Below are positions 1 through 64,000 of a DNA stretch of 64,000 nucleotides, piece by piece. Source of the DNA: an uncultured delta proteobacterium (GTDB lineage: Bacteria; Desulfobacterota; Binatia; Binatales; Binataceae); the NCBI GenBank assembly GCA_963808235.1, contig CAWEEQ010000002.1, positions 32,001 to 96,000 of the forward strand. The letters run 5' to 3'. Positions within the stretch are counted from its first letter, which is position 1; each line of letters starts with the position of its first letter. Both the position numbers and the translations under genes were made by a program. The notes beneath the pieces were generated by a model. The model saw nothing but the letters and a program-made list of their open reading frames with translations. It was not told where the DNA came from and searched no databases.

Positions 1-1251
1 TTCTTCGAGGATCACCTGGAGCAGTTCATTGTGCTTGGGATTCGATTCGTTCAAATCGCGGCTCATCAGCTCGGCCGACAACGCGAGCGAAGTGAGCGGA
101 GTTCTGAGCTCGTGCGACAGGGTGGCGACCAGGTTGGTGCGCGCGCGGTCTTGATCACGTATGTAGGTGACGTCCTGGAGAATCAGCAGCGTCCCGAGAG
201 AGATTCCCTCGGTATGATGGAGCGGGACGGGCTTGAGAACGTAAGAATGCTCCCGGCCGCGGACGTGAAGATCGATTTCGATGCGTTGGCCGTTGCCGCC
301 GGACCTTTGCAGGGTGCGGAGCGCGTCGCGCACGCGCAGGTAGTGAGGATGGTTGCTGCTGAGATCGTCGAATGGACTGCCGAGCGCGTCGGCGGGATCG
401 ACCTCGAGAATCAGCGACGCGATCTCATTGATATGCGCAACGACTCCGTTCGCGTCGATCAGCACTACGCCGTCTTCGAGGCTCTCGATGATCGCCTCGG
501 TCTTGCTCTTCTCATAAACGAGACGCTCGACGTTGAGCTTGTCGTACTGCTCGAGCCGTTCCGCCATCTGGTTGAACTCGCGCGCGACAGCTTCGAGCTC
601 GGCGAGCGGCTGCGGGCCGAGGCGGACCTGCGACTTGCGCTGGCTTATTCCGCGCAGCCGTTCAGTCAGTTCCGTGAGCGGTTTCGACAGACGCCAGCCG
701 AGACCCCAGGAGACCGCCGCGCCGACGAGCAGCACTAACGCCAGGCCGCCGGCGAACTCGTAGGCAAGGCGCTTGCCCAAGCGGATTGAGCGGCTGTCGG
801 CGCGGAACATCGCGGCCTTGTTCATGGCGATCAGATCGTCGAGACGGGCATGTAATTGCGCAAATTCCGGATCGTGATTCACACCCGGGGGCGAGGCCGC
901 GATTTCGTCGAAGAGCTTTTGCCCGCGCCCGCGGATATCGGCGGCGAGTTCAGGTTCCCCTTTTTCGGTGTAGTCGTGATTCTCGACGTCGAACCACTTC
1001 GCGAACATCTGTCGCGACTGGGGCAGGACAGTTCTGGCGCGGCCGTCGTGCTCGGCGACCTGAAGATCTGTGAGCGAGGCGTGCATGTGCTGTGCGGCCT
1101 CGATGCTGACGTAGTTGCGATAAAGCGTTGCGCGGATCGCGCCGCCAAGCTGGTAGAGCCTGGGCAGCGTGTAGACTCCGAGCAGGACCACCAACGCGAG
1201 CATCAGCAGGGTTCCGTCGCGGATTCGGCGTTGCAGTGATGGTGCGCTCAT
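1..1251 (-). CDS. Membrane sensor histidine kinase (TM-periplasmic sensor-TM-HAMP-PAS-HisKA), partner of split KdpD; 3' end runs off the window
   Basis: Not in the ORF track; translated by hand from ATG 1251: MSAPSLQRRIRDGTLLMLALVVLLG...LSKPLTELTERLRGIS (HAMP)...ESLEDGVVLID (PAS)...VATLSHELRTPLTSL (H-box). Confidence 0.9.
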   Translation of the reverse strand, partial: MSAPSLQRRIRDGTLLMLALVVLLGVYTLPRLYQLGGAIRATLYRNYVSIEAAQHMHASLTDLQVAEHDGRARTVLPQSRQMFAKWFDVENHDYTEKGEPELAADIRGRGQKLFDEIAASPPGVNHDPEFAQLHARLDDLIAMNKAAMFRADSRSIRLGKRLAYEFAGGLALVLLVGAAVSWGLGWRLSKPLTELTERLRGISQRKSQVRLGPQPLAELEAVAREFNQMAERLEQYDKLNVERLVYEKSKTEAIIESLEDGVVLIDANGVVAHINEIASLILEVDPADALGSPFDDLSSNHPHYLRVRDALRTLQRSGGNGQRIEIDLHVRGREHSYVLKPVPLHHTEGISLGTLLILQDVTYIRDQDRARTNLVATLSHELRTPLTSLALSAELMSRDLNESNPKHNELLQVILEE

Positions 1252-1322
1252 CGAGATCTCTCCGCTGCGCTCATCGGGACTTCTCCGCTGCGCTCATCGG
1301 GATTTCTCCGCTGCGCTCATCG
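1243..1322. repeat. 23-bp tandem repeat (3 full units plus a partial) duplicating the kdpD-N stop/kinase start junction
   Basis: tgcgctcatcg recurs with TCAT at 1248, 1271, 1294, 1317 (23-bp period). Confidence 0.95.
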
Positions 1323-2474
1323 CACTTCCTCCGATTGCTCGGTCGCGACGATTTCCACGTCGAGGTCGCTGGCGTCTTCGACTAGGCGGGCCGGCACGTC
1401 GCCTTTGAGCCATCGGCGCCATCGCGGCTGATGGGTGCGGCCTACGATCACTTTCGAAACGCCTTTGTCACGCGCGAAGTCGATCATCGCCTTGACCACG
1501 TCGTCAGACTTGAGCCACACGGTCTCAGCGCCGAGATCGCTGGCGAGATTGATGTTGTTGAGCAGCGCGACGAAATCGCTGGTGCCGATATTTTTCACCG
1601 ATTCGGAAGGGGTTTCGATATGCACTGCATACCATTCCGCGTTGAGCTGGCCCGCGAGCCGGGAAGCTCGGCGCAGCAACTGGCCGGTGTCGCTGGCGTT
1701 GGAGGAGACTCCCACCATGATTCGATCGACGACGTGAGTGCGGCGCCCGCCTTCCCGCTTGAGCGACTCCTGGTCAGTGCGTTGCCGATCGAGATTGCGC
1801 GCCACTTCGCGCAGCGCGAGTTCACGGAGCGAGGCGAGATTGCTCGGCTTGAAGAAATTTTTGAGCGCATTTTCTATCTGGGCGTGAGGATATATCTTGC
1901 CCTCGCGCAGGCGTTCGCGGAGCGCGTCAACCGGCACGTCGATATTTACAATCGTGGCGGCATGAAGGAGGAACGAATCGGGGACCGTCTCGCGGACGTC
2001 GATTCCGGTGATGCGTCTCATCAGGGGATTGAGGCTTTCGAGGTGCTGGATGTTCACCGCGGTAATCACGTTGATGCCAGTGGCAACGATTTCTTCGACG
2101 TCCTGGTACCTCTTTTCGTGGCGCGAGCCGGGAACGTTGGTGTGCGCGAGTTCATCAACGATGGCAACGTCAGGCTTGCGCGCAATGATCGCGTCGATGT
2201 CCATCTCCTCCAGCATCACGTCACGGTAGGAAATATTGCGGCGCGGGACCACCTCGAGGGCGCCTATTAGCGCCTCGGTCTCGCGGCGATGATGCGACTC
2301 GACGAAACCGAGCACGACATCGACTCCCCGGTCGCGAAGCTGATGCGCTTCCTCCAGCATCCGGTATGTTTTGCCTACTCCCGCGGCGGCGCCGATGTAA
2401 ATTTTGAGCCGGCCCTTTTGACGCTGAGGAACGAGATCGAGAAACGCCTCGGGCTCGATTCGCTTATCGTTCAT
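1317..2474 (-). CDS. kdpD: Stand-alone KdpD N-terminal sensor domain plus Usp domain
   Basis: GRLKIYIGAAAGVGKTYRML, VDELAHTNVPGSRHEKRYQDV, NIQHLESLN; C-terminal Usp; no kinase domain. Confidence 0.92.
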   Translation of the reverse strand: MNDKRIEPEAFLDLVPQRQKGRLKIYIGAAAGVGKTYRMLEEAHQLRDRGVDVVLGFVESHHRRETEALIGALEVVPRRNISYRDVMLEEMDIDAIIARKPDVAIVDELAHTNVPGSRHEKRYQDVEEIVATGINVITAVNIQHLESLNPLMRRITGIDVRETVPDSFLLHAATIVNIDVPVDALRERLREGKIYPHAQIENALKNFFKPSNLASLRELALREVARNLDRQRTDQESLKREGGRRTHVVDRIMVGVSSNASDTGQLLRRASRLAGQLNAEWYAVHIETPSESVKNIGTSDFVALLNNINLASDLGAETVWLKSDDVVKAMIDFARDKGVSKVIVGRTHQPRWRRWLKGDVPARLVEDASDLDVEIVATEQSEEVR

Positions 2475-2547
2475 TCAGGTCCTGGTTGCATTCAGGTCCC
2501 GGTTCATTCAGGTCCCGGTTCATTCGGGTCTTGGTCGCATTCAGGTT
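2472..2547. repeat. 16/17-bp tandem repeat duplicating the kdpC stop/kdpD start junction
   Basis: cattc(a/g)ggt units start at 2472, 2489, 2505, 2521, 2538. Confidence 0.93.
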
Positions 2548-3152
2548 CCGGAAGAACCGCCATGACTTGTCGCGACGCGATCGAGGGCGAGGTTAAGCCT
2601 CAGCACATTGACGCCGGCCTCGCCAAAAATCCCCGCCGCACGCGGCCGCGTATTTTCGGCGATCAGCCGCCGCACCTGATCTTCGCTCAGACTACGTGCG
2701 TGGGCAACCCGTGCCACCTGCAATTCGGCGGCGGCCGGACTGATCTCGGGGTCCAGGCCGCTGGCCGAAGTCGTAACTATATCAATCGGGACCTGCGCCG
2801 GGTTGGCTCCGGGATTGCTCTCAAGGAAGTTCTTGAGCCGCAGGCGCACCGCGTCGATGAGCGCTTTGTTGGTGGGCGCGAGATTCGAGCCGCCTGAATT
2901 GGCGGCGTCGTAGCCCTTGTCGCCGGCGGCGGAGGGGCGGCTCTGAAAATAGCGCGGCGACGAAAAATTCTGGCCGATGAGACTCGAGCCGACAACCTTC
3001 CCGTTTTTAACCAGTAAACTTCCGTGAGCACTCTCCGGAAAGATCACCTCGGCGAGGCCGCAGACTGCGAGCGGATAGACCAATCCGGTGATCACGGTGA
3101 GCAAAGCAGTTAGTGCAAGTGCGGAGATGAATGTGCGCACAAACGACCTCAT
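2541..3152 (-). CDS. kdpC: K+-transporting ATPase subunit C
   Basis: [43 protein letters not shown]. Confidence 0.97.
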
Positions 3153-5194
3153 GCGAGATGAAGCGCCGCGATTACAACGTCGATCGCCTTGATTCCGATG
3201 AAAGGAATGATAACCCCGCCGACGCCGTAGATGAAAAGGTTGCGGGTCAGGATGGCGGCGGCGCCGAGCGGACGATAGGCGACGCCTCGGAGCGCCAGCG
3301 GTATCAGCGCGATGATGATCAGAGCGTTGAAGATCACGGCGGACAGGATCGCGCTTTGCGGCGTCGCGAGGTGCATCACGTTGAGCCGCTGGAGCTGCGG
3401 ATATTCGACGATGAACAGCGCCGGGATGATCGCGAAATACTTGGCGACGTCGTTGGCGATGGAAAATGTAGTCAGCGCGCCGCGCGTCATCAGGAGTTGT
3501 TTACCAATCTCGACGACTTCCATGACCTTGGTCGGGTTGGAGTCGAGGTCGATCATGTTGCCGGCCTCGCGCGCGGCCTGGGTGCCCGCGTTCATCGCGA
3601 TTCCGACGTCAGCCTGCGCGAGCGCGGGCGCGTCGTTGGTGCCGTCGCCAATCATGGCGACCAGCTTGCCCTGGTTCTGCTCCTCGCGAATCAGGCGCAG
3701 CTTGGTTTCCGGAGTGGCCTCGGCGAGGAAATCGTCGACGCCGGATTCACCCGCGATCGCTGCGGCAGTGAGCGGATTGTCGCCGGTAATCATGACGGTA
3801 CGGAGGCCCATCGCGCGCAGCCGCTCGAAACGTTCCTTGATTCCTTCCTTGACCACATCTTTTAAATGGATGACGCCGAGCGCGCGCGACCCGTCGGCGA
3901 CCACGAGCGGAGTGCCGCCGCTGCGGGCGATGCGCTCGACGATCGGCTTCAAGTCCACCGGCGCAACGCCGTGATTTTCTTCGACGAACTTTATGATCTG
4001 ATCGGTCGCGCCTTTGCGAATCCGATGGGTGCCGACGTCGACGCCGCTCATGCGGGTGGTGGCGGAGAACGGGATGAAGGTTGCACCGTCGTCACCGGCG
4101 CCGAGTTCGCGGCCGCGCAAGTTGTACTCGCGCTTGGCGAGCACGACGATCGATCGTCCCTCGGGGGTCTCGTCGGCCAGAGACGCGAATTGTGCGGCCT
4201 CGGCAAGTTCGCGCGTTTCGACGCCGGCGATGGGCAGAAACTCGGACGCCATCCGATTGCCAAGCGTGATCGTGCCGGTCTTATCGAGCAGCAAGGTATC
4301 GACGTCGCCGGCGGCTTCAACCGCGCGGCCGGACATCGCGAGCACGTTGTGCTGGACGAGGCGATCCATGCCGGCGATTCCAATCGCCGAGAGCAATCCG
4401 CCGATGGTGGTCGGAATCAGACAGACCAGCAAAGCAACCAGCACCGGCAGCGCGAGCCGCGTTCCAAGGTAAAGGCCGAATGGATAGAGGGTGACGATAA
4501 CGAGCAGGAAGACGATGGTGAGTCCAACGAGCAGGATGCTGAGCGCGATTTCGTTGGGAGTCTTCTGGCGCTGGGCGCCTTCGACCAGAGAGATCATTCG
4601 ATCCAGGAAAGTTTCGCCGGGGTTGGCGGTGATACGCACTTTGATCCAGTCGGAGATGACGGTGGTGCCGCCAGTGACGGCGCTGCGATCGCCGCCGCTC
4701 TCGCGAATGACCGGTGCGGATTCGCCGGTAATCGCAGCTTCGTTGACCGCCGCGACGCCCTCGATCACTTCGCCGTCGCCGGGAATCACGTCGCCGGCCG
4801 CGACCATTACGACGTCGCCGCGGCGGAGCTGAGTGGCGGGTACCAGTTTGGTCTCGGAGCCGGTGATCAGTTTGGCCTGGGTCTCGGTGCGCGTCTTGCG
4901 CAGATTTTCGGCCTGCGCCTTGCCGCGTCCTTCGGCCATCGCCTCGGCGAAGTTTGCGAACAGCACGGTGAACCAGAGCCATAGCGCGATTTGAAATTCG
5001 AAGGCGGCCAGGGCGGCGCGATGCGCGAGCGTATCGCGAAGCAGGGTGAACATGGTCAGCACGCTGGTGACTTCGACCACGAACATCACCGGATTCTTGA
5101 TCATCAGGCGCGGATCGAGCTTGACGAACGAATCGATCGCTGCGCGCGAGACGATTTCACGATTCCAGAGTGCGGGAGCCTTTCGATCAGACAT
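3149..5194 (-). CDS. kdpB: K+-transporting P-type ATPase subunit B
   Basis: Start [10 protein letters not shown] at 5194; [31 protein letters not shown]. Confidence 0.98.
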
Positions 5195-5202
5195 AAGTTG
5201 GC

Positions 5203-6930
5203 CTAGAAGAGTTTCCCGGACGACATCAGGAGTTGTTCGACGATTGGTCCAAGTGCGACAGCGCAGAAAAACGTCAGCGCGCCGACGATCACGATCACGC
5301 CGATCAGCAGGAATACGAAGGGGACGCCGTCGGTCGGGAAAGTTCCGGCGCTGGCGGCGGTGGTTTTTTTGGCTGCGACGGAGCCTGCAATCGCGAGTGC
5401 GGGAATTGCCATCATGAATCTCCCGAGCAGCATCACGATCGCGAGAGTCATGTTGTAGAAGGTGGTGTTGGCGTTGAGGCCGGCGAATGCGGAGCCGTTG
5501 TTGGCGCCGGCTTCGGTAAATGCGTAAAGGACTTGCGAGAAGCCGTGCGGGCCGGGATTCGACATGCTCGAGAGTCCGGCGGGCAAGACGGTCGCGATGG
5601 CGGTCGGAATCAGGATGACGGCGGGGAAGATGAGGACGTAGAGCATCGCGAGCTTCATCTCGCGCGCTTCGATTTTTTTGCCGAGGTACTCCGGCGTGCG
5701 GCCGACCATGAGGCCCGCGATGAACACCGCCAGGACCGCCATGACGATGATCCCGTAGAGGCCGGAGCCGACGCCGCCGAAGATCACTTCGCCGAGTTGC
5801 ATATTGACCATCGGCACGAGACCGCCGAGCGGCGTGTAACTGTCGTGCATCGAGTTCACCGCGCCGCACGAGGTGTCGGTGGTGGCAGTGGCCCACATTG
5901 CGGACTCGACGATTCCGAAGCGGACTTCCTTGCCCTCCATGTTGCCGCCGCTTTGCGCGGCCGATGCGTTTGCGTCGAGGCCCATCGCGGCGAACTGCGG
6001 ATTGCCGCGCTGCTCGGCCCATCCAGCGGAGACGGCGCCGACGAGGAACAGGATCGACATCACCGCGAAGAGCGCCCATCCTTGACGGCGATCGCCGACC
6101 ATTTTGCCGAAAGTGTGTGTCAGTCCCGCGCCGATCGAAAAGATCGCGAGCATCTCGAGCAGATTGGTCAGCGGATTCGGGTTCTCATAGGGATGCGCCG
6201 AGTTGGCGTTCATGAAGCCGCCGCCGTTGGTGCCGAGCTCCTTGATAATTTCCTGGGAGGCGACCGGCCCCTCGGCGATCGTTTGCTGAGCACCTTCGAG
6301 CGTGGTTGCACTGACGTAAGGCTCGAGGTTGTCGGGTACGCCCTGCCATACCAGCACGAATGCGAAGATGATCGAGAGCGGCATCAGCACCCAGAGCGTG
6401 GTGCGAGTGAGATCGACCCAGAAATTCCCGATCGTCTTCGCGCTGCGCCGGGCAAATCCGCGAATCACCGCCGCGGCCATCGCGATTCCCGCTGCGGCAG
6501 AGAGGAAATTGTGCGACGTGAGCCCGAGCATCTGGGTCAGATAGCTAAGCGTCTGCTCGCCCGAGTAGGCCTGCCAGTTGGTGTTAGTCGTGAAGCTGGC
6601 GGCGGTGTTGAAGGCGAGTTGCGGAGGTACGCCGGCGAAGTGTTGCGGGTTGAGCGGGAGGTAGTATTGCAGGCGCTGGAGTGCGTAGAGAAAAATCATC
6701 GAGATCAAGCTGAACGCGAGCATCGCGATCGTGTAACCAGTCCAAGCCATCTCGAGGTCGGGATTTATTCCGCAAATTTTGTAGATCAACCTTTCGATCG
6801 GAGAGAGTACCAGGTCGAGAAAAGTGCGCTCATGCGAAAAGACTCGCGCCATGTACAAGCCCAGCGGTACGCTGATAGCGGTGACGATCAGGAAGAAAAC
6901 GGCGAGCTGGATTAGCAGGTTGGATGACAT
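5203..6930 (-). CDS. kdpA: K+-transporting ATPase subunit A
   Basis: [53 protein letters not shown]. Confidence 0.98.
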
Positions 6931-6954
6931 CGCGATCGGTACCGGCGACGGCGA

Positions 6955-7047
6955 TCAGAATTTTTCGGGGCGGATCAGTGCGTAAATCAGGTAGGCGCCG
7001 AGCAAAATCGCGCAGACCCCGCCGAGGACGGTTTCGACCGGACTCAT
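6955..7047 (-). CDS. kdpF: K+-transporting ATPase subunit F (30 aa)
   Basis: Manual translation MSPVETVLGGVCAILLGAYLIYALIRPEKF; typical KdpF C-terminus. Confidence 0.93.
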   Translation of the reverse strand: MSPVETVLGGVCAILLGAYLIYALIRPEKF

Positions 7048-7127
7048 AGTGCGTCGCAGCCTCGAACGTAGGCGATAGCGATCGCAAAGAAGGTTAGGGT
7101 GGCGAGAACTGAAGTCAAATCCCACAT
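7044..7127 (-). CDS. 27-aa hydrophobic peptide translationally coupled to kdpF
   Basis: MWDLTSVLATLTFFAIAIAYVRGCDAL; stop overlaps kdpF start (ATGA). Confidence 0.75.
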   Translation of the reverse strand: MWDLTSVLATLTFFAIAIAYVRGCDAL

Positions 7128-7146
7128 ATCGATTTCACACACACTG

Positions 7147-7506
7147 CTATCTTAGTCCAAATCGCGAAGTGAAAAACGTCGCGCGCGGTTCGCGGCGGCG
7201 AATCCGATCGGCGTCGGTACCGTTCGAAGTTTGAATCGGACGGTGCTCAAGGTTCAGTGCTTCCATAGCCGGGCACGGCCCGAGCGCGAATGTTGCGCCG
7301 CGTTTGATCGCCTCGTCATGGGGCAAAGGCTTGCCGTCGTCATCCACCGGAGCGATCACTCCGCGCCGCCCGTCATTGACCACGAATGACCATTTACATC
7401 GCGCGCAGTGATAGAGATAGCGATTCGGTTTGAACAAGCCGGGTAGCTTGTCGAGTACCTTGATCGCAAACAGATGGCGCGTGACGGTCGTCATTGACGA
7501 TTTCAT
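7147..7506 (-). CDS. Hypothetical protein with CxxC motif, first gene of kdp operon
   Basis: 119-aa ORF (YHCARCKWSF) between the sigma54-type promoter and the kdp peptides. Confidence 0.55.
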   Translation of the reverse strand: MKSSMTTVTRHLFAIKVLDKLPGLFKPNRYLYHCARCKWSFVVNDGRRGVIAPVDDDGKPLPHDEAIKRGATFALGPCPAMEALNLEHRPIQTSNGTDADRIRRREPRATFFTSRFGLR

Positions 7507-7530
7507 TTACGTTGCCCCTGAGGGTGTATC

Positions 7531-7547
7531 AGCACCCGACGTGCCAA
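7531..7547 (-). promoter_or_regulatory. Putative sigma54 (-24/-12) promoter of kdp operon
   Basis: TTGGCACGTCGGGTGCT (GG-N10-GC) 25 nt upstream of ATG 7506. Confidence 0.6.
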
Positions 7548-7604
7548 CGAAAAACGCTGATTTGATGAGGTATTTTGTGGGGATTTGCGCCTTAGATTTC
7601 AAAA

Positions 7605-7625
7605 TGCATCGTGCTGCTTGATGCA
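7605..7625. promoter_or_regulatory. Palindromic candidate enhancer (activator) site
   Basis: TGCATC-N9-GATGCA upstream of the sigma54 motif with an AT-rich spacer. Confidence 0.45.
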
Positions 7626-7738
7626 AACTGCATGAGACTTGGTCTTGGCGAAGGCTAACTCGTCAGATCGGTTGAAGGACTCGCGACGCAGCACTAGCAT
7701 CGGCAATCGATCGCGATTCTCGAATCGAACGGAGAATT

Positions 7739-8953
7739 ATGAAACGGCAGAGTCGACGAGAAAAATCCACGGCAAGCCGGCCGCGCGCCGGCCGCAAAGC
7801 TGCGGGGCCGTCACGCCGGGCGATTCACAAGAAGCGCGTCGTTTTGTTGGTCGGTACGCGCAAGGGCGCGTTCATTTACTACGGCGACGCGACGCGCTCG
7901 CGATGGCGCCTCGACGGGCCGCATCGCCTCGGCGAAATCGTCAATCACGTGGTGCTCGATCCTCGCGACGGCATGACGATGCTGATGGCGGCGCGCGCCG
8001 GCCATCTCGGGCCGACGATCTTTCGCTCGGTCGATATGGGACGCACGTGGAAGGAAGCGGCCGAACCGCCGGCATTTCGCAAGGCGGCGGTGGGCGAGAA
8101 CGGCCGTGCGGTGGATTACACGTTCTGGCTGTCGCCGGGGCATCGCGATGAGCATGACACCTGGTTCGCGGGAACCTCGCCGCCGGCGTTGTTCCGAAGT
8201 GAGGATGGTGGCGTCACGTGGCGCGGCGTCGATAGTTACAACGATCACGACATGTATGCGAGGTGGAACCCGCCGGGCGGCGGCACGCCTGACGGCGCAG
8301 TACTCAGTTCGGTGATCGTGGACCCGCGCGACGCGCGGCATATGTACATGGTTACGTCCGACGGCGGCGCTTTCGAGACGCTCGACAAGTGCGAGACGTG
8401 GCGCTCGATCAACAAGGGCGTCGAGGCGAACTTTCTGCCCGATCCATATCCCGAGTACGGACAGGATGTGCACTGCCTATCGATGCATCCGGCGAATCCG
8501 GATCGGCTCTATCAGCAGAATCATTGCGGCATCTATCGAATCGATCGGCCGAGCGACGAATGGATCCGAATCGGCAGCAACATGCCGAAACAGATCGGAG
8601 ACATCGGCTTTGGAATCGTCGTGCATCCGCGCGATCCGGATACGGCGTGGGTATTTCCGATGGACGGCACGACGGTGTGGCCGCGAACCAGTCCGGACGG
8701 TAAGCCGGCGGTTTACCGCACCAGTGATGCGGGCGCGACGTGGCTCAGGCAGGATCGCGGTTTGCCGCGTGAGCATGCCTGGTTCACGGTCAAGCGCCAG
8801 GCGTTTTGCGCCGATGATTTAGACCCGGTCGGAATTTACTTCGGCACCACCAGCGGAGAGGTGTGGATGAGTCCGAACGAGGGGCGCAGCTTCAATCTGG
8901 TCGCGGCCCATCTGCCGCATATCTACTCGGTCGTCGCGGCGACGATTCCCTGA
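7739..8953 (+). CDS. BNR/Asp-box beta-propeller protein (WD40/YVTN/sialidase-like)
   Basis: LLVGTRKGAF, repeated SxDxGxTW boxes, LYQQNHCGIYR. Confidence 0.85.
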   Translation: MKRQSRREKSTASRPRAGRKAAGPSRRAIHKKRVVLLVGTRKGAFIYYGDATRSRWRLDGPHRLGEIVNHVVLDPRDGMTMLMAARAGHLGPTIFRSVDMGRTWKEAAEPPAFRKAAVGENGRAVDYTFWLSPGHRDEHDTWFAGTSPPALFRSEDGGVTWRGVDSYNDHDMYARWNPPGGGTPDGAVLSSVIVDPRDARHMYMVTSDGGAFETLDKCETWRSINKGVEANFLPDPYPEYGQDVHCLSMHPANPDRLYQQNHCGIYRIDRPSDEWIRIGSNMPKQIGDIGFGIVVHPRDPDTAWVFPMDGTTVWPRTSPDGKPAVYRTSDAGATWLRQDRGLPREHAWFTVKRQAFCADDLDPVGIYFGTTSGEVWMSPNEGRSFNLVAAHLPHIYSVVAATIP

Positions 8954-9214
8954 TGCGAGTGACTATTCCAAGTCCGCTGCGCTCATATACGCACGGCCGC
9001 GCGGAACTGATTGCGTCGGGCGCGACGTTCGCGGAATTACTCGATCGTCTCGACGCTGATTTTCCCGGGATTCGCTTTCGCATGATCGACGAGCAGGATC
9101 GCATCCGCAGGCATATCAGGCTGTTCGTCAATCGCGAGCCGGTCGTCGATCTGTCGCATAGCACTCAGCGACAATGACGAAGTGCAGATAATCTGCGCGC
9201 TCAGCGGCGGGTAG
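8953..9214 (+). pseudogene. MoaD/ThiS ubiquitin-like protein with a one-base insertion near 9159 (real or assembly error)
   Basis: MRVTIPSPLRSYT...IRLFVN; the expected tail ALSDNDEVQIICALSGG* lies in another frame; span 262 nt = 3n+1. Confidence 0.8.
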
Positions 9215-10004
9215 GTGCCGATGTGGGATCGAAGACATAGCTGCGGCGCCAGTAGACTTCGTCGCTTAATCCTAGCCGCTTATACCATTGGATAGGAGTG
9301 TCGGTTGGGTCGGTGTTGATGATCACGGAGTGGCAGCCGTTATCGTAAGCGTCCGCGATAACCTCGCATAAGAGCTGTTTCGCGATACCTCTCATGCGGA
9401 ATGGTATGCGTGTAGCAAGGTTGAAGATCAAGCGGTCGCTGCCCTCATAGTAGCCGAGGATAGCTGCGGGCTCATTGTCGACTCGCGCGATCAGAAATCG
9501 GCCTATGCTTTCGAATTCGGTTTTGCGGACCGACAGCTCCTCGTCGATGTTCTTGCCGGGTGGTTCGTCTTCAGAATTCGCGAAGCCTTTCAGCTTCACC
9601 TGGACGTAGTCCATCAATGTACCCGCCGTGACAGGCTCGACCGTTACGCCCGGTAGCTGTACTCGATCGGGACGCGGGCCGACATGCGCCAGGTAAGTAT
9701 TCGCCTGGTCGATCGCGCATCCAGCCGCGACTAGTGAAGGCCCACGCGTCCTATCGAGGTTCTTATCATCGAACCCGAGGTGCACCGGGCGATTATCGAA
9801 GTAGCGAATTGCATCGGCCAGAAATTCCGGCACCTCATCGACTGTGAGGGTCTCTATGATGATAAGCCCGGAGTCGGGATGTTCGGCGTGCCGGCGGTAA
9901 AACCCGAAGCGCCTATTCTCGACGTGGTAGCCCCGCTGCGGCCAGGAAGTTCGATACCATGAACGAACTTCCTCGCGCAGACGATCGTGTTCCGGATGAC
10001 GCAT
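9201..10004 (-). CDS. GNAT family N-acetyltransferase
   Basis: LATRIPFRMRGIAKQLL (motif A), WYKRLG. Confidence 0.75.
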   Translation of the reverse strand: MRHPEHDRLREEVRSWYRTSWPQRGYHVENRRFGFYRRHAEHPDSGLIIIETLTVDEVPEFLADAIRYFDNRPVHLGFDDKNLDRTRGPSLVAAGCAIDQANTYLAHVGPRPDRVQLPGVTVEPVTAGTLMDYVQVKLKGFANSEDEPPGKNIDEELSVRKTEFESIGRFLIARVDNEPAAILGYYEGSDRLIFNLATRIPFRMRGIAKQLLCEVIADAYDNGCHSVIINTDPTDTPIQWYKRLGLSDEVYWRRSYVFDPTSAPTRR

Positions 10005-10011
10005 CGCGGTG

Positions 10012-10800
10012 CTACTCCTGCTTGACCAATAATCCGCGGCTGCGTGCCTTCTCGAAGATCCACATGAAGAATCCCACCGCAATGACGAAGTAGATCGCGT
10101 TAAGGCCGGCGCCCCACCAGAAATGGAGTGGCGAAAATCCTTTGCCGGCCAGAATGCTCCGCATCCCTTCGAACGAATGGGCGGTCGGCATCATCCACGC
10201 GACGTCCTGCAGCCATTTCGGCAAAGACGATATCGGATACAGCACGCACGACACCGGCATCAGCAGGCCCGCGAAACTCCACGCCAGCGCCTGGATTTTC
10301 GTCGTGTAGCGAAAGATCATGCCCGTGATCGCGATTCCCAGCGCCAGCGCGAAGAACAACAGGTTCGCCACATACGGGATGAAACTCGGCAGCCATGGAA
10401 AAATGTTGAACGAGTACGCCGCCCACGCGATTATCGACGCCGCGATTAGTCCGACCAGCACCTTCAAGATGCACACCGTGATAAGTCCGGCCATGTATTC
10501 CGCCAGCGTCAACGGCGTCGAGAACAGGTTAATGAGGTTGCGGCACCATAGCTCGTCGATGAAGCCGACCGCCATGTCGCGCTGAAACGAAAAGAAAGTG
10601 CCCCACAAGATGACGGCGCCGAGCAGACAGCTCACGACGTTGGGCTGCAATCGATTACCGTGCGCGAGGTAAATCGTGAAGAAGCCCCACACGATGATGT
10701 CGAGCACCGGCCACCAGACCATGTCGGTTACGCGATCGAAATTGCGCCGCGACTCATATATATGCCGCACGATCACGGCGTTGATGCGATGTAACTTCAT
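10012..10800 (-). CDS. ABC-2 type transporter permease
   Basis: Six hydrophobic segments, YPISSLPKWLQDVAWMMPTAH; overlaps ATPase stop. Confidence 0.9.
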   Translation of the reverse strand: MKLHRINAVIVRHIYESRRNFDRVTDMVWWPVLDIIVWGFFTIYLAHGNRLQPNVVSCLLGAVILWGTFFSFQRDMAVGFIDELWCRNLINLFSTPLTLAEYMAGLITVCILKVLVGLIAASIIAWAAYSFNIFPWLPSFIPYVANLLFFALALGIAITGMIFRYTTKIQALAWSFAGLLMPVSCVLYPISSLPKWLQDVAWMMPTAHSFEGMRSILAGKGFSPLHFWWGAGLNAIYFVIAVGFFMWIFEKARSRGLLVKQE

Positions 10801-11537
10801 GCTGCCTTGCCTTTGACCAGGCGCATGAAGACTTCCTCCAGCGCTGGTTCTTCGCGTTCCTCTTCGAGAATCGCTTGTGTGATTTCGATCGGACTGCCTG
10901 CCGCGATCACTTTTCCGTGATGCAGGAAAATAATCCGCTTACACATCCGCTCGACCTCGTCCATGTTGTGCGAGGTGTAGAGAATCGTCGTCCCCTTGTC
11001 TCGCTGCGCATCGAGCAGCGCGTTCTTCACCTGCCACGCCACTTCCGGATCGAGATACGCCGTCGGCTCGTCGAGCAGCAGCAGTTGCGGATCGTTCATG
11101 AACGCCTTGCACAATCCGACTCGCGTATTCTCACCGGACGAAAGACGTGAGACTGCCTTGTCGCGCAGCTTGGTGATTCCGAACCGCTCGAGCAATTCGT
11201 CGATGCGCTCGCGCGGCCGCGGCAGGTTGTAGATGCGCGCGAAGACCTTCAGGTTCTCGAGCACCGTCAGCCGGAACGGAAACGCGACGTACGGCGAGGT
11301 GAAGTTCATCCGCTCGAGGATTTCCCCGCGATGCGTCGCCATCGACTTCCCGAAGATGCTGATGCGGCCGGAGGTCGGCGTGATCAGCCCGAGGATCATG
11401 TGAATCGTCGTCGTTTTGCCGGCCCCGTTCGGGCCGAGCACTCCGATGATCTCGCCGCGCTCGATCCCGAAGCTCACGTTATCAACGGCGCGAAAGTCGC
11501 CGAACGTTTTCGTCAGATTTTCAATTTCTACCAGCAT
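10797..11537 (-). CDS. ABC transporter ATP-binding protein
   Basis: GPNGAGKT, LSSGE, LLLLDEPT, SHNM. Confidence 0.95.
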   Translation of the reverse strand: MLVEIENLTKTFGDFRAVDNVSFGIERGEIIGVLGPNGAGKTTTIHMILGLITPTSGRISIFGKSMATHRGEILERMNFTSPYVAFPFRLTVLENLKVFARIYNLPRPRERIDELLERFGITKLRDKAVSRLSSGENTRVGLCKAFMNDPQLLLLDEPTAYLDPEVAWQVKNALLDAQRDKGTTILYTSHNMDEVERMCKRIIFLHHGKVIAAGSPIEITQAILEEEREEPALEEVFMRLVKGKAA

Positions 11538-11576
11538 CGAATTTGCCTGCCTTTAACGCTTTCGCGTTTAGATCCC

Positions 11577-11624
11577 AAAAAACAAAACGGCCACGGGGTG
11601 TTTTCACTTTGCACCCGTGGCCGT
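11577..11624 (-). terminator. Intrinsic terminator in the 5' leader of the ABC operon (attenuator)
   Basis: ACGGCCACGGGTG-loop-CACCCCGTGGCCGT then TTTGTTTTTT, ~40 nt before ATG 11537. Confidence 0.85.
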
Positions 11625-11651
11625 CTGAAGCGTTCTTATTATGCTATTGAG

Positions 11652-11723
11652 TCAATGATGACCGAACGTCGCAGACACACCACCACGGGAGTTCTCCCGG
11701 GCCCTTTCGATATTCGGATTCAT
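11652..11723 (-). CDS. Putative attenuator leader peptide MNPNIERARENSRGGVSATFGHH
   Basis: ATG preceded by AGGAAAAGG; overlaps a sequence complementary to the terminator 5' arm. Confidence 0.6.
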   Translation of the reverse strand: MNPNIERARENSRGGVSATFGHH

Positions 11724-11848
11724 TCTGAGTGTGCCTTTTCCTGACGTTCGAACTATAACCTTGTAGCAGCTTGCACGTGTTGTGGCTATAGCCGCGAAAG
11801 GACGGCACTGGTTCAAGACCGACCAGGGCAAAGCTGGACTAGAATTTT

Positions 11849-12319
11849 GTGAAGACCGAGATTTTCTGGAGTTTCTGGTGGTTCACCGTGGCTTTCTGCG
11901 CTTCCAGCATCCTGAATATTCCGATGTATTTGATCGGTTTCCTGCTGCTCGGCAAGGCCGCATTTAAGACCGACGACACGAATAAAATCATGCTAATGGC
12001 AGGCCTGTGTGCGCTACAGTACATAGCAGTATCGGTCGGATTCGCCTTTGCGGAGCGATTTGCCTATCGCCAGAAGAATTCGGGCATGCTGGTGATCACC
12101 AGTATAATAACCTTTCCAGTGGGATTCATCAGCGGCATGTGGAACGCGCTTCTTTTCGACATTCCCAGTATGGAATCGTTAGCGATGTATCGTTGGTTTC
12201 AAAATATAGCGTTCATCTCGGTATTTCTCTTCCTACCCCTAACCGGCGCTGTCGGGCTGGTGTCCGCAGGGCACCTTCGCCGAAAGATCCGGAACTCGAA
12301 TCCGTCCGCGTCAAACTGA
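11849..12319 (+). CDS. Hypothetical four-TM membrane protein, AT-richer than neighbours
   Basis: 156-aa hydrophobic ORF. Confidence 0.6.
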   Translation: MKTEIFWSFWWFTVAFCASSILNIPMYLIGFLLLGKAAFKTDDTNKIMLMAGLCALQYIAVSVGFAFAERFAYRQKNSGMLVITSIITFPVGFISGMWNALLFDIPSMESLAMYRWFQNIAFISVFLFLPLTGAVGLVSAGHLRRKIRNSNPSASN

Positions 12320-12342
12320 ACCAGTGCGTAAAGGAGCTATCG

Positions 12343-13131
12343 ATGGTGGAACCAAAATATGGCGACGTATCGGTAACGCTCGACGGTCACGTGGCGACGC
12401 TGGAGATTCACCGGCCGCCGCATAATTTTTTCGACTTCAATCTTATCCGCGATCTGGCCGACGCATTCGAGGCGCTCGACAAAGAGGCTGAATGCCGCGC
12501 GCTGATGCTCTGTTCGGAGGGCAAGTCATTTTGCGCGGGCGCGAACTTTGCGAATCGGGGCGCGAGCAGCGGCGAGGCTCCGCCGCGCGCCGGCGAAAAT
12601 CCGCTATACGTCGAGGGAGTGCGATTGTTCCGATGCAGCAAGCCCGTGGTTGCCGCAGTGCAGGGAGCCGCAATCGGCGGAGGATTCGGACTGGCTCTGG
12701 TAGCGGACTTCCGGGTGGCGACGGCGGAGGCGCGGTTCGCGGCGAACTTCGTCAAGCTGGGAATCCATCCGGGGTTCGGACTCACGTACACGTTGCCGCG
12801 ATTGATCGGCGCGCAGAAGGCCGCGCTGATGTTCTACACGGGTCGGCGCATCAGCGGTGAAGAAGCGCTCGCATGGGGACTGTGCGATTTCGTCGCGGAG
12901 CCGGATAATCTGCGCAAGGTCGCGAATGCGCTCGCGATGGAAATAGCCGAAGGTGCGCCACTCGCACTATTGTCGACTCGAGCAACGATGCGTCAAGGGC
13001 TAGCCGATGCGGTCAAAGCGCAGACCGATCACGAGTTCAAGGAACAGTCGCGGCTGTTCCTCACCGAGGATCATCGCGAAGGTGTGAAGGCGGTCAGCGA
13101 GCGGAGGCCGGGCAAATTCGTCGGCAGGTGA
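12343..13131 (+). CDS. Enoyl-CoA hydratase/isomerase family protein
   Basis: AAGGAG RBS; FCAGAN, KPVVAAVQGAAIGGG, LGIHPGFG. Confidence 0.92.
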   Translation: MVEPKYGDVSVTLDGHVATLEIHRPPHNFFDFNLIRDLADAFEALDKEAECRALMLCSEGKSFCAGANFANRGASSGEAPPRAGENPLYVEGVRLFRCSKPVVAAVQGAAIGGGFGLALVADFRVATAEARFAANFVKLGIHPGFGLTYTLPRLIGAQKAALMFYTGRRISGEEALAWGLCDFVAEPDNLRKVANALAMEIAEGAPLALLSTRATMRQGLADAVKAQTDHEFKEQSRLFLTEDHREGVKAVSERRPGKFVGR

Positions 13132-13140
13132 CTAAGACGA

Positions 13141-13168
13141 GGGGCAGTCCGGTTTTCCGAACTGCCCC
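13141..13168. terminator. Hairpin between convergent genes
   Basis: GGGGCAGT...ACTGCCCC. Confidence 0.65.
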
Positions 13169-13194
13169 TTCACTTCAATCCTGCTTGGCGCTGA

Positions 13195-14277
13195 TCAAGC
13201 TGCTTCGGCTTTCACTCCGTTGAGCTTCTTCAATTCCGGCATCACGTCGCTCGCGAACAGGCGCAGGCTCTTTTCCGCGTCTTCGATCGGCATTCCGGCG
13301 TAACTGAACACGCCGGTGAAATGATCGGCGCCGACTTTCTGCCGGATTTCGTCGATCTTGTTGAAGCACATCTCGGGCGTGCCCCAGACCTGGAGGCTCA
13401 GGAAGTACTCGATCGACGCGCTCGCGTTGCCTTTCAGCGCCTTCGCCATCTGCTCGTAATACTCATATCCCTTGGCCTTGCCGAAATTCTCGCTCGCCAT
13501 CTCATAGTGCCGTAGCGCGGTGTCCCAGTAGCCGCCGATATATTTGACCGCCATCTCGCGCGCGCGATCGGCGCTCTTGTCGCAGAAGGTCCATCCCGCC
13601 GCGATCGTCGGCAGCGGCTCGCCGCCGTTTACCTGCTTGTAGATAGTGCGATACTCGCCGAGTTCCTGCGCGACGGCTTCCCACGGCTTCTGCGGAATGA
13701 TCAGGATGCCGATGCCGAGCTTCGCCATGATGCGCGAGGACTCGGGCGAGACCGCGGCGGCATAGGTGCGGCCCTTGAACGACTTAAACGGTTTGGGCCG
13801 GATGTCACGGCGCGGCTGCTTGATGAACTTGCCGTCGTATTCGCAGTAGCCCTTCTCGAGTCCCTCAATAATCATCTCGGCAGATTCGATAAAGCGCTCG
13901 CGCGATTCGCCGAGAGGAACGCGGAAGCCTTCAAACTCGATGCGCGCGAGACCGCGGCCGAGTCCGAGAATCATGCGTCCGTTCGACAGGTGATCGACCA
14001 CCGACACCTGTTCTGCCACCCGCATCGGGTCATGCCACGGCAGCACCACGACCATCGAGCCGAGCTGGATGGTTTTGGTGCGGCCGGCGTAGTAGGTCAG
14101 GAACTGAAGCACGTCGGGGCACATCGTGTAGTCGTCGAAGTGATGCTCGACGCTCCAGAGAGAGTCGAATCCGAGCGGTTCATAGAGATCGCCGATTCGA
14201 GCATCTTCCTGATAAACGTCGTAGTCGGAACGTTTGTTGAATGGATTCTGAAAAATGACTGCGCCACCAACTTTCAT
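13195..14277 (-). CDS. LLM class (luciferase-like) flavin-dependent oxidoreductase
   Basis: LGFDSLWSVEHHF, PWHDPMRVAEQ, LSNGRMILGLGRG; start MKVGG after GAGGA. Confidence 0.92.
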   Translation of the reverse strand: MKVGGAVIFQNPFNKRSDYDVYQEDARIGDLYEPLGFDSLWSVEHHFDDYTMCPDVLQFLTYYAGRTKTIQLGSMVVVLPWHDPMRVAEQVSVVDHLSNGRMILGLGRGLARIEFEGFRVPLGESRERFIESAEMIIEGLEKGYCEYDGKFIKQPRRDIRPKPFKSFKGRTYAAAVSPESSRIMAKLGIGILIIPQKPWEAVAQELGEYRTIYKQVNGGEPLPTIAAGWTFCDKSADRAREMAVKYIGGYWDTALRHYEMASENFGKAKGYEYYEQMAKALKGNASASIEYFLSLQVWGTPEMCFNKIDEIRQKVGADHFTGVFSYAGMPIEDAEKSLRLFASDVMPELKKLNGVKAEAA

Positions 14278-14489
14278 CGGGAGATCCTCCGCGAGGGCAG
14301 GTTTTCGGTCGTCCTTGTGGACGTACCGCGTCCCGCGCTTCAATAAGATTCCATACCAATCGTTCAGGAAGATTGCAAAGTGGAGACCATTGCATAACCG
14401 GATGAAGCAGCATCCCCTCTCCCGACGGAGACCTTTGCATAACCGGCTGTTGGGGCCGGCGCTACTGCGCCGGCGCGGTCTTTTCTTTG

Positions 14490-14520
14490 TGTCATTCTAG
14501 AGCGAAGCGAAGAATCCCGG
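14490..14520 (+). repeat. Remnant of a REP-like intergenic palindrome
   Basis: tgtcattctagagcgaagcgaagaatcc resembles the widespread GTCATTCTGAGCG...GAAGAATC repeat class; single copy here. Confidence 0.4.
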
Positions 14521-14672
14521 ATCTTTTCCAATGCTCATCACACTACGCCCTGCTCACCTCCATCGACGTGCTTGCCTGCGCGCCCTACGCCTCTCGCTTC
14601 GGATGCGACAGTCCGCGGCGCGCTCGCGAGCCCTCGCGGCTGCGAACTAATTCCGAGTCTCAGGAGATCCAG

Positions 14673-15830
14673 ATGCGACGAGATATTTTCAGCGAAGAAC
14701 ACGAGATGTTCCGTGCCCAGGTGCGCCGCTTTGTCGATACCGAAATCGAACCGAAGGTGCCCGAATGGAACCGCGCCGGGATGAGCGATCGCGCGAGCTG
14801 GCGTAAAATGGGCGAAGCCGGCTTTCTCGGCGCAAACGCGCCCGCGGAATACGGCGGCGCCGGCGTCGATTTCATCTACGACGCGATCGTGATGGAAGAA
14901 CTGGCGCGGGTGCGCGCGCACGGACTCATGATGTCGCTGCATTCAGACATCTGCATGCCGTACATCACGACCTTCGGCAATTCAGAACAGAAGCGCCGTT
15001 ACATCCCCGGCGCGATCGCGGGCGAAGTAATCCTCGCGATCGCGATGACCGAGCCGGGCACCGGCTCCGATCTTGCTGCCGTTCAAACCACCGCGCGCCG
15101 CGACGGCGATCACTATGTGCTGAACGGTTCGAAGACTTTCATCTCTAACGGACAAATTGCCGACCTGGTAATCGTAGTCTGCAAGACCGATCCCAAAGCG
15201 AATCCGCCGCACAAAGGCGTCAGCTTGATCCTGGTGGATGCGACCAGCCCCGGGTTCGTGCGCGGGCGCAAGCTCGACAAGCTCGGGCTTCGCGGCCAGG
15301 ACACCAGCGAGCTGTTCTTCGAGGATTGTCGCGTCCCGGCCGGCAACCTGCTCGGAAAAGAAGGGTCGGGATTCAAAATGCTGATGGAGAAGCTGCAGCA
15401 GGAGCGGCTTTGCGTCGGAGTCGCCTCGATGGCGAGTTGCCGGCGCACGCTCGAGGACACGGTCGCCTACTGCAAAAATCGGCGCGCATTCGGGCAGCCG
15501 ATCGCCGAGTTCCAGAATACGCAATTCAAGCTCGCCGAGATGATGACCGAAGTCGAAGTGGGGCAGGCATTCGTCGATCGGCTGCTGACGGCGCATGTCC
15601 GCGGCGACGAGATCGTGGCCGAGGTGAGCATGGCAAAATGGTGGACGACCGACCTGCAGAAAAAGATTTCGAGCCAATGCCTGCAACTACACGGCGGCTA
15701 CGGCTTCATGATGGAGTACCCCGTATCGACCGACTACGCCGACGCCGCAGTCCAATCGATCTACGCCGGCACCAACGAAATCATGAAGGTGATAATCGCG
15801 CGCCGAATGGGTTTGGATACGCGCAAATAG
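14673..15830 (+). CDS. Acyl-CoA dehydrogenase
   Basis: AMTEPGTGSDL, LNGSKTFISNG, QLHGGYG, IYAGTNEIM. Confidence 0.95.
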   Translation: MRRDIFSEEHEMFRAQVRRFVDTEIEPKVPEWNRAGMSDRASWRKMGEAGFLGANAPAEYGGAGVDFIYDAIVMEELARVRAHGLMMSLHSDICMPYITTFGNSEQKRRYIPGAIAGEVILAIAMTEPGTGSDLAAVQTTARRDGDHYVLNGSKTFISNGQIADLVIVVCKTDPKANPPHKGVSLILVDATSPGFVRGRKLDKLGLRGQDTSELFFEDCRVPAGNLLGKEGSGFKMLMEKLQQERLCVGVASMASCRRTLEDTVAYCKNRRAFGQPIAEFQNTQFKLAEMMTEVEVGQAFVDRLLTAHVRGDEIVAEVSMAKWWTTDLQKKISSQCLQLHGGYGFMMEYPVSTDYADAAVQSIYAGTNEIMKVIIARRMGLDTRK

Positions 15831-15868
15831 TGCAGACCGCCTTAGCGATGGTGTACATGGTATGCTTA

Positions 15869-15881
15869 GCGTAGTATACGC
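15869..15881. promoter_or_regulatory. Candidate HigA operator
   Basis: Palindrome GCGTA-GTA-TACGC just upstream of higB. Confidence 0.45.
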
Positions 15882-15887
15882 ACCGTA

Positions 15888-16166
15888 GTGATCAAGTCCT
15901 TTCGTTCAAAGGACACGAGGGCTTTGTTCGACGGCCGTCGCGTGTTGCGTTTTCAGAGCTTTGAGCGTGTCGCGGTGCGAAAGCTTGAGATGATTAACGG
16001 CGCAACCGCCCTTGCGGACTTGCAGGCAGTTCCCGGGAATCGATTGGAGCTGCTCCGAGGTAACAGAAAGGGCCAATACAGCATCCGGATCAATCAGCAA
16101 TGGCGAATCTGTTTCGTTTGGGCCGAAGGAAACGCACATGAAGTCGAGATTGTCGACTATCACTAG
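15888..16166 (+). CDS. higB: HigB (RelE/ParE family) toxin
   Basis: PGNRLELLRGNRKGQYSIRINQQWRICF...EIVDYH. Confidence 0.93.
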   Translation: MIKSFRSKDTRALFDGRRVLRFQSFERVAVRKLEMINGATALADLQAVPGNRLELLRGNRKGQYSIRINQQWRICFVWAEGNAHEVEIVDYH

Positions 16167-16181
16167 ATGAGGACACCACTT

Positions 16182-16493
16182 ATGGCACGGCAAAAGAGAG
16201 AGGTTCCGCCCGTCCATCCCGGCGAGATCCTGAGCGAGGAATTCTTGAAGCCGCTTGGACTCACCATGAATCAGCTGGCACTGGCGCTGCGCGTGCCTGC
16301 GAACAGGATCAACGCAATCGTGGCGGGCGACCGCGGTATTACCGCCGATACGGCGCTCAGGCTGGGCCGCTACTTCGGGACTTCGGCGCAGTTCTGGATC
16401 AACTTGCAGGCGCGATTCGATCTCGAGAGCACCAAGGACAAGCTCGCCGCGAAGATTGAACGCGAGGTTCAGCCGCGTGTGAGGGCAGCTTGA
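16182..16493 (+). CDS. higA: HigA antitoxin (HTH-XRE)
   Basis: HPGEILSEEFL, ITADTALRLGRYFGTSAQFWINLQ. Confidence 0.93.
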   Translation: MARQKREVPPVHPGEILSEEFLKPLGLTMNQLALALRVPANRINAIVAGDRGITADTALRLGRYFGTSAQFWINLQARFDLESTKDKLAAKIEREVQPRVRAA

Positions 16494-16507
16494 ACGAAGC
16501 GGCGCCG

Positions 16508-16783
16508 TTAGTAATTCACTTGCTGGTTCCGATCCCGACTTACATACCAGCACGGAGCGTAGCCCAGATGAGGGAATATCGAGTTGACGCACGTCTCGCT
16601 CATCGGGTCGCCGGGTTCGTAGTCGGTCTTGCCGCCCTTCTGAGGGACCGCGTAAATCGTGTTGATTTGCACGGCGCTCAAGGGGTCGTGGCGGAATTTA
16701 ACTGAGATAAAATCGCCGGCGTAGAGAATACATACCAATGCGATTGCGACTGTGGCTATTCGTTTGACTAGTGCGACGTTCAT
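16508..16783 (-). CDS. Small membrane-anchored hypothetical protein
   Basis: N-terminal TM; CVNSIFPHLGYAPCWY. Confidence 0.65.
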   Translation of the reverse strand: MNVALVKRIATVAIALVCILYAGDFISVKFRHDPLSAVQINTIYAVPQKGGKTDYEPGDPMSETCVNSIFPHLGYAPCWYVSRDRNQQVNY

Positions 16784-16794
16784 GGTAGTCGCGC

Positions 16795-16831
16795 GGAAAA
16801 GAAACGGCCGGCGTCGATCGCGCCGGCCGTT
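16795..16831 (-). terminator. Intrinsic terminator after thiolase
   Basis: AACGGCCGGCG-loop-CGCCGGCCGTT followed by TCTTTT. Confidence 0.75.
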
Positions 16832-16850
16832 AGGAATGACGAATGCGCGA

Positions 16851-18035
16851 TCAGCCGACCTGGCTGCCTACCACCGAGACGAAGCTGACGCATCGGCCCG
16901 GGGCGCCGCCCAGATTGTGGGTCAGCCCGACCTTTGGATTCTTGATTTGGCGCGGGCCCGCTTCGCCGCGCATCTGCAGCCACATCTCGTACATCATGCG
17001 CAGTCCCGACGCGCCGATCGGATGCCCGAACGACTTGAGCCCGCCGTCCGGATTCACCGGCAGCTTGCCCTCGAGATCGAAGAACCCATCCATCACGTCC
17101 TGCCATGCGGTCCCGCGCGGACTGAAGCCGAGATCCTCGTAGAGCACCAGCTCGGTCGGGGTGAAGCAGTCGTGCACCTCGGCCATGCTGATCTGCTCGC
17201 GAGGATTTGTGATCCCCGCCTGCGCGTATGCGTCTTTGGCGGTCGCGACGACTTCGCGGAAGCTGGTGAAATCGTAATCCTGCGACAGCGGTCCTTCCGC
17301 CGGTCCCGCGATGAACGAGAGCGCCTTTATGTAGATGGGATTCTTGCAGTACTTGTGCGCATCCTCGGCGCGCACCACGATCGCCGCAGCCGAGCCGTCC
17401 GACACACCCGAGCAATCCATGATTCCGAGCGGGTCGGCAATCTTTGGCGAGTTCTTGATCGTCTCGAGCGAAACTTCCTTCTGGAATTGCGCCTTGGGAT
17501 TTTTCGCGCCGTTCTTGTGATTCTTCCACGCGATGCGCGTCAGCACGTCCTTGCCCTTGTCGGGATCGAGTCCGTACTTCTTGAAATACGCGGGCGCCAG
17601 CAGCGAGAACGACGCCGGCGCGGTCATGCTGCCCTGGGTTCCGTCGTTGGGCGGATTGTTGATCACCAGTCCCGAGTAGCCCGAGTCTTTGAGTTTCTCG
17701 ACGCCAATCGCCATCGCGATATCGAACGCTCCCGACGCGACCGCATAGCAAGCCTGCCGGAGCGCCTCGGATCCGGTCGCGCACATGTTCTCGACGCGGG
17801 TCACGGGCTTGTACTGAATCTTGAGCGGCTCGGAGAGCGTCAGCCCCGAGACTCCCGAACCCATCGTGCCGAGCCAGTACGCATCGACGTCATCGGGCTG
17901 AAGGCCGGCCGACTCGTAAGCTTGGTAGGCGGCGTCGACCAAAAAATCTTCGGGGCCCTTGTCCCAATGCTCACCGAACTTGGTGCATCCCATCCCGATG
18001 ATTGCGACGCGGTCCTTGATTCCTCTGCTTGCCAT
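16851..18035 (-). CDS. Thiolase family protein (SCP2/PhlC/BbsB-like)
   Basis: VENMCATG, AEVHDCF, VNPDGGLKSFGHPIGASG, HNLGG. Confidence 0.92.
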   Translation of the reverse strand: MASRGIKDRVAIIGMGCTKFGEHWDKGPEDFLVDAAYQAYESAGLQPDDVDAYWLGTMGSGVSGLTLSEPLKIQYKPVTRVENMCATGSEALRQACYAVASGAFDIAMAIGVEKLKDSGYSGLVINNPPNDGTQGSMTAPASFSLLAPAYFKKYGLDPDKGKDVLTRIAWKNHKNGAKNPKAQFQKEVSLETIKNSPKIADPLGIMDCSGVSDGSAAAIVVRAEDAHKYCKNPIYIKALSFIAGPAEGPLSQDYDFTSFREVVATAKDAYAQAGITNPREQISMAEVHDCFTPTELVLYEDLGFSPRGTAWQDVMDGFFDLEGKLPVNPDGGLKSFGHPIGASGLRMMYEMWLQMRGEAGPRQIKNPKVGLTHNLGGAPGRCVSFVSVVGSQVG

Positions 18036-18053
18036 GAAAAATTCTCCTTGGCG

Positions 18054-19463
18054 TCAACGCCTCGGGCGCGCCTTCCAGAAATAGTTGTTAACCCCGTCAG
18101 CGGTAAAGAGCCGGCGAAACGTCATCTCGACTTCCTCGCCAATCGCGACTTTGTCCGGCTCGCAGTCGGTCATCTCGCACAGGAAGCGGCCGCCGCCGTC
18201 GAAGTCAATTACGACGTTAACAGTCGGCGGATTGAGAGAATAGGCGAGCCGGTCGATCGCGTAGGTCGCGATTTTGCCGATCCGATCCGCGAATCCATAC
18301 GGCTCCATCTTGCCGCGCTGATGGCATTTGACGCAGACCAGCTGCGGCGGAAGCTGCGGCGTCCCGCAATTGGTGCATCGCGAACCGACGAAGCCGAACT
18401 TCCACTTTTCGGAACGCATCATCGGCGGTCCCGCGGGCCGCTCCGGATCGGGTCGGCGCGGCGGCTCAGTCGGCAGAATCTCGCGCCACTTCAGATAGTT
18501 CGCGTAAGACACGTCGCCCTTCGATTCGATCATGCGGCCCACCGAATGGACCGGCTTGAAGTTTGCGGCCGCCGGCGTGACGCGGAGCAAGATAGCGTCG
18601 GCGCCGTCGGCTACCGTCGCCACGAGGATTCGGTCGCCCGGCTTCGCGGACGGCAGCGCCGCGGCGAGCATCAGGCCCGCGTGCGCGGCGCCGGTTTGTC
18701 CAATCGTCAACATAAACGAGTCGGAAAATTTCGCGGGATCGATCTTCATCGCGCGGGCGATTTCGTCGGCGGCGCGCGGGTTCGGAGTATCGAGAATCAC
18801 CTTGGCGAGATCTGTCGGCGCGACCTTGGCCTTCTCCAGCAGCGTCTTGATCACGGTGCCGAGCATCGGCGCATGCGCCTGCGTAAGCGTGAAGCGCTCT
18901 TCCCACGAATGCGCGAAACGCTCGCCCTGTGCGCGCCAGGTGTCGAGGAACTCGCGGGTGAGCGAGCTGCTCGCCTCGATTTCGGCAAGCACGTTGTCCG
19001 CGCCGAGCACGAATGCGACCGCGCCGTCGCCGGTCGTCTGCTCGGCTTTGCCCTCGGGCGCCGCGAGACGGCAATCGCCAATCGCGACGATCGCACGCTT
19101 CGCGCCTCCGCTGACAGCGTCGGCGCCTTGCAACAGCGCCGACAGTCCCGCGCGCACCGAGCCGGTCATATCCGAGGCGCGAATCTCCGCCGGGAGCATC
19201 GCGGCGGCGCCGATTACCGCGGCGCTCAGTTTCTCCGCGTAAGGCGGAGTCGTGGTTGCGAAGATTAGCGCCTGAATGTCGCCGGGCGGCGCCGACTTGA
19301 GCGCGTCGCGAACCGCCTCGACCGCCATCGAGACACTGTCTTCGTCGAAACTCGCGATCGCGCGCTCGCCCTTGCCGGCGAGTGTCCCAAGAACCGCCGC
19401 AATCGCCGATCGCTTCAGCCGCCGATACGGAACATATGAACCATAAGAAACAATTCCAGCCAT
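18054..19463 (-). CDS. HMG-CoA synthase-like domain fused to DUF35 Zn-ribbon/OB-fold
   Basis: GIVSYGSYVPYRRL, DEDSVSMAVEA, GDGAVAF; CTNCG...CVKC; NYFWKARP. Confidence 0.88.
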   Translation of the reverse strand: MAGIVSYGSYVPYRRLKRSAIAAVLGTLAGKGERAIASFDEDSVSMAVEAVRDALKSAPPGDIQALIFATTTPPYAEKLSAAVIGAAAMLPAEIRASDMTGSVRAGLSALLQGADAVSGGAKRAIVAIGDCRLAAPEGKAEQTTGDGAVAFVLGADNVLAEIEASSSLTREFLDTWRAQGERFAHSWEERFTLTQAHAPMLGTVIKTLLEKAKVAPTDLAKVILDTPNPRAADEIARAMKIDPAKFSDSFMLTIGQTGAAHAGLMLAAALPSAKPGDRILVATVADGADAILLRVTPAAANFKPVHSVGRMIESKGDVSYANYLKWREILPTEPPRRPDPERPAGPPMMRSEKWKFGFVGSRCTNCGTPQLPPQLVCVKCHQRGKMEPYGFADRIGKIATYAIDRLAYSLNPPTVNVVIDFDGGGRFLCEMTDCEPDKVAIGEEVEMTFRRLFTADGVNNYFWKARPRR

Positions 19464-19473
19464 GACCGGCATT

Positions 19474-19503
19474 AAAGGCCGAGCGAGCCGACGCGGTCAA
19501 CCG
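19474..19503. repeat. 30-bp direct repeat, copy 1 (copy 2 at 21190-21219)
   Basis: aaaggccgagcgagccgacgcggtcaaccg vs aaaggccgagcgagctgacgcggtcaactg, 28/30 identical. Confidence 0.92.
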
Positions 19504-19735
19504 CAAAGCCAAATCGAGCCGGACTCTTCGATCGAAAACTCCGGGACAGGCAAATTGTTAACTTTGTCTTTTCTTGACGGGATTCACTTTCTTCGTGAAA
19601 ATTGGATTGACGAAGGAACGAGAGGCCTTAGCTTCGGACCTAGCTTGATTTCCTGATTGCCAGGAAGCCGCGCGCGCACGTCGATTCCGCTCGAAGATTA
19701 CAGCGAGCAATAGCTCGTATAAACGGGAGGATCTC

Positions 19736-20134
19736 ATGATCACCGAAGACTACGTCAGAAAGATTTTCAAGGGGCTTGAGCACGGCGATGGCGCGGGTTT
19801 TTTCGAGCATGTAGCCGACAAGGTCGACTGGATCGTCGAAGGCACGCATCCGCTGGCCGGTCACTACAAGTCGAAATCTGATTTCATTGCCGGGACTTTC
19901 GCGAAGCTCGGCAAGGTTCTGCCCAACGGGGCTCAACTGGTCGTCGAGCATCTGCTCGTAAAGGATGACCAGGCTGTCGCGGAACTTCACTCCTTGGCCA
20001 CGGCGAAGAACGGACTGAGGTTCGACAACAGATACTGCTGGGTCGTTCACTTCGATGGTGACACCATCGACCGAGTGAGGGCCTATCTCGACTCGGCGAT
20101 GGTCGCGCGTCTCTTCGAAGAAAACCCGATCTAG
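19736..20134 (+). CDS. NTF2/SnoaL-like (ketosteroid isomerase-like) protein
   Basis: GGAGG RBS; WIVEGTHPLAGHY, NRYCWV, RAYLDS. Confidence 0.88.
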   Translation: MITEDYVRKIFKGLEHGDGAGFFEHVADKVDWIVEGTHPLAGHYKSKSDFIAGTFAKLGKVLPNGAQLVVEHLLVKDDQAVAELHSLATAKNGLRFDNRYCWVVHFDGDTIDRVRAYLDSAMVARLFEENPI

Positions 20135-20254
20135 CCATCGGTCGTCGGCGTCTCATCCGACCCGACCTGATGGGCTTGTCGATACGATCGGTGTTTTGAT
20201 TGCCAAATCGTTTAGGGAATTCGCATGATTCGGATTTGAACTGGATGTGTTCGA

Positions 20255-21139
20255 ATGGCGTTTGAGAGCTTCACAGTCGAAGACATAGCAACGCAAGGGG
20301 CGACGATTCACACTCTGAGAAGAGGTGCCGGCCCGCCACTGCTACTTTTGCATGGGTATCCTCAGACGCATTTCATCTGGCACAAAATCGCCGAACGGCT
20401 CTCCGAGCAGTACACCGTGGTGCTGACGGACCTTCGAGGCTACGGCGACTCAGGCAAGCCGGAGGGAGGCGCACGCCATGAGAATTACTCCTTTCGGGCG
20501 ATGGCACAGGACCAAGTCGACGTGATGCACCATCTCGGTCATGAAACGTTTTTCGTCGCATCCCATGATCGCGGCGCGCGGACAGCTCATCGGATGTGCC
20601 TCGACCATCCCAAGGCTGTCCGCAAAGTCTGTTTCATGGAGATTTTGCCTACACTGCGGATGTATCGCGATACCTCAAAGGAGTTTGCCACCAAGTATAT
20701 GTGGTGGTTCTTTTTGATTCAGGAGGCTCCGCTTCCAGAACACATGATCGGTGCAGACGCCGCTTTCTTTCTTGAACAACATTTCAAGCTGCAAAGCGGC
20801 ACTTCCGGAGCGCTGACGGACGAAGCGCTGGAGGAGTACAAGCGTTGCTTCTGTAAGCCAGAAGCAATCCACGCGAGTTGCGAGGATTACCGAGCGGCCG
20901 CGGACATCGATCTTGAGATGGACGAGGAAGACGAGAACGCAGGACGAAAAATAGAGTGCCCAGTTCTCGCGCTTTGGGGAGAGAAAGGTGCCGTGGGCAA
21001 GCTTTGGGACGTGCTTGAGGTGTGGCGACAGCATGCGCGTGCACCCGTCCACGGCCGAGCGCTGAACAGCGGACACTACTTGGCGGAAGAGCAGCCGGAA
21101 GAAGTATTGCAGGAATTGCTACGATTCTTTGCGAATTGA
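20255..21139 (+). CDS. Haloacetate (fluoroacetate) dehalogenase-like alpha/beta hydrolase
   Basis: LLHGYPQT, DLRGYGDS, HDRGAR, CEDYRA, GHYLAEE. Confidence 0.85.
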   Translation: MAFESFTVEDIATQGATIHTLRRGAGPPLLLLHGYPQTHFIWHKIAERLSEQYTVVLTDLRGYGDSGKPEGGARHENYSFRAMAQDQVDVMHHLGHETFFVASHDRGARTAHRMCLDHPKAVRKVCFMEILPTLRMYRDTSKEFATKYMWWFFLIQEAPLPEHMIGADAAFFLEQHFKLQSGTSGALTDEALEEYKRCFCKPEAIHASCEDYRAAADIDLEMDEEDENAGRKIECPVLALWGEKGAVGKLWDVLEVWRQHARAPVHGRALNSGHYLAEEQPEEVLQELLRFFAN

Positions 21140-21187
21140 GGAACAAACAATGAAGCACCAGACAAATCGATCAGTCTCCGAAAACCG

Positions 21188-23491
21188 TCAAAGGCCGAGC
21201 GAGCTGACGCGGTCAACTGAAACCGACGCCGCTCCCGGAATTTGCGGGAGCCATCGATTCAGCTGAGGGACGAGGTATTCGAGGCGGCGCATCGAATGCA
21301 GTTCGGCAAGGATCGCGCGACGCTGATCGATCGTCCACGATTCGACTCGGGCGAATTGTCGCTCCTCCAGCCGTGAGCCGAACTGCTCGAGAGGTGCTGC
21401 CAGGTCATCGGGTGAGTTTGCGCGCGCGATTGCCTGTGCGGCCGCGGCGCTCAGGCTGGCATTGCTGCCGAAGAAGTCGAGCCACGATAGAAGTTGCCTG
21501 CGAACGGCGTCGAGCACTGCTTCGCGCGCCGACTCGGTCACCGGGTCCAGTTGCGGCACGGGAGTAACGATGCGCCCATTCGCTATTGATGCCATCCGGT
21601 TCGCGATGCGCCGCAGCGTTCCGGACGCCTCGACGATCGCGTTATGGTTGACGGTACTGGTGCGGCCTTCCAATTGTGCATCATCCGCGACCTCCAGAAT
21701 TTCGGCGAGGGTACGCATGGTCGCCGAGTTTGCCTGCTGGATTTCGTCCTCAGTGTTCGCGGCGGAACCGCCGGGCGCCAGGGCAAGCGTGTCGCGAATT
21801 ACTTTACGCAGTCTCGGCAACAAGGAATCACCGGCGTATTCCGGCCACAACAGTAAGAAGACGATTCCAGCGACCAGGGTGCCAAGCAGAACTCCCCAGA
21901 TTCGCCACAGCGGTGCATAGACGTCGAAGGCGGGGCTCAAGCCGGCGAACGCCAACGCGAAGGTCGTGCCTATCTGCTTTCCTGCGTATGAAATACGTCC
22001 ACTACTGAGAGCAGAGTAGGAGGAGATAAAGAAGACTACGAAGAGCGCCATCATATACGCCGGAAGAGTTTCGAAGTTGGGCGTGACGATGATGATTGTC
22101 AGCAGAGTCAGTGCCCCGCCGATTAGCACACCGATTATCCGCAGGATCATCTTGCGCAGCGCGGCCCCGTAGGTCGGAAGCGCGGTTATCAGTATCGTCG
22201 TCAGGATCGTGGATAGATCGGGACGCTGCGTGATGAGGCCGATCACATAACCGATCACTACGCAGAAACCGACCTTCATCGAAAAGCGGACGACCTCAGG
22301 ATCCGGAGCAGTCGAGCGCGGAGCAGCACTCTTTGACGGTGCCGCGGCGGGCGGCGGCGGAGGTTCATCGAGCAGGCGTTCGACATGTCCGGTCAGCGCA
22401 GCAATCGAATCGGTGAAGGACGCGAAATTCTCGATCTCCGCGGAACTCGCCGTGCGTATATATGTCGGTCTGACCTGGATGACGCGAGCACTGAGAGTGT
22501 CAAGCGCAGATTCTGCGCGGGTCCGCGAGGCGGGAGGCGGCAGGTCGGCGCCAACGGAGAGGTGAGTGTGCATTTCGGTGGCGATCTCGTCGAACACGGC
22601 CGCAAGCGCATTCACCGTCGCTTCTATTTCGGGCCGTACCATCGCGCGAATTTCTCGTGGTACGTTCTGACGCGCCGCGAAGGTCAGGCGATCCACTTCG
22701 AGACCGATACGCGCCACGCGTGTGACCGCCGCAAGCAGGATCGCATGGCGATGCGCGGATCCACCTTCGGCCACGGCTTGATTCAGAAGCGCCATGTGCA
22801 CGGGAAGATCCGAGGTTGGCGGTGGCATCCGCGGTCGCGGCGCGCTTCGGTAATCCAGATAAAACTTTGTAGCCAGCAGGAGCCGCGAGCGATCGCGCGC
22901 GATGGTCGCTCCCAGCGATTCGAGCAGGATATTTTCGCCCGGGTCGGGCCAAATCCAGTTGTCGAACAGGACGATCGTGCCGAAGGCGATCACGCTCCCA
23001 CCGAATTCTCCCGCGGCAGACCAACCGATTTCGTCGGGTGCATATGCGACGCCGTAGTAAAGGAAAAGGAACGTAACCTGGATGAGGAGAAGAGCCGCGC
23101 CCAGTTTATGAGTCGTTCCAATGTAGGTCGTGAACGAGATCAACGTGAAGAGGAACGGGAGCATCAGCCAGGGCGTTTCCGACAGTATCCCTGCCAGCAC
23201 GACCGATGCAGCGAGCGTGAACGCCAGGGCGATCAGAAACGCAACTGCCTTGCGAGCAGACATCATCGGTCCCGCTCCCACCAGCAGCCACACGATGTAA
23301 GTGCCGAGCTCGTTGTTGACGTGACAGCTCGCGATCAGGCCAGCGCCGATCGTCCCCATCATGGCAAGGCGAAGCGCAGTACGGAGTTTTCGTGAGCTGG
23401 GTGCAAGCTCCCGGGAGAGCAGCCCGGCAAGCTGATCGAACCAACCTGGTGCTTGCGCGAGGCGGATCTCCGGTTTGGCGAAGCCGGCCAT
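21188..23491 (-). CDS. FUSC/MdtO-like inner-membrane efflux protein
   Basis: Two hydrophobic blocks, KMILRIIGVLIG, WRIWGVLLG, LLWP. Confidence 0.85.
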   Translation of the reverse strand: MAGFAKPEIRLAQAPGWFDQLAGLLSRELAPSSRKLRTALRLAMMGTIGAGLIASCHVNNELGTYIVWLLVGAGPMMSARKAVAFLIALAFTLAASVVLAGILSETPWLMLPFLFTLISFTTYIGTTHKLGAALLLIQVTFLFLYYGVAYAPDEIGWSAAGEFGGSVIAFGTIVLFDNWIWPDPGENILLESLGATIARDRSRLLLATKFYLDYRSAPRPRMPPPTSDLPVHMALLNQAVAEGGSAHRHAILLAAVTRVARIGLEVDRLTFAARQNVPREIRAMVRPEIEATVNALAAVFDEIATEMHTHLSVGADLPPPASRTRAESALDTLSARVIQVRPTYIRTASSAEIENFASFTDSIAALTGHVERLLDEPPPPPAAAPSKSAAPRSTAPDPEVVRFSMKVGFCVVIGYVIGLITQRPDLSTILTTILITALPTYGAALRKMILRIIGVLIGGALTLLTIIIVTPNFETLPAYMMALFVVFFISSYSALSSGRISYAGKQIGTTFALAFAGLSPAFDVYAPLWRIWGVLLGTLVAGIVFLLLWPEYAGDSLLPRLRKVIRDTLALAPGGSAANTEDEIQQANSATMRTLAEILEVADDAQLEGRTSTVNHNAIVEASGTLRRIANRMASIANGRIVTPVPQLDPVTESAREAVLDAVRRQLLSWLDFFGSNASLSAAAAQAIARANSPDDLAAPLEQFGSRLEERQFARVESWTIDQRRAILAELHSMRRLEYLVPQLNRWLPQIPGAASVSVDRVSSLGL
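21190..21219. repeat. 30-bp direct repeat, copy 2; encodes the FUSC C-terminus
   Basis: Matches 19474-19503. Confidence 0.92.
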
Positions 23492-23492
23492 T

Positions 23493-24572
23493 TCAGTGAC
23501 TGCTCTGTTCGCGAAAATCGTGATCGCGTCGATCCTGATCGCGGTATCCCTGGATCGTTACCACCGCCGTGTAGCCCGTCTTGAACGGGTACTTCGGGTC
23601 GCGATCCTCGAGCACGATACGAACGGGAAAGCGCTGCGAGAGCCGCACCCAGTTGAGCGTCGGCTCAGTTTGCGGCAGCCCATCGACGGTCGCGCCGTTC
23701 TGCTGATACAGCGCCCATCCGACGCCTTGCACGCGACCACGAAAGCGCTTGTTGGGATAGGCGAGTACAAAGACCTCGGCGGTCATGCCGGGTTGGATGT
23801 GCGACATAAACGTCTCGCGGAAATTCGCAATCACGTACCACTTGCGATCGTCGACCAGGCTGACGACTTGACGGCCTTCGTTGGCATACTGGCCTTCCGA
23901 GATGTTGAGATTCGTGACCCAACCGTTGTACGGCGCGCGTACCGAGCAATAACCGACGTTGAGTTTCGCGTCGTAAACCGCAGCCTCCGCCGCCTTCCGT
24001 AAGGCGTTGATATTGCCGTACTGGCCGAGCTGGTTTTGTGCTTTGCCGACGTCAGAGCGCGCGGCCTGCACGGCGGCCTCCGCTGCACTCACTCGCGAGC
24101 GGGCGTTGAAGACGTCGTTGGCGGTGACGAAATGCTTCGCGAGCAGCGGCTCAATGCGATTGAGATACTGCTTGTCGTACGCCGCATCGGCTTCGAGCCG
24201 TACTTGATCGGATTTAGCGGTCCGGATCGCATCTTCGAGCGCCTTGATATTGAGCTCGGTCAATTGCAGCTTGGCGACCGCGGCGTCCAATGCCGATTGA
24301 TACGGCCGCGGATCGACGATGAATAGGAGGTCGCCTTGCTTGACGTACTGATTGTCCACGATCGGCAGTTCCGTAATCGGCCCGCTCACGTGCGGCGCGA
24401 TTCCGACCCAGTTGGCGCGAACGTAAGCGTCGTCGGTGCGCGGATACTCGTAGTAGAGGCGCGCGACGTAGAGCCCGACGATAACGGTGGCCGCCACGAT
24501 CGCGGCGCTCAGCAGATGCCCGGCGAATCGCAAGGTCATCGATACTTCGTCGGTGTCGCTAGCCATGGCCAT
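23493..24572 (-). CDS. HlyD/MdtN-like membrane fusion protein
   Basis: PRTDDAYV, IAPHVSG, IANFRET, LNWVRLSQRFPVRI. Confidence 0.9.
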   Translation of the reverse strand: MAMASDTDEVSMTLRFAGHLLSAAIVAATVIVGLYVARLYYEYPRTDDAYVRANWVGIAPHVSGPITELPIVDNQYVKQGDLLFIVDPRPYQSALDAAVAKLQLTELNIKALEDAIRTAKSDQVRLEADAAYDKQYLNRIEPLLAKHFVTANDVFNARSRVSAAEAAVQAARSDVGKAQNQLGQYGNINALRKAAEAAVYDAKLNVGYCSVRAPYNGWVTNLNISEGQYANEGRQVVSLVDDRKWYVIANFRETFMSHIQPGMTAEVFVLAYPNKRFRGRVQGVGWALYQQNGATVDGLPQTEPTLNWVRLSQRFPVRIVLEDRDPKYPFKTGYTAVVTIQGYRDQDRRDHDFREQSSH

Positions 24573-24582
24573 CGTGATCTTT

Positions 24583-24858
24583 TCAGATTCGGTTGAAGAA
24601 GATCAGCCACACCACGCATCCCATCAGGATGGCGAGACTCAGGTACACGATCGGCAGCGGCCACAGGTAGCTCTCGACGCGCGTGACCACGAAGATTGGA
24701 CGAATGGCAACGGTCAGAATCGCGCCGCATATTGCGCAGAATAGCCAGCTGGGAAAATTCGCGCCGGCGATATTGACCACCGGATCACATCCCGAAAGCA
24801 GGGAAGCGGCGACGAATAGCGGCGCAAATCTGCCCACGTGCGTGAAAGCGAATCGCAT
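24583..24858 (-). CDS. YtcA-family small lipoprotein
   Basis: LLSGC lipobox, GANFPSWL; position upstream of MdtN-like gene. Confidence 0.8.
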   Translation of the reverse strand: MRFAFTHVGRFAPLFVAASLLSGCDPVVNIAGANFPSWLFCAICGAILTVAIRPIFVVTRVESYLWPLPIVYLSLAILMGCVVWLIFFNRI

Positions 24859-24941
24859 GGCCCGAAGATTCTACGCGCCGGATTGTGCAAAAGCACGTTC
24901 CGGGATCTAATGTCCGTTCAACTGCGGGTGAGAATCATTTT

Positions 24942-26459
24942 ATGAAAATTGACCTTTCTATCAAGAAGTATTTTGGAACGTGCCGCACCGGTTGGAAGCT
25001 CATCGGGGCCGCGCTCGGCCTCGCGCTATGCGCGAGCGGATGCACCTACTTTGCCGAGCAGCCCGAAGTGTATCCGAACAAATTCTCGCCGGCGGCATCG
25101 GATCGCGCCTGGATACCAAGGTCCGAGGCAGCGAACGAGTTCGTCATACCGACGCAGGCGCGGCCGCCGAGTACGCTGCCCGAGCCTCGGGTAACCAGCG
25201 CAGGCAATAAGTACGACCTGCCGGCGCTGATCGATATCGCGCTCAGCAACAATCCCGACACTCGCCGAACGTGGCTTCAGGCTCGCGCCGCGGCCGCAAG
25301 CTACGGAAGTTCGCGCGCGCCGTACTATCCGGTGGTCAGTACGGAGGTCACGTCCGCATATTCCCGCAGAATTTTCGAGTTGCCCGGACAAGACGGCGTC
25401 CTCAAGCAGTGGCGCGTAACCCCGGCTATCGAGCTCACTTACACGTTGCTCGACTTCGGCCGGCGCGATGCCGGCGCAGCCGCGGCGCGCGATCAACTGG
25501 CCGCCGCGAACTTCTCATTCAATCGCAAGCTCCAGGACGTCGTGTTCGCAACCCAGCGCTCGTTCTATGCGATCGGCGCGGCCAAGGCCGCGGTGCAAGC
25601 CGCGGAACAGAACGTCGAGCTCGCGAAGACTGACGACGAGGCAGTCACCCGACGCGTCGATCTTGGATTGGCAACCCAGCCCGAGTTGCTGCTCTCACGG
25701 CAGCGCGTCGCGCAATCGGAGTACGATCTCGCGAGCGCCCAACTGCTGGTGCGCGAAGCGCAGGCGAGCATGGCGGTCGCGCTCGGCGTCGCCGCCAACA
25801 CCGCGCTCGATGTGCCCAACCTCGAGAGCCTGCCGATTCCCGCGGGATTGGGCGGCGAAGTGGATCAGCTAATCGAAACAGCCGTGCGCCAACGTCCCGA
25901 TCTTGCGGCCCAGGTCGCGACGCTCGTGGCGAGCCGCGCGCAGGTCGAACGCGCGAAGGCTGAATTCTTTCCCGTCGTGGGAGTCTCGGGCGCTTACGGT
26001 GAGCAAATGTGGGGCTACCGGTTCGATGGGACCCCGAGCGTCAAGACCAGCCAGCCTCAATATGCCGGCCTGCTCACAATCAAATGGGATATCTTCACCG
26101 GCTTCAAACGCCTCAACGATGTCCGCCAGGCCGAGGCCGAACGCGACGCGGCCAGCGCGCAACTCAAGTCGCTCGAGGTCGATGCGATAAGCTCCGTCTG
26201 GCGCGCCTACTACGAATTTCAGACCGCGCTGAAACGCTACGAGTACGCCAAGGCGCTGCTCGCCGCGTCCAATGAGTCGTACGCCGCGAATCTCGACACT
26301 TATCGGCAGGGTCTCAGCACGATCGTCGAGTTGCTGACTGCCGATCGCGATCTTGCGAACGCGCGCTACACGATTGTCCAGAGCCGCGCCGACCTGCTGA
26401 CTTCATCGGCAGCCGTCGCGTACGCTGTGGGAGCCGTCGAGATGCCGGCACATCCGTAA
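24942..26459 (+). CDS. TolC family outer-membrane efflux lipoprotein
   Basis: ASGC lipobox, ALSNNP, YTLLDFG, YRQGLSTIVELL. Confidence 0.9.
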   Translation: MKIDLSIKKYFGTCRTGWKLIGAALGLALCASGCTYFAEQPEVYPNKFSPAASDRAWIPRSEAANEFVIPTQARPPSTLPEPRVTSAGNKYDLPALIDIALSNNPDTRRTWLQARAAAASYGSSRAPYYPVVSTEVTSAYSRRIFELPGQDGVLKQWRVTPAIELTYTLLDFGRRDAGAAAARDQLAAANFSFNRKLQDVVFATQRSFYAIGAAKAAVQAAEQNVELAKTDDEAVTRRVDLGLATQPELLLSRQRVAQSEYDLASAQLLVREAQASMAVALGVAANTALDVPNLESLPIPAGLGGEVDQLIETAVRQRPDLAAQVATLVASRAQVERAKAEFFPVVGVSGAYGEQMWGYRFDGTPSVKTSQPQYAGLLTIKWDIFTGFKRLNDVRQAEAERDAASAQLKSLEVDAISSVWRAYYEFQTALKRYEYAKALLAASNESYAANLDTYRQGLSTIVELLTADRDLANARYTIVQSRADLLTSSAAVAYAVGAVEMPAHP

Positions 26460-26677
26460 TGCCCGACGTCCGTGACGCGAAGATGTTACCCGGACTCTGT
26501 GATCCGCCGATCACTTAAGATACAAGTTTCACCAAAGTTCAGAACTCTTTATGAGATGACAATTGGGCACTCGTTCCTCTAATTCGCGAGGGCTTGGCTC
26601 GACTATTAAGGGAACGCCACAACCAGATTTGGATTTCCTCTGCAACCTTGAATATAGAACGTCCGTAGGTAGCGCCG

Positions 26678-27076
26678 ATGATTAGTCCGAGAGAGCTAGA
26701 GGAAAATTACTATTTCTATTTTGTCAAAACGCTATCAATCCTGGCTGAATCTCCCGCCCAGCAGTGCGCCGTGATGGAGTATAACGTTGCCTGGGAGTTG
26801 CAACGCGACGGATTCCAGGTTGACTATCTCATTCGCCAAGAAGTCATCAAATTTACCAACGATCAGATGGAAGGAATGAAAGAGCTCTCGTCGGCGCTGC
26901 ACGCGTTAAGCGGCGAGGCGTTAAAGGGCAGTAGTTACGCCCGAGAAGAACATTTGCAAGCGATGAGTAATCTTGGCTGGCAATTAGTTCGCGACATCGC
27001 CAAGAAATTAATCGTGACTCTTGCTCCTAGGACTGAAGAGAACCGTAAGTACTTTGAAAGCCAGGCTGGCAGTTAG
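26678..27076 (+). CDS. AT-rich hypothetical protein, possible orphan immunity protein
   Basis: 132-aa helical ORF in an AT-rich patch. Confidence 0.55.
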   Translation: MISPRELEENYYFYFVKTLSILAESPAQQCAVMEYNVAWELQRDGFQVDYLIRQEVIKFTNDQMEGMKELSSALHALSGEALKGSSYAREEHLQAMSNLGWQLVRDIAKKLIVTLAPRTEENRKYFESQAGS

Positions 27077-27127
27077 TTCGATATCGCGACCCTCGCAACT
27101 CGCCACTGACTTCAGCACTATGGATAC

Positions 27128-28213
27128 ATGAGAGCATTGGCGAGCCTGGTGGTTGTTCTGATTGCGGTCGCGATAAGCATCAATGCCGCCGCCGGCGGAG
27201 CGCAATGCGGTCCGTTCGGGGACGCGCCTGCCGAGGTGAATCACGGCGCCTACGCGAGCTTTGTCTCTTCGCACAATCCGATTTGTTTCGGCGGAACTGT
27301 CCTTGGCCCGTGGCCCGATGCGAACGGCGACAATCGCTATGCCTGCCTCTACGAACCGGTGGCCGCCGGCAAAGAGAATCCGCTGCCTCTCGTAATTTTT
27401 CTGCACGGCTCGATCGCGACTGCTGATTCGATTCGCCTCACCGGTCTCGTTCGACTGATCGACCACGCCGATCTCGGCGGCAAAAAGCCCGGCTTCATCC
27501 TGCTCGCGCCGGAGGGCCGCTATACGTCGCATTTCTATCCCGGTCTCGATTCGAACGGGCTTGGATGGGACAACTGGTACCGCCAGTTGAACCCGAGCGG
27601 CGAGGTGAAGATCGCAGGCACGCCGTACCCCGAGAATCAGGACGCCGCGACGATCGATCATTTCGTGCATGATAATGTCGCGTCGGGCAAAGTAGATCGC
27701 AATCGAATCTACGTGATGGGCTGGTCCAACGGTGCTGCGATGGCGATCCTGTATGCCCTGAATCGGCCGTGGATTGCTGCCGCAGCGGTTTACTCCTCGC
27801 CCGATCCGTTCTCCGCCTTCAACGATCCATGTCCCCAGATCCCGATCGCGTCCGCTCCCGGCGGAGTCGGCCAGATTCAACTCTTCAATCCGCGTGTCCC
27901 GCTGATCCACGTTCGTAACGATTGCGATATCGGCGGCATCTGTCCGAACGGCACCCGATTCGCGACTCGGATGCACGACCTCGGCGACCGCGTCGACGAC
28001 GTCATTGTCGATTCGGCGGGCAATCAAATCGGCTCGTGCGACAACGCCTGCGGCACCGACGCGATGGGCAACGGCCAGGTCGGCAGTCTCGGAAGTCTGC
28101 GCGGCGCGGCGCGTCATCTGCGCTGGCCCTCGGACTTTAATGACAAGATGCTGACGTTCCTGAAGGAGCATCCGCTGAACAACGCCGCGCCCGCACCACC
28201 TCCGCGCCCGTAA
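27128..28213 (+). CDS. Secreted alpha/beta hydrolase (PHB depolymerase/esterase-like)
   Basis: Signal peptide; PLVIFLHG, RIYVMGWSNG. Confidence 0.8.
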   Translation: MRALASLVVVLIAVAISINAAAGGAQCGPFGDAPAEVNHGAYASFVSSHNPICFGGTVLGPWPDANGDNRYACLYEPVAAGKENPLPLVIFLHGSIATADSIRLTGLVRLIDHADLGGKKPGFILLAPEGRYTSHFYPGLDSNGLGWDNWYRQLNPSGEVKIAGTPYPENQDAATIDHFVHDNVASGKVDRNRIYVMGWSNGAAMAILYALNRPWIAAAAVYSSPDPFSAFNDPCPQIPIASAPGGVGQIQLFNPRVPLIHVRNDCDIGGICPNGTRFATRMHDLGDRVDDVIVDSAGNQIGSCDNACGTDAMGNGQVGSLGSLRGAARHLRWPSDFNDKMLTFLKEHPLNNAAPAPPPRP

Positions 28214-28419
28214 TATGCTCGCAACAATCTCCGCAGACTCAGCGGCATGAGCGCGCTGCATGCAGTCGCGCGACTGCTTCGCCATTGATGGCGGAAGTAC
28301 TCGCCGGAATCTGAGGAAATCGAGAAGTTTTCGCGAGTCGCGGCAAACGTTTTGCGAATCGCAAATGACTACGACTGCACCCGCCCGAAATTGTCCAATG
28401 AAATGCACACTTCCATTAT

Positions 28420-28435
28420 TGGCATCGGGCTTGCT
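28420..28435 (+). promoter_or_regulatory. Putative sigma54 promoter
   Basis: TGGCATCGGGCTTGCT, near-consensus. Confidence 0.65.
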
Positions 28436-28474
28436 CTACCCCCCGTGTAACTGATTTGACGGGAGGACAGGAAA

Positions 28475-28654
28475 ATGGCAGCTACCACAATTAGTCAAAC
28501 ACGACTCGCGGGCTTCCAGCAGGCGAATGAACAGACCGAGACCATCGCAGCGGATCGGATCGCGCAGAACACTCTGCTCAGTGAGCTGCCTGGCGCGGCT
28601 TTCGCAGTGCTGACCTTGGCCTACATCGTTCTCTCCTTCGCGAGCCTCGCGTAG
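28475..28654 (+). CDS. 59-aa tail-anchored small protein (not in ORF track)
   Basis: GGAGG RBS; MAATTISQTRLAGFQQ...GAAFAVLTLAYIVLSFASLA. Confidence 0.6.
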   Translation: MAATTISQTRLAGFQQANEQTETIAADRIAQNTLLSELPGAAFAVLTLAYIVLSFASLA

Positions 28655-29090
28655 TCGATCGCATTCCACGCACGGGAAGAATCCGGGCCCAGACTTGAGT
28701 CTGACCGGCTTCCCGAGGCGTTCCTGAAAACCTTCTCCGACAAATGCGACTCGATTGATGAGCGCAAGCTCATGATGGAGCGAACTGGGATAGATTTTTT
28801 TTCGCGCGGACGATTAACAAGTGTTCGCGCAAAGTGAGTTAGTAAGATGATGATGGAAGCAGTATCGTTGCTGGCCGGACTGGCGATCGCGGTTGTCATA
28901 ATCGCGAGACCGGTGCGTCCATACTTCAAGCGAACCAGAACCGAGCGGTAACCAGTTAAACACACCGCGGCGCGGGCCGCGTGCTTGTCCTCGAGCGGGG
29001 CGGGATGCGAATCAGATTCGCGGTTCCGCCCCGCGCTCGTTTTTTCCGGGCTAGCATTCTAGACTTGGCGCCTCTGCCAAGAGGTGCCTG

Positions 29091-29522
29091 ATGAAACGGT
29101 TCACACTTATTCTGATTGTCTTCGCGTGCGCGATTGCGGCGCCGCATCTCGCCTGCGCTCAGGCGACATGTCCGCAAACCCTCGTGGTCGAACAGCGAGC
29201 GTCGGCGCCAGGTGCCGACTGGAACGTTACTTATTCCGGCTACGATACGGCGATCGCTGGAGTCACGATCTTCGACGGGCCGCCCGCCAATCAAGCGTCG
29301 CTGCTACCCGACAACGAGGAAACGACCAATTACAGGGTCTTCCAAACCTGGAAATTAGCGAAGAATGGCAGCTATTGGCTTCAGTGCAATTATGCGAACA
29401 CCACCGCGCAGATCTCACGGCGTTTGCCGGAGGGCGTCACGCGATGCGAGGTCACCTATGATGCCAACGTTCGCTTCGGTGGCGGAGGCGGCCGCGTAGT
29501 AAAAGAGGTCCGTTGCAAGTAG
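29091..29522 (+). CDS. Secreted Cys-containing protein (STY0301-like)
   Basis: Signal peptide; CP, IFDGPP, LLPD, WLQCNY. Confidence 0.65.
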   Translation: MKRFTLILIVFACAIAAPHLACAQATCPQTLVVEQRASAPGADWNVTYSGYDTAIAGVTIFDGPPANQASLLPDNEETTNYRVFQTWKLAKNGSYWLQCNYANTTAQISRRLPEGVTRCEVTYDANVRFGGGGGRVVKEVRCK

Positions 29523-29546
29523 CGCCAGCGGCGGAGTCCTGAAAGT

Positions 29547-30437
29547 TTACGACGGCGCGCGTTTGCTCTTGTCCGGGAATGCGCCCAGCTCTACTGCCTT
29601 TGCGAAGATTTCGCCGATCGGTGCATCGGGCGGCTCGGGGAAATCGCCGGCGGCGCGCGGCCATGCGATCGGCGTAACCGGGCTGTCGATCGCCTCGCCA
29701 ATCTTGATTCGGTAGCGCTCGACGGAGTCATGGGGGAACGCGGTTTTCCGTGTCGATCCATCGCGGAAGAAGATCATCGTATGCACGCGCCGGGTGCTCG
29801 CGCCGGTATTCGGCTTCGCCATATGCACGGTAAGTCCATGATGGAACGCAACGGCGCCGCGCGGCACTTCGACCCAAACCGGCGGCGTGTCTTTGATCTC
29901 GGGCCGCTTCAAAATTTCGACCGCGTCCTCGGGCCTGAAGATGTTCACGAATTCCCGCAGGCCAACTGCGTGCGAGCCCGGCACATAGCCCATGCATCCG
30001 GTCGCGAGCGATGAGCCGTCGAACGGAATCCACGCCGTGATCGTGTCGGTTTCATTCATCGGCCAGTACGGCTGATCCTGATGCGGATCCGTCAGCCGGC
30101 CGCCTGCTTCCTTGTAGAGCGCCTGATCGTGCCATAAACGAATCGCATCGACGCCGAGCAGACGCGCAGCCGTCTCGCATACGATCGGATGAAACGTGAG
30201 CGGCATGACTGCCGGCGAGTCTTCCCACAGATTGATGCACTGGATGAATGACTGCTCGTAGGGCGTCTTCTCGCCGAGTTTGCGCGTGTCGAAACGCTTG
30301 CGCCGCGCGACCGCTTCGTCGACGGCCGCTCCGTACCGATCAAGTTCGTCGCCCGTGAGCAGGTCGGGCACCATCACGAACCCGTTGCGCCGAAACTCTT
30401 CGGCATATGGCGCAATTTTCTTGACGAGATTAGTCAC
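29547..30437 (-). CDS. PhyH family Fe(II)/2-oxoglutarate dioxygenase
   Basis: HQDQPYW, GCMGYVPGSH, FHHGLTVHMA. Confidence 0.9.
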   Translation of the reverse strand: MTNLVKKIAPYAEEFRRNGFVMVPDLLTGDELDRYGAAVDEAVARRKRFDTRKLGEKTPYEQSFIQCINLWEDSPAVMPLTFHPIVCETAARLLGVDAIRLWHDQALYKEAGGRLTDPHQDQPYWPMNETDTITAWIPFDGSSLATGCMGYVPGSHAVGLREFVNIFRPEDAVEILKRPEIKDTPPVWVEVPRGAVAFHHGLTVHMAKPNTGASTRRVHTMIFFRDGSTRKTAFPHDSVERYRIKIGEAIDSPVTPIAWPRAAGDFPEPPDAPIGEIFAKAVELGAFPDKSKRAPS

Positions 30438-30482
30438 TATTCAACTGCCTTCTTATATCACGGCGCGGCTAGCGGGCAATTC

Positions 30483-30926
30483 TCAAAAGTCGGCGCGAAA
30501 GTTGACTCGATCGGCGCCCGCGTAGGATAGCCGGCTGGGCCTGACCCGCATCATCTTGAGCGTCGGATACTTGAAGAACGGCGCCTCGAAGGGACACTTC
30601 TTCAGCATCACGTCCTTCATCGGTTCCCACTCCGGCCCGTCGCGCGCAACCTCACTCGCGACTCCCTGGATCAGCACCCGCGAAATCTCAAACGTTTCAA
30701 TCTTGCCCTGTTCGCGAGCGTCCACGTAAACCGTGACATACGGATGTTTCAGCAGGTTCTGCAACTTCTCCGAGCTGTCATTCATTATGAAGATCAAATC
30801 CAGCTCCGCCGTTTCCGCAAACGCCTGCATCGTCGCCGTGGGCCACTGCTCGCCCTGAGTCACAAGGATTGCGACTTTTTCTGCCGCCAGCAGCGTCGCG
30901 AGCTTCTCTTTCTGTTCAGCTTCCAC
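30483..30926 (-). CDS. Pyridoxamine 5'-phosphate oxidase-like split-barrel protein
   Basis: SEKLQNLLKHPYVTV, VLIQGVA, MRVRP. Confidence 0.75.
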   Translation of the reverse strand: MEAEQKEKLATLLAAEKVAILVTQGEQWPTATMQAFAETAELDLIFIMNDSSEKLQNLLKHPYVTVYVDAREQGKIETFEISRVLIQGVASEVARDGPEWEPMKDVMLKKCPFEAPFFKYPTLKMMRVRPSRLSYAGADRVNFRADF

Positions 30927-31022
30927 GGGTAAGTTCCTTTGACTTTGACCTACGGTATCTTCAGTATCCCGCCTTACATGGGGCGGGCGCTTTACAATTT
31001 CAACGATCTAACCCAGTTCTGA

Positions 31023-32636
31023 ATGGACCAACAGCGAAAAGCAATCGCCGCTGCACTCGCGCTGGCGCTGCTGATCTTCAGTGCATCTCTATCGCTGGCC
31101 GCTTCAGCCCCAGGCGCGAGTTCCGACACGTCTGCCAAGTCCGATGCCCTCGAAGGAATGGCGCAAACTAAATTCGGACCCGCGCTGACCGCGGCCGAAC
31201 GAAAACTCCTGCGTGCGGCGCCGATGCGCGCGCTGGCGTGGCTCGGCCCAAGCGACGATCCCGACAATCCCGCCAACGACACCGCGCAAGCCGTGCATTG
31301 GGGACCCGAGCGCATCGTCCGCGCGGAAATAATCGTATGGCTCGCGACCGACGCCGACGCCTCGCGCGTCGTTCATCCAAGCGGCCTCGGCTTCGCCGGC
31401 GCACGCATCGCCGGCAAGCTCGATCTCTCCTACGCCACCGTCGACAAGCCGATCACGCTGGTCAAGTGCTACCTCCCCGACGGAATCGATTTGTCGTCGG
31501 CGCACCTCGAGGGTATCGAGGTCCGCCGCTCGCGCACCGGGCCTGTCGACGCCGACATGTCAGTCACCCACCGCGACTTGTCGTTTCAGCTCGGTGACTA
31601 CGGTCCGATGACTTTCATGCGCGCGAAAGTCGAAGGCTCCCTGGACCTCACCGGCGCAAGCATCATGGACGGCGGGAACGACACGGTAAACCTGGTCGAG
31701 GCGAATATCGGCGGCGACGTGCTCTTCCAGGAGCACTTTACGACCAACGGCACCGTCGACGCGCGCCTTGCGAAAATCGGCCACGACCTGAGCTTCCACG
31801 ACGTGGTCTTTGAGGGCGACGGCGGTCTGAATGCTGAGCGCGCGACAATCGCCGGGACGTTTTACTGGGTCGAAGTGAAGCACACGGCGAAGACGACGCT
31901 CGACCTCGAAAACACGCGCGCCGGTGCAATCTGGGACGAAGAGGGGAGCTGGCCGGCGCCCGGAAATCTAATCGTGAGCGGATTCGTGTATGGCGAGATT
32001 GCAGGAGGTCCCGGCGAAGCGCCCGCGCGTCTCCGATGGCTGGCGCTGCAAACGCCGGGCTATCGCCCGCAGCCGTTTCGCCAGTTGGCGAAAGTCCTCG
32101 CTGAGGCCGGCCGCGAGGAAGGCGCGACCGAAGTTCGAATCGCAAAGGAAATCGCACTTCGACGGTATGGTCATTTGACCGCCTTTCAGCGCGCCTGGAA
32201 CCTGATGCTCGAAGTAACCATCGGCTTTGGCTACCGCCCGCTGCTGGCACTCTGGTGGATCGCAGGATTCGTCCTCGTCGGCACTGTTTTGTTCGGATGG
32301 GGCTACCACCAGCGCATCATCACGCCCACCGAGGAGGCCGCCTACCGCGAGTTCGTCGCTAGTGGAGAAGCGCCCCCGCACTATCCGGTCTTTAATCCGT
32401 TGATATATTCGCTCGAAAATTTTCTGCCCGTGGTCGAGTTGCATCAGGACAAATACTGGCGGCCCAATCCGCGCCACGCAGCGCGCGGCCGAGTAAGGCG
32501 CGGCGCGGATCCGCTCGATTCGAAAACCCTGCCGAGCCGGTTCCTTCGATGCTACCTATGGGTGCACATCCTGGCCGGATGGACGATCACCCCGCTCCTG
32601 TTCGCCGGCCTATCCGGCCTAGTCCGCCCCGACTGA
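31023..32636 (+). CDS. Beta-helix/pentapeptide-like membrane protein with C-terminal channel-like TM module
   Basis: GARIAGKLDL repeats, PQPFRQLA, GFGYRP, YSLENFLP. Confidence 0.7.
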   Translation: MDQQRKAIAAALALALLIFSASLSLAASAPGASSDTSAKSDALEGMAQTKFGPALTAAERKLLRAAPMRALAWLGPSDDPDNPANDTAQAVHWGPERIVRAEIIVWLATDADASRVVHPSGLGFAGARIAGKLDLSYATVDKPITLVKCYLPDGIDLSSAHLEGIEVRRSRTGPVDADMSVTHRDLSFQLGDYGPMTFMRAKVEGSLDLTGASIMDGGNDTVNLVEANIGGDVLFQEHFTTNGTVDARLAKIGHDLSFHDVVFEGDGGLNAERATIAGTFYWVEVKHTAKTTLDLENTRAGAIWDEEGSWPAPGNLIVSGFVYGEIAGGPGEAPARLRWLALQTPGYRPQPFRQLAKVLAEAGREEGATEVRIAKEIALRRYGHLTAFQRAWNLMLEVTIGFGYRPLLALWWIAGFVLVGTVLFGWGYHQRIITPTEEAAYREFVASGEAPPHYPVFNPLIYSLENFLPVVELHQDKYWRPNPRHAARGRVRRGADPLDSKTLPSRFLRCYLWVHILAGWTITPLLFAGLSGLVRPD

Positions 32637-32697
32637 CTGAATCGTCCGACGCGAACTGCGCGAACTGTTCCCCGCACGACCGGTTCCCACACGACCG

Positions 32698-32737
32698 GTT
32701 CCCCTTCCCACTATGGGAAGGGGTTAGGGGTTAGGTT
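32698..32737 (+). repeat. REP-like palindromic repeat, copy 1
   Basis: gttCCCCTTCCC-n-GGGAAGGGGttaggggttaggtt; second copy at 36297-36335. Confidence 0.85.
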
Positions 32738-32837
32738 TTGGGAAATATCGACCTGAATGTAAGAGGCTGCGTTCGCGTGCTCCGGCGCCGACCTCTCCCG
32801 CAAAATGGCGGGAGAGGTCACTCGCGCGATGTCACCT

Positions 32838-33287
32838 CTAGTCAGCGTCGCCGCCGTTCTGATTCACGTAGTTCACGAATTTCTGCTGAAGCTGGGGATC
32901 ATTCTGAACCATCTGGATGACCTGGTTGTATTGCTGAGGATCCAGACCTTCGGTCTTCACCGCGGCTATTTTCTCTGACTGCGCAGATGCCTCGTCGGGT
33001 TGCGCGCCGGCCGGGCTCGCCTGCTTCGTCTGATGCACGATCTGTTTCACCTTGACGTAGGCTTTGGCCGCCTTCTGCAGAGTCGCGTCATCTATTTGCG
33101 CGCTCTGCTGCGCGCCTGCAGCCGGTGCCGATGCCGCAGAACCGCTCTCGTTCATGGAAGCCGGTGCCGAAGCCGCAGAGCCACTGTCGCTCATAGAGCC
33201 TGGACTCTGAGCCAAAGCGCCGGAAATCGGGAAACCGACGAACACGGCGAGCGCTCCTCCGGCAAATACTGTACGGGTTAGCGTCAT
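32838..33287 (-). CDS. Secreted DUF4168-like protein
   Basis: Signal peptide, duplicated SGSAASAPA linker, GLDPQQYNQVIQMVQNDPQL. Confidence 0.75.
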   Translation of the reverse strand: MTLTRTVFAGGALAVFVGFPISGALAQSPGSMSDSGSAASAPASMNESGSAASAPAAGAQQSAQIDDATLQKAAKAYVKVKQIVHQTKQASPAGAQPDEASAQSEKIAAVKTEGLDPQQYNQVIQMVQNDPQLQQKFVNYVNQNGGDAD

Positions 33288-33356
33288 ATATCCTCTTTAC
33301 CTCACTTTTAATTTCCGCCGTGAAACCGGCGGTGAGATTGGGGAGTGACTAGATCC

Positions 33357-33373
33357 AGCAAGAGCGCTGCCAG
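33357..33373 (-). promoter_or_regulatory. Putative sigma54 promoter
   Basis: CTGGCAGCGCTCTTGCT 70 nt upstream of ATG 33287. Confidence 0.6.
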
Positions 33374-33572
33374 TCATGAAAAGCGCTTGAATTCAGTCAG
33401 TTTCGACCTGAATCAAGGCAAACTCCCGTCCTTACAGCACCGGAAGAACGTTAAAAGTTCAGACAGGCGCCGAGTCCCGGGATAAGCCCGATAATGCTGC
33501 GATTTCCCGCGAAAGAACTACCCGAATCGAACGCATCGGTACTTACGCGACTTCTCTTCCACCGACTCAAGC

Positions 33573-34277
33573 TTACTTCTTGTGAGGCCGCGCGCTGGCG
33601 CGCTCGGACACTGCGGCGGCCATTGCGGCGAAGCGCTCCTGGCCGACTGCGATGAACAGTCCCTCCGCCTCCGCCGTCAACTGCCCGTTCGCCGACAGCG
33701 TTCCGTGCGTGAAAATCTTGCGCCCCTCGACGCGATCTACGTATGCCTCGAAGACCAGCTCCGTCAGCAGCGGTGTCGGCCGTCGATAACGAATCGTGAG
33801 CGTCCCGGTCATCCCGGGATTCCCGGTCAGCGACTGCGCCATCCCGAGAACCTCGTCGAACGCGGCGGCGAGGAATCCTCCGTGCACGTGACCGGGCGGC
33901 CCCTCGTACGCAACCCCGAAAGTCGCATGACCCTCGACCTTGTTGCCGAGCACCGCGAGGCGAATTGGCGGCGCGAGCGGATTTGCAATTCCAATCAACG
34001 GGCTGTGATCGAAAAATGCGTGCGGATCGCCCGCGTTCGCGCTCTCCGCGAATCCTTCGTAGCTGCGCGATATTGGATATTTCGAGAGCCGCTTGGCATA
34101 GCGCTCTAGCGCGTCAGCAGCTGCCCTGAGGTCCTCCTCCGGCGCCGCGACTTGCACCAAATGATCGATCACCCGGCGCATCGCATTGGCCAGTCGATGC
34201 GCCTCGGCGCGGCGTCCAGTCGCCGGCGCCTGGCTGATCGCCCACGCCGCTTCGAAATTAACGTTTTGATCGCTCAT
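33573..34277 (-). CDS. PaaI family hotdog thioesterase
   Basis: NPLAPP, YEGPPGHVHGG, YRRPTPL. Confidence 0.9.
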   Translation of the reverse strand: MSDQNVNFEAAWAISQAPATGRRAEAHRLANAMRRVIDHLVQVAAPEEDLRAAADALERYAKRLSKYPISRSYEGFAESANAGDPHAFFDHSPLIGIANPLAPPIRLAVLGNKVEGHATFGVAYEGPPGHVHGGFLAAAFDEVLGMAQSLTGNPGMTGTLTIRYRRPTPLLTELVFEAYVDRVEGRKIFTHGTLSANGQLTAEAEGLFIAVGQERFAAMAAAVSERASARPHKK

Positions 34278-34414
34278 TTTTTCAGAGTCTTACCTTGCTG
34301 AGAAGTTCCGAGTCGCCCCCGATGCTAACTGCGCCATCGAACGCAATCCAGCCGCGACGAATCCCCGCCCGACGGCATTCCGTATTCATTAGTAGTATGA
34401 TCGTTAGAAGCCAG

Positions 34415-35191
34415 ATGCGTACTCGATTCGTTTCACTAATCGCGCTTATCGCCATTGCGACGTTCGGGCTCGGACTGGTTGCGATATGCGGGCGTGACGC
34501 GGGTGCGCAATCGACCCTCGAGGTTCCCGGCCCCTCGCAACAAAATCAGCCTTATACGCCGCCGCGTCAGGCGCCGCCGCCATGGCCGACTACTCCCGAG
34601 GGCTCCGACAATGGCGACACGATTCAATTGCTGCCGCCGCAATTGTTCGCACCGCAGCGGCAACCCGTCGCGCCGCCCCCATCGCCCGCGCCGCAAGCAT
34701 CTGAGCCAAGTTACGTGGCCCCGATGATTAGCCAGCCCGCACTTCCTGCGGTGTTTCGCGGATGCTGGCAGGGAGAAGTTGAGCAGCTCGACTGGATTCG
34801 AAAGGAGCCCGGCGCGCACAAGGTCGGTTTCTGGACGCCGAAGACGTACCGGCTCTGCTACAAGCGCATCGGCAACCAGCCATTCACGCTCACCTTCACC
34901 GAGACCGGCGTCGAGGCAAGCGATCGGATTATCAATCCGCGCGGCAACGTGGTGCCGGTCCGGACTGACGGACGCGCGTACGCCTCGATGCTCGCGCAGT
35001 TGCATTTCGACGAATACGGCAATGGTCGCGACTCGTACGCGCCGACCTTCGCGGTGGACGAGACCACGCATCTCGATTGCCGCATCGGCGGTGACGACAT
35101 GTTGGTCAGCGCCGACGTTTATGGCACTCGCGACGGTGCGCCGTGGTTCCGCGCTCATTGGCGCGCCGACTTCCGCCACTACGCGCGCTGA
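34415..35191 (+). CDS. Secreted Pro-rich hypothetical protein
   Basis: Signal/TM, Pro-rich linker, FRGCWQG domain. Confidence 0.65.
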   Translation: MRTRFVSLIALIAIATFGLGLVAICGRDAGAQSTLEVPGPSQQNQPYTPPRQAPPPWPTTPEGSDNGDTIQLLPPQLFAPQRQPVAPPPSPAPQASEPSYVAPMISQPALPAVFRGCWQGEVEQLDWIRKEPGAHKVGFWTPKTYRLCYKRIGNQPFTLTFTETGVEASDRIINPRGNVVPVRTDGRAYASMLAQLHFDEYGNGRDSYAPTFAVDETTHLDCRIGGDDMLVSADVYGTRDGAPWFRAHWRADFRHYAR

Positions 35192-35313
35192 CTTGCGAAT
35201 TTCCGGCTTGCACTGCCGGCGTCGCGTAACCTAAGTATCAGCTTGGCAACCGCGCGTCTTCACCGACGCCGACGCCGGGCTTCGCCGACCGCGCGACTCC
35301 TAAGGAGATTTAC

Positions 35314-36261
35314 ATGGCTAAGGCCATTCTCGATCCGCAGATGAAAATCTTGCTCGATACTTTCAACGCCGCCGGCCCGATGTTCCTGCGCGCGGAAACT
35401 CCCGAACAGGCGCGAGCCAAGATGCGGGCGCTGCTCGAGGCCAATCCTCTGCCTGTGGAACCGATCTACCGGGTCGAGGATCGTCATATCCCCACTGCGA
35501 GCGGCGAGATTCCAGTCCGCGTTTACACGCCGGAGGGAAATCCACCGATGGGCGTGCTGGTCTATTTTCATGGTGGCGGATGGGTGCTCGGCGATCTGGA
35601 GAGTCATGACCGCGTATGCCGCGCGCTGGCCAATCTCGCGGGATGCGTGGCGGTGTCGGTCGGATACCGGCTCGCACCGGAGCACGTTTTTCCCGCCGCC
35701 ACCGAGGATTGCTACGCCGCGACGCAATGGGTCTCTGAAAATGCCGCGTCGCTCGGCGCGGACCCGGCCCGGCTCGCGGTCGGTGGTGACAGCGCAGGAG
35801 GAAATCTCGCGGCGGTAGTTTCGATGATGTCGCGGGATCGCAGCGGTCCTTCGATCGTCTTCCAGTTACTCCTTTATCCGGTGACCGACGCGGCGATGGA
35901 CACACCATCGCAAAAGGAATTCGCCGCCGACGGTTACGTGCTCTCGCGCGCCGACATGGAATGGTTCTGGACCAACTACCTCGACGCGAGTACCGAGAAG
36001 ACCAATCCATACGCCTGTCCGATCCGATCGAAGAATCTCGCGGGTCTGCCAGCCGCGCTGGTCATGACCGCGAGTCACGATCCACTGCGTGACGAAGGCG
36101 AGCGATTCGCCCAGCGCCTGATAAGCTCGGGCGTCAAGGTCACCTGCACCCGCTACGAAGGCGTGACCCACGGCTTCGTAAGCTTCGCCGACGCACTAGA
36201 CAAGGGCAAAGAAGGCCAGCGCCAGGCCGCCGACGCATTGAAGGTAGCATTCGCCCGCTAG
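35314..36261 (+). CDS. HSL-family lipase/esterase
   Basis: HGGGW, GDSAGG, DPLRDEG, HGF. Confidence 0.95.
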   Translation: MAKAILDPQMKILLDTFNAAGPMFLRAETPEQARAKMRALLEANPLPVEPIYRVEDRHIPTASGEIPVRVYTPEGNPPMGVLVYFHGGGWVLGDLESHDRVCRALANLAGCVAVSVGYRLAPEHVFPAATEDCYAATQWVSENAASLGADPARLAVGGDSAGGNLAAVVSMMSRDRSGPSIVFQLLLYPVTDAAMDTPSQKEFAADGYVLSRADMEWFWTNYLDASTEKTNPYACPIRSKNLAGLPAALVMTASHDPLRDEGERFAQRLISSGVKVTCTRYEGVTHGFVSFADALDKGKEGQRQAADALKVAFAR

Positions 36262-36296
36262 CAGCCTTTCCGAGGCAGGCGAAAAAAAAGAATTTT

Positions 36297-36335
36297 GTTC
36301 CCCTTCCCTCGAGGGAAGGGGTTAGGGGTTAGGTT
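36297..36335 (+). repeat. REP-like palindromic repeat, copy 2
   Basis: Matches 32698-32737 apart from the loop. Confidence 0.85.
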
Positions 36336-36405
36336 AGCGAGACCCTTCGACCACTCACGGGACCCCGATGACTCCACCGCCAACCGTCGGCTATATTCTG
36401 CCGCG

Positions 36406-37274
36406 ATGGCAACACAACGCCCGCCTGATTCGTCCGAGGACGATCTCTCTATTTCGGAGACCGCGGGCCGCGCGCTCGAAGATCTCTACCACTACATGCT
36501 CACCGCCTCCTGGCCGGTGCTGATTGTTCTGATCACCGTTTTTTCGTTCTCGCAAATTTGCTCTTCGCGGCCGGCTACTACTGGGATGGCGGCATCGAGA
36601 ACACGCACTCCGGGTCGTTCTCCGACATGTTCTTTTTCAGCATCCAGACCATGGCGACGATCGGCTACGGCAAGATGGAGCCGATCACGCTTTTCTCCAA
36701 CATCCTGGTTTCGATCGAGGCGCTGTTCGGACTGCTCGGACTCGCGATCATGACCGGGCTGACCTTCTCGAAGTTCTCGCGGCCTACTGCACGGGTCAGA
36801 TTCACCCGCTACGCCGTGATCGGACCGCGCGACGGAAAAACCAGCCTGGCGATCCGGATGGCGAACATGCGCGCCAATCGTATCGTCGAGGCGCAGATTC
36901 ATCTCATCTTCACCCGCCAGGAGATAACTCTCGAGGGTGATTCGATCCGCCGCTTCTATGACCTGACGACGACGCGGAATCGCTCGCCGCTCTTCATGCT
37001 TTCGTGGACCGCTGTCCATGTGATCACCGAGGACAGCCCGTTTTTCGGACAGACGCGCGAGTCGTTGGCTCAAAGCGCGCCCGAGATTATCGTCTCGATC
37101 ACCGGCCTCGATCAGACCTTCTCGCAAACCGTCCACGCCCGCCATTCGTACAAGATCGGTGAAATCGTCTGGGGCGCCCGCTTCGGCGACGTGCTGAAAG
37201 TCAATCCCGACGGCACCGGCTACATCGACTTCTCCCACTTCGACGACATAGTAATGCTCCCCCCAACCCGCTGA
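36406..37274 (+). CDS. KirBac inward-rectifier K+ channel, one base missing in the T run at 36539-36544
   Basis: DLYHYMLTASW in one frame; FFFSIQTMATIGYG, FSRPTAR in the next; adding one T joins them. Confidence 0.88.
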
Positions 37275-37305
37275 CACGACCAACCCCGCGTGACAAAAGC
37301 CCAAA

Positions 37306-38274
37306 TCAGGGCACTACGGCAGGCGAAGGGGAGATCGGCACGACCCTCTGCGTCGAAATCACAAACGACCCGCCGGGCGCTGGTAGTTTGTTCGTGATCT
37401 GGTCGACCCGGTAGTAGCGGTTCTTAGCAATAAACCTCGGTATCCATGCCAGATCATCGCGGTAGAAGACGGTGTCCTCCGCGCACCGCACAATCAACCG
37501 GTTAATCTCGACGACCTCTCTGCGGCGGAGGTGTTTCATGCGATAGCCAAAATTTTCGAAGGAGAGGTCCGCGCGCTTTCTGTCAATTGTAAGGTCCGGC
37601 CTTATCCGGATTGCCAGATTGGGTGCGAGCGGCACGACGCGACTAACGATGCGCCAGTCTGCGGTTTCTTCTACCGCCACTGGAAAGTCGCTCGTAAAAA
37701 ACGAGTTGTCGTTAAATGGGTTGAGTAAAATATCCCACTTGAAATTTCCAAAGACGGCGACGTGCTGCATCACCGAATTGATGCCGACCGCTTGCGGATA
37801 TTTGGGATCGACCTCGATCTTTATGTCGCCGCTTCGCAAAAGCTCAGCCAACGACTCTCCGCCAAGTTCTTTGGGTGGCCGCGGTATTAATCCCCCTTTG
37901 TCTGCATGAACGGCCATGGTTTCCACCATGGCCCTCAGAGGTTCAGAAAAGACACGCATGCCCGTCGGCGAACACGTAATGACGTAGGCGACGAACCCCG
38001 CTATCGTGCGAATACATTCGACGTCAATCTTGCCTTCGATGAGCCTCTCAAGAGCTGGATTGTATTTCGGCTCGATTGTCCTCAAGAATTCCTCGATCGC
38101 CCGATCCTCTTTTAGATAGGCATTCGTACTGCCGTCATTGATTCTGCAGACGGATTTTGAATTCGGCGTAAACGACTTCAAGTCGCTCTTCCGCATGGCA
38201 TACATTCGGTCGCCGAGAACGGGGGAATAGAAGTTTCTGAGATATACCTGAGAGACGTAGTGGTCGAGCGGCAA
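37306..38274 (-). CDS. DUF4238-like protein
   Basis: N-terminal HYVSQVYLRNF, FFTSDFPV, PLAPN. Confidence 0.75.
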   Translation of the reverse strand: MPLDHYVSQVYLRNFYSPVLGDRMYAMRKSDLKSFTPNSKSVCRINDGSTNAYLKEDRAIEEFLRTIEPKYNPALERLIEGKIDVECIRTIAGFVAYVITCSPTGMRVFSEPLRAMVETMAVHADKGGLIPRPPKELGGESLAELLRSGDIKIEVDPKYPQAVGINSVMQHVAVFGNFKWDILLNPFNDNSFFTSDFPVAVEETADWRIVSRVVPLAPNLAIRIRPDLTIDRKRADLSFENFGYRMKHLRRREVVEINRLIVRCAEDTVFYRDDLAWIPRFIAKNRYYRVDQITNKLPAPGGSFVISTQRVVPISPSPAVVP

Positions 38275-38462
38275 CTAAGGATCTCCCGTAAACAAGATTA
38301 CGAAACGTGAACTCGACACAAGAGTTTAACCACGAACGGTCAGGCAGCAACCTGGTTACCGGGATCCCGAGATTCGTGCCGGTCTCGCCCGCGCTGGATC
38401 GGACTAGGTGCGGGGCGCAGAGCCGTTCCGGGGTCCTATGTCTGAACATAACTCAGCGCCGC

Positions 38463-38990
38463 TCACTGTCTGGTATCCTTACTGCCGGAATACACATGGA
38501 AGGCGATGCCGTCCCAGGCGTTGTGAATCCCGATGAAGAGCAACAGCAGCACTGCAGCTCCAACCCCAAATAGAGCCTCACGCGTGTAGGAGGGAATCGC
38601 GAATGCCGACCACGCCAGTATTGCGTACGCCAGCAAAGGCAGCATCGCATGAAATAACCAGTCCTCGAACTCCGGCTGATATACGGTTTGCCTCCGCATC
38701 CGTCGAGTTGTGATCGATGCGTACGCGAATCCACCGACGCCGATGAGGCCCCAAACAGATGCTGCGACGATGATCGACGGCCATGGAACCTGCACGAGTG
38801 CCGACAACAGCAACACGGTGCCGAAGTGAACGATCGTCGGCGTCGCAAATGCGGCCCCAGCATCAGCCGCCCGTGGCGAAAGCCTGCTCTGCGCAACCAG
38901 CGTCATCACCACGAACTGCAATCCGATCAGCGCCCCCGCAGCCGACCCGACGATTACATAGAAATTGTCCCATGCGACGAGCTCAGACAT
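38463..38990 (-). CDS. Hypothetical multi-pass membrane protein
   Basis: WDNFYVIVGSAAGALIGLQFV...GIHNAWD. Confidence 0.8.
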   Translation of the reverse strand: MSELVAWDNFYVIVGSAAGALIGLQFVVMTLVAQSRLSPRAADAGAAFATPTIVHFGTVLLLSALVQVPWPSIIVAASVWGLIGVGGFAYASITTRRMRRQTVYQPEFEDWLFHAMLPLLAYAILAWSAFAIPSYTREALFGVGAAVLLLLFIGIHNAWDGIAFHVYSGSKDTRQ

Positions 38991-39128
38991 ATCGTCATCT
39001 AATAATCTTTCGTGACCGCCATGCGCCAGCGATATCCAGTGGCACGGTGCGCGTCAGAGTACACCCTGCCGATCTTCACCACCCTGACGCAGCGATGCTC
39101 CTTCTTTTCCGCTCCCGACGCCCCTCGG

Positions 39129-39224
39129 GACCGAGAGCAAAAATACCGTCCGCGGGATTTTGCGATTGATCGAGATTTTGCGATTGAATTGAATAGACAC
39201 TGGGTGCAGGGGTCACCCCTGCCG
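39129..39224 (+). repeat. Dispersed repeat A, copy 1
   Basis: gagcaaaa(a)taccgtc.gcgggattttgcgattgaat...tgggtgcaggggtcacccctgccg. Confidence 0.92.
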
Positions 39225-39265
39225 GTCCGTGTTTTAGGTTCAAATGAACTAAAGGAAAACTCGAA

Positions 39266-40153
39266 ATGCGTGTCTTTCTCACCGGTGCTACAGGATTTAT
39301 CGGTTCTGCCATCATTCCCGAGCTGATCAACGCGGGCCATCGTGTCATCGGTCTTGCTCGCTCCGATGCGGGCGCGAAGGCTCTTATCGACGCGGGCGCC
39401 CAGGTGCATCGAGGCGATCTTGAAGACCTGGAAAGCCTGCGCCGCGGAGCAGCCGCCTCCGATGGGGTCATTCACTGCGCCTTTAATCACGATTTCTCGA
39501 AGTACGCGGCTAACTGTGAGGCAGACCGGCACGCCGTCGAGGCTCTCGGCTCCGTGCTCGAGGGCTCTGACCGCCCCTTGATCGTCACCTCCGGGACCGC
39601 AGTCGTCTTAGCGCCGGGCCGCCTCGCGACCGAAGAAGATGCCCCCATTTCCAGCTCCTCCGGCATCCCCCGCAGCGCATCGGAAGAGGCTGTAGCTTCG
39701 ATAGTCTCGCGAGGCGTGCGCGCGTCGGTGATGCGCCTGCCGCAAGTTCACGACCGACTCAAGCAAGGCCTCATCACCTACCTGATCGACGTAGCTCGCG
39801 AGAAGGGTGTCTCAGCGTATGTCGGCGAGGGGCGCAACCGATGGCCCGCGGCGCACGTGCTCGATACTGCCCGCCTCTACCGGCTGGCGCTAGAAAAGGG
39901 ATCTGCGGGAGCTCGGTTTCACGCGGTCGCCGAAGAGGGCGTGCCGCTTCGAGACATCGCAGAAGCAATCGGTCGCCGCCTCAACATGCCGGTAGTCTCC
40001 AAGTCCCCCGAGGAGGCAGCCGATCATTTTGGATGGCTCGGGTTCTTCGTATCTCACGACGCCCCCGCTTCAAGCGCCCTCACCCAGCAACGCCTCGGAT
40101 GGCGCCCCACGCAGCCATCCCTCCTAACCGACCTCGCCCATCTGTCATCCTGA
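39266..40153 (+). CDS. NAD-dependent epimerase/atypical SDR
   Basis: MRVFLTGATGFIG, HRGDLED, WPAAHV. Confidence 0.92.
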   Translation: MRVFLTGATGFIGSAIIPELINAGHRVIGLARSDAGAKALIDAGAQVHRGDLEDLESLRRGAAASDGVIHCAFNHDFSKYAANCEADRHAVEALGSVLEGSDRPLIVTSGTAVVLAPGRLATEEDAPISSSSGIPRSASEEAVASIVSRGVRASVMRLPQVHDRLKQGLITYLIDVAREKGVSAYVGEGRNRWPAAHVLDTARLYRLALEKGSAGARFHAVAEEGVPLRDIAEAIGRRLNMPVVSKSPEEAADHFGWLGFFVSHDAPASSALTQQRLGWRPTQPSLLTDLAHLSS

Positions 40154-40319
40154 CCGAGACTCACAATGCGAGCAGAGAGAACTGGCTTCTGGCCCCCGGA
40201 CAGCTCCGCGCCAGCGAAGCGGACACCGGTTCCAAGTCGCCGCGTCATTCTGACCGAATCGCTGCGTCGATCCTTTAGATGACCTTGGAGCTGCCACACG
40301 AACGCAAAGGAGTTCTTCT

Positions 40320-40501
40320 ATGCCTAACGAACCCAAGACAGTCATCGTGACCGGGGCTTCGCAGGGAATCGGAGCTTGCATCGTCCGGACTTTTCTCGAG
40401 CGCGGCTACTCCGTCGTCGCGAACTCGCGGAACATCGCAAAATCCGGCGCCTTCGTGCCGTCGGAGAAGCTGGCGCTGGTCGACGGAAACATCGCCGAGC
40501 C
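40320..40501 (+). pseudogene. 5' fragment of a classical SDR, cut off at repeat B
   Basis: AAGGAG RBS; VTGASQGIG...VDGNIA, then homology ends. Confidence 0.85.
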
Positions 40502-40593
40502 GGCGAATCTATGGCGATGATCCGTGGACCTGGCAAAATCGCGCCCGGATAGGTTTTGCCAGATTCTGCGGATTCGCGCCGCCAGAAGCGTTC
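40502..40593. repeat. Dispersed repeat B, copy 1
   Basis: ggcgaat...ggcgatgatccg.ggacct.gcaaaatcgcgcc.ggataggttttgcc.gattctg; matches 45762-45853. Confidence 0.9.
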
Positions 40594-40810
40594 CGATCGA
40601 CCATCCATATATTTTTGGCGAAGCGCGTGTCGCTCGTGGGTCACCCGGCCAACGGCGTTCTCGAGCCTCAGAGAATTTCACGGCGCGTGACTATAATCGC
40701 CGACGCTTGCAAATGGATTAAGAAATCTGTTGAGATTCTGTGGAACATCGCAACTCTCTGAGATTAATTCGAAGGGTCAAAGCAGCAAGGTAGATGATGT
40801 GGAGGGTGGA

Positions 40811-41077
40811 GTGGAAAACCTAAATCTCGTCCTGCATGAAGGCGACAAGAAAAGGAATATTCCGGCACTGATTGTTGGTGACTTTGACGCGCTGGTCCGC
40901 CTCCGTGATGCGATAAACGTCTTGATCGAAGAACCGGGGCGTCTGCAGAGCATCGGCCTTCCGACGAGCGATTGTGAAGTGCGCATCGAAATGTGCGAGT
41001 CGGATGACGAAGCAGCCTCGCCCGTTGCGGAAATTCTAGCGACCAGGCGCGCCCGAACAAATAATGGAGACGATTGA
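40811..41077 (+). CDS. Hypothetical protein
   Basis: GGAGG RBS and GTG start; 88 aa. Confidence 0.4.
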   Translation: MENLNLVLHEGDKKRNIPALIVGDFDALVRLRDAINVLIEEPGRLQSIGLPTSDCEVRIEMCESDDEAASPVAEILATRRARTNNGDD

Positions 41078-41151
41078 TCGCTGAACATCCCAAATTGCGC
41101 TAGACAGCGGTGTCTCAAGTTGGGTTGGACGAAAACGCCTGCTGGATTACG

Positions 41152-41196
41152 TTCGTAATCAGCAGGTCGCCGGTTCGAATCCGGCGGGTGGCTCCA
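41152..41196 (+). mobile_element. 3' half of tRNA-Thr(CGT); probable att-site remnant
   Basis: TTCGTAA anticodon loop, GCCGG-TTCGAAT-CCGGC T-arm, GGTGGC-T-CCA; no 5' half upstream. Confidence 0.8.
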
Positions 41197-41475
41197 ATAT
41201 CAAAAATCATCGGCGGCATAAGTCGGCGAGCGACTCGCGAAGAGGTACTTCGCCATGATTCAAACATCAATGTTCCCGCTTTTGACATCGACGAGGCTCC
41301 CGTTGCTCCCTGCGTGAATCCGGCATCTTGTCGCCCTCCGGCATACACTCCGCGATCTTTGCGTCTTCGCCGGAAACCTATGTAAGCTCGAATCTCTTTG
41401 GAAGATCAGGGCGGGTAACGTTCGCCTGGCGCGGCTGCGATCGAGGCGCCGCGGAAAGGAGTCGATACAGCTCAG

Positions 41476-41940
41476 ATGAGATTTCACCAAGCTCTTACGC
41501 TTGTGCTGACTGCGACTTGCCTGAGCTCGTGCCTGCCCTTGCCACTGCACTATCACACGCGGCCGGATATCTACGGAACAGTTACTCGCAACGGCGTTCC
41601 AGTTGAGGGTGCTAAGATCGGATACTCAGATGATCTCGGCGATAGTCACTGCGATTCCTACGGCGATTCGCACCCGGCAAACGCAGTGTCGGCTAGCAAC
41701 GGTGCGTTTCATATAGAAGGAACCTACTCGTTTTTCCATATCATTTACTTCGAGCCTCACGCCGCTGAATCTGTAAGCGGGCGAATTTGCGTTGAAAGTT
41801 CGGACGGCCAGCACCTCAGCGAAGACTTAATCATGAATGGCGGAACTGGCGTCGGCTCAATCCCGGACAATGCGTCGAGCGACCAATTAATAGTAGACTG
41901 CGATCTCGCAAAAGATAAATGTACAGGCAAGGCGTGGTGA
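41476..41940 (+). CDS. Hypothetical lipoprotein
   Basis: LSSC lipobox; GTVTRNGVPVEGAKI (carboxypeptidase-regulatory-like beta sandwich). Confidence 0.65.
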   Translation: MRFHQALTLVLTATCLSSCLPLPLHYHTRPDIYGTVTRNGVPVEGAKIGYSDDLGDSHCDSYGDSHPANAVSASNGAFHIEGTYSFFHIIYFEPHAAESVSGRICVESSDGQHLSEDLIMNGGTGVGSIPDNASSDQLIVDCDLAKDKCTGKAW

Positions 41941-42037
41941 AGTACGCCCCCACAGGTTCATGAATTCGTTCGAACCATCCAGTCTGGACGTTGGCCGCCT
42001 TCGATAGTGATGATGCGACCCCCCAGAGCTAATCCAA

Positions 42038-42119
42038 GGCGATGCTCCGCGGACCTGGGTAAATCGCGCCGAGAGAGGAATCGATCGATTCGTTGACATC
42101 TCCAAAAATCTGGAGACTG
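42038..42119. repeat. Dispersed repeat B, degenerate internally deleted copy
   Basis: ggcgatgctccgcggacctgggtaaatcgcgcc...tcgatcgattc...gagactg matches both ends of 45773-45938. Confidence 0.65.
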
Positions 42120-42156
42120 AAATGTGGATGACGCAGTCCGATTCGAACTGCTCTCC

Positions 42157-42226
42157 GTCAACCTGTCAACCGGTTGACACCTGAGCGGCGGTTGACAAGC
42201 GGCGGTTGACGCCCTTGGTGGTTGAC
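42157..42226. repeat. Cluster of six GTTGAC/GTCAAC boxes
   Basis: Two GTCAAC then four GGTTGAC within 70 bp. Confidence 0.8.
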
Positions 42227-42463
42227 AATCAAATCATCGATTCAAACTACGTTCTAGGAGACTCATCGCCACCACTCGGATTTGAATGCCGACGATCGCC
42301 GTTGTAGAGATGCCAACCCGCCCGGCGCGATCTCGGACACGTAAATCCATAGACTGGACACCGGCGTGGCGAACGATCGGTTCATATAGCTGGTCAAGGT
42401 TGCTGGCGCCGCCGTCGCGAGTCATCTCCTCGGCGCACGCTTTCGACGCGATGATCTCGGCGT

Positions 42464-42943
42464 CTAACGGCCGCATTTCGGGCAGCGAACATCTAGCAAG
42501 ACCTGCGGTGGAATACGCAGAATTTCCGCGAGCTCTAGGATCATGCCGAGTCTCCAATTCTCGAGCTGATCTGGGTTCGTCTCTAACTCTTCCTCCACTC
42601 TCGCCCATCGCATACGTTTGAATCTCCCGAACAGTTCTTCGACTGACCAACCTTCGCGAGCCCGGTATTGCCGTATCAACTCGCTCCGCGATGACTGATA
42701 GTCCTCGAAGCACTCGGACCGATTGCAAAAGGCACAAGGCATGCCCAGGAGGTCGAGAAGGTTGATACCTAAGGCGCTGCAGAGCATCTTGACGTTACGC
42801 AAGGCGACAAGCGTGAGAAGCTCATCTGGATAAGATTCGATGTCACAATAAGAATCAATTGTGAGCCCAGAGGCACGGGCCACTTCGATTTCGGATAACC
42901 CGAGCTCTCCTCGGCGCGATTTTATCTGTTCGTTTATCTGCAT
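42464..42943 (-). CDS. Tandem HTH-XRE protein with two CxxC motifs, directly downstream of Rhs toxin
   Basis: IKSRRGELGLSEIEVA...CAFC...IRQYRAREGWSVEEL...CPKC. Confidence 0.7.
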   Translation of the reverse strand: MQINEQIKSRRGELGLSEIEVARASGLTIDSYCDIESYPDELLTLVALRNVKMLCSALGINLLDLLGMPCAFCNRSECFEDYQSSRSELIRQYRAREGWSVEELFGRFKRMRWARVEEELETNPDQLENWRLGMILELAEILRIPPQVLLDVRCPKCGR

Positions 42944-42948
42944 TGACT

Positions 42949-44313
42949 CTAGAACACCGGCACTGGAATGAAAGGAATTTCTGGAATTTCGATGGGTGGC
43001 GGAATCGCTGGGTCCATCGGGACAACTGGCACGGTCATGTTGTCGTTCGGTTCCGATACCGGCGGCTTCCACTCCGGCGCATCCCCATTTGGGTCTGTTG
43101 GAGATTGGCCCGGTCCGCAACTGTTCTGATAGGGCTTGCCTGAATTAGGGGGCGACGGCTTGTTTTTGCCCCCGCCGGGGGGTTGTTGATCCCAGTGACG
43201 CCAATGATCGTCGTCCTCCGGGTGCGCGATCCATTTCGTCCCGCCCGGATCGGTCAAATACCACCGGCCGTTAGGAAATTGCTCGGTTGGCCCCCAAGTA
43301 TTAGGATCATATCCGGGTGGTGGCGGAGGATACTGACCGATCCACCAGCCGATTGGATCGTTCCATACCGTCGGTGCATTTCGCGCGTACGCGTATACGT
43401 TGGCATCGCCGCCACGGAACCCAATAGGATCCTGAGATACGAATCGCTGGAAGGTCGGGCTGTAGTAGCGTGCACGGTAGAAGTACAGCCCCGTCCCGTC
43501 ATTCTCGCGGCCAGTAAACTCATAGCTGCTGCCATTGGCCGCGCCACCGACGGTCGTCGCCCCGAATGGCTGATACGTATAACTCGTCGCGACGGTCTGC
43601 GCCGATCCCACCAGTCCGATCGTCGAGCCGAGCGCGTCGGTAAGCAGCGTCGACACGTTGTTGCTGGAGTCACTACGTACGAAATACTCGTCGGTTCTGA
43701 GGCCGGTCAAAAGATTGGCGGTCGGTGTCCCTCCTTGGAGTTCTTGTACAGGATTGAGGCCGTCGTAGAGAAACTGCATGTCCGTCCCTGCGATCGTTTT
43801 ACTCGCGCGTCGGCCGAATGCGTCATATGTAAAGCTGGCGGTCGCCGCACCGCTGATCGCCGTCAGATGGTTGCGTGCGTCCCAAGTATAGGTATTGATG
43901 CCATCCGAAGCGAGATTCCCGTTAGCGTCGTAGCTTAGTGTCGCGCCATTGAACGAGATCATCGCATTGTCCGCGTTGAAAGTGTTGCCGCTGACGGCGG
44001 AGGGCATACCTGTTGACGCCAAGCTCCCGGTCTTTGCCGTCATTCGGCCGTCAGTATCGTACGAGTAGCTCAGGTTGCCCAGGTTCGAGGGCGGGCTCGA
44101 ACAGCTCCCGCCCGTACCGTATGTGAGCGAAGTTACGCGCGAGTCACTGTCGTAGCCGTAGCTTGCGATCACGCCGTTAGGCAGCGTCAGACAGGTGCGT
44201 CGGTTGGCATTGTCGTAGTTCATTCCCACGCTTTGACTGCCCTGGCTGATGCCTGTCAGCCGGTTGCCGTTGTCAAAGGTATACGCTGCTTGGCTCTGCC
44301 CGACCACCTGCAT
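42949..44313 (-). CDS. Rhs core with C-terminal toxin (H-x-x-D...H...HWD, Ntox37-like); 3' part of a broken Rhs gene
   Basis: YD repeats; FTGRENDGTGLYFYRARYYSP...DPIG...NDPIGW; tip AHPEDDDHWRHWD. Confidence 0.88.
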   Translation of the reverse strand: MQVVGQSQAAYTFDNGNRLTGISQGSQSVGMNYDNANRRTCLTLPNGVIASYGYDSDSRVTSLTYGTGGSCSSPPSNLGNLSYSYDTDGRMTAKTGSLASTGMPSAVSGNTFNADNAMISFNGATLSYDANGNLASDGINTYTWDARNHLTAISGAATASFTYDAFGRRASKTIAGTDMQFLYDGLNPVQELQGGTPTANLLTGLRTDEYFVRSDSSNNVSTLLTDALGSTIGLVGSAQTVATSYTYQPFGATTVGGAANGSSYEFTGRENDGTGLYFYRARYYSPTFQRFVSQDPIGFRGGDANVYAYARNAPTVWNDPIGWWIGQYPPPPPGYDPNTWGPTEQFPNGRWYLTDPGGTKWIAHPEDDDHWRHWDQQPPGGGKNKPSPPNSGKPYQNSCGPGQSPTDPNGDAPEWKPPVSEPNDNMTVPVVPMDPAIPPPIEIPEIPFIPVPVF

Positions 44314-45761
44314 CGTCTCGCGCCGGCTCCGTCGCCGGGATCAATAAAGACCTGAAAGTTCTTCTGTTCGATGTTGCCGAGCGGATCGGTGATGGTGGTT
44401 TGAGTGACATTGCCGTTGCCGTCAGTGACGTAAGAGAACTGTAAAGTGCTGGTGCCGTCAGCGAGTGTCTGTTGCTTTACGCGTCCGGCGGTATCGTACT
44501 GGTTGGTGAAGACGGTGTTCCCGTTCGGGTCCGTCATTGTGAGCACTCGATTCGATGAGTCGTAGGTGTAGCTACTGACGGCGCCCTTGGCGTCAGTCAC
44601 GGTCGCCAAGCGTCCCGAAGAATCATAAGTATAGGAGACGGTGCGGCCAATATTATCTTGGAGCTGGGTAATCCGATTGCTCGAGTCATGCTGGACTGTG
44701 ATCCAGCGACCGTTTGGCGACTGTATTTGGCTGACGTTGCCGTTAGAATCGCGGCTGATCGTTGCCGTGTTGTTGTTGCGGTCAGTGATGCTCACCAGTG
44801 CAGCCTTGGCGGGATTCGTCGTGCCGGTGGAGTTGGGGAAGAGATACTGCGTCTTGTCTCTGAGGGTCAGGGTCCAGCTACTACCGTTCCAGGCGAGCGT
44901 CGATCCGAAGAAGCGTCCCGGCGCCGTGGTATTCTCATACGCGGCGTTCGAATAACCGGTGCCTGACGATGTGCGCTGGTAATAAACGCGTCCTCCGTCG
45001 GGCAGTATCAGATATTGATAAGAGTACGTGCTGGTGTTTCCGACGAGGAACATCTCGTAGCTGTCAGTGCCCCCGATACCAAACGGCCGCGACATATGAT
45101 CTGAAGTCCGGTACGTTCGCGCGAACTGTATCGGGATCACATCCGATAGCATGAGATCAGTGTGGCTCTCGATAAAGAGCCCCGTGCTGCAGTCCACCGG
45201 ATCGCCTGCGTCGCTGCAGCCCGGCGCGCCAGGCGGCGGAGGATTCGGGCTCGGCGCGATGGAGGGGCTCCCCACCATCGCACCCGTAAATCCATAGATC
45301 TGGACACCGGCGTCGGGAACGACCTGGCTGCCGTCCGAAGTGACCTCGCCCTGGCCGTAGATGTACCAACCCGAGGCGCTTGGGGCTGCGTTATAGTTCC
45401 AGAAATCAAAGGAGGTCCCCGCCGGCGCATGGTAGGTATTCGGGTAGTAAAGCTGCGCGCCTATCCATTGACCGTTCGCATTCTCGAAGTAAGAACCACC
45501 GGGCTGAATCGTGAAATAGATCGGTACCTGCACGCCAATTGGCAGAGGAAACGGCGGCTGGTCGATCGGAATCGGCGTGATCGTGACGGTATGAACCACG
45601 TGGCCATACCAGTCTTTGACAATGGTGCCCGGCTGGAGATGCAGTTCCAGACCTGGTAGCAGCGGGTTGCTGACAACTACTTCGGAACTGGTCGGTGAGG
45701 GGATATTCACGGCGTGCGCGGCGGCGGCACGCGTTCGATGGATTCCGGGTACAATCAGCAG
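44314..45761 (-). pseudogene. Rhs N-terminal fragment (DUF6531-like plus YD repeats), 5'-truncated by repeat B and out of frame with the core
   Basis: GDPVDCSTG, FARTY, YTYDSSGRL, YDTAGRV. Confidence 0.85.
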
Positions 45762-45939
45762 GGCGAATTTACGGCGATGATCCGCGGACCTAGCAAAATC
45801 GCGCCTGGATAGGTTTTGCCCGATTCTGGCGATTTGCTCTGCTGAGGGCGTTCTCCGGGTCCGCGCGTAATCGTAAATCGCGCGCACACGCGCCTATTTC
45901 GATCAATTCTCCGAGATGTCCGAGAATCGAGAGACTGGA
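45762..45939. repeat. Dispersed repeat B, longest copy, abutting the tRNA-Ala 3' end
   Basis: Matches 40502-40593 and 42038-42119. Confidence 0.9.
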
Positions 45940-46015
45940 TGGTGGAGCAGAACGGATTTGAACCCTCGACCCCTACGTTGCGAACGTAGTGCTCTCCCAG
46001 CGGAGCTACTGCCGC
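45940..46015 (-). tRNA. tRNA-Ala(CGC), degenerate (probable pseudo-tRNA)
   Basis: 76-nt cloverleaf, CTACG-TTCGCAA-CGTAG, G3:U70, 3' ACCA; C2:C71 mismatch, A14 to C, G:G in T-stem. Confidence 0.8.
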
Positions 46016-46052
46016 AATCTTAGACACCGCGACGCAATTACTATTCTCGCCA

Positions 46053-46133
46053 GACCGAGAGCAAAATACCGTCGGCGGGATTTTGCGATTGAATGAAATG
46101 GAAGGACACTGGGTGCAGGGGTCACCCCTGCCG
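46053..46133 (+). repeat. Dispersed repeat A, copy 2
   Basis: Matches 39129-39224. Confidence 0.92.
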
Positions 46134-46633
46134 CCCCGCGCGTAGCGGTCTGAATCCGAATCCCAGTAGCCAGCCTACTTCTCCGGATCGCCACGAGACT
46201 TCAGGGCTGAACTGTTCAGCCTTACCCAAATCAAACCCCGATGGCATCATTCCCACGATGGATTGATCCGATGAATCGACATTGTCAGAACCAGATGCGG
46301 ACCTCAGAGGAACCCGGGGAAGTCATGCTCTCGCACGCGCGAGAGTCGCGTCCCGGCAACATTTGTCGCGTCGACGCTCCCCCGCCCTTCCGCAAGGAAC
46401 ACGCTGGCGCAGAATGGTTTGCGACTCCACCAACCGCCGGCGGCGCAAAGATGGCAACCAACGGCAAGGTCGCGAAATCCGCCCCAACACCACTTTTGGC
46501 CGCTTCGGAACAGCTGAGTCCTTGTTATTCGGAGAACAATCCGGGGACCCGCGCTTGTTCACATATACTCGCGAATCTGGGCATTATCAGTCTGCGTCTT
46601 GCGATCGGGGGATTGCCGGCGTCTGGAGACACG

Positions 46634-47749
46634 ATGACCCGAGCTACGACTCGCAAATATCTCATAGCGCTCGCGCGATGGTTCGACACTTCGGCCGGCG
46701 GAACTGGCGCCGCCGACGGTCCACAAAAGACCGATTGGTTCCGATGCATCCCGTTCGTCGCGGTCCATCTGATGTGCCTCGGAATAATCTGGGTCGGATG
46801 GAGTCCGATCGCAGTGGGGATCGCGATTGCGCTTTATTTCGTCCGCATGTTCGCGATCACCGGATTTTACCACCGTTACTTTTCTCATCGCTCGTTCAAG
46901 ACCACGCGCGTCGCGCAATTCGCTTTTGCCGTGATGGGCGCGACCTGCGTGCAGCGCGGAGCGCTCTGGTGGGCGTCGCATCATCGCCTGCATCATCAGC
47001 GCTCCGATGAGCCCGCAGACGTCCATTCGCCGCGCCAGCACGGTTTCATCTGGAGCCACATCGGCTGGATCACTTCGGAGTCGAATTTCCGATCCGAACT
47101 TCGCGTGGTGCGCGACCTGGTGAAATTTCCCGAACTGATGTTCCTCGATCGATTCGACATACTGGTGCCAACGGTGCTCGGCTTCGCACTGTTCGGACTC
47201 GGCGCGTTCTTTGAGCGCGAGGCGCCGGGCCTGCACACCACCGGCGCCCAGATGCTCATCTGGGGATTCTTTGTCTCAACCGTGGTGCTCGCGCACGGCA
47301 CCTTTACGATCAACTCGCTCGCGCACGTCATCGGGCGGCGCCGCTATGAGACCGGCGACGACAGCCGCAACAGCTTCACGCTCGCGATGGTCACGCTCGG
47401 CGAAGGATGGCACAACAATCACCACCATTATCCAGCCAGCGCGCGCAACGGATTTTTCTGGTGGGAGATCGACATCACCTACTACGGTCTCAAGATGCTC
47501 GAAGCGGTCGGAATCATCTGGGATCTCCGTAAGGTCCCGGAGCAGTTGCTCGACGAAAACCTTGTAGACGCGCAGCCTCGCGTGATTCGAGCCGAGATGC
47601 CGGCGGGAATCGAATTGATCGCAAACGTGCGTCGCAGCGCCGACGACGATCGGCAAATCTTTCCAGCGCTACAAGACGCCGCGCTCAAGGCGGCGGCACG
47701 CCCAAACCTTACCGCTGCCGAGCCTGCTGATTCCGACCGGGTCGCTTGA
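46634..47749 (+). CDS. Acyl-CoA (delta-9 type) desaturase
   Basis: His boxes YHRYFSH, HHRLHH, GEGWHNNHH; GGAG RBS before ATG 46634. Confidence 0.93.
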   Translation: MTRATTRKYLIALARWFDTSAGGTGAADGPQKTDWFRCIPFVAVHLMCLGIIWVGWSPIAVGIAIALYFVRMFAITGFYHRYFSHRSFKTTRVAQFAFAVMGATCVQRGALWWASHHRLHHQRSDEPADVHSPRQHGFIWSHIGWITSESNFRSELRVVRDLVKFPELMFLDRFDILVPTVLGFALFGLGAFFEREAPGLHTTGAQMLIWGFFVSTVVLAHGTFTINSLAHVIGRRRYETGDDSRNSFTLAMVTLGEGWHNNHHHYPASARNGFFWWEIDITYYGLKMLEAVGIIWDLRKVPEQLLDENLVDAQPRVIRAEMPAGIELIANVRRSADDDRQIFPALQDAALKAAARPNLTAAEPADSDRVA

Positions 47750-49032
47750 TGCGCGAGTCGGGCTCAATCGTCGCGTCGGGCGTCGATGCGGCCCGCGCGC
47801 GCCGTCCTGCAATCATCGAACGGTTTGCGCGCCGCGCAGTGCTCGCGCGCCTTGCGGGCCTCACCCGCGGGCGCATCGCGATCGAAGACGGCGACGATCG
47901 CATCGCGTTCGGCCAGGATATATCCGACGCCGATTTGCGCGCTACGATTCGAGTGCAGGATCAGCGTTTCTATTCGGACCTCGCACTCGGCGGCAGCATG
48001 GGCGCGGGCGAAGCTTTCATGGCCGGCTCATGGACCACCGACGACCTGCCCGCGCTGATCCAAATCATGATCCGCAATCGCGACGTGATGGAAGGCATGG
48101 ACTCGGGCCTCGCGCGGCTCGCCAATCCGGCCCGCCGAATCATTCATTACTTCAATCGCAACACGAAAGAGGGCAGCCAGCGCAATATCGCGGCGCACTA
48201 CGATCTGGGCAACGAATTCTTCGAGCTGATCCTCGACCGCACCTTGATGTACTCGTGCGCGATCTTTCCGCGTCCGGAGGCAACGCTCGAAGAAGCGGCG
48301 GTCGCCAAGGTCGATCGCATCTGCCGCAAGCTTGATCTTCGCGCGCACGATCACCTGCTCGAGATTGGCACCGGATGGGGCGGCTTTGCGATTCACGCGG
48401 CGAAAAACTACGGATGCCGCGTCACCACCACCACCATCTCGCGCGCGCAGCATGACTACGCGCTGAAAAAAATCGCTGAGCAGGGTCTCTCGGATCGCAT
48501 CACGGTGCTGTTCAAGGACTATCGCGATCTCACCGGACAGTTCGATAAAGCGGTGTCGATCGAAATGATCGAAGCAGTCGGCCATCAGTTCCTCAACTCG
48601 TATTTCCGCAAATGCGGCGAGTTGCTGAAACCCGACGGCATGATGCTCTTGCAGGCGATTACGATCTCCGACCAGAACTATGCGGCCGCGGTCCGCCGCG
48701 TCGATTTCATCAAGAAGTACATCTTCCCCGGCAGCTTCCTCCCCTCGGTCACCGCGCTCTGCTGCGCGATCACCTGCTCGAGCGACATGCGCCTGTTCCA
48801 TCTCGAGGACCTCACGCCCAACTACGCCGAGACGCTGAAGAACTGGCGGATGCGGATGTTCAAGAACATCGAGCAGGTGCGCGCGCTCGGCTATCCCGAA
48901 GAATTTATCCGGATGTGGGAGTTCTACCTCTGCTACTGCGAGGGCGGCTTCCGCGAGCGCTACATCGGCGACGTGCAGATGCTACTGACCAGGCCCGAAT
49001 GCCGCGTTGCGCCGATCCTTCCGCCCCTTTAG
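47749..49032 (+). CDS. cfa: Cyclopropane-fatty-acyl-phospholipid synthase family methyltransferase
   Basis: NIAAHYDLGN, LEIGTGWG, YIFPG, YLCYCEGGF. Confidence 0.9.
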   Translation: MRESGSIVASGVDAARARRPAIIERFARRAVLARLAGLTRGRIAIEDGDDRIAFGQDISDADLRATIRVQDQRFYSDLALGGSMGAGEAFMAGSWTTDDLPALIQIMIRNRDVMEGMDSGLARLANPARRIIHYFNRNTKEGSQRNIAAHYDLGNEFFELILDRTLMYSCAIFPRPEATLEEAAVAKVDRICRKLDLRAHDHLLEIGTGWGGFAIHAAKNYGCRVTTTTISRAQHDYALKKIAEQGLSDRITVLFKDYRDLTGQFDKAVSIEMIEAVGHQFLNSYFRKCGELLKPDGMMLLQAITISDQNYAAAVRRVDFIKKYIFPGSFLPSVTALCCAITCSSDMRLFHLEDLTPNYAETLKNWRMRMFKNIEQVRALGYPEEFIRMWEFYLCYCEGGFRERYIGDVQMLLTRPECRVAPILPPL

Positions 49033-49064
49033 CCGCAAATATTTCGCCTTCGCCGTTGCGTGGG

Positions 49065-49100
49065 TTGACAGCAGCGATAATCAGATGATAATTGCTATCA
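49065..49100 (+). promoter_or_regulatory. sigma70 promoter overlapped by Fur/PerR-type box
   Basis: TTGACA at 49065, GATAAT twice, palindrome TGATA-ATTGC-TATCA at 49086-49100. Confidence 0.7.
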
Positions 49101-49105
49101 CCTAG

Positions 49106-51795
<2,690 letters not shown>

Positions 51796-51872
51796 GCTCG
51801 GCGGAAGGCCGTGCACGCTGTAGGCATTCGTGCACGGCCTCGCCCCGAAGGGAGGCAGCCAACTTTATTGAA

Positions 51873-51897
51873 TGTGAAACCCGCGGTGGGTTTCACA
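51873..51897 (+). terminator. Hairpin after katG
   Basis: TGTGAAACCC-GCGGT-GGGTTTCACA. Confidence 0.55.
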
Positions 51898-51904
51898 CTT
51901 CCTT

Positions 51905-51970
51905 CGGCAGGGGTGACCCCTGCACCCACCGTTCATTCAATCGCAAAATCCCGCGGACGGTATTTTGCTC
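51905..51970 (-). repeat. Dispersed repeat A, copy 3 (inverted)
   Basis: Reverse complement reads gagcaaaataccgtccgcgggattttgcgattgaatgaac...gggtgcaggggtcacccctgccg. Confidence 0.92.
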
Positions 51971-52052
51971 CAGGTGATGTCGGTGACGCCGAAAATAGAA
52001 CTGACGACGGCCTATGTGGTATTGAGCTGGATGCTTGCGCTCTCACCCGCAG

Positions 52053-52100
52053 GCTAGCGAACCGAAAAATATAGAGAGCAGAAAAAGCGAACGCCGAATC
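52053..52100. repeat. Imperfect ~48-bp direct repeat, copy 1 (copy 2 at 57416-57461)
   Basis: gctagcga...aaaa...gagagcagaaaa(a)gcgaacgccgaatc. Confidence 0.85.
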
Positions 52101-53296
52101 TGGGACTCGCGTAATCAGCTTTCGAGCGTGTCAGGATCGGTCGCATTGACGGTGACCTACGACGCGCTAGGCCGGCGGATGACGTCGGCTAACGGGGCAG
52201 CCAACTTAACCTTTATTCACGACGGGGCGTCCGTGATCGGGTCATCGGACAGCGTATCGGGAAACACGTGGAGTTTCATGCCTGGGGGCCTGGCGGGATC
52301 GTTGACCTCCGGCGGAGCAAAAACCACCTGGGTGCCGCTGCTGGATACGGACGGATCGACGATCGCGCTGGTAAACTCCGCCCAGAACTCGCAGCTGGCG
52401 ACTACTTTCACCTATGATCCGTCGGGAGTACCGACCGTGGGCGGCCTCGCGAATTCGTTCCCGTTCCTCTACCAGGGCCTCGAGCATGAGGTCACAGACC
52501 CGGGCCAGCTTGACTTCGAGCCGTCGGGCAACGTGTACAATCCGCAGATCCAGCGCGAGTTGTCGCAGGTCGGCGAACAGGGAATAGGTGGCCCGCCGTC
52601 CGGGGGCGGCGCGGGAGTCGGCGGCGGAGGTGGTCCTGGCAACGGGGGCTTCGGCAACTTTGGGCCGGGACCCGGTCGAGGTCAGACGGGCAACAGCCTC
52701 GGGCAGACCTTCAGCGAACTCGGTACAGTCGCCAGTCCAGCCACTCTGCTTCTGCCGGATGGCTTAGGCTTTCTGACGATCGGCGGGGGTGACAATCCGA
52801 TCAGCATACCCATTTTTGCGATCAGCGATCTGTTCAACCTGTTCGGCTATTCAGCGGCGAACATTCAAAACCATACCAGTTGGATCACGGGCGGAATTCA
52901 AACTGGGACATTTTGGGCGTACGTCTCATCGCCGGCCAGAAATCCGCCGCGACCTTTATCGCGAGGAGCGACGACGCGCCACAGTCCGGCGTCGTCCTCG
53001 CCAGATACATCATGGTGCCATTCGGTCGATTGCCTCAGGATGTGAATCAGCCTCCGGGAAATGGATTTTCTGAAAAAAAAGTCCAGAACTACGTCAATCC
53101 CGACACCGGACAAAGCTTGCATCCAGATCCCACTCATGGATATCCAAAGGGTCCTCATTACGATCTGCACAGTGGCAGGTTGGAACCTAAAGGTAAGATT
53201 AGCTTGAGGCAGTTTTTTGACACGCTACAGTATTGGTCACAGGATCTCCAGCAGTGGATAGAATTAGAAGGTCCAACAGTTCTTCCGGTTGAATGA
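52101..53296 (+). pseudogene. Orphan Rhs tail with Ntox37-like nuclease tip; no start codon, frameshift near 52850
   Basis: WDSRNQL...YDALGRR, TYDPSG, FLYQGLE; tip NYVNPDTGQSLHPDPTHGYPKGPHYD. Confidence 0.8.
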
Positions 53297-53307
53297 GGTA
53301 GAGAGGA

Positions 53308-53925
53308 ATGAGCGCCATGCCTTTTGTTGACGTCATAGACAAACGACGCGCCTCGGAATATGTGAAGGACCAGCTTTCGCAGGGAACGACGCTGGCCAAG
53401 TTGGTCGCTCAATCAATCGATCTCTCGCGCGGACGTTACCGCGTCGCTATGCCGGAGAGCAGAGAACAGGGAAAAGAGTTTAATCTTAAGTGGGAGACGT
53501 TCCGACTCGCTGGAGATGAGGAAGACACTTTTGCTCGTCTGATCAAATCATTCATCTGCAACGAGGAGTGTGATGTCATTCTCCAGGACACGGGGACATC
53601 AGTGTCCTATCCATACTTTGCGAAGCTGCCGTATCGGAACTTGGCGATGACATATGCGGAGGAGGTCTATTGGAATGTGTCGGATGCGCAGCTAGCTGAT
53701 CTTTCCGACGACGCTATGGGCGACGTCATTAATCACGCGAGCTTCTGGCCCTTCTCGGCTTTCTTCTTTGTCGATGGAATTTCCAAAGGGAAGGCTGAAC
53801 TCGAGGATACTGACTTGCAATTGATTGTGAAGCAGCTAGTTGGAGTGGCTGTGGGAGCGTTCGACGATCGCTCGTACCTAGTCTGGTGGCGAGACGACCT
53901 ACGACCGTTCCCGCTGGTTGCCTAG
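53308..53925 (+). CDS. Putative immunity protein
   Basis: Directly follows toxin tip; ends VGAFDDRSYLVW. Confidence 0.7.
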   Translation: MSAMPFVDVIDKRRASEYVKDQLSQGTTLAKLVAQSIDLSRGRYRVAMPESREQGKEFNLKWETFRLAGDEEDTFARLIKSFICNEECDVILQDTGTSVSYPYFAKLPYRNLAMTYAEEVYWNVSDAQLADLSDDAMGDVINHASFWPFSAFFFVDGISKGKAELEDTDLQLIVKQLVGVAVGAFDDRSYLVWWRDDLRPFPLVA

Positions 53926-54122
53926 ATCAGGTGCCGAGCCCCCGTGCCGAGGGCATTTGCGCGAAGTTTCGCATTCCGGTTCCGCTTTCCTGCCTGCCGA
54001 TGCCCCTGCGTCCCCGCCAGCCTGTGCAATAACCGCCGCGATCGTAGCAGGATGCTACGCCGCTAGCCGAAATATTCAACCTAAAGGGCCTCCTGAGGAT
54101 TTCCAATAGTTTCCACAAAGCG

Positions 54123-54557
54123 ATGAGTGTAGAAATGAATGCGATTCAAAAGCAGGAACTCCCTATCGAGATAGTTATCTCCGCAGCATTGCTTCTTAGC
54201 GCGGGCACGATCGGATACAGCGTTGCGGTGTTCGGTATACACGGACTCAGTAGAGTCATTCCGCCATCGAACTGGGGCTTTGTGTTTTTGACGGCCGCTT
54301 CGCTTCTTAGGTTGATATCCGATTCGGACTATCCAGAGACAATCAGAAAGTCCAAATCATTGAGAACGCATTTGCGGCTGTTGTATGTTTGGGCACTGCT
54401 CCTAGGGGTTCTGTTCATAAGTATATTGTTTTTCTCAACCGGTCCCGATCTTGTCGTCGTATGCGTGGCAAGCATCTTTGGACTGATCTCCATATCAATG
54501 GTTATTATTCATAGCCTAAAGCGAGCTGCGAATGTTCCGCGGAGCGCGACACCCTAA
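54123..54557 (+). CDS. Four-TM membrane protein, possible orphan immunity
   Basis: AT-rich hydrophobic ORF inside the Rhs array. Confidence 0.6.
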   Translation: MSVEMNAIQKQELPIEIVISAALLLSAGTIGYSVAVFGIHGLSRVIPPSNWGFVFLTAASLLRLISDSDYPETIRKSKSLRTHLRLLYVWALLLGVLFISILFFSTGPDLVVVCVASIFGLISISMVIIHSLKRAANVPRSATP

Positions 54558-54562
54558 CTGCG

Positions 54563-56101
54563 GTGCGGCGTGCGGCGCTATCCGCGAGCGCGGTTACAAC
54601 GGGTGTGGCGGCGAACCCAGTGGCGACACAGTACGGTTATGACGCGGCGTCAAATTTGACCTCGCAGACCTATCTATACAACAATACTTCACTCGGCAAC
54701 CTGACCTACGGCTATGACCCTGACGGCCGCATGGTCGACGAAGGCGGCAGCTTCGCTCGCGTCAATATTCCACCGCTCATTACGGCGAGTTACAACAACA
54801 GAGATCAGATCAACATCTTTAACAACGCAAACGCAGTGTCCGACCCCGCGAGCAATCTGACCCGCGACCCGGCGACGCTGGCGACCTATTCGTGGGACTC
54901 CCGCAATCAGCTTTCGAGCGTGTCAGGCTCGGTCGCGGTGACCGTGACCTACGACGCGCTTAGCCGCCGGCGTCAAGCGCTGTCTGGCCTGCTGACGACT
55001 ACCTACCTTCATGACGGTTCGGCAGTCGTGTTTTCCTCAATTGCCGCCTCGACCAATGACATGCTCATGCTTCCCGGATCGAGCGAAGTAGTAGCGTTCG
55101 CGAACTCGGTTCCCGGAACAACCACAAACTGGGTGCCGCTGCACGATCTGAGTGGCTCGACAATAGGCCACGTCGATTCGACCGGTAGCGTCGCGAACTC
55201 ATTTACCTACGATCCGAATGGAACCCCGACGGTCACCGGCGCGTCGATCCCCGACCCGTATGAGTTCGCGGGCATGGAGTTGGACCCGACTGGACTCTAT
55301 TACGCAGGTGAGTACTACAGTCCGCGGCTCGTACGATCCATCTCGGAAATCGGTCCGACTAGTGCCAGCGGCAGCGGCGGTGGATCGGGTGGTGGCGGAT
55401 CCGGCGGCGGAGGAGGATCTGGCGGTGGCAGCGGGTTTAACCCCAGCGACTTGTCAGAGCTTCCTAGTTTGTCTCCGATGGGTGGTCCAGGGGGTCCCCA
55501 TATCGGTGGTCTGACCCTAAGCCAAGCATCCCGAAACGCTGAAATCGGCCAGATTGGGGGTATTATAGGTGCTATCGTGGGAGCCTCAGTGGGGGCACCT
55601 CTTGCGGGTTACGTGGTGGGTGACCTGATAGTAACGGGATTCTTAGATTTTATCGACCTTTTTGGGGGCAGCGATCAACCCAAGCCTACCCGGAAGCAAT
55701 TACAAATGCCGGGCCCGGTGATAGCCGCAAAAATCGGAGTCAGCGTGGCAAATATGTCTCTGACCCAAAGCGTCCTGGCAGATCCTCCCAGCGACGGCAC
55801 GCCCTTACAGAGCGTTGGCTTCAATCTTCCGGCTCCTGGCTACAACTATTGCGGGCCCGGTAACTACGCTCCTCTTCCGCCCAATGGAGAGAGCGATCAA
55901 TGCTGCCAAGCTCACGATAATGCCTACGATCAGTACGGCCTTTCAGCGGGCTCTGTCTTTCTTCATCCCTTCGGGATCGGCGCGGGCGCGGGCCAGCTAA
56001 CCGCCGACGCGGGCCTGTGTGCCTGCCTGCACGCCCATGTTCGAACAGGCCCCTACGATAGTCTGGTCGGCGGCATAGCTGAGGGTATCTTCTGCCACTG
56101 A
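54563..56101 (+). CDS. Orphan Rhs tail with C-terminal phospholipase A2-like toxin (N-terminally truncated)
   Basis: YD repeats, FAGMELDPTGLYY; PGYNYCGPGN, DQCCQAHDNAY, ADAGLCACL. Confidence 0.85.
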   Translation: MRRAALSASAVTTGVAANPVATQYGYDAASNLTSQTYLYNNTSLGNLTYGYDPDGRMVDEGGSFARVNIPPLITASYNNRDQINIFNNANAVSDPASNLTRDPATLATYSWDSRNQLSSVSGSVAVTVTYDALSRRRQALSGLLTTTYLHDGSAVVFSSIAASTNDMLMLPGSSEVVAFANSVPGTTTNWVPLHDLSGSTIGHVDSTGSVANSFTYDPNGTPTVTGASIPDPYEFAGMELDPTGLYYAGEYYSPRLVRSISEIGPTSASGSGGGSGGGGSGGGGGSGGGSGFNPSDLSELPSLSPMGGPGGPHIGGLTLSQASRNAEIGQIGGIIGAIVGASVGAPLAGYVVGDLIVTGFLDFIDLFGGSDQPKPTRKQLQMPGPVIAAKIGVSVANMSLTQSVLADPPSDGTPLQSVGFNLPAPGYNYCGPGNYAPLPPNGESDQCCQAHDNAYDQYGLSAGSVFLHPFGIGAGAGQLTADAGLCACLHAHVRTGPYDSLVGGIAEGIFCH

Positions 56102-56113
56102 GGGTGATCTCTA

Positions 56114-57280
56114 ATGCAAGTTATCAGTCAATCTCGCGGAATAAACCTCTTCGGTATGCTGCTTCTGAGCCTGACTATATGTTGTACCCGGCTCGCGGCA
56201 GAATCCTTGCCCGAGTGGATGCAGCCAGGGGTGCGCAAAGGCGTCGGCAGCCTCGAAAAGCGGCTTTTCTTGAACGTCGGCAATATCGGGACGGTGACGG
56301 ATATTCAGCGCGGGAACCTTCGCTCTCCGGGAGTAATCGAATTGGGAGTCGCTGGCAACTACGGCGCCAGGTTTTTCGACCAGGCAGGGAAGACGCAGGC
56401 GACCGTCGATTTTGTGGTTCGAACCCCGATGGGAGCGAGGGTTTCCGCCAAAATTGTGAAGCAGTCACGCGCAAACGGACTGCTCTTCCTTCGTCAGTCA
56501 GGGCCAGCGAGGATCTATGATAGTGTGGTCGATTCTAGCGGCAAGGAAGTTTGGCAAACTCCGTTTCCCCCTCTGACCAGCACCTTTGGCGATCTAAAGG
56601 GAGAGGGGGCGCCAGAATTCGTCTTTGCTGGAGAGGATAGCGCAATCGAGGCGCGAGATGTCTCAGGCGCGGTCATCTGGCGAAATGGAAAAGTTGGCTG
56701 GGCCTATAAGGTTGATTTTGTTGAGCCCGAGGAGGGCCGGCAATCCGAACTACTCGTCGATGTCAGTGGAACCCTCGTTGGGCTCGGAACAACCGGCGAA
56801 ATCTTGTTTAAGCGGAAGCCCGCCATAGACCTTTTCTTCAGCGACTTTTCGACGCTCCGGTGGCCAACCGTTTGCCAGGGCCAATGTCTGCTCATTAGCG
56901 GGAACGACAAGATTTTTCTGCTCACTCTTGATGCGGAAAAGGTGGTGACACAGCTTGACGCCCGCTACCTCTATGGGGCTCGTGGTGTGGCCGTTCGTTT
57001 CCACGAGAAGCAGGCGCCGCTATTGGCCGTGGCCGGACTTCTGGAATATCAGGGAAAGCGGGCGGTGGGTTTTGAAGCGGTTCACTCCGCGCTCTACGTC
57101 TTCGACGCTCACCGAAATCTCGTCTACAACGAAGTTCTTCCCGAGCGAGTTGAGGCACTCGGTGTGTTGCCAGCTGCGAACGGCAAAAGCGAGACTCTTT
57201 TGGTAGGCGGCGAGAATAAGGTTTGGCAATACTCCGCGCCTCTCGCGAACACGTCGCACTCACCTCAGGTGTCGAACTAG
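56114..57280 (+). CDS. Exported beta-propeller-like protein, putative PLA2 immunity
   Basis: Signal peptide; GKEVW, GDLKGEGAPE, GAVIW repeats; 12 nt after toxin stop. Confidence 0.7.
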   Translation: MQVISQSRGINLFGMLLLSLTICCTRLAAESLPEWMQPGVRKGVGSLEKRLFLNVGNIGTVTDIQRGNLRSPGVIELGVAGNYGARFFDQAGKTQATVDFVVRTPMGARVSAKIVKQSRANGLLFLRQSGPARIYDSVVDSSGKEVWQTPFPPLTSTFGDLKGEGAPEFVFAGEDSAIEARDVSGAVIWRNGKVGWAYKVDFVEPEEGRQSELLVDVSGTLVGLGTTGEILFKRKPAIDLFFSDFSTLRWPTVCQGQCLLISGNDKIFLLTLDAEKVVTQLDARYLYGARGVAVRFHEKQAPLLAVAGLLEYQGKRAVGFEAVHSALYVFDAHRNLVYNEVLPERVEALGVLPAANGKSETLLVGGENKVWQYSAPLANTSHSPQVSN

Positions 57281-57442
57281 CGTCAGCTTCCGTCTCGACG
57301 CCGCAAGGCGGGTCCAGGATAGCAACTAACGGCAGCGCGGTCGAATTTCGAAAAATTCCGGTTGCGGGACGCGATCGCGCGAGCGCGGTCGCATCGTCAC
57401 TCGCAGAAGATTTGAGCTAGCGATCAAAAAACGCGGAGAGCA

Positions 57443-57485
57443 GAAAAGCGAACGCCGAATCCGGATTTCCGGATTCGGCGTTCGC
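57443..57485 (-). terminator. Intrinsic terminator of the NHL gene; overlaps direct-repeat copy 2
   Basis: GCGAACGCCGAATCCGGA/TCCGGATTCGGCGTTCGC stem followed by TTTT on the minus strand. Confidence 0.85.
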
Positions 57486-57503
57486 GATTAAGGATCGAAG
57501 AGG

Positions 57504-59102
57504 TTAATTGGCCGCGCTTGTGACCTCATGAAACTGAGGCAGCGCGACGCCGATCGGGAGACTCATTTTCGACTGTGGGCCCTTGATGATTACTTTCGGA
57601 GGGCCGCCGCCGGTCGTCGCATCGTACATCACGAGCGAATTGTTCATGTTGCTCACGACGTACAGATCGCCGTCGGGGGCAAGCGCGATTCCTTCCGGCC
57701 GCTGCAGGGTGTTGGGGCCATGGATGACGCCGATCTCGTCGTCAACGAATGGCTCGTTCACGTCGAAGATCTTGACAGTATTGTCGCCCGCATCGGTGAC
57801 GTACAGGATCTGGTGATCGGTCTCGCCAGTAGGATCGGTGCCCACCGCAACAAACAACGGATTGACGAAAGTGCCGGGAGTAAGACCAACGATGTTGATC
57901 GGAGACGCATCGCCAAATGCGCCCGCCTCGTACTCGGTGATGAATGGAGCGGGAAATGGCACCGGCGACGACCCGAGCGCGAAGCTTCCCTCATTGGCGA
58001 CCCATAGGTCCCCGAACCTATCGAAAGTCAGGCCGACCGGGGCGAATAAGTCAGTAAGACATCCGCCGATTGTCGCGTTTTGGGCGTATACCATAACGAC
58101 GGGGTGGCAAGTAGTAGGGTCAGTGCATGTCAAATCCGAAGCAGGATTTGGTGGATTGACCGTAGCTGGAGGAATCGGAACCTCAAATGTGACGACAGCA
58201 GGTGTCGGAGAAACGTTACCCGTATCGCCGGAGTTGTACTCAGTGATCGTGCCAAAGGTTGGGAGAGTCGTTACACCGCAAAATAAGAAATCGTCGGCGC
58301 TCCCTGCCACGACTTGCCCGAAGTTCGCAACCGCAAATTGATCGGTTACGGTGAGACTTTGGCTGGGGGTCTTTCCGATGCAAATGGCGGGCAGTGGATT
58401 CGAGGTATCCAGGCACAAGAAGGGATCGTTAAACGCGACGCCCTGAGGCAGAAACAGCCCGGTGTTGTTGTCGAGCTGCTCGCCAAAGGGCCCCTCAAAC
58501 GTATTGTTGAGAATAGCCGCCGTGCCACCGTCGATAAATTGCTCAGGGGCGGTATTGCCGGTTGCGCCAGCTGGGAATACGGCCACGGACCCCGGTGAGC
58601 TTGTCGTTACGCAGTCGAACTGAGTTCTCGGCTCACAGGTCAGAGCGTGCGCTCCGTGTCCCAAATGGCAGTCGTCCGGACACGCGGTGAATGTGCCATT
58701 CTTGAATACGAACGGCGGCACCGGTACGCCAAGCGTCAGCGCTACTGCGATATCCCCATCCACCGAGCTTTGCGCAAGGCCACTGGCACCGTTCGAGGCG
58801 CCCAGCAGGGTCGCGGGTCCTCGTAGTACTATGGTGGGTGGTGAGTTGGCGAACGAGCCCGCAGCAAAAGTCTCTACGCTGCCTGCGAACAGGGTGCCGA
58901 AGTTCGAGACGACTACTGTATCTCCCGTCGAGTGCCGCGCGTAACTGGTCCCGGCGCTGCCGGCCAGGAACGCAATAGTCGAAACCACCATCGCCAAAGC
59001 CGAAAGCCGGCGCACATCCGCCAGGCATCGTAGCGCGGCTCTGTGCGCCAACGAGGTACCTTCCCTACCCTGCGTCATCATCTGCATCCTTCCATGCGTC
59101 AT
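57504..59102 (-). CDS. Secreted NHL-repeat beta-propeller protein with Cys-rich inserts
   Basis: Signal region; PVGLTFDRFGDLWVAN, LYVTDAGDNTV, PEGIALAPDGDLYV. Confidence 0.8.
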   Translation of the reverse strand: MTHGRMQMMTQGREGTSLAHRAALRCLADVRRLSALAMVVSTIAFLAGSAGTSYARHSTGDTVVVSNFGTLFAGSVETFAAGSFANSPPTIVLRGPATLLGASNGASGLAQSSVDGDIAVALTLGVPVPPFVFKNGTFTACPDDCHLGHGAHALTCEPRTQFDCVTTSSPGSVAVFPAGATGNTAPEQFIDGGTAAILNNTFEGPFGEQLDNNTGLFLPQGVAFNDPFLCLDTSNPLPAICIGKTPSQSLTVTDQFAVANFGQVVAGSADDFLFCGVTTLPTFGTITEYNSGDTGNVSPTPAVVTFEVPIPPATVNPPNPASDLTCTDPTTCHPVVMVYAQNATIGGCLTDLFAPVGLTFDRFGDLWVANEGSFALGSSPVPFPAPFITEYEAGAFGDASPINIVGLTPGTFVNPLFVAVGTDPTGETDHQILYVTDAGDNTVKIFDVNEPFVDDEIGVIHGPNTLQRPEGIALAPDGDLYVVSNMNNSLVMYDATTGGGPPKVIIKGPQSKMSLPIGVALPQFHEVTSAAN

Positions 59103-59738
59103 TGTTTATAACCCCCGCCGAGGCGATCAGGCGCCTCGTCTGCTGACCCATCAAACCTGTAAAACTTATGCTGTCTACAGTTTCCCCTCGGTACCGCCGG
59201 CACTTGGAAACCGACGCGCCCCCCGAGAATCACTGCGGACACGCATTCGGACGTGGTTAATACGCTGATCGGATGCCAAATTCAAGTGCGCCGTAATTCT
59301 TTGTTCATGACGGCTTGAATTCGTCTCGCATCTCCTCTGCGGTTTGCACATCCTGCAGGCAGTTCAGCCAACTCAAATCGAGGCGGGAATTTTCGAGTAG
59401 TGGGGAAGAGCTCAGGAGGGGGGTATGGATCATGATGCTACGAAAGCATAAATTGCGGCAGGTCCAAATCGCGCCGAGGACGGAGTTATCGGACCGGATC
59501 GGGTGGCGTCCGAGGGCGCGAAGGGAGGAAGTCAAATAATCACGCGTCGCTTAGTGGAGTGTCGCAAAGATGTGACGGGCGTATGTCCCCTTCTTGACAA
59601 GGCAGGGATGGGAATGGTAGCTAGACCGCGTTCGTAGCTTTCCTGACGAGCGAACGAGGAAGAAGTGTCTAACGTTCGTCGGATTTGGACGAGGGGTTCG
59701 ACGAAATCTTTAGGGCTCCAACTGGCTTGGGGGTGTCT

Positions 59739-61622
59739 ATGCAGAACGGGAATTTGGGATTAGGCGGAACGCGGTGGCGTGGTCTTCTGGTAACGTCCGT
59801 GGCGATTGCTGCGGCGCTGTGGTCATCGGTGGCGATGGCGACGATCACGCAGGGTGACTTCTCGGTCTTTGGATTTTTCGAAACTCGCGAGGCAGGCCAC
59901 TGGGGTGAGGGCGGATCGAATCTCAATTCGACTCCGACCGTCTTCAGAAACGTAACCCCGACCTCGACCTTCGCGCTGCCCGGACAAGCGGCGACGCGGA
60001 CTGGCGGCAGCTACGATTTCAACCATTGGGATCTGGCCGAAGCGCGCCAGTTGGCGGACATCCGGCCCGACTATCACATGATCAAGAACTACAAGTTTCT
60101 TGGTCGCTTCGACACGCTGCTGATCAAGGACGCGGACTTCTTCGCATTCTACCGTCCCTGGTACGACGCCGAAGGGACGTTGAAGAACAAGGGCCGCGTG
60201 GAGCCGTTCACGGACGCCTCGAACTACACTCATCGCCAGTTGCAACAGGAATACTTCAAGAACGATCTGCGCGAATATTATGCGCAGTTGAACTTCACCG
60301 ATAACTTCTCCGCGCGAATCGGCAAACAGCAGATCATCTGGTCGGAAGCCGACGCATTGTCAGGCACCGAAGTCACCAACGTAGTCAACTCGCGATGGCA
60401 TGGTGTTTACGGTGCGGAATCGGCGGAAGACGAGCGCACCAATCTGCGCATGATCAAACTCAACTACATCCTGCCCGACTTTCTGAAGACGGCCAACAAC
60501 GAGTTGGAAGGCTTCGTCATCCCGGGCGATTTTGAAGGCGCCGGACCGATTCAGGCACAGACCGACCCGCGCAACCCGTACGTCACTCCTGCGCCGGAAA
60601 ATGCCGGTACCGGCTTAAGCGGTGTCTTTCCGCTCAGCATCAACCAGGCAGGCCAGCGGATGCGGGTGCAGATGGTGCCCGACTTTCTGAGCAAGCCGAT
60701 GATCTTCGTTCCGATTTTCACCTCCGGCGCGAACAAGGGCTTCGGTGAATTCGCCGACGCCAACCTGGTAAGCGTCAGCCGCACGCCGTCGAACTCGCTG
60801 CAGAACAGTGAATTTGGCGCGCGCTATTCGACCCTGCTGCCGATCGGAAACGGTCTGCAGACGAGCCTCATCTACCTGTATGAGTTCCGCGGTGCGCGCG
60901 GCACCACCTGCAACTGCAACTCACTGGCGGAAACACTATTTCCGGGCTCGGTCCCGACTGCGAACCGGGGCGTTTACCTGCAGCCGGGAAAGAAAATATT
61001 CAGAGCCGCACCGGGCGTTCCGGTGTTGGGTACATTGAACATCCTCTCGCAGACCAACTATCGGCGTAACAATTTCTTCGGCGCGACTGGAACCTATTAC
61101 GACAAAGACCTGACCGACATCGTGTATCGCTACAACGTCCTGTATCAGCCTGACACCCCGGTTGCCGTTCCAGGCACGGTGAGCACGACCGGTTCGGAGT
61201 GGACCGAGTCGACCCGCTTCATTCTTGCCGGCGACCGCCCGACGTACATCCCGTGGATTTCGAAACAGCACACGTTCCTGACCGCGCAATACGTCAATAC
61301 GTGGTATCCGGATCGTCCGAGTGGTGCGGGCCCCCAGCTGGAGTCCGGCAAGATTCGTGAGATCTCGAACTTCGCATTTGTCGCGGCAACGAACTGGCTG
61401 ATGAACGGCCAGTTGACGGCGGGCAACGTTCTTTTGTGGGACATCGACGACAACGTCGGTGCGTTCACGACCACCAACGTGTACCGCTACTCGCGTAACG
61501 TGCTGTTCGGGGTGAATGCGCAGTGGTTCCTCGGCCAGAGCGGACGCTACACCGATCCGTTCCTGCTGAGCCGCTATCAGCGCGCGAACGAGCTGGAGTT
61601 CACCTTCACGTACGAAATCTAG
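59739..61622 (+). CDS. DUF1302-like outer-membrane beta-barrel protein
   Basis: Signal peptide; LREYYAQL, RIGKQQIIWSEAD; terminal LEFTFTYEI strand. Confidence 0.7.
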   Translation: MQNGNLGLGGTRWRGLLVTSVAIAAALWSSVAMATITQGDFSVFGFFETREAGHWGEGGSNLNSTPTVFRNVTPTSTFALPGQAATRTGGSYDFNHWDLAEARQLADIRPDYHMIKNYKFLGRFDTLLIKDADFFAFYRPWYDAEGTLKNKGRVEPFTDASNYTHRQLQQEYFKNDLREYYAQLNFTDNFSARIGKQQIIWSEADALSGTEVTNVVNSRWHGVYGAESAEDERTNLRMIKLNYILPDFLKTANNELEGFVIPGDFEGAGPIQAQTDPRNPYVTPAPENAGTGLSGVFPLSINQAGQRMRVQMVPDFLSKPMIFVPIFTSGANKGFGEFADANLVSVSRTPSNSLQNSEFGARYSTLLPIGNGLQTSLIYLYEFRGARGTTCNCNSLAETLFPGSVPTANRGVYLQPGKKIFRAAPGVPVLGTLNILSQTNYRRNNFFGATGTYYDKDLTDIVYRYNVLYQPDTPVAVPGTVSTTGSEWTESTRFILAGDRPTYIPWISKQHTFLTAQYVNTWYPDRPSGAGPQLESGKIREISNFAFVAATNWLMNGQLTAGNVLLWDIDDNVGAFTTTNVYRYSRNVLFGVNAQWFLGQSGRYTDPFLLSRYQRANELEFTFTYEI

Positions 61623-61640
61623 ACAGCGATTGGACTGATC

Positions 61641-61678
61641 AGGCGGCTGTGGCATAAGCTACAGCCGCCTTCTTTTTT
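61641..61678 (+). terminator. Intrinsic terminator
   Basis: AGGCGGCTGTGGC-ataa-GCTACAGCCGCCT then TCTTTTTT. Confidence 0.88.
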
Positions 61679-61731
61679 GGCGCATCGGGCAGTCGCCGGC
61701 GAGCTCGCCGCACGGTCATGCGCGCGCCGTC

Positions 61732-62247
61732 ATGAAAGACAATCGACAAACGGACTGGTACCTGGTGCGCACGAAGACCGGCAAGGAGCGCTGGGTTCGC
61801 GACCAACTGGCGACTCGCGGCGCCGAGGTCTTCTTGCCGCTCCTGAAGGCGAAGGCGCCGCGCTGGGGCCGGATGGCGATATCGGTGGGGCCGCTTTTCC
61901 CGGGCTACGTCTTTGCGAAGTTCGACTTGCAGCTCGAGTACTTCGACATCAAGTACATGAGCGGAGTGCGGGGGATCGTGTCAGCGGGAACCGATCCGCT
62001 GGCGGTGCCGACGGCAATCGTGAGCGAGATTCGCCGGCGCGGCGTCGACGACGTGATCGAAATACCCGACAAGCCTTTTGGCAAGGGTGAACGGGTGCTG
62101 GTCGTGGAAGGGCCGTTTCGCGGCTTCGAGGCCATCTTCCAGAGCTACCTCTCCGGCGCGGAACGGGTGGCAATCCTGCTGAGCGCGGTCGAGTCGGGGG
62201 GCTTGCGGGTCGTGCTGTCGGCGTCGGCGCTCGCCAAGGACAGGTGA
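61732..62247 (+). CDS. NusG/RfaH-family antiterminator
   Basis: WYLVRTK, PLFPGYVF, GERVLVVEGPFRG (KOW); heads a polysaccharide locus. Confidence 0.9.
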   Translation: MKDNRQTDWYLVRTKTGKERWVRDQLATRGAEVFLPLLKAKAPRWGRMAISVGPLFPGYVFAKFDLQLEYFDIKYMSGVRGIVSAGTDPLAVPTAIVSEIRRRGVDDVIEIPDKPFGKGERVLVVEGPFRGFEAIFQSYLSGAERVAILLSAVESGGLRVVLSASALAKDR

Positions 62248-62374
62248 ACAAATAGCGAATGTATTGGCGCAAGTAGGCGTCTATCGGCGGGACTAGCAAT
62301 TCGCTCGCGATTGTAGGACAAACAGAGGTTGCCGTTGCGCGGCAGGGGCCTCCGCGGCCACGAGACAATCGCGA

Positions 62375-64000
62375 GTGAACCAATCCATCATAACTCTGAT
62401 CGGCGTGCCGATCGCCGGATTCGCAATCGCGGCGGGCACGATACCGCTCGCGCGGCGAATCGGCTTGAGGCTCGGGATCACGGCCGAGCGTAGCGCGGAT
62501 TCCGAGCCGAGCGAGCGAGTGCCGGTCTTCGGAGGCGCGGCGATCATTGCGGGGATAGTCGGCGCGCTCGCGATGTTCGGAGTGCTGCCGGAGTGGGTGG
62601 CCTTTTGCGCGGTGGCGATGTGGATAGTCGGCGTGATCGACGATGCGCGCGAATTGCGCCCGCGTGAAAAACTCGCCGCGCAGGTAATCGTCGCGATCGC
62701 GGTCGTCATTGCGCTGCCGCGAGTTGCGCTGTCGCCGTGGCCGGCGCTTGATTTCGCGCTGGCGGTCTTGTGGCTGACGGCGATCAGCAACGCGTTCAAC
62801 TTGATCGACGGCCTCGACGGCCTCGCCGCCGGCACCGGCATCATCGCCGGCGCCGCGCTCGCCTTGACCGGAATCGTGCTGCACGACGCGGCGCTGGCGA
62901 CGGTTGGACTCGCGGTGGCGGGAGCACTCGGCGGATTCCTGGTCTTCAATTTTTATCCGGCGTCGATTTTCATGGGCGATGCGGGCGCGCTCTCGGTCGG
63001 GATGCTGCTCGGCGTGCTGTCTCTCCACGGCGGCGTCCTCGCCGCAACCAACTCACGGCTGACGAAATTCGTCTATCCGATCCTCATGATGCTGATGCCG
63101 CTGCTGGACACTAGCATCGTGAGCGTCACCCGGCTGGCGACGGGCAACTCGGTCTCGCGGCACGGGCTCGACCATTCGCACAATCGACTGCTGTCGCTGG
63201 GGCTATCCGGGCAATCGGCGGTGACGGTCGGATGGTCAATCGCGGCGGTCGGCGCCACCTGCGCGGTGGTGGCGAGCATGCTACCGCATGCGTACCTGCT
63301 GACGATTCTGCCGTTTGCGATGGTCGCGGGCGCGACGATTGCGCTCTTCATGATGGACCTCACCTTCGACACGAACCCGCCGGGACTCGCTTACGGCTAC
63401 GGCCGGGGAGTCGCGCGGTTCATCCTGAGTTTCGGTTACAAGCGCCGCATCGCGGAGGCGTTGGTGGATGTCGCTCTGATCAGCGCCGCCTATTTCGGGG
63501 CTAACCTGCTCCGGCGAAATTTTGCGATCGACGATCTGATGGTCAATGCGCTGATGTACAGCCTGCCCGGGGTGCTGCTCGCGACTTATCCGGCGTTCAT
63601 CATTGCGGGCATCTACCGCGGTATCTGGCGTTACACCGGGCTGTCGGATGGAATTCGTTTCGCCAATGGCGCGGTGCTGGCGGGAATCTTTATCGTGCCG
63701 GCGTCGATGCTTCTGCCGATCGATCTTTCCGGTTCGATTCTGGTCCTCTACGTCATCCTGATTTTCAATTTGCTGGTGCTGACACGCTCGTCGTTCCAGA
63801 CCATCCGGCGCGCTATCGGTTACCTGGCTGCACCAACCGAGCGTGTGGTCGTGGTCGGCGCCGGCAGAATAGGCATGGCGGCGGTGGGCTACCTGTTTTC
63901 CGAACGGCGCCAGGAGATCCGGCTGGTCGGATTTATCGACGATGACGGATTCAAGCTGGGCAAGCTGGTGCATGGCCAGCGCGTGCTGGGGAGCTCGGCC
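62375..64000 (+). CDS. WecA/MraY-family (GT4) phosphotransferase fused to a CapD-N/CoA-binding-like domain; runs off the window
   Basis: Manual translation from GTG 62375: PVFGG, GVIDD, NAFNLIDGLDGL, FNFYPASIFMGDAG, DHSHNRL; later GIYRGIWRY, VVVGAG, VGFIDDD. Confidence 0.88.
   Translation, partial: MNQSIITLIGVPIAGFAIAAGTIPLARRIGLRLGITAERSADSEPSERVPVFGGAAIIAGIVGALAMFGVLPEWVAFCAVAMWIVGVIDDARELRPREKLAAQVIVAIAVVIALPRVALSPWPALDFALAVLWLTAISNAFNLIDGLDGLAAGTGIIAGAALALTGIVLHDAALATVGLAVAGALGGFLVFNFYPASIFMGDAGALSVGMLLGVLSLHGGVLAATNSRLTKFVYPILMMLMPLLDTSIVSVTRLATGNSVSRHGLDHSHNRLLSLGLSGQSAVTVGWSIAAVGATCAVVASMLPHAYLLTILPFAMVAGATIALFMMDLTFDTNPPGLAYGYGRGVARFILSFGYKRRIAEALVDVALISAAYFGANLLRRNFAIDDLMVNALMYSLPGVLLATYPAFIIAGIYRGIWRYTGLSDGIRFANGAVLAGIFIVPASMLLPIDLSGSILVLYVILIFNLLVLTRSSFQTIRRAIGYLAAPTERVVVVGAGRIGMAAVGYLFSERRQEIRLVGFIDDDGFKLGKLVHGQRVLGSSA

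What the first reader, a model, noticed from the sequence alone, without database searches (positions are those of the whole stretch)
1243..1322. Relay of three identical translationally coupled mini-ORFs between kdpD-N and its kinase
Seen: on the minus strand each 23-bp unit is a complete 8-codon ORF: MSAAEKSR* (1320-1294), MSAAEKSR* (1297-1271), MSAAERSR* (1274-1248). Every stop overlaps the next ATG (ATGA), and each unit has a GGAG Shine-Dalgarno 8 nt before that ATG. The chain links the KdpD-N stop to the kinase start without a break. The differences between units are synonymous (AAA/AAG, TCC/TCT) or conservative (K to R). Inference: a copy-number-variable re-initiation ladder that tunes the sensor:kinase ratio, or a mutational process that duplicates stop/start junctions and is tolerated because coupling is preserved.
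Basis: partly seen in the sequence, partly recalled or inferred. Interest (0 to 1): 0.75.

Follow-up and report, generated by a model that had tools for sequence, protein, structure and literature searches.

The report
Copy-variable repeats at kdp gene junctions
In a soil bacterium's potassium-pump operon, the short stop/start overlap between two genes has been copied in tandem, making a chain of tiny reading frames whose number differs between wild strains; it is a tidy natural example of how such junctions can be duplicated without breaking either gene.

Summary
On the minus strand, window 1252-1320 holds three 23-bp units. Each is a closed 8-codon ORF (MSAAEKSR, MSAAEKSR, MSAAERSR) with an ATGA stop/start overlap and a GGAG 8 nt before each ATG. 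The chain links a split KdpD-N/Usp sensor gene to a TM-HAMP-PAS histidine kinase.

The units are copies of the junction itself. All 22 congener genomes, and 22 of 23 Binataceae loci, have one plain ATGA junction there.

The array is real and copy-variable. Contigs from two other studies reproduce it exactly. A roughly 93%-identical strain has two units fewer.

A second array (17+16+16+17 bp, window 2475-2540) duplicates the neighbouring kdpC/kdpD-N junction. It also varies between strains.

Two more exact 17-bp ATGA-junction duplications occur elsewhere in the genome. All three clean cases have a period of 2 mod 3, the length that makes each copy end on the next ATGA.

Best reading: a slippage-made junction VNTR, tolerated because each unit is a self-contained SD-start-stop module. 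Tuning of the sensor:kinase ratio is possible but untested. The closest known system is mycobacterial MIRU-VNTRs, but these units are local, shorter and not dispersed.

The parts
1317..2474 (-). kdpD-N: split sensor gene (385 aa) with KdpD N-terminal domain plus Usp domain. It has no membrane or kinase part. Its stop is TGA at 1319-1317.
   Evidence: Pfam PF02702 E 2.9e-94 and PF00582 E 6.1e-07. ORF.
1329..1332 (-). Native GGAG(G) Shine-Dalgarno in the kdpD-N tail, 8 nt before the first ATG (1320).
   Evidence: The anti-SD CCUCC is in the 16S 3' end.
1298..1320 (-). Unit 1 (23 bp). Mini-ORF 1320-1294 reads MSAAEKSR*. Its ATG overlaps the kdpD-N stop (ATGA). Internal GGAG at 1309-1306.
1275..1297 (-). 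Unit 2 (23 bp). Mini-ORF 1297-1271 reads MSAAEKSR*. ATGA overlap with unit 1's stop. GGAG at 1286-1283.
1252..1274 (-). Unit 3 (23 bp). Mini-ORF 1274-1248 reads MSAAERSR*. Its stop overlaps the kinase ATG (1251-1249) as ATGA. GGAG at 1263-1260.
1..1251 (-). Histidine kinase. The first 417 aa lie in the window. The full protein is 595 aa: TM, HAMP, PAS, HisKA, HATPase_c. It starts MSAPSLQRR; its first three codons (ATG AGC GCA) are the head of every repeat unit.
   Evidence: Pfam. ORF.
2475..2540 (-). Second junction array, between the kdpC stop (2543-2541) and the kdpD-N ATG (2474). It has four units of 17+16+16+17 bp, each built from the kdpD-N start (ATGAAC) and the kdpC tail (CGGGACCTGA). 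Mini-ORFs: 2540-2520 MRPRPE*, 2523-2464 (19 codons, runs 10 nt past the kdpD-N ATG), 2507-2475 MNRDLNATRT*, 2491-2471 MQPGPE*.
   Evidence: All 20 congener loci have a single junction.
2541..3152 (-). kdpC (203 aa). Its ATG overlaps the kdpB stop as a single ATGA (3152-3149).
   Evidence: Pfam PF02669 E 2e-74. ORFs.
3149..6930 (-). kdpB and kdpA, upstream in the same operon. kdpA is at 5203-6930. kdpB ends at 3149.
   Evidence: ORF list and translations. Names are from the translated sequences and gene order; no Pfam run was made on them.

Best explanation
This is a strain-variable tandem duplication (a VNTR) of the stop/start junction itself. It is not an inserted element.

Each 23-bp unit joins two local pieces. 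One is the last 14 nt of kdpD-N, which contains its GGAG ribosome-binding site. The other is the ATGA overlap plus the first codons of the kinase gene.

It most likely arose by slipped-strand mispairing between short, imperfect direct repeats that flank the junction (GAGCAA... and GAGCGCA...). Once two copies existed, it expanded and contracted by further slippage.

It persists because the unit length is 2 mod 3. A ribosome that starts at the first ATG therefore reads 8 codons and stops exactly on the next ATGA. Every unit is a closed SD-start-stop module, and both real proteins stay unchanged.

Ribosomes are then passed from kdpD-N to the kinase in one of two ways: repeated termination-reinitiation, or fresh loading at each GGAG. 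The likely net effect on kinase output is small, probably a modest loss per step.

Shown: the anatomy, the local origin, the absence from relatives, the copy-number variation, and the parallel cases. Inferred: the slippage mechanism, actual translation of the units, and the size and sign of any effect on expression.
For: Anatomy.

Local origin: relatives read ...cgggaggaatcgcgATGAgcgcgccg... at a single junction. The unit is that tail plus that head.

Derived state: 0 of 22 congener genomes have an extra unit. Two of these, G018 and G023, are unpublished. Among the Binataceae loci from genome contigs, 0 of 23 have one. Of those 23, 22 have one ATGA junction and 1 has no kinase next to it. The two sets probably share genomes.

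Real and variable: X2 record 11 and X3 record 18 span the array with 0 differences. X4 record 26 (24 differences in 361 nt) skips 46 bp, which is 2 units.

Same process next door: the kdpC/kdpD-N array varies too. X3 record 24 differs at 4 letters in 493 and lacks one 16-bp unit. X4 record 29 skips 33 bp and carries an extra 11 bp.

Same process elsewhere in the genome:
- The Phd/YefM-PIN pair has an exact 17-bp x2 ATGA duplication giving MIAYVR*.
- The CNNM/CorC-AIRC(LarB-like) pair has a 17-bp x2 duplication giving MTEKLR*. It is flanked by GCGA direct repeats and is single in 14 of 14 congeners.

All three clean cases have period 2 mod 3. By my arithmetic the chance of that is 1/27.

Not a mobile element: the units occur nowhere else in the genome.

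No competing signal: RNA folds are no better than shuffles (z 0.07 and -0.85). There was no Rfam hit in 1-8000 and no promoter-like site.

Concept: NTGA (-4) spacing couples translation, and short ORFs can deliver ribosomes to a downstream gene (review PMC12548453; passages read).
Against: No expression or ribosome data exist, so translation of the units is inferred from sequence alone.

The frame rule rests on three cases picked after the fact. A fourth possible case (10 bp, 1 mod 3, G000:C4:2679275) was set aside because its gene calls are unclear. The two 16-bp units at the kdpC junction do not obey the rule either. In this genome, the chain at that junction overruns the kdpD-N start by 10 nt.

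The same screen on 1.56 Mb of a congener genome found no clean case, so the rule was not replicated.

Two arrays flank one gene, and they are the two best short non-triplet arrays in 4.6 Mb. That is more than a uniform mutational process would predict. It leaves room for selection on kdpD-N expression.

The three differences between units all miss ATGA and GGAG, but by chance that happens about 28% of the time (my arithmetic: (45/69)^3).

All read evidence is from assembled contigs at depth 3-5, not raw reads.
Confidence: 0.7

Rival explanations
1. Adaptive rheostat. The two arrays are evolvable dials. Gain or loss of units changes how many ribosomes reach kdpD-N and the kinase. This tunes the ratio of pump, sensor and kinase to local potassium supply. 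Natural strains differ in copy number because of that selection.
For: Both junctions that flank kdpD-N carry arrays. They are the top two short non-triplet arrays in the genome. Both vary between near-identical and about 93%-identical strains. All units keep ATG, stop and a purine-rich SD-like motif. In the X3 allele, with one 16-mer fewer, the kdpC-to-kdpD-N chain would become seamless. That is inferred coordinates and the two identical 16-mers.
Against: No expression data exist. Once a tandem array exists, copy-number change is expected without selection. The two 17-bp duplications at unrelated genes show the process is not specific to kdp. The G000 allele at the kdpC junction has an imperfect chain. 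Neither array was found in the congeners searched (0 of 22 genomes at the kinase junction, 0 of 20 at the kdpC junction), so the operon works without them.
Confidence: 0.2
2. MIRU-like mobile or dispersed element. The units derive from a repeat family that inserts at start codons, as mycobacterial MIRUs are thought to do.
For: The unit resembles the core of a dispersed element of about 110 bp in this genome (TGTGTCATTCTGAGCGCAGCGAAGAA.CCCG...). That element gave 59 BLAST hits. About 20 sites match unit positions 2-18 with one mismatch. The three positions where the units differ from the relative-like junction sequence all agree with that element (my comparison).
Against: A profile built from 31 copies of the element hits the array only at E 2.7 and 7.8 in the 64-kb window, below several chance hits. 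The element's flanks (TGTGTCATT......ATCTTTCTCGG) are absent from the units. The unit is fully explained by the local tail plus head seen in relatives. No other copy of the unit exists in the genome. The other three junction duplications have unrelated, locally derived units.
Confidence: 0.04
3. DNA-level regulatory repeats. The direct repeats are binding sites for a regulator, or form an internal promoter for the kinase gene.
For: Direct repeats of 16-23 bp are the sort of thing regulators bind. An NtrC-type response regulator lies about 2 kb downstream on the same strand.
Against: No sigma-70-like promoter or terminator was found in or beside either array. The units are copies of coding and junction sequence. 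They are absent from all relatives with the same operon. Copy number differs between close strains.
Confidence: 0.03
4. Assembly or polishing artefact.
For: Tandem repeats are prone to assembly error. The genome is a 4-contig metagenome-type assembly, 93% complete.
Against: Contigs of other runs from two studies reproduce all three units letter for letter. One of these may be the source sample. The units differ from each other, so no 31-mer repeats within the array (my reading). A divergent strain carries a different but related allele.
Confidence: 0.01
5. The 8-residue peptides themselves are functional products.
For: Three near-identical peptides. The only amino-acid change is K to R.
Against: The peptide is a by-product of the kinase head (MSA) read into the kdpD-N tail in another frame. 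Only three sites vary, so conservation cannot be tested. Mini-ORFs at the other junctions encode unrelated peptides.
Confidence: 0.01

Closest known systems
Mycobacterial interspersed repetitive units (MIRU-VNTR), first described in the senX3-regX3 two-component operon (Supply et al. 1997). Known here only through reviews PMC12548453 (section 11 passages) and PMC3184786 (section 9 passage). The original paper is not held.
   Same: Tandem units sit between co-transcribed genes of a two-component system operon. Each unit carries a small ORF whose ends overlap the neighbours' stop and start with -4 spacing, so insertion barely disturbs expression. Copy number varies between strains.
   Different: MIRUs are 40-100 bp, occur at about 40-50 loci per genome and appear to be mobile. 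The units here are 23 bp (and 16/17 bp). They are made from the junction's own sequence and occur nowhere else in the genome. They sit in a Binataceae soil bacterium, not a mycobacterium.
Ordinary NTGA (-4) stop/start overlap with translational coupling
   Same: Each of the four ATGA sites, with GGAG 8 nt upstream, is a textbook coupled junction. Relatives have exactly one.
   Different: Here the junction is repeated four times in series, with 8-codon ORFs in between.
Short upstream ORFs that deliver ribosomes to a downstream gene, and the engineered 'bicistronic design' (review PMC12548453, passage read)
   Same: A short ORF with its own SD ends on the start codon of the gene of interest.
   Different: Those are single leader ORFs at the 5' end of a message. 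This is a chain inside an operon that arose by duplication.
Phase-variable simple sequence repeats (contingency loci). This comparison is recalled; no paper was read.
   Same: Slippage-prone tandem repeats whose copy number differs between strains and can alter expression.
   Different: Contingency repeats usually have units of 1-9 nt inside ORFs or promoters and switch genes on and off by frameshift. Here any copy number leaves both genes intact.
Split KdpD, with the KdpD N-terminal domain encoded apart from the kinase, as reported for cyanobacteria. This is recalled; no paper was read.
   Same: KdpD-N plus Usp as a separate protein next to kdpFABC, followed by a separate histidine kinase.
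   Different: This concerns the genes flanking the array, not the array itself.

Membership tests
MIRU-VNTR | Dispersed family: many copies at different loci in one genome | tested here: not met
   blastn-short of two units against the whole genome finds full-length matches only at the array itself.
MIRU-VNTR | Unit length about 40-100 bp | tested here: not met
   Units are 23 bp, and 16/17 bp at the second junction. The size range is from PMC3184786.
MIRU-VNTR | Lies between genes of an operon; the unit ORF overlaps the flanking stop and start (-4 spacing) | tested here: met
   ATGA at all four boundaries.
MIRU-VNTR | Copy number differs between strains | tested here: met
   Three extra units in the window and in the X2 and X3 contigs. 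One extra unit in the X4 contig. None in congeners.
MIRU-VNTR | Sequence related to the MIRU consensus | not tested
Translationally coupled NTGA junction | Co-oriented genes whose start and stop share NTGA | tested here: met
Translationally coupled NTGA junction | Translation of the downstream ORF depends on translation of the upstream ORF | not testable with these tools
   Needs reporter fusions or ribosome profiling.
Tandem repeat / VNTR | Head-to-tail copies above chance, polymorphic in copy number | tested here: met
   TRF score 139 with 92% matches. A 46-bp skip in X4.
Phase-variable contingency locus | Change of copy number shifts a reading frame or promoter spacing and switches a gene on or off | tested here: not met
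   Each unit is self-contained. Both flanking ORFs are intact with 0, 1 or 3 extra units.
Split KdpD sensor (flanking genes) | KdpD N-terminal domain plus Usp without membrane or kinase part, next to kdpABC, with a separate histidine kinase | tested here: met
   PF02702 + PF00582 in 385 aa. The kinase has HAMP, PAS, HisKA and HATPase_c. kdpC is upstream.

The most novel reading that the evidence does not exclude
Stop/start junctions are a natural substrate for evolvable translational dials. Slippage copies the SD-ATGA module. Only copies whose length is 2 mod 3 survive, because they hand the ribosome on. The resulting arrays then vary in copy number in wild populations. Here, paired arrays on both sides of kdpD-N would set the pump:sensor:kinase stoichiometry. 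If so, a general 'frame rule' for tolerated junction duplications should be visible across bacterial genomes. Locally born, MIRU-like coupled arrays would then be a recurrent, overlooked class of regulatory polymorphism.
Probability: 0.15. Interest if true: 0.65.

Novelty: new variant of a known kind. Interest (0 to 1): 0.42.

Why it matters
Overlapping stop/start codons are the commonest gene junction in prokaryotes. This locus shows that such a junction can be duplicated several times in series, in nature, without harming either gene. It also shows that the copies then behave as a VNTR between wild strains.

It suggests a simple, testable rule: only duplications of length 2 mod 3 keep the ribosome hand-over at an ATGA junction. 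It also shows that MIRU-like coupled mini-ORF arrays can arise locally, without a mobile element.

In practice, such arrays could serve as strain markers in uncultured soil bacteria. They also offer natural templates for graded control of expression inside operons.

If the arrays are merely tolerated, the finding is a neat illustration rather than a new mechanism.

Tried and rejected
1. Exact 18-mer scans of metagenome contigs and genome contigs for the unit boundary. These returned 118 and 119 stretches, each with a single match, in unrelated taxa. No array was found and nothing was learned.

2. Origin from the dispersed element of about 110 bp. The resemblance is not significant (nhmmer E 2.7 and 7.8), so this was rejected as the main explanation and kept as a minor rival.

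3. RNA structure. MFE z-scores were 0.07 and -0.85. There were no Rfam matches at E up to 1 in window 1-8000.

4. Promoter and terminator scan of 1000-3300. It found 0 promoter-like sites and 1 terminator-like site, inside kdpD-N and away from the arrays.

5. Replication of the frame rule in a second genome. I fetched 1.56 Mb of congener G006 and ran the same screen. Seven weak candidates appeared (periods 9, 10, 37). None was a clean duplicated ATGA junction, so the rule stays at n = 3.

6. 'Total insert is a multiple of 3' (69 and 66 bp). I considered this and dropped it. The X3 allele lacks 16 bp and the X4 alleles differ by 46 bp and by 33 minus 11 bp.

8. Supply et al. 1997 is not held. 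MIRU facts come from two review passages.

9. A literature search for a direct precedent used the terms translational coupling, tandem repeat, stop codon, start codon and copy number. Of 790 loose matches, none of the 15 listed describes duplicated stop/start junctions. The MIRU search gave the two reviews. Absence from print is claimed only for these two searches.

There is therefore no expression evidence.

Full report
**Observation**

- The kdpD-N gene ends ...GAG GAA GTG CGA TGA. Its stop at 1319-1317 overlaps an ATG at 1320.
- Three 23-bp units follow (1320-1298, 1297-1275, 1274-1252). Each is ATG plus seven codons plus TGA, reading MSAAEKSR, MSAAEKSR and MSAAERSR.
- Each stop overlaps the next ATG as ATGA. 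The last overlaps the kinase start at 1251.
- GGAG lies 8 nt before all four ATGs. The 16S rRNA of this genome ends ...CACCUCCUUUCU, so GGAG can pair with it.
- Tandem Repeats Finder gives period 23, 3.5 copies, 92% matches and score 139. If the native kdpD-N tail is included as a worn copy, it gives 4.0 copies.
- The three units differ at 3 of 23 positions.

**The genes**

- The upstream gene encodes 385 aa with the KdpD N-terminal sensor domain (PF02702, E 2.9e-94) and a Usp domain. It has no membrane or kinase part.
- The downstream gene encodes a 595-aa kinase with HAMP, PAS, HisKA and HATPase_c domains.
- kdpC, kdpB and kdpA lie upstream on the same strand.
- This is therefore a kdp operon with a split KdpD.
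- Record titles of the closest relatives name Candidatus Binatus / Binataceae soil MAGs.

**Where the units come from**

I searched 41 genomes (the window's own plus 40 relatives) with the KdpD-N protein. I then cut out the junction in 22 congener genomes.
- Every one has a single junction of the form ...cgggaggaatcgcgATGAgcgcgccg..., with the kinase starting on that ATGA.
- None has an extra unit. TRF on these loci finds no array there.
- Two of the 22 genomes (G018, G023) are unpublished. Without them the count is 0 of 20.
- A second set of 23 Binataceae loci from genome contigs gives the same picture. Of these, 22 have one ATGA junction, 1 has no kinase beside it, and 0 have an array. The two sets probably share genomes and are not independent.
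- The 23-bp unit is simply the kinase head (ATGAGCGCA) joined to the kdpD-N tail (GCGGAG...CG). It is a duplicate of the junction.
- The junction is flanked by near-repeats, GAGCAA and GAGCGCA. This is the kind of short homology at which replication slippage starts. That mechanism is an inference.

**Real, and variable between strains**

Logan contigs of four soil runs from three studies were laid on window 900-2900.
- X2 record 11 (203 nt) and X3 record 18 (182 nt) span the whole array with no differences. They come from two studies. One may be the sample of origin.
- X4 record 26, from a third study, differs at 24 of 361 letters. It skips exactly 46 bp, which is two units, so that strain carries one extra unit instead of three.
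- For scale, the nearest species genome is 87-89% identical over this region.
- These are contigs at depth 3-5, not reads. However, the units differ enough that no 31-mer repeats inside the array.

**A second array next door**

- Between the kdpC stop (2543-2541) and the kdpD-N start (2474), TRF reports period 16 and 5.1 copies.
- The sequence is four units of 17+16+16+17 bp. Each is made of the kdpD-N head (ATGAAC) and the kdpC tail (CGGGACCTGA).
- All 20 congener loci that cover this junction have a single TGAATG junction.
- The mini-ORFs here chain less neatly. MRPRPE* starts right after the kdpC stop and ends on an ATGA. The ORF that starts there runs 19 codons and ends 10 nt past the kdpD-N ATG.
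- This array varies as well. X3 record 24 differs at 4 letters in 493 and lacks one 16-bp unit. X4 record 29 skips 33 bp and has 11 bp put in at the start codon.
- Because the two 16-mers are identical, the X3 allele should read kdpC-TGA|ATG-MRPRPE-ATGA-MNRDLNATRT-TGA|ATG-kdpD-N. That would be a seamless chain. This is my inference from coordinates.
- Some congeners also carry an in-frame 24-bp duplication in the kdpC tail (L006, L009, L273). This stretch is therefore repeatedly prone to slippage.

**Is the process general?**

- TRF on the whole 4.59-Mb genome gives 26 rows (25 distinct arrays) with a non-triplet period of at least 10 and at least 2.8 copies. The two kdp arrays are the best two with a period under 40.
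- A screen looked for tandem duplications that sit between co-oriented plausible genes. It found two more clean duplicated ATGA junctions.
- The first is a Phd/YefM antitoxin and PIN toxin pair, with an exact 17-bp x2 duplication giving MIAYVR*.
- The second is a CNNM/CorC transporter and an AIRC (LarB-like) gene, with a 17-bp x2 duplication giving MTEKLR*. All 14 congeners examined have a single junction there, flanked by GCGA repeats 17 nt apart.
- Other junction-associated arrays are less clean. They include epimerase/LepA at 21 bp, and a 15-bp unit with ATGTAA/GTGTAA.

**A frame rule**

- If an ATGA junction is duplicated with length L, the ORF opened by the first ATG meets the next TGA in frame only when L is 2 mod 3.
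- With L at 0 mod 3, it extends the downstream protein.
- With L at 1 mod 3, it reads across the true start out of frame.
- The three clean cases are 23, 17 and 17 bp, all 2 mod 3. The chance of that is 1/27 (my arithmetic, post hoc).
- Against this, a 10-bp candidate with unclear genes was set aside. The 16-mers at the kdpC junction also break the rule.
- The same screen over 1.56 Mb of congener G006 found no clean case, so the rule was not replicated.

**What it is not**

- The unit occurs nowhere else in the genome.
- It does resemble the core of a dispersed element with 59 BLAST hits. However, a profile of 31 copies scores the array at E 2.7 and 7.8 in the window, below chance hits.
- The arrays fold no better than shuffles.
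- They match no Rfam family.
- They hold no promoter-like site.

**How it most likely works**

- Shown: a locally derived, strain-variable tandem duplication of a complete SD-ATGA module, which leaves both proteins unchanged.
- Inferred: ribosomes finishing kdpD-N reinitiate on unit 1, read eight codons, and repeat until they reach the kinase start. Fresh ribosomes may also load at each GGAG.
- The review of translational coupling (PMC12548453; passages read) states three relevant points. The -4 spacing couples efficiently. Short ORFs can deliver ribosomes. MIRUs are thought to be tolerated for this very reason.
- I put about 0.7 on 'slippage VNTR tolerated because coupling is kept'. I put about 0.2 on an adaptive tuning role. 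The main support for tuning is that both junctions of kdpD-N are affected and polymorphic.

**Comparison with known systems**

- The closest known system is MIRU-VNTR. It was first seen between senX3 and regX3 (Supply 1997, known here only through PMC12548453 and PMC3184786).
- Shared features: tandem units inside a two-component operon, unit ORFs overlapping the neighbouring stop and start, and copy-number polymorphism.
- Features not shared: dispersal, unit size and apparent mobility.
- This locus therefore works like a MIRU array but is not a member of that family. I rate it a new variant of a known kind.

**Verdict**

Interest is moderate. It is a clean natural case with a testable rule, but no function has been shown and a known analogue exists.

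Noticed in passing
window 14475-14540 (+); also about 59 sites in G000, for example C4:3295661-3295840: A dispersed element of about 110 bp with consensus ...TTTTTGTGTCATTCtGAGCGcAGCGAaGAAcCCCGgATCTTTCTCGGCGCAAAACACTTCGACTTC... It gave 59 BLAST hits in the genome, sometimes in tandem at 175-189 bp or 283 bp spacing. One clear copy lies in the window (nhmmer E 3.2e-13). It looks like a REP/MITE-type intergenic repeat.
   Followed up: partly
loci L305, L306, L310, L311, L317, L319, L323, L325, L327, L329, L334, L339, L341, L342 (just after the kdpD-N stop): In Acidobacteriota (Pyrinomonadaceae/Blastocatellia) with the same split kdpD-N, the gene's 3' end and the spacer before the kinase hold tandem repeats, mostly heptamers (GGATGAA, AGTCAGA, AGTTACA, GATTGCC; a 14-mer in L306). 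In several loci inverted copies follow a few dozen bases downstream, which would form long hairpins. This is a different kind of repeat at the same junction.
   Followed up: no
L006:2673-2719, L009:2673-2722, L273:1128-1177: Several congeners carry an in-frame 24-bp x2 duplication in the 3' tail of kdpC, which lengthens the protein by 8 residues. The kdpC end is recurrently duplicated in this genus.
   Followed up: partly
G000:C4:1698902-1698961 (minus strand): Four 15-bp units lie between a DUF155 gene and the next ORF. The first, second and fourth carry a start codon directly followed by a stop (ATGTAA, GTGTAA, GTGTAG). The third reads ATGTGG.
   Followed up: partly
G000:C4:1368723-1368783 (minus strand): A 21-bp x2.9 array at the epimerase/LepA junction. 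The upstream copies resemble the TGAAATG junction but have lost the T of the ATG. The LepA-like ORF was only 246 aa in my scan, with GTP_EFTU domains only, so it may be broken or my ORF call may be short.
   Followed up: no
L017, L026 and a third place (G003:C7, C9, C14): One congener genome holds three places with identical scores for the kdpD-N match on three contigs. This may be an assembly duplication or a real multi-copy kdp locus.
   Followed up: no
L003 (G021) and L023/L030 (G013): In G021, kdpD-N ends at a TAG 5 nt before the usual ATGA. In G013, the kdpD-N and kinase matches are split into several pieces, which suggests frameshifts.
   Followed up: no
L348:1998-3329 (G000:C2, about 2 kb beyond the kinase, same strand): An NtrC-type response regulator (receiver domain, sigma-54 activator domain and HTH_8) is the nearest regulator gene. 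This operon may therefore be controlled through sigma-54 rather than a KdpE-type regulator.
   Followed up: no
window 33120-33194: A 39-bp x1.9 tandem repeat (TRF score 115). Not examined.
   Followed up: no

What the first reader, a model, noticed from the sequence alone, without database searches (positions are those of the whole stretch)
11577..11740. Leader-peptide attenuator with an R-A-R motif controlling an ABC exporter
Seen on the minus strand: RBS, a 23-aa leader MNPNIERARENSRGGVSATFGHH, then a strong terminator 40 nt before the ATPase. Leader codons 12-17 (CCCGTGG...GTCTG, 11689-11672) are complementary to the terminator 5' arm (CAGAC..CCACGGG, 11627-11614) and form a mutually exclusive antiterminator. 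A ribosome reaching the stop would mask it (termination); one stalled early would leave it free. Established: (R/K)-x-(R/K) is the macrolide arrest motif (ErmDL has RLR), and here RAR sits at codons 7-9. Inference: an antibiotic- or ligand-sensing riboregulator of an efflux pump.
Basis: partly seen in the sequence, partly recalled or inferred. Interest (0 to 1): 0.7.

Follow-up and report, generated by a model that had tools for sequence, protein, structure and literature searches.

The report
Leader-peptide attenuator before ABC-2 exporter
A short upstream coding sequence and a switchable terminator hairpin sit in front of a two-gene export pump in an uncultured soil bacterium, most likely turning the pump on when ribosomes stall, as known antibiotic-inducible resistance genes do.

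Summary
On the minus strand lie a 23-codon ORF (11723-11652, MNPNIERARENSRGGVSATFGHH), a strong intrinsic terminator (11624-11577) 39 nt before an ABC ATPase, and a leader segment (CCCGUGG, 11689-11683) complementary to the terminator's 5' arm.

The element is conserved upstream of the orthologous ATPase plus ABC-2 permease pair in 42 of 51 related loci examined, mostly Candidatus Binatus/Binataceae MAGs. Three further variants were found later.

- The 7-bp antiterminator core pairs in 43 of 43 aligned leaders, with one compensatory G-C to A-U change.
- An ATG ORF of 17-24 codons is kept in all 46 leaders, although three different frames read through the conserved RNA segment.
- [RK]-x-[RK] starts at codons 5-7 in 44 of 46 leaders, with R/K exchanges and a free middle residue.
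- All three frames are closed by stops just behind the ORF in 42 of 43.

Best reading: a ribosome-stalling transcription attenuator of the ermK/mef(E)/bmrB kind. It is new for this phylum and for an ABC-2 exporter.

Not shown: the inducer, the pump's substrate, the transcription start. Folding models do not single out the RAR stall site. A +x+ motif alone is common (42% of random small ORFs).

The parts
11760..11788 (-). Putative promoter: -35-like TAGCCA (11788-11783), 17-nt spacer, TG (11768-11767), -10-like TACAAG (11765-11760)
   Evidence: CTGCTA is at least 90% conserved and its A is invariant in alignment A1. Clade-2 loci read TTGCAT-17-TGcTACTTT at the same place. The consensus scan found no promoter here. 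Inferred; the transcription start is unknown.
11734..11742 (-). Shine-Dalgarno-like AGGAAAAGG of the leader ORF
   Evidence: AGGAA is nearly invariant. The spacing to the ATG is 10 nt here and longer in clade 2.
11652..11723 (-). Leader ORF, 23 codons plus stop (MNPNIERARENSRGGVSATFGHH*)
   Evidence: An ATG ORF of 17-24 codons is present in all 46 leaders examined.
11697..11705 (-). R7-A8-R9 codons (AGG GCC CGG), the proposed stall site (A8 in the P site, R9 in the A site)
   Evidence: codon 7 is AGG 31, AAA 2, AAG 1. Codon 8 is A 19, T 9, N 5, V 1. Codon 9 is CGG 34 of 34. The stall register is taken from ErmDL (PMC8298421, passages read).
11682..11702 (-). Local hairpin GCCCGGGA / UCCCG-U-GGU that sequesters the antiterminator strand (inner part of the anti-antiterminator)
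   Evidence: -11.9 kcal/mol. The 3-bp core is in the RNAalifold consensus, with one pair reading AU 17, GU 16, CG 9, GC 1.
11729..11750 (-). 5'-UTR strands CGAACGUC (11750-11743) and GGCACAC (11735-11729), which pair with GACGUUCG (11670-11663) and GUGUGUC (11680-11674): outer anti-antiterminator
   Evidence: 83% of cells paired; -34.7 kcal/mol, z = -3.0.
11664..11689 (-). Antiterminator 5' strands: CCCGUGG (11689-11683), GUCUG (11676-11672), CGUUC (11668-11664)
   Evidence: the core pairs in 43 of 43, with GC 34 and AU 9. The outer helices pair in 78% and 81% of cells.: -29.9 kcal/mol.
11636..11654 (-). Three-frame stop cluster UGA (11654-11652), UAG (11646-11644), UAA UAA (11641-11636)
   Evidence: all three frames are closed between the antiterminator strand and the terminator in 42 of 43 leaders, against 23% of shuffles.
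11614..11635 (-). Antiterminator 3' strands: GAACG (11635-11631), CAGAC (11627-11623), CCACGGG (11620-11614, also the terminator 5' arm)
11577..11624 (-). Intrinsic terminator: 13-bp G+C-rich stem plus UUUUGUUUUUU
   Evidence: 95.9% of cells paired, 3 pairs with double changes. (-24.4 kcal/mol, z = -5.4).
11546..11568 (-). Small hairpin AACGC-GAAA-GCGUU and the ATPase Shine-Dalgarno AAAGGCAGG
   Evidence: The stem is conserved in clade 1. Its role is unknown.
10797..11537 (-). ABC ATPase (246 aa), DrrA/ABC-A-like
   Evidence: PF00005, 2.8e-31. (TIGR01188 drrA, 210.9 bits, below the cut-off of 312.45)..
10012..10800 (-). ABC-2 permease (262 aa), overlapping the ATPase stop
   Evidence: PF01061, 4.8e-12; it is always found behind the ATPase in related loci.

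Best explanation
This is a ribosome-dependent transcription attenuator. Transcription starts about 30 nt before a 23-codon leader ORF.

Without a stalled ribosome, the leader RNA folds on itself. The 5' UTR and codons 8-10 pair with codons 12-20, the terminator hairpin forms, and RNA polymerase stops 39 nt before the ABC ATPase gene. A ribosome that runs to the stop codon covers the antiterminator strand, with the same result.

A ribosome arrested with the middle codon of the conserved basic-x-basic motif (R7-A8-R9) in its P site holds the 5' arm of the local hairpin. This frees CCCGUGG, which begins 13 nt downstream of the P site. CCCGUGG and its flanks then pair with the terminator's 5' arm, the terminator cannot form, and the two-gene ABC-2 exporter is transcribed.

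Shown: the parts, their conservation, and the pairing pattern. Inferred: translation of the ORF, the stall site, the transcription start, and the signal. The most likely signal is a compound bound in the ribosome's exit tunnel (macrolide- or ketolide-like), because such drugs arrest ribosomes at [RK]-x-[RK]. The pump would then export that compound or relieve its effects.
For: Conservation and linkage
- 42 of the 51 loci L001-L051 examined carry the element directly upstream of the orthologous ATPase and permease.
- In a family sample, 8 of 41 genomes have a model hit at E <= 1e-4. Seven of these lie 770-850 nt upstream of the permease on the same strand.
- The four other genomes with a permease at 65% identity or more (G304, G311, G190, G326) have variant leaders. 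G326's is cut by a contig end.

Pairing
- The antiterminator core pairs in 43 of 43 leaders, with G-C (34) and A-U (9). The same terminator column goes C-G (34) to U-G (9).
- The local hairpin pair reads AU 17, GU 16, CG 9, GC 1.
- Energies rank anti-antiterminator -34.7, antiterminator -29.9, terminator -24.4 kcal/mol.

Signs of translation
- ATG is kept in all leaders.
- In clade 1, codons 3, 4 and 6 vary synonymously: CCG 28/CCA 4, AAT 20/AAC 13, GAA 26/GAG 5.
- The RNA-conserved segment is read in three different frames (L008 and L027; L020 and L023), yet the ORF stays 17-24 codons long.
- All three frames are closed within about 13 nt in 42 of 43 leaders, against 23% of shuffles.

The motif
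- [RK]x[RK] starts at codons 5-7 in 44 of 46 leaders.
- Eight codon combinations occur (AGG/AAA/AAG/AGA - x - CGG/AGA/AAA), and x is A, T, N, V or P.

Geometry
- The RNA downstream of the ribosome was folded alone, before the terminator 3' arm exists. The antiterminator core then has probability of about 0.8 or more for P-site codons 5-8 in 33 of the 34 clade-1 leaders (L020 reaches it from codon 6). It falls to 0.0-0.2 at codon 9 in 29 of the 34; L021 has 0.4 and L008, L023 and L027 have 0.7-0.9 there. All 34 are at about 0 from codon 10.
- In G190 the permissive window ends at codon 8, and in G311 at codon 13. In G311 RAR lies at codons 12-14.

Other
- ErmDL stalls with L7 in the P site and R8 in the A site, and only Lys can replace Arg (PMC8298421, passages read).
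- No Rfam family matches.
- The promoter scan found no promoter-like site anywhere in 10700-12300, so none between the terminator and the ATPase.
Against: - If base pairs across the stalled ribosome are allowed, the antiterminator reaches probability 0.5 or more in only 19 of 42 leaders with the P site on the x codon. It does so in 16 of 43 with the P site on the last sense codon (one search is similar with a wider mask). Thermodynamics alone therefore does not select the RAR stall.
- In clade 2 the classical model allows any P site from codon 1 to 8-9.
- A +x+ motif is common by chance: 42% anywhere and 11% at codons 5-7.
- L036 has none. G311 has none at codons 5-9, though it has KARAR at 10-14.
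- The antiterminator covariation is one event in one clade. In G190 the matching position is mispaired in both structures.
- All carriers are close kin. Apart from the window's own genome, none of the 150 other phylum-sample genomes has more than a weak hit driven by the terminator hairpin. In the class sample the strong hits lie in 3 of 7 genomes of the own genus.
- The Shine-Dalgarno spacing is long, and clade 2 has no clear SD within 10 nt of the ATG.
- No consensus promoter was found, and the transcription start is unknown.
- The pump's substrate is unknown.
- The leader shows no sequence likeness to MTxSMRLR leaders.
- The + codons are often the rare AGG/AGA (3% and 2% of Arg codons), which also fits a hungry-codon pause.
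Confidence: 0.55

Rival explanations
1. This is a hungry-codon or translation-capacity attenuator. The ribosome pauses at the rare AGG/AGA (Arg) or Lys codons when the matching charged tRNA is scarce, or when translation is generally slowed. No drug is involved, and the pump answers a physiological state.
For: AGG is 3% and AGA 2% of Arg codons in 23 long ORFs of the window. Yet AGG is codon 7 in 31 of 34 clade-1 leaders, and AGA is the second basic codon in 8 of 9 clade-2 leaders. A pause with codon 7 in the A site (P site on codon 6) also lies in the permissive window. Rare codons in bmrB affect its attenuation decision; I saw only the section heading in the outline of PMC4191407.
Against: Lys AAA (34% of Lys codons) replaces the first Arg in L008, L045 and most of clade 2. 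L034 reads K-A-K with no Arg codon at all. There is no run of one regulatory codon, as classical amino-acid attenuators have. The controlled genes are an exporter, not a biosynthetic or tRNA-charging function.
Confidence: 0.15
2. This is a riboswitch or a protein- or sRNA-controlled terminator/antiterminator switch. The small ORF is incidental, and a ligand or factor stabilises one of the folds.
For: The most conserved stretches are RNA strands (CCCRUGG, GUGUG, CAUUGAC), read in different frames in different loci. The whole ORF lies inside a long hairpin.
Against: No Rfam family matches; the only hit has E = 7.5. The conserved structures are plain mutually exclusive helices without an evident ligand pocket. 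ATG is kept in all 46 leaders. Third-position variation in codons 3, 4 and 6 is synonymous. The ORF is kept through frame changes, and all three frames are closed in 42 of 43 leaders. Basic residues are kept through 8 codon combinations.
Confidence: 0.1
3. The productive arrest is at the end of the ORF, not at RAR. A ribosome held at the conserved His-UGA-C stop (slow or inhibited termination) unzips the outer anti-antiterminator helix and lets CCCGUGG pair with the terminator arm.
For: With pairs across the ribosome allowed, the antiterminator core reaches 0.5 or more in 16 of 43 leaders with the P site on the last sense codon. A second permissive window appears at codons 19-23. CAU-UGA-C is kept in clade 1, clade 2, L008 and L099.
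Against: In the classical model the core is 0 at the stop in all 43 leaders. The stop region also holds the strand of a conserved helix, which explains its conservation. L001, L020, L023, L027 and L045 end differently. This reading does not explain conservation of the basic-x-basic motif.
Confidence: 0.07
4. The small ORF with its own terminator is an independent small gene, and the ABC operon has its own promoter.
For: The ORF is conserved and is followed by a strong terminator.
Against: Only 39 nt separate the U-run from the ATPase ATG. That stretch is variable except for a small hairpin and the SD, and no promoter-like site was found there. The C-terminal half of the peptide is not conserved as protein, since three frames are used. 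The element is found only with this transporter: 7 of 8 hits in the family sample, the 8th being a relic. This reading does not explain the conserved antiterminator complementarity.
Confidence: 0.05

Closest known systems
erm(K)/erm(D) leader (ErmKL/ErmDL, MTHSMRLRFPTLNQ), macrolide-induced transcription attenuation
   Same: A short leader ORF holds an Arg-x-Arg motif near codons 6-8. The arrest has x in the P site and the second Arg in the A site, and only Lys is tolerated in place of Arg (PMC8298421, passages read). erm(K) is controlled by transcription attenuation (stated in PMC4335068, passages read). Here the motif is at codons 7-9 and R/K interchange is seen in nature.
   Different: There is no sequence likeness beyond the motif (MNPNIERAR against MTHSMRLR). 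The controlled gene is an ABC-2 exporter, not an rRNA methyltransferase. The host is an uncultured Binatus-type bacterium rather than a Bacillus. Drug dependence is not shown here.
mef(E)/mel leader Mef(E)L (MTASMRLR) of Streptococcus pneumoniae
   Same: A leader peptide with RLR, an intrinsic terminator and an alternative fold control an efflux operon at the level of transcription (PMC4335068, abstract and passages read).
   Different: That leader is 8 codons long in a 327-nt 5' region with four pairs of repeats. It controls an MFS pump and an ABC-F protein. Here the leader is 23 codons in a leader region of about 215 nt and controls an ABC-2 ATPase and permease pair.
bmrB-bmrCD of Bacillus subtilis
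   Same: Ribosome-mediated transcription attenuation controls an ABC transporter. It has alternative stem-loops and requires translation of the leader (PMC4191407, abstract read).
   Different: [quoted passage not shown] By my recollection, BmrCD are half-transporters of another ABC type and BmrB is longer. Here the terminator lies 27 nt or more behind the stop codon.
Classical amino-acid attenuators (trpL, hisL, leuL, pheL)
   Same: The logic of four strands with a ribosome-position-dependent choice between antiterminator and terminator is the same.
   Different: There is no run of regulatory codons and there are no biosynthetic genes downstream. None of the Rfam leader families matched.

Membership tests
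Ribosome-dependent (leader-peptide) transcription attenuator | Small ORF with a start codon and ribosome-binding site in the 5' leader of the regulated operon | tested here: met
   An ATG ORF of 17-24 codons is present in 46 of 46 leaders. The SD-like AGGAA is conserved, but its spacing is long (10 nt in the window) and clade 2 lacks a close SD.
Ribosome-dependent (leader-peptide) transcription attenuator | Intrinsic terminator between the leader ORF and the structural gene | tested here: met
   13-bp stem plus U-run, -24.4 kcal/mol, z = -5.4. 95.9% of cells are paired across 43 sequences.
Ribosome-dependent (leader-peptide) transcription attenuator | Antiterminator mutually exclusive with the terminator, overlapping or abutting the leader ORF, supported by covariation | tested here: met
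   The 7-bp core pairs in 43 of 43, with one compensatory change (GC 34, AU 9). This is one evolutionary event only.
Ribosome-dependent (leader-peptide) transcription attenuator | Read-through depends on translation of the leader and on ribosome position | not testable with these tools
   Only models are available. The classical model fits. The model that allows pairs across the ribosome is ambiguous.
Macrolide/ketolide-responsive +X+ (RLR-class) leader peptides | [RK]-x-[RK] motif placed so that arrest there frees the anti-attenuator | tested here: met
   The first basic residue is at codons 5-7 in 44 of 46 leaders. The x codon lies inside the permissive window in the classical model.
Macrolide/ketolide-responsive +X+ (RLR-class) leader peptides | Sequence relation to the MTxSM[RK]L[RK] leaders | tested here: not met
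   Compared by eye with Table 3 of PMC4335068. Nothing is shared beyond M and the basic-x-basic spacing.
Macrolide/ketolide-responsive +X+ (RLR-class) leader peptides | The downstream gene is a known macrolide resistance determinant (erm, mef, msr, ABC-F) | tested here: not met
   The downstream genes are an ABC ATPase (PF00005) and an ABC-2 permease (PF01061). The best NCBIfam match, drrA, is below its cut-off.
Macrolide/ketolide-responsive +X+ (RLR-class) leader peptides | Drug-dependent ribosome arrest and induction | not testable with these tools
   This needs toeprinting or a reporter assay.
Known riboswitch or RNA leader families (Rfam 15) | Match to a curated covariance model | tested here: not met
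   Window 11300-12200 was searched on both strands at E <= 10. The only hit was a 14-nt match to RAGATH-25 at E = 7.5.
DrrAB-type antibiotic exporter | The ATPase and permease reach the curated scores of TIGR01188 and TIGR01247 | tested here: not met
   210.9 against 312.45 bits, and 20.4 against 223.05 bits.

The most novel reading that the evidence does not exclude
The leader is a natural sensor of exit-tunnel-binding compounds in an uncultured, Gram-negative-type soil lineage (Binatus/Binataceae). The small ABC-2 ATPase and permease pair that it controls is a so far unrecognised exporter class for macrolide- or ketolide-like, or other ribosome-targeting, natural products. This would be a piece of the environmental resistome with its own inducible switch, unrelated in sequence to the Firmicutes RLR leaders.
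Probability: 0.3. Interest if true: 0.65.

Novelty: new member of a known kind. Interest (0 to 1): 0.5.

Why it matters
Leader-peptide attenuators that sense ribosome-targeting drugs are known almost only from cultured Firmicutes and Actinobacteria, and from erm, mef/msr, ABC-F, cat and bmrCD genes. This one comes from an uncultured soil and peat lineage and controls a different kind of pump. It carries a compact set of parts that is easy to test: a leader of about 215 nt in which a single R-to-A change should abolish induction.

If the inducer is a macrolide-like compound, three things would follow.
- A new exporter family for such compounds would be identified.
- The basic-x-basic arrest rule would be shown to be used by nature well outside the Bacillus and Streptococcus leaders.
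- The leader would serve as a ready-made reporter for tunnel-binding natural products.

If the inducer is something else, the element is still a clean example of how attenuator strands drift (three reading frames, at least four structural variants) while the switch is kept.

Tried and rejected
- **Rfam search** of 11300-12200: nothing usable.
- **Consensus promoter and terminator scan**: 0 sites of either kind. The terminator was missed, I think because of its long loop. No promoter was identified, so the promoter I propose rests on conservation only.
- **Metatranscriptome check.** Eight runs held about 4-5% of the sampled words. Four were laid (X1, X2, X3, X6). X1 gave nothing. The others cover only the conserved ABC motifs around 11050-11090 and 11410-11455, at 90-95% likeness, so they come from other organisms. 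Nothing lay on 11492-12000. This gives no information on expression, transcription start or termination.
- **Covariance model R1**. In a phylum sample of 151 genomes and a class sample of 151, the only strong hits are in the window's own genus. The weak full-length hits (G116, G120) and short hits (G001, G011, G172) are driven by the GGCCACGG...CCGUGGCC hairpin alone, and I rejected them as members. G190's weak hit turned out to be a real variant.
- **Second protein-guided scan** with a clade-2 ATPase. It returned mostly the same loci and one new leader (L099). Homologues in MAGs labelled Saccharibacteria, Patescibacteria, Desulfarculia, Verrucomicrobiae and Acidobacteriaceae have no leader.
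- **G300's copy**. It is not followed by the transporter. A luciferase-like monooxygenase follows, and tblastn finds no ATPase. I did not use it as evidence for or against the motif. A short N-terminal ATPase-like stretch there is seen by eye only.
- **The 59-codon extension** of the leader frame to TTG 11831. Upstream extensions are not conserved among loci, so I rejected it.
- **The 156-aa ORF on the plus strand** (11849-12319). It has no family hit, no match in related loci, and the stretch is single-copy in the genome. It is not part of the element.
- **PDB sequence search for the permease**: no match.

Full report
**What is there.** Read on the minus strand, the 311 nt between the ABC ATPase start (ATG 11537) and the next upstream feature hold the following, in order.
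- A conserved promoter-like stretch: TAGCCA, 17 nt, then TGcTACAAG (11788-11760).
- A purine-rich SD-like run (11742-11734).
- A 23-codon ORF (11723-11652, MNPNIERARENSRGGVSATFGHH).
- A cluster of stop codons in all three frames (11654-11636).
- A 13-bp G+C-rich hairpin with a U-run (11624-11577).
- A small hairpin, and the ATPase Shine-Dalgarno.

The ATPase (10797-11537) is a PF00005 protein closest to DrrA/ABC-A types. It scores below the curated drrA cut-off. The permease (10012-10800) is an ABC-2 membrane protein with no solved relative by sequence.

**Where it occurs.** The ATPase query retrieved 77 loci.
- I examined L001-L051. L052-L077, at 34% identity or less and mostly Helicobacter, were not examined.
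- 42 of the 51 carry the same leader. Nearly all are MAGs labelled Candidatus Binatus, Binataceae or 'uncultured delta proteobacterium'.
- The nine without it are L029, L040, L041, L043, L044 and L048-L051.
- The conserved unit is leader, ATPase and permease. The GNAT gene behind the permease in the window is present in only 7 related loci.
- A covariance model built from 43 leaders finds one copy in the window's genome.
- In a phylum sample of 151 genomes it finds no other convincing copy.
- In a class sample of 151 genomes it finds strong hits only in the window's own genus (3 of 7 genomes).
- In a family sample it finds 8 of 41 genomes at E <= 1e-4.
- In that family sample, seven of the eight hits lie 770-850 nt upstream of the orthologous permease on the same strand. 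The eighth (G300) is a copy no longer followed by the transporter.
- The four other genomes with a permease at 65% identity or more have divergent leaders that the model missed or scored weakly. These are G304 (= L099), G311 and G190; G326's is cut by a contig end.
- A paralogous pump at 59-63% identity, also present in the window's genome, has no leader in the three cases examined.

**RNA structures.** Three structures were counted on the 43-sequence alignment A1.
- *Terminator*: 13 pairs, 95.9% of cells paired, three pairs with changes on both sides.
- *Antiterminator*: the core CCCRUGG:CCAYGGG pairs in 43 of 43, with G-C in 34 and A-U in 9. The same 5'-arm column pairs in the terminator as C-G (34) or U-G (9). 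The leader and the 5' arm therefore changed together, while the 3' arm could stay. This is one evolutionary event (clade 2), so it is supportive, not proof. The two outer antiterminator helices hold in clade 1 only (78% and 81% of cells paired). Clade 2, L099 and G311 use other flanking complementarity.
- *Anti-antiterminator*: it pairs the 5' UTR and codons 8-10 with codons 12-20. Overall 83% of cells are paired. The core of the local hairpin is in the RNAalifold consensus, and one of its pairs reads AU 17, GU 16, CG 9, GC 1.

In the window the three folds have -34.7, -29.9 and -24.4 kcal/mol. Each is below its shuffles, with z = -3.0, -2.8 and -5.4. This is the order an attenuator needs.

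**Is the ORF translated?** Several lines of evidence point that way.
- ATG is kept in all leaders.
- In clade 1, codons 3, 4 and 6 vary only or mainly synonymously (CCG/CCA, AAT/AAC, GAA/GAG). Codon 8 varies freely (A, T, N, V). Codon 7 varies only between Arg and Lys.
- The RNA-conserved segment CCCRUGG is read in frame 1 in most loci, frame 0 in L008 and L027, and frame 2 in L020 and L023. Even so, an ORF of 17-24 codons remains.
- All three frames are closed within about 13 nt, between the antiterminator strand and the terminator, in 42 of 43 leaders. The figure for shuffles of the same segments is 23%. This keeps ribosomes off the downstream strands, whatever the frame.
- The C-terminal half of the peptide is thus not selected as protein. 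The N-terminal half is.

**The basic-x-basic motif.**
- On its own, RAR means little. 42% of 142 random small ORFs in the window carry such a motif, and 11% carry it at codons 5-7.
- Its weight lies in conservation. It starts at codons 5-7 in 42 of 43 aligned leaders, and also in L099 (KTR) and G190 (RNK), so 44 of 46 in all.
- It is encoded by eight codon combinations.
- The misses are L036 (MLSKRIG...) and G311, which has KARAR at codons 10-14 instead.
- In the published case, ErmDL stalls with Leu7 in the P site and Arg8 in the A site, and only Lys can replace either Arg (PMC8298421, passages read).
- erm(K) and mef(E)/mel use RLR leaders with transcription attenuation (PMC4335068, abstract and passages read).

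**Geometry.**
- With A8 in the P site, the ribosome holds GCCCGGGA (codons 8-10). This is the 5' arm of the local hairpin that sequesters CCCGUGG. CCCGUGG begins 13 nt downstream of the first P-site base.
- In a model that folds only the RNA downstream of the ribosome, before the terminator's 3' arm exists, the antiterminator core is near 1.0 for P-site codons 5-8 in 33 of 34 clade-1 leaders. L020 reaches it from codon 6.
- At codon 9 it is 0.0-0.2 in 29 of the 34. L021 has 0.4, and L008, L023 and L027 have 0.7-0.9. From codon 10 on it is about 0 in all.
- The x codon (codon 8) is therefore the last, or nearly the last, permissive position.
- In clade 2 any position up to codon 8-9 is permissive.
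- In G190 the window ends at codon 8. In G311 it ends at codon 13, where its RAR has A13 in the P site.

**Results against this reading.**
- If base pairs between the 5' UTR and the RNA behind the ribosome are allowed, the core reaches 0.5 or more in only 19 of 42 leaders at the x codon.
- In that model a second permissive window appears at the end of the ORF, in 16 of 43 leaders at the last sense codon (with a wider mask gave even less).
- Whether such pairs can form around a 70S ribosome cannot be settled here.
- The basic codons are often the rare AGG and AGA (3% and 2% of Arg codons). A hungry-codon pause is therefore a real rival, although Lys AAA replaces Arg in several leaders and L034 has no Arg codon in the motif.

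**What could not be shown.** The transcription start, termination in vivo, dependence on translation, the inducer and the pump's substrate all remain open. Metatranscriptome contigs gave no cover of the leader. Two searches of the paper library (Binatota with 'leader peptide'; Binatus with attenuator, riboswitch or ABC-2) found no description of this element. Subscription journals are not covered by that library.

**Verdict.** This is a real, conserved leader-peptide transcription attenuator upstream of an ABC-2 exporter. Its kind is well known (erm(K), mef(E)/mel, bmrBCD), but this one is unrelated to those in sequence, and it is new for this lineage and for this type of pump. Drug sensing through the basic-x-basic motif is the best-supported reading, but it is unproven.

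Noticed in passing
window 11546-11568 (-): A small hairpin, AACGC-GAAA-GCGUU, lies directly before the ATPase Shine-Dalgarno (AAAGGCAGG). The stem is conserved in clade 1 and the loop varies. It may be a stabiliser or a processing site of the read-through transcript.
   Followed up: no
window 11636-11654 (-): Stop codons in all three frames (UGA, UAG, UAA UAA) lie within 19 nt behind the leader ORF. They are kept in 42 of 43 leaders with different sequences in the two clades, against 23% of shuffles.
   Followed up: yes
G000:C1:193551-194336 and L140; L142, L143: The same genome holds a second ABC-2 pair (permease 61% identical) without leader or terminator. Its upstream end carries a different conserved stretch (..GTACTGTGTCGCG before the ATG), shared with L040, L044, L142 and L143.
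   Followed up: partly
L136 (G300:C1:2353800-2357300), leader at about 2831-2997 (-): This is a leader-plus-terminator copy that is not followed by the transporter. A luciferase-like monooxygenase follows it. The ORF that resembles the L099 leader reads MATNSVTARGG..., with the first basic residue lost. Another ORF with a better SD reads MSPIWQLIRLRR...
   Followed up: partly
window 11810-12345 (+): About 540 bp lie between the enoyl-CoA hydratase gene and the leader promoter. Most related loci lack this stretch; there the hydratase gene abuts the promoter. It is single-copy in the genome. It holds a 156-aa ORF (11849-12319) with a hydrophobic start, no family hit, and no match in 51 related loci.
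   Followed up: partly
window 9201-10082 (-): A GNAT acetyltransferase ORF overlaps the permease end. It has a weak likeness to AAC(3)-I (E = 2.6e-5, far below the cut-off). It is present behind the pump in only 7 of 51 related loci, so it is not a fixed part of the operon.
   Followed up: partly
L138 (G311), leader MNPFDIHTAKARARALCPPPAH: This variant leader has three consecutive prolines (codons 18-20) and KARAR at codons 10-14. Its terminator arm reads CCGCGGG (A to G) and is matched by a changed 3' arm, while the leader U now forms a wobble pair.
   Followed up: partly
L029, L043/L096, L122, L124: ATPase and permease pairs 59-71% identical to the window's occur in MAGs labelled Acidobacteriaceae, Verrucomicrobiae, Saccharibacteria and Patescibacteria. 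None has the leader. This suggests either horizontal spread of the pump or mis-binned contigs.
   Followed up: no
L028, L032, L046: The ATPase reading frame is broken (tblastn matches split or shortened, locus one base longer). This is either an error of the long-read assemblies or a pseudogene.
   Followed up: no

Follow-up and report, generated by a model that had tools for sequence, protein, structure and literature searches.

The two YD-repeat tails at 52035-53296 (tail 1) and 54563-56101 (tail 2) of the window, as the whole 64,000-nucleotide stretch of DNA analyzed here is called, are toxin cassettes of a distinct Rhs polymorphic-toxin lineage. In this lineage, as judged from aligned sequences, none of the three autoprotease residues (the Arg of RYYxP and an aspartate in each DPxG) remains at the end of the YD shell, and the segment of approximately 24 residues between the DPxG pair has been replaced by a flexible Gly/Ser linker. 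The explanation that best accounts for these observations as a whole, with a probability of roughly 0.55, is that the tails are orphan cassettes of a protease-less lineage in which the toxin would stay tethered, hydrophobic helices would serve its entry and cassettes of this kind would be kept as recombination spares.

Each tail is an orphan that begins within the last part of a shell and is no whole gene; what lies 5′ of the pair is katG (49441-51795), not the body of an Rhs gene. The sequence-only reading had assigned a canonical RYYxP...DPIG...DPIG end to another Rhs gene of the window, which indeed carries it and serves as the comparator:

42949-44313, minus strand: Rhs gene with the canonical end RARYYSP...DPIG-x20-DPIGW (TIGR03696, 1.9e-20)

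The first cassette and the two reading frames that follow it comprise the following features:

52035-53045, plus strand: first frame of tail 1, an orphan with the last ~130 residues of the YD shell (RHS_repeat, 1e-05)
52101-52178, plus strand: 78-nt stretch (WDSRNQLSSVSG...YDALGRR), with a second copy at 54893-54970 (88% identity)
52458-52574, plus strand: core end FPFLYQGLEHE...NVYNPQIQRELSQVG, without the Arg and without DPxG
52575-52697, plus strand: Gly-rich linker
52698-52847, plus strand: hydrophobic stretch (52698-52826) and terminal DLFNLFG (52827-52847)
52848-52879, plus strand: frame-break zone, the frame being lost between 52848 and about 52868
52868-53296, plus strand: second frame of tail 1 (ORF 52880-53296, readable from 52868), with KPYQL, ILGV (52910-52921) and the toxin tip
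53308-53925, plus strand: candidate immunity gene matching the tip of tail 1; its product shares 146 of 204 residues (72%) with that of the downstream gene of a relative
54123-54557, plus strand: hydrophobic 144-aa ORF between the cassettes, predicted from sequence only

The second cassette is an unbroken frame, followed by a further candidate immunity gene:

54563-56101, plus strand: tail 2, an orphan with the last ~240 residues of the YD shell, then the full module and a tip
55259-55354, plus strand: core end YEFAGMELD...YYSPRLVRSISEIG (also given as ...GEYYSPRLVRSISEIG), with Glu at the Arg position and without DPxG
55355-55510, plus strand: Gly/Ser linker
55511-55654, plus strand: hydrophobic, GxxxG-rich stretch (maximum KD19 1.89)
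55655-55744, plus strand: motif DLFGGSDQPKPTRKQLQMPGPVIAAKIGVS, degenerate and without the His of the family
55745-56098, plus strand: toxin tip with a phospholipase A2-like core at 55841-55936 (YNYCGPG...CCQAHDNAY)
56114-57280, plus strand: candidate immunity gene assigned to the tip of tail 2 by position only, with an N-terminus that is signal-like by eye

Neither the ORF at 54123-54557, which is possibly a stray immunity gene, nor the gene at 56114-57280 matches a family in Pfam or NCBIfam. The repeated 78-nt stretch is a shell segment common to the heads of both cassettes and is likely to be a recombination anchor.

PMC13018210 and PMC10684867 describe an Arg plus a DPxG-x18-20-DPxG autoprotease as the conserved end of the shell; the Arg of RYYxP is given as the third catalytic residue of the Rhs aspartyl autoprotease in PMC13018210 and PMC9935623, and the triad is required for autoproteolysis according to all three (PMC13018210, PMC10684867, PMC9935623). 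The sequence-only reading had noted that both tails lack either DPxG, and none is found after Y-x-x-P; direct alignment with the canonical end confirms the gap, which takes out the first motif's DP together with the run leading to the second motif. What that reading had missed is that the Arg is replaced as well, by E in tail 2 and by N in tail 1. No NCBIfam model, TIGR03696 included, matches either tail at E≤0.01, and the YD/RHS repeats (PF05593) are detected in tail 1 (1e-05), in tail 2 (3e-05) and in a full-length parent gene of the same genome (8e-15).

A profile composed of the core end, linker and motif, as the sequence-only reading had suggested, was searched and matched 226 protein clusters with E-values up to 1e-3; of these, 136 stay within 1e-10 and 12 within 1e-30. 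Full-length proteins with variable C-termini are among the members. Among the best 150 of the 226 matches, 145 hold the core-end column; none of these 145 contains the bipartite DPxG motif, one contains a single DPxG within 90 aa, and the Arg position is occupied by Q in 72, by N in 47 and by R in 3. TIGR03696 matches 13 of the 150 best members, weakly (best 1.4e-06).

Full-length homologs that kept DPxG would have counted against the sequence-only reading, but the bipartite motif is missing from the intact 1294-aa parent, which lies outside the window and has the same protease-less end, as well as from P0044 and P0110; among the 25 full-length relatives closest to it, 13 end in this way. Tail 2 is 60% identical over residues 8-413 to a 1388-aa open frame at C4 (75% identity over 752 nt of DNA). 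Non-canonical ends fall together in a single clade of shells, in which an end has occasionally been exchanged for a canonical one: the shell tree requires 4 changes of end type, vs a mean of 11.4 for shuffled ends, and 0 of 500 shuffles were as low. Full-length members (~1250-1350 aa) possess an N-terminus that is signal-like by eye, a DUF6531 plug (2.5e-08 in the parent; Pfam) and an Rhs cocoon predicted with confidence. The cocoon and plug were assessed on the full-length parent only, the window tails holding just the last part of the shell; its AF2 model (pLDDT 82, pTM 0.81) matches Rhs structures in Foldseek at 3.7e-48 to 1e-45 (8qjc, 8uxt, 7q97 and 7pq5 at about 1e-47).

It could be argued that the tails are dead remnants with eroded protease motifs, and that their shared features reflect chance or low complexity. 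Both tails are orphans without a gene body, the Gly-rich linker is of low complexity, and tail 1 is frameshifted. Its first frame runs from the shell end through the protease-less core end, linker, hydrophobic stretch and DLFNLFG, and then off-frame to a stop; the database protein P0006 is identical to this frame at 295 of 297 positions, off-frame end included, so that the frameshift is common to a 99%-identical protein. Yet decay is contradicted at the family level and is hardly credible, because intact full-length genes in several genomes have the same end, the 226 clusters share near-invariant residues, and dN/dS is below 1 in every measurable segment (0.15-0.44 for the module in six of seven pairs, the seventh being saturated). 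The contention that two divergent copies speak against decay is thus upheld by the 226-cluster family and its intact full-length members. The tip of tail 1 and its candidate immunity partner are also conserved: the second frame and the C-terminal end of P0110 share 65% identity across 139 aa, P0110 being a full-length relative in which the parts split by the frameshift sit in a single frame, and the counterpart of the gene at 53308-53925 (L045:6642-7334) lies immediately 3′ of a full-length relative's gene, the pair being kept side by side there. The N-terminus of the product of 53308-53925 is not signal-like by eye, and the gene has no match in Pfam or NCBIfam.

In both tails, as had been proposed, a linker, a hydrophobic stretch and a DLFG...QL...IGV motif precede differing tips, and all can be located by coordinates; in tail 1 the motif does span the frameshift, with DLFNLFG in one frame and KPYQL...ILGV in the second. 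The family consensus is D[LI]FGG..P..PRQLxHxRHPLYPxILG..GLIP, and this block is the best-conserved part of the profile (F 105/113, G 110/114, G 107/114, H 100/102). On the strength of this sequence conservation, the motif common to both tails is not due to chance, although tail 2 and the 1294-aa parent carry a degenerate form without the near-invariant His. The module is laid out as the linker, a glycine-zipper-like hydrophobic stretch of 40-60 residues, the motif and a variable toxin of 51-145 aa. The motif recurs before other tips, of at least 35 types, as 85 of them were sorted into 35 clusters (median 114 aa); at least four Cys are present in 45 of the 85, and the Pfam families among them are PLA2, Ntox44, eCIS_core, DPBB_1, Glucosaminidase and Ntox37. 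The tip of tail 1 matches Ntox37 weakly (E 0.0089, 17 bits; cut-off 27.8), a family found in 1 of 150 relatives at 2.2e-04. The tip of tail 2 matches PF08398 (1.3e-06, 29 bits; cut-off 23.9) and shows the marks of PLA2, with the Ca-loop YxGxG as YCGPG and the His-Asp dyad in CCQAHD; it is predicted at pLDDT 77-92, and its best structural rows in a fold search are PLA2s, yet at E about 1, which is not significant.

PT-TG, PT-HINT and PT-VENN are pre-toxin domains of polymorphic toxins, and the module might be a divergent form of one of them or simply a pore toxin of the general glycine-zipper type. Tail 2 does contain GxxxG runs, and the hydrophobic part matches glycine-zipper families in a few of 150 members (PF13488 in 4, PF13441 in 3, PF13436 in 1 and PF05433 in 1). 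These at most 9 family matches never reach the motif, however, and neither window tail is matched by such a family at E≤0.01. No described pre-toxin family of Pfam was detected in the 150 members (E≤0.001) or the tails (E≤0.01), and the module has no match among PDB sequences at E≤1 and only chance-level scores (≤0.80) in the ESM Atlas, so that this identity is very improbable. The notion of an undescribed polymorphic-toxin subfamily is supported: no model in Pfam or NCBIfam spans the linker-hydrophobic-motif module, members go by no source name more specific than “hypothetical,” “YD repeat-containing” or “RHS repeat-associated” protein, and the literature searched yielded no description of the module. 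Named records of the lineage are labelled Candidatus Binatus or Binataceae.

The motif block with its His could be a new processing site that replaces the aspartyl protease, either self-cleaving or recognized by a dedicated protease; release of the toxin would then still occur, though at another point. No other part of the cassette is conserved as strongly, the block lies just ahead of the point at which the tips diverge, and it accompanies protease-less ends nearly always, occurring in just 1 of about 110 full-length proteins with the bipartite pattern. Nevertheless, this alternative is unlikely. The residue after GG varies (S 54, G 53; column 133), which makes a Ser-driven acyl shift at GG|S unlikely; the His is absent from tail 2 and from the genome's own full-length gene; and four full-length loci have no conserved neighboring protease gene. 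P0153 and an orphan encoded by this genome (C4:2491520-2492413) also carry the motif behind a working-type, canonical DPxG pair, and the module is therefore independent of protease loss. The AF2 pLDDT of the linker, hydrophobic stretch and motif is low (21-32 in the full-length context and 41-63 in the tail alone) and offers no structural model of a site; neither a position inside the cocoon nor a helical state is backed by a confident model.

On the side of export, the route appears to be a signal peptide, as read by eye, rather than PAAR/VgrG/T6SS: the T6SS sheath gene TssC was not found in this 93%-complete genome, which has three secretins. The hydrophobic stretch of a Sec substrate could instead act as a stop-transfer sequence in the inner membrane of the producer, with PRQLxHxRH in the cytoplasm, and the protein would then be a tethered periplasmic or surface device. 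The maximum KD19 of 1.9-2.2 in five of six members (1.26 in tail 1, below the others) exceeds the usual range of membrane helices, Arg and His residues follow right after the stretch, and the signal-like N-terminus and missing sheath gene are in keeping with it. Such an anchor would, however, place PLA2, lytic transglycosylase-like, glucosaminidase and Cys-rich tips in the producer's cytoplasm; signal-like N-termini are seen in the candidate immunity proteins for tail 2 and locus L043, and Gly, Ala and Pro abound in the stretch, whose length and sequence vary. An anchoring role is accordingly quite improbable.

The preferred reading, orphan cassettes of a protease-less lineage, would work as follows. 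The shell would be unable to cut its cargo by the known mechanism, and the toxin would therefore stay covalently attached to the cocoon, by way of the linker, both on leaving the ribosome and on leaving the cell. By analogy with SGS1 and Tse5, the hydrophobic helices are probably held in the cocoon while the protein is soluble; at the target cell they would form a membrane-insertion or translocation device for the tip. Against such a device, many tips are Cys-rich or envelope-attacking and would need no passage across the cytoplasmic membrane. The motif would be the junction at which tips are exchanged, and final release, if any, would need a protease in trans acting on the exposed linker or motif. 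An uncleaved toxin would be unexpected in such a protein, and without the known catalytic residues another cleavage route may exist; the toxin may be tethered, cut by another protease or self-cut at the motif. Orphan cassette arrays occur in this and other genomes, and the window copies, which lack a gene body and one of which is frameshifted, would be silent spares that could enter a full-length gene by recombination via the shared shell segment. It is tempting to speculate further that the lineage gave up aspartyl self-cleavage and that the new pre-toxin module serves both release and entry, by tethered delivery or by processing at the motif, although we regard this only as a tentative possibility. 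If true, this would be the first case of a bacterial cocoon delivering a tethered toxin independently of a protease, a bacterial counterpart of the uncleaved state of teneurins, or else the motif would be a previously unknown processing element; aspartyl self-cleavage is otherwise regarded as common to all Rhs, Tc and teneurin-like toxins.

Among known systems, the canonical Rhs and Tc-toxin C cocoons (RhsA, Rhs1, Tse5, Tse15 and TccC3) share with the present proteins the YD repeats, a DUF6531-type N-terminal plug, the β-cocoon, the polymorphic C-terminal toxin, a downstream candidate immunity gene and orphan arrays. By contrast, their Arg and DPxG-x18-20-DPxG autoprotease is absent here, export appears to depend on a signal peptide instead of PAAR/VgrG/T6SS, and a conserved linker, hydrophobic stretch and motif stand ahead of the toxin. 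Hydrophobic, membrane-type helices straight after the Rhs core are a likeness to mosquito SGS1, whose predicted membrane helices are buried in the shell (PMC9935623), and to Tse5 of P. aeruginosa, whose pore-forming cargo is delivered from the shell into lipid (PMC10684867); both retain the aspartyl protease site, and no resemblance in sequence between either of them and the present module was detected. The T6SS effector Tde1 is reported to need a GxxxG-rich glycine-zipper segment before the toxin for membrane permeabilization and entry. Tail 2 has a similar GxxxG run (IGQIGGIIGAIVGASVGAPLAG), a likeness of composition only and not of homology; Tde1 is not an Rhs protein and its glycine-zipper segment is N-terminal. 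The bacterial teneurin-like proteins (BiTLP) are, like the present ones, YD-shell toxins outside the T6SS that have immunity genes and a short domain at the C-terminus, of about 15 kDa in BiTLP (PMC13018210), and the TLP structure 9ifo matches the fold of the parent shell at 2.1e-40. BiTLP keeps R2103, D2116 and D2140 and is cleaved, with its cargo hidden in a closed shell (PMC13018210), whereas the present family has none of this triad of R and two D. Metazoan teneurins likewise possess a YD shell, with an uncut C-terminus, and their structures are significant fold matches to the parent shell (about 1e-37 to 1e-34; Foldseek). In Pfam, the full-length parent contains only RHS_repeat and DUF6531, and none of NHL, FN-plug, ABD or Tox-GHH. 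Unlike teneurins, which have lost one catalytic residue, the present proteins are bacterial, have lost all three, and carry polymorphic toxins with candidate immunity genes as their tips.

A large and conserved lineage of Rhs proteins, which includes intact genes, lacks the known catalytic triad of the Rhs autoprotease. In the window it is represented by two partial genes (tails 1 and 2), orphan cassettes that lie downstream of katG and are each followed by a small open reading frame (ORF):

49441-51795, katG
52035-53045, plus strand, tail 1, RHS repeats; a partial gene beginning within the final ~130 residues of a YD shell
53308-53925, small ORF after tail 1, no known family
54123-54557, plus strand, 144-aa ORF between the two cassettes, hydrophobic in several segments and matching no family
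54563-56101, plus strand, tail 2, RHS repeats; a partial gene beginning within the final ~240 residues of a YD shell
56114-57280, small ORF after tail 2, no known family

The canonical Rhs used as comparator (minus strand, 42949-44313) ends, as described in the sequence-only reading, in RARYYSP...DPIG-x20-DPIGW and matches TIGR03696 at 1.9e-20. Both tails do lack DPxG downstream of Y-x-x-P, and neither matches an NCBIfam model at E<=0.01. Direct alignment with the canonical end confirms that the tails lack the first motif's DP together with everything through the second motif, and a Gly/Ser run stands there instead. An arginine is required alongside the two aspartates, according to two reports (PMC13018210, PMC9935623); its position is occupied by Glu in tail 2 and by Asn in tail 1. 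The two tails have in common a 78-nt shell segment of 88% identity. In tail 1 the frame is broken between 52848 and about 52868, and the motif and the variable toxin tip are carried on in the ORF 52880-53296. A database protein (P0006) is identical to tail 1 at 295 of 297 residues, including the out-of-frame end, and the contigs of four public DNA runs show 0 differences from 52035-56101, with the frame break (52848-52879) outside their coverage.

The comparator itself is broken into two overlapping minus-strand frames (44256-45887 and 42949-44313; the whole spans 42949-45887), and its start falls inside a region that is internal to a 1567-aa open frame elsewhere in the genome (G000:C2:222547-227247); thus, it is a 5'-truncated and shortened copy. 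Two copies of a 92-nt direct repeat (40502-40593 and 45762-45853, 83% identity; a weaker third copy lies at 42024-42091) flank a ~5.3-kb stretch containing this canonical fragment, and one of them adjoins a tRNA-Ala (45940-46015, minus strand), an arrangement that resembles an island inserted at the tRNA gene, with the repeats at its ends. ARAGORN also calls a 90-nt tRNA-Ser (tga) at 47629-47718 on the minus strand, overlapping the 3' end of a plus-strand 502-aa ORF (46241-47749); either this ORF is overlong or the tRNA call is spurious.

The architecture of the tails recurs elsewhere in the same genome, and small ORFs are found upstream of full-length protease-less genes in this genome and at other loci:

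C4:923864-928027, minus strand, full-length gene, 1294 aa from the first ATG, with DUF6531, RHS repeats and an N-terminus that is signal-like by eye
C4:2820353-2826588, array of five further orphans, with ends YSPQLVRSLSEQGQTSSNGSGGG..., then FFEDIFGGSSSETPRQLLSRRHPLYPKIIGVSE, then differing tips
C4:2491520-2492413, minus strand, chimeric orphan, canonical DPxG pair leading through a short hydrophobic stretch to FLDPFGIFSGSGQPTIPRQ
G000:C4 L046:13758-14336 and 14628-16109, minus strand, upstream ORFs in the window's genome, including a Kelch protein
L044:7221-7721, upstream small ORF
L043:11316-11816, upstream small ORF

After YYSPRLVRPLSEIGPTS, the end of the full-length gene runs through poly-Gly/Ser and a hydrophobic stretch to LDLFGGSDQQTPTRKEKQMPGP; the linker, the hydrophobic stretch and the D[LI]FGG motif are together referred to as the module. 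An AF2 model of its residues 32-1190, built from 60 aligned homologs (pLDDT 82, pTM 0.81), is confident for the shell through the SEIG end, beyond which pLDDT falls to 21-32 with three low-confidence helices. Foldseek places this model with the Rhs cocoons (8qjc at 3.7e-48, then 8uxt, 7q97, 7pq5, 8qja and Tse5 8cp6), followed at lower rank by the bacterial teneurin-like protein 9ifo, teneurins and Tc toxins. For the last 288 residues of tail 2 (130 sequences), AF2 is confident for the phospholipase-like tip only, the module reaching pLDDT 41-63, and Foldseek returned nothing for this model at E<=0.001. Three of four full-length protease-less genes are immediately preceded by a small ORF (166-192 aa) whose product has a hydrophobic N-terminus followed by two YD repeats plus an IPT/TIG domain; in the window's genome a 493-aa Kelch-repeat protein lies ahead of this ORF. 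Since longer canonical relatives have N-terminally fused Kelch and Ig-like domains, these upstream ORFs are apparently N-terminal parts that have split off, or partners.

Searching 1.84 billion representatives with a six-sequence profile from core end to motif (A2) recovered a wider family: 226 proteins at E<=1e-3, of which 136 reach <=1e-10 and 12 reach <=1e-30. The majority are 200-400 aa long and are thus orphans or contig fragments, and two database proteins, P0044 (1283 aa) and P0110 (1258 aa), are close to full length. When the best 150 of the 226 were aligned to the profile, the Pro of Y-S-P was present in 145, none of which has two DPxG; only P0069 has one, no more than 90 residues after that Pro; the Arg position in the best 150 is Q in 72, N in 47 and R in 3, and TIGR03696 matches 13 of them (top E 1.4e-06). 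The sequence-only reading was right that a motif is shared but not that it is loosely so, since it forms the best-conserved block of the profile, D[LI]FGG(G)-x2-3-P-x-x-PRQLxHxRHPLYPxILG-x3-GLIP (F 105/113, G 110/114, G 107/114, R 83/104, H 100/102, P 84/102, Y 85/100, G 89/98). This His is missing from tail 2 and from its parent, the 1294-aa gene, both of which diverge from the rest of the family. In six of seven pairs the module gives a rough dN/dS of 0.15-0.44 (the seventh pair is saturated), and simple decay of the tails, for all that both are partial and one is frameshifted, is extremely improbable.

The module is complete to its end in 95 of the best 150 (of 226), and its recurrence before other tips was borne out: 85 tips of at least 50 aa (median 114, range 51-145) fall into 35 single-linkage clusters, and 45 of the 85 have at least four Cys. 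Pfam detects, among the best 150 of the 226, phospholipase A2 families (5-6 members), Ntox44 (2), eCIS_core (2) and single cases of DPBB_1, DUF4329, Ntox37 and Glucosaminidase. Glycine-zipper families match the hydrophobic part in 4, 3, 1 and 1 members, and no Pfam family covers the motif in this set. A PDB sequence search with another profile of the region (A5) gave 0 matches at E<=1, and an ESM Atlas search with the module gave no credible look-alike, the top score of 0.80 being at chance level. That the module is a known pre-toxin domain is very unlikely. A word-index query with the part of the full-length gene that includes the linker gave no matches, probably because poly-Gly words swamped it.

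Over 139 aa, the in-frame C-terminus of P0110 shares 65% identity with the second frame of tail 1, and the ORF at 53308-53925 has 72% identity to the gene that immediately follows that full-length relative (L045:6642-7334). Tip and downstream gene are thus co-conserved, as expected of a toxin-immunity pair, and the ORF is a candidate immunity gene. By its position, the ORF at 56114-57280 is likewise a candidate immunity gene of tail 2, and the hydrophobic ORF at 54123-54557 may once have given immunity to a membrane-acting tip that has since been lost. In the window's genome, which is 93% complete, no T6SS sheath gene was found; three secretins were.

Full-length homologs without the DPxG pair do exist, in line with the sequence-only reading: the 1294-aa gene, P0044 and P0110 all end their shell without it. 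Among the 25 best homologs, read at their junctions with the 1294-aa gene as reference, 13 are non-canonical (P0152, P0154-P0162, P0164, P0166 and P0168) and 12 are canonical. The Arg is retained in P0152, P0158 and P0164, and the first DP in P0164, P0069 and P0141; such intermediate states are the pattern that drift following loss of the second motif would give. In a quick tree built on ~740 N-terminal residues of the shell (33 rows, with 5 "canonical" labels from a loose pattern that has false positives), the non-canonical state requires at least four changes, compared with a shuffled mean of 11.4 and none of 500 shuffles that low, and one starred clade of 12 is wholly non-canonical. P0152 (non-canonical) and P0153 (canonical) are close sisters in this tree, both with the motif FG.GEVEIPRE.QHKAH. 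Thus, a single shell clade accounts for most protease-less ends, which recombination occasionally swaps. In the chimeric forms (P0153 and the orphan at C4:2491520-2492413), the DPxG pair and short hydrophobic stretch precede FG.G...P.IPR..H; among about 110 full-length proteins that show a bipartite pattern, P0153 alone has the motif downstream of it.

Profile A5 matches 14 of 201 class-sampled genomes at E<=1e-5 and, of 25 genomes of the family to which the window belongs, 12; its matches extend into linker and motif in six genomes, the window's own included, all of that family. An earlier profile matched 2 of 401 phylum-sampled genomes, which is too low a spread because that profile was dominated by the window genome's own copies and only nine candidates were scored per genome; the A5 figure is the better one. 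Seven loci lie in genomes named Candidatus Binatus sp., Candidatus Binataceae bacterium, "uncultured delta proteobacterium" and, once, Acidobacteriota bacterium, and most are arrays of orphans. Two records (L026 and L027), one labelled as a Candidatus Binatus MAG and one as an Acidobacteriota MAG and so placed in different phyla, have an identical cassette arrangement and equal identity to the query (65%, E 3e-54), and one of these bins is probably mislabelled.

As the most likely working reading, the cargo would stay tied to the shell through the linker. The hydrophobic stretch would probably be kept in the shell lumen, as are the predicted membrane helices of SGS1, which are buried in its Rhs shell (PMC9935623); a second analogy is Tse5, whose cargo moves from shell into lipid. 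It would then serve as an insertion or translocation device, as proposed for the glycine zippers of Tde1, and the motif would be the junction where tips are exchanged. The YD shell of metazoan teneurins functions with an uncleaved C-terminus. That the hydrophobic stretch is instead a stop-transfer anchor in the producer is quite unlikely. The tethered reading is weakened because cleavage is reported to be essential for the toxicity of one T6SS Rhs protein, because the module is also found after canonical cleavage sites, and because the module is predicted at low pLDDT only. The motif might also be a new processing site, which we consider unlikely; no protease is seen as a conserved neighbour at four full-length loci. 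Ser-driven acyl-shift cleavage at GG|S was considered and rejected, the residue after GG being S in 54 rows and G in 53. Two further ideas, a double-glycine leader processed by a C39 peptidase and an unstructured translocation domain of the colicin type, were weighed and not taken up.

The claim of an undescribed subfamily stands within the main texts of the openly accessible papers searched, and one survey passed over Rhs proteins without the motif, leaving them outside its analysis. Database names of the family proteins are "hypothetical protein", "YD repeat-containing protein" or "RHS repeat-associated protein", and a module profile would let annotation pipelines delimit the toxin tips of proteins named in the first two ways. 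To our knowledge, all solved bacterial Rhs, Tc-C and teneurin-like cocoons retain the Arg and two-Asp autoprotease. A selected, coherent lineage that lacks all three residues, and yet has intact shells, diverse toxins and putative immunity genes, is a natural test of the need for cleavage in cocoon toxins, and the module is a defined new system for studying cargo exit from the shell and membrane crossing. The lineage may also show how C-termini come to be left uncleaved, as in metazoan teneurins. Its repeats, fold and plug, together with the polymorphic tips and the arrays of orphans, make it an Rhs polymorphic toxin system, but it departs from the canonical RHS repeat-associated core in the defining autoprotease end, and it is like the teneurins only in that its C-terminus is presumably uncut.
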